Shown here: piece after piece, positions 1 through 21,329 of the stretch
Position numbering within the stretch: the stretch's first letter is position 1
How the letters are laid out: every line of letters starts with the position of its first letter
IMG/VR virus record: IMGVR_UViG_3300029610_000212
Reading direction: 5' to 3' (one strand)
Source of the DNA: a virus
Lineage: Duplodnaviria; Heunggongvirae; Uroviricota; Caudoviricetes
Length of the DNA stretch: 21,329 nucleotides
Translations under genes and position numbers: made by a program
Notes under the pieces: generated by a model
The model's database searches: none
What the model was told of the DNA's origin: nothing
The model's input: the letters and a program-made list of their open reading frames with translations, nothing else

Positions 1-549
1 ATCCAAAACAGTACCGACAGTGGCCGCCTCATCAATATCCGTCTCGAACGGCTCTCTTCACCGCTTGACGACGGGCAGGTTATCGCAATGGACAAGCCGG
101 ATGAGTTGCTACTCACTCCCGCCAGCTTGCTGCTACCCGCCCAAGCCAGCGAAGTGATCCGCTTCTTCTATAAGGGACCAGCAGATGAAAAAGAGCGCTA
201 CTACCGCATTGTCTGGTTTGATCAGGCCCTCAGTGATGCGCAGCGCGATAATGCCAACCGCAGCGCTGTGGCCACTGCTTCCGCCCGCATCGGCACCATT
301 CTGGTCGTCGCACCCCGCCAGGCAAACTACCACTTTCAGTACGCCAACGGCTCCCTGACAAATACAGGAAATGCGACGCTGCGGATCCTCGCCTACGGCC
401 CCTGCCTGAAAGCCGCCAATGGTAAGGAGTGTAAAGAGAATTACTACCTGATGCCGGGCAAGTCGCGTCGTTTTACCCGCGTGGACACGGCGGATAACAA
501 AGGACGGGTTGCACTTTGGCAGGGTGATAAGTTCATTCCCGTGAAATAG
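1..549 (+). CDS. ecpB: ECP/Mat pilus periplasmic chaperone EcpB, 5'-truncated at the window edge (C-terminal ~183 codons)
   Basis: Frame 1 is open from base 1 to TAA at 547-549 (the ORF track starts only at the internal ATG at 88). The sequence is paralogous to the downstream chaperone (shared ...FYYxGPxDxxERYYR... and ILVVxPRQ blocks). Its position directly 5' of usher, adhesin, second chaperone, ykgJ and yagU matches the remembered E. coli ecpRABCDE-ykgJ-yagU order. Confidence 0.75.
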
Positions 550-574
550 ATAGCTGTGCAGATGGATAACGACA

Positions 575-3102
575 ATGCCTTTACGACGGTTCTCCCCAGG
601 ACTGAAAGCCCAGTTTGCCTTCGGCATGGTCTTTTTGTTCGTTCAGCCCGATGCCAGCGCTGCTGACATAAGTGCGCAGCAAATAGGTGGGGTGATTATT
701 CCGCAGGCCTTCAGTCAGGCGCTTCAGGACGGCATGAGCGTCCCGCTCTATATTCATCTCGCCGGTAGCCAGGGTCGCCAGGACGATCAGCGAATCGGCA
801 GCGCTTTTATCTGGTTGGATGATGGACAGTTACGCATCCGGAAAATACAGCTGGAAGAGAGTGAAGATAACGCCAGTGTCAGCGAACAAACTCGACAGCA
901 ACTGATGACTCTGGCCAACGCCCCGTTCAATGAGGCCCTTACCATCCCCCTGACTGACAACGCGCAGTTGGATCTCAGCTTGCGCCAACTGCTGCTGCAG
1001 CTGGTGGTCAAGCGCGAAGCGCTGGGCACCGTACTACGCTCACGTAGCGAAGACATCGGGCAGTCCAGTGTTAACACCCTCAGCAGTAATCTGAGCTATA
1101 ACTTCGGCGTCTATAACAACCAGTTGCGTAACGGCGGGAGCAACACCTCCAGCTATCTGTCGCTGAATAACGTTACTGCGCTGCGCGAACATCACGTGGT
1201 GCTCGACGGCTCACTGTACGGGATTGGTAGCGGTCAACAGGACAGTGAATTATATAAAGCGATGTATGAACGCGATTTTGCTGGTCACCGATTTGCCGGT
1301 GGAATGCTCGACACCTGGAACTTGCAGTCCTTAGGGCCGATGACCGCCATTTCAGCAGGGAAGATTTACGGCCTTTCCTGGGGAAACCAGGCCAGCTCCA
1401 CCATCTTCGACAGCAGCCAATCGGCCACGCCAGTGATCGCCTNNNNNNNNNNGCGGCGGGCGAAGTACATCTCACCCGTGATGGGCGACTACTAAGCGTT
1501 CAGAACTTCACCATGGGCAATCATGAAGTGGATACCCGGGGTCTACCGTACGGTATTTACGATGTGGAAGTTGAGGTAATCGTTAACGGTCGCGTGATCA
1601 GCAAACGCACCCAGCGGGTCAATAAGCTGTTTAGCCGGGGACGTGGCGTCGGTGCACCGCTGGCGTGGCAGATATGGGGCGGTAGCTTTCATATGGATCG
1701 CTGGTCGGAAAACGGGAAAAAGACGCGACCAGCCAAAGAGAGTTGGCTGGCAGGTGCCTCGACCTCCGGCTCACTGAGTACGTTTAGCTGGGCGGCAACG
1801 GGATATGGATACGATAATCAGGCGGTGGGTGAAACCCGTCTGACGCTGCCGCTTGGGGGGGCGATCAACGTTAACCTGCAAAACATGCTGGCCAGTGACA
1901 GCTCATGGAGCAACATCGCCAGCATCAGCGCCACTCTACCTGGAGGCTTCAGTTCGCTGTGGGTTAACCAGGAAAAAACCCGCATTGGCAATCAATTGCG
2001 ACGTAGCGATGCCGACAACCGTGCAATCGGCGGCACACTCAACCTGAACTCACTGTGGTCGAAGCTGGGTACGTTCAGCATCAGCTACAATGATGACCGC
2101 CGCTACAACAGCCATTATTACACGGCAGATTACTATCAAAGTGTCTACAGCGGTACCTTTGGTTCGCTTGGCCTGCGGGCCGGTATTCAGCGCTATAACA
2201 ACGGCGACAGCAGCGCCAATACAGGGAAATATATCGCTCTCGATCTCTCGCTACCACTGGGCAACTGGTTTAGCGCAGGGATGACCCATCAAAACGGCTA
2301 CACCATGGCAAACCTGTCAGCACGCAAACAGTTTGATGAAGGAACCATTCGCACTGTTGGTGCCAATCTGTCACGAGCCATCTCCGGCGATACCGGTGAT
2401 GACAAAACCCTCAGCGGTGGGGCGTATGCACAGTTCGACGCTCGTTACGCCAGCGGAACGCTGAACGTCAATAGCGCGGCGGACGGCTACATCAATACTA
2501 ATTTGACCGCCAACGGCAGCGTCGGCTGGCAGGGTAAAAACATCGCTGCCAGCGGGCGGACCGATGGCAACGCTGGGGTGATATTCGACACTGGCCTGGA
2601 GAACGATGGTCAGATCAGCGCCAAAATCAACGGGCGGATTTTCCCGCTTAACGGCAAGCGTAACTATCTCCCGCTCTCTCCCTATGGAAGATATGAGGTG
2701 GAGTTGCAGAACAGCAAAAACTCACTCGACAGTTACGATATCGTCAGCGGTCGCAAAAGTCATCTGACTCTCTATCCAGGCAATGTCGCTGTCATTGAGC
2801 CAGAGGTGAAGCAGATGGTTACCGTCTCCGGTCGTATCCGTGCGGAAGACGGCACACTGCTGGCTAACGCACGGATTAACAACCATATCGGCCGAACCCG
2901 AACCGATGAAAACGGCGAGTTTGTCATGGACGTGGATAAGAAATACCCCACTATCGATTTTCGCTACAGTGGCAATAAAACCTGCGAAGTGGCACTGGAA
3001 CTCAACCAGGCGCGCGGTGCCGTCTGGGTCGGTGATGTGGTCTGCAGCGGCCTCTCATCGTGGGCGGCGGTGACGCAGACAGGAGAAGAGAATGAGAGTT
3101 AA
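575..3102 (+). CDS. ecpC: ECP/Mat pilus outer-membrane usher EcpC, interrupted by a 10-N run at 1443-1452 (apparent frameshift is a gap artefact)
   Basis: ORFs 575..1495 (signal-peptide-like N-terminus [29 protein letters not shown]) and 1513..3102 together make an usher-sized product of about 840 aa. The frame that continues into 1513..3102 is already open from 1453, immediately after the N-run ([23 protein letters not shown]...). Start is 25 bp after the ecpB stop; the stop overlaps the ecpD start. Confidence 0.85.
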
Positions 3103-4735
3103 CCTACTGATAGCGATGATAATCTTTGCGCTAATCTGGCCTGCAACCGCGCTCAGAGCGGCAGTGAGCAAAACAACCTGGGCGGATGCTCCGGCACGCG
3201 AGTTTGTGTTTGTCGAAAACAACTCAGACGACAACTTTTTCGTCACTCCTGGCGGGGCGCTGGATCCGCGCCTGACCGGTGCCAACCGCTGGACCGGTTT
3301 AAAATACAATGGTTCAGGAACCATCTATCAGCAAAGCCTCGGCTACATTGATAACGGTTACAACACCGGCCTTTATACCAACTGGAAGTTTGATATGTGG
3401 CTGGAAAATTCACCAGTTTCATCTCCTTTAACTGGCTTGCGCTGCATCAACTGGTACGCAGGGTGTAATATGACCACCAGTCTTATCCTGCCGCAAACCA
3501 CCGACGCCAGTGGATTTTATGGCGCGACGGTGACCAGCGGCGGCGCGAAATGGATGCACGGCATGTTGTCAGACGCGTTTTACCAGTATCTGCAACAAAT
3601 GCCCGTCGGCAGCAGCTTTACAATGACCATCAATGCCTGCCAGACCTCTGTGAACTATGACGCCAGCAGCGGCGCACGCTGTAAGGATCAGGCCTCCGGC
3701 AACTGGTATGTTCGCAACGTCACCCATACGAAAGCAGCAAATCTACGGTTGATAAATACCCACTCGCTGGCGGAAGTATTTATCAACAGCGACGGAGTAC
3801 CGACTCTGGGCGAAGGGAACGCCGACTGCCGGACGCAAACCATCGGCAGCCGTTCAGGATTAAGTTGTAAGATGGTTAACTATACCCTGCAAACAAACGG
3901 ACTCAGCAACACCTCAATCCATATATTCCCGGCGATCGCCAACTCGTCGTTAGCCTCGGCCGTCGGGGCGTACGATATGCAGTTCAGTCTGAATGGCAGT
4001 TCATGGAAACCGGTGAGCAATACTGCCTATTACTACACCTTCAACGAGATGAAGAGCGCAGACTCGATCTATGTTTTCTTCTCGAGCAACTTCTTTAAAC
4101 AGATGGTGAACCTCGGGATCAGCGATATCAACACCAAAGATCTATTCAACTTTCGCTTTCAGAACACCACATCACCGGAGTCTGGCTGGTATGAATTTTC
4201 TACCTCCAACACGCTGATTATCAAACCCCGTGATTTCAGCATCAGTATTATCTCCGATGAATATACTCAGACACCGTCGCGGGAGGGATATGTTGGCAGC
4301 GGCGAGTCGGCACTCGATTTCGGCTATATCGTAACCACCAGCGGTAAAACAGCTGCCGACGAAGTGCTGATCAAGGTGACCGGACCCGCGCAGGTGATTG
4401 GCGGGCGCTCCTATTGTGTCTTCAGCTCCGATGACGGTAAGGCGAAAGTACCGTTCCCGGCGACGCTTTCCTTTATTACCCGCAACGGAGCTACAAAAAC
4501 CTACGATGCCGGGTGCGATGATAGCTGGCGGGATATGACCGATGCGCTGTGGTTGACCACACCGTGGACTGATATCTCTGGCGAAGTGGGGCAGATGGAT
4601 AAGACCACAGTCAAATTTTCGATTCCAATGGATAACGCCATTTCTCTGCGTACGGTAGATGATAACGGCTGGTTTGGCGAAGTCAGCGCTTCAGGAGAGA
4701 TTCATGTTCAGGCGACGTGGCGTAACATTAACTAA
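3092..4735 (+). CDS. ecpD: ECP/Mat pilus tip adhesin EcpD (547 aa)
   Basis: 547-aa ORF with an N-terminal signal peptide ([23 protein letters not shown]). ATG overlaps the usher stop by 11 nt. The length matches what I remember for EcpD, and it sits between the usher and the second chaperone. Confidence 0.8.
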
Positions 4736-5414
4736 GGCCCTGCTGACAGTGGTCTGTATGCTGGCGGCACCTTTGACACAGGCGATTTCGGTCGGCAATC
4801 TGACTTTTTCACTGCCGTCCGAGACTGACTTTGTCAGCAAACGTGTCGTGAATAACAACAAAAGCGCGCGGATATACCGTATTGCCATCAGTGCTATTGA
4901 TAGCCCGGGCAGCAGTGAATTGCGCACCCGACCGGTGGATGGTGAACTACTTTTCGCCCCCCGCCAGCTGGCGTTGCAGGCTGGTGAGAGCGAGTATTTT
5001 AAATTTTACTATCATGGTCCACGGGATAACCGCGAGCGCTACTACCGGGTCTCATTTCGCGAGGTCCCCACTCGTAACCTGACAAAACGCAGCCCAACCG
5101 GCGGTGAGGTCAGCACGGAGCCGGTGGTGGTGATGGATACCATTCTGGTAGTACGACCACGTCAGGTTCAGTTTAAATGGTCCTTCGATCAGGTGACCGG
5201 AGCGGTAAGTAACACCGGCAACACGTGGTTTAAGCTACTGATTAAACCAGGATGTGATTCGACCGAAGAGGAAGGCGATGCCTGGTATCTACGTCCGGGA
5301 GACGTGGTTCATCAGCCTGAGTTACGTCAGCCGGGGAATCACTATCTGGTCTATAACGACAAATTCATTAAGATTAGCGATTCCTGTCCGGCTAAGCCCC
5401 CTTCGGCGGACTAA
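4704..5414 (+). CDS. ecpE: ECP/Mat pilus second periplasmic chaperone EcpE (236 aa from ATG 4704)
   Basis: Track ORF 4659..5414; I prefer the ATG at 4704 because it is preceded by AGGAGAGA (4693-4700) and gives 236 aa with a signal peptide ([27 protein letters not shown]). Chaperone-like motifs match the partial EcpB ([25 protein letters not shown]). Confidence 0.8.
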
Positions 5415-5726
5415 GACTTATCCATCAGACGAGGGAAGAATTCCACCTCAGAGACTCAAAAATCGTTTAAATGATGTGGAAGCGATCGTCAATGTCACCT
5501 GTAACGATGAGCTTTCTCATATGCACACCACAGTGTTCAGGAGACACGGAAAGGTACCAGGCGGCCTGCTAACGAGTGGTTTCTTCACTAATTAGGACGT
5601 AAAATCGGTAACGGCTGGAAATCATTCAATACTCACACTATCGAAAGTACATCAGCCAACCGCGATACGTCCTTGCATACGACGTACCGCTGTTCTCTTT
5701 ACGATTTATAGCTGTATTGGTGAATT

Positions 5727-6056
5727 ATGAGCAATCTGAATCCATGCATGACGTGTGGTGCCTGTTGTGCATTTTTCCGCGTCTCTTTTTACTGGGCCGA
5801 AGCCGACGATGCTGGCGGTACCATTCCCGCCAGGCTCACTGAACAAATATCCCCTTTTCACCGATGCATGAGCGGTACCAATCAGAAAAACCCCCGATGT
5901 ATTGCCCTTGCAGGAACACCGGGCAAAAATGCCTGCTGCACGATATATAAAAATCGATCGTCCACGTGCAGAGAATTCGCCATGTCTGGTGAGAACGGAG
6001 TCGTCAATGAGGCTTGCAATCGTGCAAGAGCTAAATACGGGCTGACACCGTTATAA
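5727..6056 (+). CDS. ykgJ: YkgJ-family cysteine-cluster protein (UPF0153; CxxCxxCC metal-binding motif)
   Basis: 109-aa ORF with N-terminal [11 protein letters not shown] and further Cys residues (CIALAG...CCTIY...C). GGTGA RBS precedes the ATG; an intrinsic terminator follows. Located between ecpE and yagU as in E. coli. Confidence 0.8.
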
Positions 6057-6079
6057 ATATACAATAATTAATTGCACTG

Positions 6080-6112
6080 CCCCGCCAGCTATAATCGCGG
6101 GGCTTCGTTTTT
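6080..6112 (+). terminator. Rho-independent terminator of ykgJ
   Basis: Stem CCCCGC (6080-6085) pairs with GCGGGG (6097-6102) around an 11-nt loop, followed by CTTCGTTTTT; 24 nt after the ykgJ stop. Confidence 0.6.
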
Positions 6113-6262
6113 CAGGTATAACAAAACCCGAAACTTCTTCCATCTGCCAGCAACAATGCCTCTTCCTCTATAGCGTTCTCCGGATCTACAGCATCCTGAA
6201 GTAGCGCGATGTACTCACTGGCTATCTGCATCAGAAAGTTAAAAACAATGTTTTTAACCTAT

Positions 6263-6292
6263 AAAAATGGCGCTGTATTTGCGCCATTTTTA
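6263..6292 (-). terminator. Hairpin terminator downstream of yagU (A-tract/T-tract flanked, potentially bidirectional)
   Basis: ATGGCGC (6267-6273) pairs with GCGCCAT (6281-6287) around a 7-nt loop, flanked by AAAAA on the left and TTTT on the right, so either strand reads hairpin plus U-run. It lies about 15 nt beyond the yagU stop. Confidence 0.55.
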
Positions 6293-6304
6293 TCATTCAA
6301 TGCA

Positions 6305-6919
6305 TTATCTGTTTGAGCCTAAAGGGATCTCAGGGTCTGGCTCATGAGTAATTCTGTTTCGTAAATCTCTGCGAATAATTTCAATGGACCAGAACCAGAC
6401 TAAATGTCCAAAAATTTCAGAAACATTCTCATACCACGGGAGATCAAACAGAGGTGGCGTCAGTCCCATGAGAGGGAATGAAATCATATGAACAAAAAGT
6501 TGGGCTAAAGCACCTGCCAGTAAGCCCTGCCAGAGTTTAATTTTTGGAAATACTTCAGCGACCACACAATAACCGACAGCAAACACTATCGAAAAGATAA
6601 TGTGCGTAACACCAACCCAGTTAAAGACATGCCCGGCAAAGGTATAAACAGCCGCATTGGGATCTGTCAGCCCCAACCAGTCTCGAAGAAAAATATACGG
6701 AGGATTGAGAAAATTACGGGAGCAATCAATTTGCCCAGCAGCCCTGATTAATGATTCCGGGCCACACGCTGCATTAAACATATCCACCGGGCTACGTGGC
6801 GGCAATGGAACTTCAGCCCCCCACTTCACAAATGCGGAAACAACGCCAGCAATCAGCCCAATGAATGCAGCAAGACCATAACGTCTGCGGTTTGGTGGAG
6901 TTTGTTCAAATATATTCAT
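6305..6919 (-). CDS. yagU: Inner-membrane protein YagU (DUF1440 family)
   Basis: 204-aa ORF with several hydrophobic helices ([48 protein letters not shown]). Length and neighbourhood (convergent with ykgJ) match E. coli yagU. Confidence 0.8.
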
Positions 6920-7126
6920 ATCTACCCTGCTTGTACCATTATGTTATACACCTCTTCAGGAGTATTCATAAAACAAGACAAATGTAAAGAACTGTATTGT
7001 TTTGTATAACCACATGGTTACCTAATCGCCAATTAATATAAGCTCCATTATTTCTCCATATTTTTATGTTAGAAGTGACAAGGAGAAATGTAATGTTTCT
7101 CTCAGAGAATATAAATCATTCCTTTT

Positions 7127-7151
7127 GCCCACCTTAATGGTGGGCTTTTTT
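7127..7151 (+). terminator. Orphan + strand intrinsic terminator (no annotated + strand gene upstream)
   Basis: GCCCACC (7127-7133) pairs with GGTGGGC (7139-7145) around loop TTAAT, followed by TTTTTT (7146-7151). The minus strand has no U-run after the hairpin. Just upstream is AGGAG (7081-7085) and an ATG at 7093 opening a 14-codon ORF. Confidence 0.5.
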
Positions 7152-7307
7152 ATGCAAAACCTGAACGTCCTGTGGTATTCCTCTGGCATAATAATTTTCG
7201 CGATTAACCAACAACCAGACCAGCAAAGACGCCACCACAAGCACAGCAACATCCATCAGGCTTGCCACACCCCATGCGTGCGGCTCAAAGCCGCCATGGC
7301 ATATTAA

Positions 7308-7496
7308 TCCGCTTGCCATTTTCGAACAGCTGATTGGTTTAGTCCGGTGTTTCCCTGCTTGCACTTAAAAATGAGCGGATGGGAAACTCTCGAAATGGTT
7401 CGTCGATATGCTCACCTCGCACCTAATCACCTTACCGAACACGCACGGTAAATAGATTCGATCCTGAACCCATCGGTCCCAAATCTGTCCCAATAA
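7308..7496 (+). pseudogene. Tyrosine-recombinase (phage integrase) C-terminal remnant with an internal stop
   Basis: The frame reads ...[59 protein letters not shown]. The xGWExxEMVxRYAHL block is the conserved C-terminal box carrying the catalytic Tyr of lambdoid/P22-type integrases. Similarity continues past the in-frame TAA at 7449-7451; there is no N-terminal part and the frame is closed upstream at 7305. Confidence 0.55.
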
Positions 7497-7539
7497 AAAA
7501 TAAGGAAGGTATTAGTGATGTGTAACTTATTGATTTAAA

Positions 7540-7586
7540 TGGTGCCGATAAGAGGAGTCGAACCTCCGACCTTCGCATTACGAATC
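7540..7586 (-). tRNA. Partial tRNA-Thr(CGU) 3' fragment (thrW-type attachment core / pseudo-tRNA; not a functional gene)
   Basis: The reverse complement reads GATTCGTAATGCGAAGGTCGGAGGTTCGACTCCTCTTATCGGCACCA: anticodon loop with CGT, variable loop AGGTC, T-stem GGAGG/CCTCT, T-loop TTCGACT, acceptor 3' strand TATCGGC, discriminator A and CCA. The sequence 5' of it on the minus strand (7587-7620) cannot form a D-arm or acceptor 5' strand. Confidence 0.7.
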
Positions 7587-7834
7587 TGTAGCACCAATCA
7601 TAACTATCTGTTTTAGCAAGCATTAACCGCATTCACTAAGCTATAGTTGATGGCACAAACAGAAAGTTGATGCATGATGTTGTCATGTGTATGTCACAAA
7701 TACGGCACAACGATCTTCAAACATGTAGACACACATCCACAGAAGAGCACAAAGCCTTGCAAGCCAGTGCAAGCTTTGTGTGTCTATGTTTTGTCTCAAC
7801 AACCACTTCAATTCTCAATCTGTTTAACCTAGAT

Positions 7835-8230
7835 ATTATCTCCTACAGCCTGCCAGAAAGGCCGGTGATGGAGATGATTAATACGATGCTGCACGATGCA
7901 TTCTCAGTGCTCGGACCGGAGAATACACCGTTGCTGCACACGGATCAGGGCTGGCAATATCGAATGGCAGGCTATCAGGCAAAGTTAAAGGCCCATGGAA
8001 TGACACAAAGTACGTCGCGCAAGGGAAACTGTCTGGATAACGCAGTAATGGAGAACTTCTTCGGCACACTGAAATCGGAGTGTTTTTACCTGAACAGGTT
8101 CAGCGATCTGAATGAATTGAGGAAAGCGATAGAAGACTATATTCATTATTATAACAACGAGCGGATCAGCCTGAAATTAAAAGGCCTGAGTCCGGTAGAA
8201 TACCGAACCCAAGCCCTGAAAGCCGCTTAA
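7835..8230 (+). mobile_element. IS3-family transposase (OrfB) remnant, 5'-truncated (C-terminal ~130 aa only)
   Basis: The C-terminal two thirds of track ORF 7667..8230 carry IS3-family OrfB motifs (HTDQGWQY, SRKGNCLDNAVMENFFGTLKSE, YIHYYNNERI...LSPVEYR). The first ~56 codons of that ORF show no transposase similarity and there is no OrfA or upstream catalytic Asp, so the element is decayed. Confidence 0.7.
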
Positions 8231-8316
8231 AATTAACTGTCCAACTTTATAGGGTCAGTCCATAGACTGCAGGCTTTTAGATTACGTAATTTAAAAACAA
8301 TAGTTATAGAAACAAA

Positions 8317-21329: not shown

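Follow-up and report, generated by a model that had tools for sequence, protein, structure and literature searches.

The region at positions 6920-8316 is very probably the attR of a temperate phage integrated in a thrW gene that was already followed by the remains of a dead, earlier thrW phage. It is an attR scar of the ordinary, well-known kind at a known integration hotspot, and as such it is already known; thrW has been documented as a hotspot of integration (PMC7545054). The features of the window, that is, the whole stretch of 21,329 nucleotides analysed, are the following.

6305-6919, minus strand: yagU, a DUF1440 inner-membrane protein (Pfam DUF1440, 6e-48), named yagU in every matching E. 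coli genome
7081-7521, no strand: scar block of 441 bp, standing where K-12 has yagP-paoDCBA
7201-7328, minus strand: 3' fragment of a small lambdoid gene (ev207 gp24-like), with 83-84% identity to 46 lambdoid phages
7328-7525, plus strand: integrase pseudogene stub (tblastn with SfV and HK446 Int, alignment, DNA identity and the PGAP note)
7526-7539, no strand: spacer of 14 nt from the integrase stop to the tRNA 3' end, 14/14 in SfV, HK446 and EC12
7540-7585, minus strand: thrW 3' fragment, tRNA-Thr(CGU) positions 31-76, from the anticodon loop to CCA
7586-7798, no strand: attP arm of HK446 type, on the side opposite the integrase (P-arm equivalent), 94.4% identity to HK446
7799-10454, no strand: variable cargo segment of 2.7 kb (IS3 remnant, adhesin and its upstream region)
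7809-8278, plus strand: IS3-family remnant, the 3' ~470 bp, with the C-terminal third of the OrfB transposase
8317-9609, minus strand: YadA-like trimeric autotransporter adhesin, 430 aa (Pfam YadA_head 3e-20, YadA_stalk and YadA_anchor)
10526-21329, minus strand: contractile-tail module of the younger prophage, continuing past the window's right edge

The attachment junction at thrW

The segment 7540-7585 agrees at 46/46 positions with the intact thrW of an E. coli genome (DETEC-S792, L001), and the identity breaks at 7585/7586. The preliminary description had recognised this real 3' fragment but placed it as 47 nt at 7541-7587, which is off by 1-2 nt. It had also reported the 5' half of the tRNA as missing. 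ARAGORN returned no tRNA gene in the whole window and, consequently, the 5' half of thrW is truly missing. The 46 nt are the core segment of the attP of both HK446 and SfV, and the core boundary at tRNA position 31 is common to HK446, EC12, E2348/69, L012 and L013. The fragment is thus the 3' segment of the target tRNA, and it ends where the attP core ends. In GenBank, the attP of HK446 and of the mEp phages is labelled "similar to thrW and ptwF".

On the phage side, the core is flanked by a conserved attP arm known from HK446: the sequence of this phage that matches 7586-7798 directly adjoins its annotated attP. The same arm is found with 96% identity in near-identical prophages (L012, L013, L273 and L274), as well as in the EC12 CDT-I lambdoid prophage and the E2348/69 remnant. 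The younger prophage thus has its right-hand junction (attR) here, with 7540-7585 as the att core and 7586-7798 as the extreme right end of the prophage itself. The preliminary description had not identified this arm.

The two sides of the tRNA fragment show opposite affinities. The stub (7369-7525) has 90.5% identity to SfV and 62% to HK446, whereas the arm (7586-7798) has 94.4% identity to HK446 and 32% to SfV. The two sides derive from different phage lineages.

The unoccupied site is also found in other genomes. In L001, positions 6900-7585 are 100% identical and are then followed by the intact thrW and proA. Including this genome, seven genomes are 99.9-100% identical up to 7585, where the match enters an annotated tRNA-Thr (the continuation into intact thrW and proA was read in L001). 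These unoccupied alleles differ only in lacking the element. Because the empty-site strains are identical over 6900-7585 and then carry intact thrW and proA, the stub is an old, fixed scar. It is older than the element on its right and independent of it.

The far end of the prophage was seen by walking along IMG/VR contigs of near-identical prophages, which serve as a proxy for this genome; the tail module of these relatives is 99.4-99.9% identical to that of the window. At the far end of L113 and L160, a complete HK446-type Int (99.7-100% identity) is followed by 14 nt, an intact tRNA-Thr(CGU) and proA, and at the near, tail end of L274, L273 and L012-L015 the same arm and the 46-nt fragment are located. 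Accordingly, a second, intact tRNA beside the prophage's own integrase is found in L113, and in L160 with L273 and L274. For the present genome, we infer that the int of the younger element, the intact thrW and proA would lie beyond the window.

The junction of scar, core and arm recurs in finished genomes, namely E2348/69, EC12, CP057565, CP057243 and CP099349 (L013-L015 are among the carriers). Among the complete E. coli genomes, none reached 80% coverage of either 6300-8400 or 7500-10500, and an exact 49-nt pattern across the arm/IS3 junction gave 0 matches in the species-representative genome collection; the genomes of 643692022_000008, CP057565, CP057243 and CP099349 are outside the RefSeq complete E. 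coli set. In an IMG/VR contig with the same prophage (2724679539_000005), other DNA interrupts the attL tRNA after 18 nt, and this contig was disregarded as a case of additional rearrangement in a different genome. A related prophage piece of E. coli SW071611 is uninformative for thrW, as it sits at ssrA and is truncated by IS1.

Remains of the older phage

The scar is bordered by yagU, which is host core DNA. The homology of K-12 to the window ends at 7080 and restarts at 7522, and the alignment with K-12, which had been proposed as a check together with that of the insert-free strains, places yagP-paoDCBA where the window has 7081-7521. The block is found in 1121/5426 complete E. coli genomes, counting those in which at least 80% of the 7081-7521 query is covered. 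It contains what remains of the older thrW-integrated phage.

The stub corresponds to about the last 66/387 codons of an integrase of the P22/SfV family. With the SfV Int, tblastn aligned amino acids 336-379 to 7368-7499 at 84% identity (E 3e-23), i.e., the integrase similarity that had been sought for the remnant. Similarly, DNA 7369-7585 has 92-93% identity to the int-attP of SfII, SfV, SfI and SfIV. The reading frame is interrupted by at least two in-frame stops (TAA at 7449-7451, and 7340-7342), by a 2-nt deletion near 7367 and by a 1-nt deletion near 7495, and the latter gives rise to a premature stop at 7496. The frame-shifted tail, KNKEGISDV-stop, reaches the ancestral stop at 7523-7525, which is 14 nt from the tRNA end. 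The RRYAHL tyrosine motif is the sole catalytic motif that survives, so that the complete catalytic domain (R-K-H-R-H-Y) of a ~387-aa ORF with PF00589 is lacking, and Pfam gave no match for the 42-aa translated segment of the stub. PGAP describes it as "integrase; frameshifted; internal stop; missing N-terminus". On these grounds, the stub is a pseudogene, of SfV/SfII type.

The integrase remnant had previously been placed at 7308-7496, at a distance of 44 nt from the tRNA fragment. It is indeed an integrase, but the homology starts at about 7328 and the end at 7496 is the premature stop; the gap of 44 nt holds for this stop only, the ancestral one being much closer. The converging geometry described for the two features, with int on the plus strand and the tRNA on the minus strand, is evident. 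The intact prophages L113 and L160 show the same 14-nt spacing; in the att site of the older phage, the arm on the integrase side begins with 7526-7539.

Besides the integrase stub, the older element left a piece of a second phage gene at 7201-7328. The usual place of this small gene is immediately downstream of the tail-fibre genes, and in ev207 it is found directly after the tail genes. PGAP labels the ORF that overlaps 7201-7328 as a "hypothetical protein". The fragment is joined to the integrase stub by an internal deletion in the older prophage.

In the search of 6920-8316 against Rfam, nothing was found but a sub-threshold Hrs1 at 7112-7152 (20 bits vs. a gathering score of 56), which was set aside as a chance resemblance to a terminator-like hairpin. 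The region 6920-8316 is expected to be without function, possibly with the exception of attR as the excision substrate of the younger prophage.

The younger prophage and related loci

Beyond the arm, the remnant at 7809-8278 matches an IS3-family element of strain 2012C-4221 at its 3' end, with 93.4% identity. Its ORF fragment matches the DDE transposase families rve_2 (2e-25), rve_3 (3e-13) and rve, all of them in their C-terminal parts and rve at profile positions 37-102 only. This is in agreement with the IS3 remnant of the preliminary description. The full-length relative has a CDS of 1362 bp, of which the window aligns only to the 3' ~470 bp. OrfA and the left end are missing, and thus the element is not a complete IS3 with OrfA, a frameshifted OrfAB and both terminal inverted repeats; no IS-like sequence was found to the left of 7809.

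The adhesin ORF matches PF05658, PF05662 and PF03895, all above their gathering scores, and combines head repeats, a coiled stalk and a C-terminal membrane anchor. It has 90-93% identity to genes of other E. coli annotated as "YadA-like family protein". It is cargo of the younger prophage, placed between the tail-fibre genes and the att arm. The IS remnant and the adhesin had been assigned to the younger element from the beginning, which is correct as far as they are its cargo, but this cargo is variable: several near-identical prophages lack the IS3-adhesin segment and have a 157-bp spacer instead. For instance, in L014 and L015 the tail-fibre-assembly gene (10455 onward) is followed by 157 bp and then by the arm (7798 downward). 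L011 matches 9700-11110 at 91%.

The phage-type genes that had been noticed beyond the fragment form a contractile-tail module, with tail-fibre assembly, tail fibre, gpI, gpJ, gpW, gpD, X, U, tape measure, tube, sheath and gpV. They were assigned through the Pfam families of their identical or near-identical counterparts in L010-L015, loci to which the window has 98-99.9% identity. The closest named phage is Citrobacter phage Chris1 (81% identity), in which a lambdoid early region is combined with a tail of P2/Mu type. The tail-tube protein is found in 323 blocks of the searched genome collection, and the contigs retrieved with it belong to other genomes. The draft assembly contains two N runs (1443-1452 and 19925-20006); ecpC and the tail sheath were rejected as pseudogenes, as their apparent splits come from these runs.

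The closest known locus is the thrW region of E. coli O127:H6 E2348/69 (NC_011601, 269.4-274.0 kb), with 98.2% identity over 6900-7728. It has yagU, the hypothetical ORF, the SfV-type int stub, the 46-nt thrW fragment and the first 143 bp of the HK446-type arm, and further on IS remnants and another, partial integrase that reads toward an intact thrW, which is followed by proA. Here a tandem scar like that of the window can be seen in full. By contrast, its younger element has itself broken down into IS fragments and an integrase piece of 516 bp, a different IS3-family fragment, running in the opposite direction, interrupts the arm at window position 7728, and both the tail module and the adhesin are absent.

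Phages with a P22-type att at thrW include the Shigella phages SfV, SfII, SfI, SfIV and SfX and the coliphages HK446, HK75, mEpX2 and mEp213. In these phages int ends 14 nt from the 46-nt copy of the thrW 3' end (attP), and cargo is located between attP and the tail-fibre genes (gtrABV in SfV). In the window, however, one lineage is represented only by a dead stub of 66 codons and another only by its arm, and the cargo of the younger phage is a YadA-like adhesin instead of gtr genes. Also, the contractile tail of the younger phage is of P2/Mu type, while HK446 is placed in Hendrixvirinae.

In K-12, too, thrW holds an inserted element, CP4-6, and a displaced thrW 3' fragment (ptwF) marks its end nearer to yagU; ptwF is then followed by an older int stub of 68 nt and HK446 type (89.6% over 115 nt including the core). 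This stub is much shorter and abuts yagP'-paoDCBA, where the lineage of the window has the 441-bp SfV-type scar. The 5' end of intF faces ptwF, and thus both the geometry and the integrase type of CP4-6 are different. In addition, the fragment of K-12 matches thrW over 49 nt, compared with 46 in the window.

Near-identical prophages with an SfV-type int stub at thrW are found in IMG/VR contig 643692022_000008 and in CP057565, CP057243 and CP099349. They share the tail module (99% identical), the tail-fibre assembly gene, the HK446-type arm, the 46-nt core and the SfV-type stub, and the IMG/VR contig has a complete HK446-type Int and an intact thrW at its other end. They differ in lacking the IS3-adhesin segment, in having a longer int stub that is SfV-like throughout, and in their host flank, which is ykgR and not yagU-ecp.

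Alternative readings, proposed history and significance

It might be argued that 7328-7798 is a single, unrecombined attP region of the right-hand phage, which would have entered by another route and later lost most of its own integrase by deletion, with no older element involved. The order is that of an uninterrupted attP, and 7328-7796 is colinear with the int, attP and flank of HK446 (83.6% over 475 columns). Such a phage would not, however, have the bimodal identities of its int part and arm, nor would empty-site strains carry stub and core, without arm or prophage, abutting an intact thrW at 100% identity. The presence of the scar block in 1121 genomes, and of a complete HK446-type int at the opposite end of the near-identical prophages, also speaks against it, and this reading is considered highly improbable.

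Even less credit is given to a false join at 7585/7586 across the attL/attR repeat, with the real thrW intact at this position. The source is a draft with N runs, and any thrW lysogen holds a 46-nt exact repeat by construction. Yet this repeat is shorter than normal read length, the junction is the attR that is expected biologically, and it recurs in the five independently finished genomes named above. Hardly credible at all is the loss of the thrW 5' half through an IS3-mediated or illegitimate deletion that left phage DNA by chance beside the remnant. A truncated IS3-family element does lie 224 bp from the junction, and adjacent deletions are a known effect of IS elements, but the breakpoint is exactly at tRNA position 31, which is the attP core boundary in HK446, EC12, E2348/69 and the near-identical prophages, and what comes next is not IS sequence but a conserved att arm of 213 bp. 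In K-12, thrW is the only known tRNA-Thr(CGU) gene, and a viable strain would thus be expected to retain an intact copy. The two successive thrW integrations that had been proposed as the simplest reading are supported by the empty sites, the SfV- and HK446-type flanks and the two ends of the near-identical prophages, and both parts of this reading came through the checks suggested with it.

Comparison suggests that, under two successive integrations, an SfV/SfII-type phage would have entered thrW through site-specific recombination by its tyrosine recombinase. As phages that target tRNA genes usually do, it would have carried in its attP a duplicate of the final 46 nt of the tRNA, so that the working thrW would consist of the host 5' part and a 3' part supplied by the phage, with the end of int 14 nt further on and converging. 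Deletions would then have stripped nearly the entire prophage, leaving the 3' end of the small tail-adjacent gene fused to about 66 int codons, which now contain stops and frameshifts; the host yagP-pao segment is also missing in this lineage, and the 441-bp scar would have become fixed in about one-fifth of the sequenced E. coli. The order of the deletions, and a loss of yagP-pao here as opposed to its gain elsewhere, are matters of reconstruction.

As for the junction observed, a second phage, with lambdoid regulation, a P2/Mu-type contractile tail and an HK446-type integrase, would have recombined with the scar-bearing thrW. Its own 46-nt copy would complete thrW beside proA, beyond the window, and the resident 46 nt and the old scar would have been pushed to the far end of the prophage (7540-7585), abutting the arm at 7586-7798. 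The YadA-like adhesin and the truncated IS3 element occupy the cargo position, from the tail-fibre genes to the att arm. The T-stem allele of 7540-7585 is the resident G50-C64, HK446 and all relatives seen have U50-A64, and the displaced fragment of E2348/69 is a G50/A64 intermediate. Since the fragment keeps G50-C64, strand exchange took place 5' of tRNA position 50, most likely in the anticodon loop, provided that the incoming attP had U50-A64.

Two alleles of the thrW flank were seen, each with a dead integrase stub and the integrase-side arm of an old attP: the SfV-type scar of 441 bp (1121 genomes) and the HK446-type 68-nt stub fused to yagP' (at least 1895 genomes). It is conceivable, although rather unlikely, that many E. 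coli, or even most of them, have phage-derived and not native bacterial DNA as the flank downstream of thrW. If so, phage would also have supplied the working tRNA with its 3' 46 nt, and the resident target would be an attL relic with arm-type sequence. Should this relic alter the efficiency of integration or excision, or should selection keep it, the scar would have a function in the hotspot and would not be debris. The G50-C64 and U50-A64 alleles, with the G50/A64 intermediate, would then record a phage-driven turnover of tRNA alleles.

The value of the present reading lies mostly in annotation. The PGAP "integrase" pseudogene and the small "hypothetical protein" beside yagU should be read as the debris that an old prophage of SfV type left behind, the fragment of the tRNA as the attR core of the younger prophage, and 7586-7798 as an att arm and not as anonymous intergenic DNA. 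The scar alleles (SfV-type block vs. yagP-pao with the HK446-type stub) may be used as lineage markers, and they account for the missing paoABCD in this strain. The adhesin occupies the cargo position in which Shigella phages have their O-antigen modification genes, and it may be of modest interest for the phenotype of the strain.

The thrW fragment and its chromosomal setting

The window represents E. coli chromosomal DNA, reversed relative to K-12. The tRNA-Thr(CGU) gene thrW is among the most used tRNA integration sites of E. coli (PMC7545054). The region 6920-8316, with the integrase stub, the thrW 3′ fragment, the att arm and the IS3 remnant, is set among the following features:

1-5414, plus strand: ecpB-ecpE
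5727-6056: ykgJ
6099-6299, minus strand: full-length Rfam match to the IS009 RNA (204 bits vs a gathering score of 117), between ykgJ and yagU
6305-6919, minus strand: yagU
8317-9609: YadA-like adhesin gene, to the right of the region
1443-1452 (10 nt) and 19925-20006 (82 nt): runs of N, that is, masks or gaps

A contractile-tail module also lies to the right of the region and extends past the window edge. The ORFs of ecpC and of the tail sheath look split because of the runs of N within them, which rule out both as pseudogenes.

The tRNA-Thr(CGU) 3′ fragment of the preliminary description is genuine. On the minus strand, 7540-7585 agrees at 46/46 nt with the intact gene of E. coli DETEC-S792 (thrW positions 31-76), a stretch that starts with a single anticodon-stem base, takes in the anticodon loop with CGU and reaches CCA. 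The identity breaks off sharply at 7585/7586, and no tRNA was called by ARAGORN within the window. The T-stem of thrW is found in different allelic forms. U50-A64 occurs in K-12 and in most attP copies of phages; the compensated pair G50-C64, in the fragment of the window and in the intact DETEC-S792 gene (L001, 7241-7316); and G50/A64, the uncompensated intermediate of the series, in the displaced fragment of E2348/69 (L002, about 9240-9285).

The integrase stub and the older prophage

The stub predates the right-hand element and arose independently of it. DETEC-S792 shows 100% identity to the window over 6900-7585 and continues with the thrW 5′ half and proA, without an insert. In six more genomes, the identity as far as 7585 is 99.9-100%, and a tRNA-Thr is annotated at that point.

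As the preliminary description held, this is a true integrase remnant. Residues 336-379 of SfV Int match 7368-7499 with 84% identity (E 3e-23; in-frame TAA at 7449-7451), and the DNA of 7369-7585 is 92-93% identical to the int-attP of the Shigella phages SfII, SfV, SfI, and SfIV. An upstream piece (7334-7369; 11 protein letters, not shown) and a tail (7496-7525; KNKEGISDV*) differ in frame from 7368-7499, and the alignment contains one 2-nt and one 1-nt deletion. The remnant had been ended at 7496, which holds as a premature stop caused by the 1-nt deletion but not as the end of the gene; the gene ancestrally stopped at 7523-7525, which leaves 14 nt to the end of the tRNA, a spacing common to SfV, HK446, and intact prophages. 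In other genomes, PGAP labels the same stub as "integrase; frameshifted; internal stop; missing N-terminus".

The stub is also a mosaic. Its 41 nt at 7328-7368 are 74-79% identical to the HK446 type vs 47% to SfV, 7369-7525 is of the SfV type, and the 2-nt deletion coincides with the switch point. Three genomes with related prophages (L013-L015) match the window by blastn from 7369 onward; ahead of this point, L013 is SfV-like, not HK446-like.

Of 5426 complete E. coli genomes, 1121 have the 441-bp block 7081-7521 (≥80% coverage), Nissle 1917 and E2348/69 among them. Homology to K-12 ends at 7080 and restarts at 7522, with yagP-paoDCBA in place of the block. Inside it, 7201-7328 matches (83-84% identity) the 3′ portion of a small lambdoid-phage gene that in such phages (e.g., ev207) immediately follows the tail genes; its strand is as expected if an internal prophage deletion joined this gene to int. 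What remains of the older element is therefore a fusion of two fragments and not the int end alone. Any order of the deletions in the older prophage is a reconstruction, and so is the loss or gain of yagP-pao.

The att arm and the right-hand prophage

The segment 7586-7798 is the int-distal arm of attP. In the free phage HK446, the DNA that adjoins the annotated attP matches it with 94.4% identity; copies in several prophages are 96% identical, and the arm is also found in a CDT-I lambdoid prophage at thrW of strain EC12 and in the decayed element of E2348/69. In relatives of the right-hand prophage, the tail-fibre-assembly gene is followed by about 157 bp, the same arm, the 46-nt core, and then a plain flank or an SfV-type int stub. 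Since arm and core trail this gene, the arm belongs to the right-hand phage. Because the older stub takes the place of an int-side arm, 7328-7798 looks like an unbroken attP and is colinear with HK446. The identities are bimodal, that is, 90.5% to the SfV type and 62% to the HK446 type for the stub (7369-7525), vs 94.4% to the HK446 type and 32% to the SfV type for the arm, which makes the junction a hybrid attR of two phage lineages. The whole junction was found in no finished E. coli genome, nor was its pattern found in the species-representative genome collection.

The tail module has counterparts with 98-99.9% identity in prophages of the finished genomes CP056936, CP057565, CP057243, and CP099349 and of IMG/VR contigs. 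The closest named phage (81%) is Citrobacter phage Chris1, in which a lambdoid early region is joined with a P2/Mu-type tail. The far end of the relatives was reached by walking IMG/VR contig 2558860288_000010, whose other end shows a complete Int (99.7% to HK446 Int), 14 nt, an intact tRNA-Thr(CGU), and proA. In contig 643692022_000008 both ends are visible, in the order Int, thrW ... arm, core, SfV-type stub. By analogy, the window prophage would have the same architecture, with its own integrase and an intact thrW.

In contig 2558860288_000010 (L274, 13318-13700), a P4-type integrase gene comes next after the 46-nt thrW fragment of attR and points away from it, another tandem array at thrW which involves a different element class. 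Contig 2724679539_000005 (L114, 12947-13000) has the same prophage with the int-side tRNA copy broken after about 18 nt and unrelated DNA beyond, so that no intact thrW is found there. In E. coli SW071611 (L004, 17000-28226), the tail module recurs with 98% identity, cut short by IS1 and adjoining ssrA rather than thrW; the phage family therefore has at least two different integration modules.

The IS3 remnant was likewise confirmed. The stretch 7809-8278 matches the 3′-terminal part of an IS3-family element (93.4% identity) and retains, of the rve domain, the C-terminal part only. Together with the adhesin and its upstream region it forms 7799-10454, which stands in place of the 157-bp spacer of the relatives; in SfV, this cargo position holds gtrABV instead. 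L011, a genome with a related prophage, has part of the cargo segment (9700-11110, 91%). In the ecpE-ykgJ intergenic region, 5597-5685 matches, inverted, 87-89 nt (86-90% identity) of the stretch separating the tail-fibre-assembly gene from the att arm in four such genomes (L012-L015, about 18760-18890), and may be a small dispersed repeat.

Integration at thrW and known cases

When a tyrosine recombinase integrates a phage into a tRNA gene, attP brings a 3′ segment of the tRNA; the phage copy next to int rebuilds the tRNA, and the resident 3′ segment is moved to the opposite end. Integration of this type would have occurred at thrW at least twice. The earlier reading of a tandem integration is supported, with refinements, by the empty site of DETEC-S792, the SfV-type stub vs the HK446-type arm, and the relatives with an HK446-type Int and thrW at the other end. 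The displaced fragment has the resident G50-C64, as in DETEC-S792, and HK446 and all relatives have U50-A64. If the incoming attP had this common allele, strand exchange would have taken place 5′ of tRNA position 50, with the anticodon loop as the most likely site.

A stacked phage scar at thrW is a feature of an already known kind. In the GenBank entries for HK446 and the mEp phages, attP is already marked as similar to thrW and ptwF, the displaced thrW 3′ fragment of K-12, and a tandem scar of this kind is complete in E2348/69. In K-12, ptwF is also trailed by an older int stub (68 nt, HK446-type) joined to yagP′. This stub, an Int 3′ end (NGTNTAQEE/NVVYLN) just past ptwF (L003, 6160-6273), leads directly into the truncated yagP, and the stub-yagP′ allele occurs in at least 1895 genomes. 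Since int stubs are seen in both alleles, the downstream flank of thrW is phage-derived in both.

Follow-up and report, generated by a model that had tools for sequence, protein, structure and literature searches.

Why does a strong hairpin followed by a T tract stand upstream of the E. coli gene yagU, on a strand with no gene that leads into it? The question is raised by a window of 21,329 nucleotides (IMG/VR record IMGVR_UViG_3300029610_000212), by which we mean the whole stretch of DNA analysed, numbered from its first letter. A first-pass annotation had described an AGGAG motif, a well-spaced ATG at 7093 opening a 14-codon open reading frame (sORF), a stop codon inside the hairpin and a hairpin plus T6 terminator at 7127-7151 on the + strand. 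It offered three readings of this element: a small protein or leader peptide, the 3′ end of a small RNA, or the fossil end of a deleted gene. All of these coordinates hold (Table 1). The absence of an annotated + strand gene upstream is likewise borne out, as PGAP calls none from yagU to the integrase pseudogene, in identical genomes as well as in nearly identical ones.

Table 1. Features at and around the junction upstream of yagU (positions in the window)
Feature	Position	Strand	Remarks
yagU	6305-6919	-	
yagU upstream region common to K-12-type E. coli	6920-7080		pairwise alignment with the K-12 derivative EC600
118-bp orphan segment (SD-like motif, sORF, hairpin, 46-nt spacer)	7081 to ~7198		in scar-bearing E. 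coli only
SD-like AGGAG	7081-7085	+	7 nt before ATG; starts at the first base of the scar
14-codon ORF, MFLSENINHSFCPP followed by stop	7093-7137	+	ATG at 7093; TAA stop at 7135-7137, in the hairpin loop
Predicted intrinsic terminator	7127-7151	+	7-bp stem (6 GC pairs), 5-nt loop, T6
PGAP "hypothetical protein", 61 aa (WP_042105316 / WP_000146240)	7134-7319	-	C-terminal third of phrog_1443
Tyrosine integrase 3′ fragment, last ~30 codons including RYAHL, SfII/SfV type integrating at thrW	7335-7451	+	PHROG and Pfam integrase matches
tRNA-Thr thrW 3′ fragment, 46 nt	7540-7585	-	alignment with island-free strains

The Element Begins at a Chromosomal Breakpoint

In the left part of the locus, ecpD, ecpE, ykgJ and yagU lie in succession. 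The ykgJ-yagU intergenic region carries a full-length match to Rfam IS009 (RF02111) at 6099-6299 on the - strand (204 bits against a gathering score of 117). Upstream of yagU, homology to K-12 ends exactly between 7080 and 7081 in the alignment with EC600. This junction lies 160 bp upstream of yagU, and K-12 continues for 256 more bases to paoA. Since the non-K-12 sequence starts at 7081, the SD-like motif starts at its very first base. The foreign sequence is a scar of ~500 bp, which in island-free strains is followed by an intact tRNA-Thr gene, so that the order there is yagU, scar, thrW, proA. The element had been placed between yagU and this scar; it is in fact the first 71 bp of the scar.

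A megablast search with 6920-7160 finds matches in 4893 of 5426 complete E. coli genomes, most of which stop at query position 161-165, and the query is contiguous across the junction in 1298 of the 5426. Every inspected copy of the scar adjoins yagU.

The first-pass annotation had also noted that the pao genes lie on this side of yagU in K-12, and paoA is indeed found there. The hairpin could then be what is left of the 3′ end of a chromosomal gene (pao, yagP) that K-12-type strains have and that was lost beside yagU. However, 7081-7205 has no detectable similarity to K-12-type genomes by blastn, even at E ≤ 0.01, and matches only the 1300 scar-bearing E. coli genomes. The K-12 stretch yagU-paoABCD-yagP-intF, compared by short-word blastn and by tblastn, gives chance-level matches only. 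We therefore give a chromosomal origin of this kind almost no credence.

Composition of the Scar

Four pieces make up the scar: the 118-bp orphan segment that contains the element, a fragment of phrog_1443, the 3′ end of an integrase gene, and thrW. The second of these is phage-derived. Nucleotides 7201-7328 are 83% identical to a gene of 97 aa which, in lambdoid phages and in Rac of BL21, a prophage, comes after the genes for the side tail fibres, and only positions 62-96 of the 97 in the phrog_1443 profile are present. The native stop of the fragment (VNRG, then stop) has been lost, and the frame continues to a TAA in the hairpin loop. The lineage of the window additionally carries a 5-bp frameshifting deletion relative to two other scar alleles (L006 and L020). 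Searched at the protein level, the - strand ORF matches scar alleles alone. As its C-terminal extension occurs in no full-length protein, the extension is read-through and not a native C-terminus. Judged from these alignments, the 61-aa "hypothetical protein" is a truncated, frame-shifted phage pseudogene fragment, which would merit annotation as a pseudogene.

The integrase stump, labelled "integrase, missing N-terminus" by PGAP, is followed by phage attachment sequence: 7369-7585 is 92-93% identical at the nucleotide level to the int 3′ end and attP of SfII, SfV, SfI and SfIV. A tRNA-Thr gene is annotated at the equivalent position in two island-free genomes (L001 and L006). ARAGORN finds no tRNA in the window, where a younger element has integrated into thrW, in tandem atop the old scar, and has cut the gene to 46 nt. 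An integrase 3′ end and an att site thus stand beside the thrW 3′ end, together with a second phage fragment (phrog_1443) from the opposite end of a prophage. This combination identifies the scar as the remnant of a phage integrated at thrW.

The 118-bp segment has a different standing. It is absent from 50,697 phage records (blastn with the DNA, tblastn with the 20-aa peptide), has no plasmid match by blastn, and does not occur in the Sf and lambdoid loci examined. Among GTDB species representatives, the exact hairpin occurs six times, always in unrelated organisms (Priestia, Thioglobus and Scalindua, for example); these look-alikes are convergent. IMG/VR, scanned with the exact hairpin pattern and with a codon-degenerate pattern for FLSENINHSF, contains it in the same E. 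coli context only. The latter pattern retrieves 50 scar copies and 6 unrelated chance matches from metagenomes. No phage, prophage or metagenomic homologue was found outside the scar, and none of the E. coli, phage, plasmid, GTDB, IMG/VR or metagenome collections yielded an intact ancestor in which the 118 bp follow a full-length gene. It is the position of the segment, between phage-derived sequence and the breakpoint, and not homology, that suggests a phage origin.

A Predicted Terminator without a Gene of Its Own

The stem-loop GCCCACC-TTAAT-GGTGGGC occupies 7127-7145 and the T6 tract 7146-7151. An intrinsic terminator calls for a GC-rich stem of 5 bp or more, a loop of 3-8 nt and, immediately after the stem, a U-tract, and the sequence has all three. 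By itself, the hairpin folds at -15.2 kcal/mol (z = -4.6), an energy that no sequence among 200 shuffles reaches. A scan of 6000-8500 finds six terminator-like sites, against 2.4 expected. The polarity is clear, as the T-run exists on the + strand only and the hairpin is followed by AAAAGG on the - strand. A role as terminator of a - strand gene was considered and rejected, because that strand provides no U-tract.

Back to yagU, there is neither a + strand gene nor a credible promoter to form a transcription unit that ends at the hairpin. The best match to a + strand promoter in 6880-7130 is 8/12, and none passed the standard scan. The hairpin today is without a gene of its own, and the unit that it served would have been deleted. 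At present it may at most stop stray + strand transcription that starts in the yagU promoter region and would run antisense into thrW.

It is possible to imagine that the unit has not been lost but is short. Upstream of yagU, a promoter that is weak or divergent could drive a lineage-specific regulatory RNA of ~80-200 nt on the + strand, with the hairpin as its 3′ end. The strong predicted terminator with its U6 tail is what such an RNA would need, and a weak promoter-like pair, TTAATA-18-CATATT at 7033-7062, predicts a transcript of ~82 nt. Against this, the 8/12 match is a poor promoter, and the search for Rfam sRNA families yields only Hrs1 on the - strand, whose 20.4 bits against a gathering score of 56.4 (E = 0.74) are at chance level. 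Natural variation, discussed below, bears on the same question: the near-invariance of 7022-7165 across carrier alleles would suit a functional RNA, but the low-diversity valley is centred on the deletion junction, and alleles exist in nature in which the stem is weaker or 24 nt are missing from the body of the putative transcript. Overall, we consider a small RNA unlikely.

The Short Open Reading Frame

With its preceding A, the motif reads AAGGAG, and its 7-nt spacing to the ATG makes it a good SD. The arrangement AGGAG-N4-9-ATG occurs three times in the window, compared with 3.4 expected from shuffles, and the pairing is thus not statistically unusual. However, PGAP places gene starts at the other two, those of ecpD and ecpE, and statistics alone are no ground for dismissing the motif. 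Sequestration of the ribosome binding site, by pairing of 7081-7085 with 7122-7126, was also considered. The MFE structure contains it but the centroid does not, and it depends on G-U and A-U pairs; we rejected it as a regulatory structure.

The good spacing, and the two real gene starts among its counterparts, would favor a translated micropeptide of 14 residues, newly assembled at the junction from yagU-divergent transcription, the junction SD and a relic terminator. Almost every sampled copy also has the reading frame intact, although those from metagenomes were chosen by a pattern that requires it. Conversely, neither the gene callers nor PGAP call the sORF, its peptide has no match in Pfam or PHROG and was not found in the literature, and it lacks both a homologue outside the scar and a promoter. 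The SD is AAGAG in roughly 40% of the carrier genomes, including ST131, and one strain has lost the ATG and eight codons. A micropeptide gene therefore appears very improbable.

The position of the stop codon brings to mind a leader peptide. In the attenuators of the pyrBI and pyrE type, as in the window, a short ORF ends inside the terminator hairpin; a ribosome terminating in the loop would cover the left arm, block the hairpin and permit read-through into a downstream gene. Unlike those systems, the window offers no coding gene downstream on the same strand, where only the integrase stump follows and then sequence antisense to the thrW fragment. Moreover, the SD and start are not maintained, and there is no competing antiterminator: both MFE and centroid structures keep the terminator, and the only upstream pairing is weak and absent from the centroid. 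The missing target gene effectively refutes translation-coupled attenuation, to which we assign a negligible probability.

The suggestion of a small protein or leader peptide thus finds no support, given the polymorphic SD, the start deleted in a natural strain, the lack of a downstream + strand gene and the lack of a homologue outside the scar. The sORF is probably not a gene, but either the truncated C-terminus of a lost one or a chance ORF.

Natural Variants and Diversity

The natural alleles show how little of the element is kept. AAGAG replaces AGGAG in Ecol_732 and in ~17 of 40 evenly sampled carrier genomes; the same change is found in 5 of 63 copies in an alignment that is mostly metagenomic. 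In strain Z1323HEC0477, the missing start results from a 24-bp deletion. The substitution C7129A, present in 3 of the 63 aligned copies, weakens the stem to -8.1 kcal/mol, and a T5 allele is implied by one protein variant. None of the motifs (SD, start, stem or T tract) is maintained throughout, which counts for a relic.

The diversity around the junction requires a more careful interpretation. Nucleotide diversity is 0.0035-0.0125 across 7022-7165, compared with 0.03-0.04 on both sides, and the valley is centred on the junction and not on the sORF. This fits a junction that had a single origin and was later flanked by recombination. Immediately to the right, at 7167-7250, two haplotypes are found (that of the window and that of L006, L009 and L020-L023), which differ at ~13 sites and by a 5-bp indel, corresponding to 15-20% divergence; L024 is a recombinant between them. 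Among the alleles that diverge so strongly there, 7081-7165 is almost invariant. The second haplotype hints at exchange with intact relatives that are absent from the databases. Selection could be an alternative cause of the near-invariance of 7081-7165. Within the sORF, none of the 30 positions 7096-7125 is variable, in copies that were pattern-selected for exactly these positions. At the 41 unbiased flanking positions, one variable site falls in the SD-ATG stretch (7081-7095) and one in the hairpin (7126-7151).

Comparison with Phages and Proposed History

The arrangement of the scar can be understood by comparison with intact phages. The int 3′ end lies ~90 bp from the thrW 3′ end, which places the old prophage between thrW and yagU, with int on the side of thrW and, on the side of yagU, the tail module and attR. 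The order on the int strand of SfV is int, attP, gtrA-gtrB-gtrV and an annotated Rho-independent terminator, with a convergent tail-fibre assembly gene 37 nt further on; the order in SfII resembles it. When the scar is circularised, the window hairpin takes the place and orientation of the SfV terminator, ~46 nt from the normal stop of phrog_1443. The terminator of the SfV/SfII gtr operon (NC_003444, 17770-17807) and the window hairpin both lie on the int strand beyond attP, at the end of the attP-proximal cargo region, and both converge within a few tens of nucleotides on the last gene of the tail module. Their sequences are unrelated (CCCCCCCC/GGGGGGG in SfV against GCCCACC/GGTGGGC in the window). 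SfV has also kept the cargo genes that the window has lost, and its convergent gene encodes tail-fibre assembly, whereas that of the window is the lambdoid phrog_1443. Cargo genes that converge on a phrog_1443 gene are found in phage 21 (sitBCD) and in PhiR49_2 (a dinI-like gene).

A second counterpart is found in phage lambda. Its tI/sib is the leftward, int-strand terminator and retroregulator of int, located just beyond attP and, after integration, next to attR at the far end of the prophage. This is the position that the window hairpin would occupy in a prophage. The window hairpin differs from tI/sib in that its surroundings show no extended dyad from which an RNase III stem could form.

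From this geometry, we propose that the hairpin and T6 tract are quite probably the relic Rho-independent terminator of a lost prophage transcript that read inward. As no intact ancestor was found, we infer the transcript from geometry only. An old temperate phage would have integrated at thrW, between thrW and yagU, leaving the hairpin at the right (attR-proximal) end, where it would have ended an int-strand transcript heading for the convergent tail genes. This transcript was most likely a lysogenic-conversion (cargo) operon beside attP, as is gtrABV in SfV; alternatively, int itself may have been transcribed up to the hairpin, as with lambda tI/sib. An internal deletion at ~7335 would then have joined what remains of int, its last ~30 codons, to the final third of the phrog_1443 gene. 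A second deletion may have begun a little upstream of the terminator and removed attR together with neighbouring chromosomal DNA (yagP-paoDCBA in K-12-type strains), ending 160 bp upstream of yagU and thereby creating the present junction. If the SD-like motif and the 14 codons are the truncated end of a cargo gene and not a chance sequence, the full-length ORF would have ended in RRNVMFLSENINHSFCPP and a stop codon ahead of the hairpin.

Of the three readings first offered, the fossil 3′ end of a deleted gene is therefore the best supported. Its pao version is refuted, and a degraded prophage integrated at thrW takes the place of the chromosomal gene.

The possibility that something new has arisen from the old parts should also be weighed. 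Stray yagU-divergent transcription, the SD at the junction and a recycled phage terminator might together have given birth to a lineage-restricted micro-gene, specifying either the 14-aa peptide or an RNA of ~80 nt. We regard such a gene as decidedly improbable. If it were real, about a quarter of the E. coli sequenced would possess it, ST131 and further extraintestinal lineages among them.

Later Occupants of the thrW Site

Beyond the thrW fragment, the window contains the younger element. An IS3-family transposase C-terminal fragment with rve domains, without an intact start, is located at 7667-8230 (+). It is followed by a gene for a YadA-like trimeric autotransporter adhesin at 8317-9609 (-), with domains for head, stalk and anchor; a 26-aa repeat in it is encoded by three tandem repeats of 78 nt (8587-8898). 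The adhesin is apparently cargo of the younger element. A P2/Mu-like myovirus tail module occupies 10526-20078 (-) and comprises tail-fibre assembly, tail fibre, P2 gpI, baseplate J, gpD, tube and sheath genes. Its layout (attP side, cargo, tfa, fibre, baseplate) matches that of SfV and SfII. A second thrW-like repeat at 19511 was rejected as a 15-nt chance match inside a coding region.

Other genomes show different occupants of the same thrW hot spot. In L005 (FDAARGOS_144, 3654-5305) and L007 (2127-2820), the scar is followed by IS1 pseudogenes, and L005 also has a fragment of an S6-peptidase (SPATE/vat-like). The vat islands sit between yagU and proA, beside thrW (PMC6592367), at the same chromosomal hot spot as the scar. 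Unlike them, the scar is older and is also present in island-free strains, and the younger element has no vat gene within the window.

Biological Meaning

The element is of a well-known kind; this copy is undescribed but ordinary. Its recognition removes a false lead, as the element is probably no hidden gene and is not a pao fossil, and in itself this matters little. It does reveal that the history of the thrW hot spot is layered, with the scar of an old Sf-type/lambdoid prophage beneath more recent elements bearing virulence cargo. If there were expression of the sORF or of an RNA from this site, the locus would offer a small case, and one that can be dated, of a gene born at a deletion junction.
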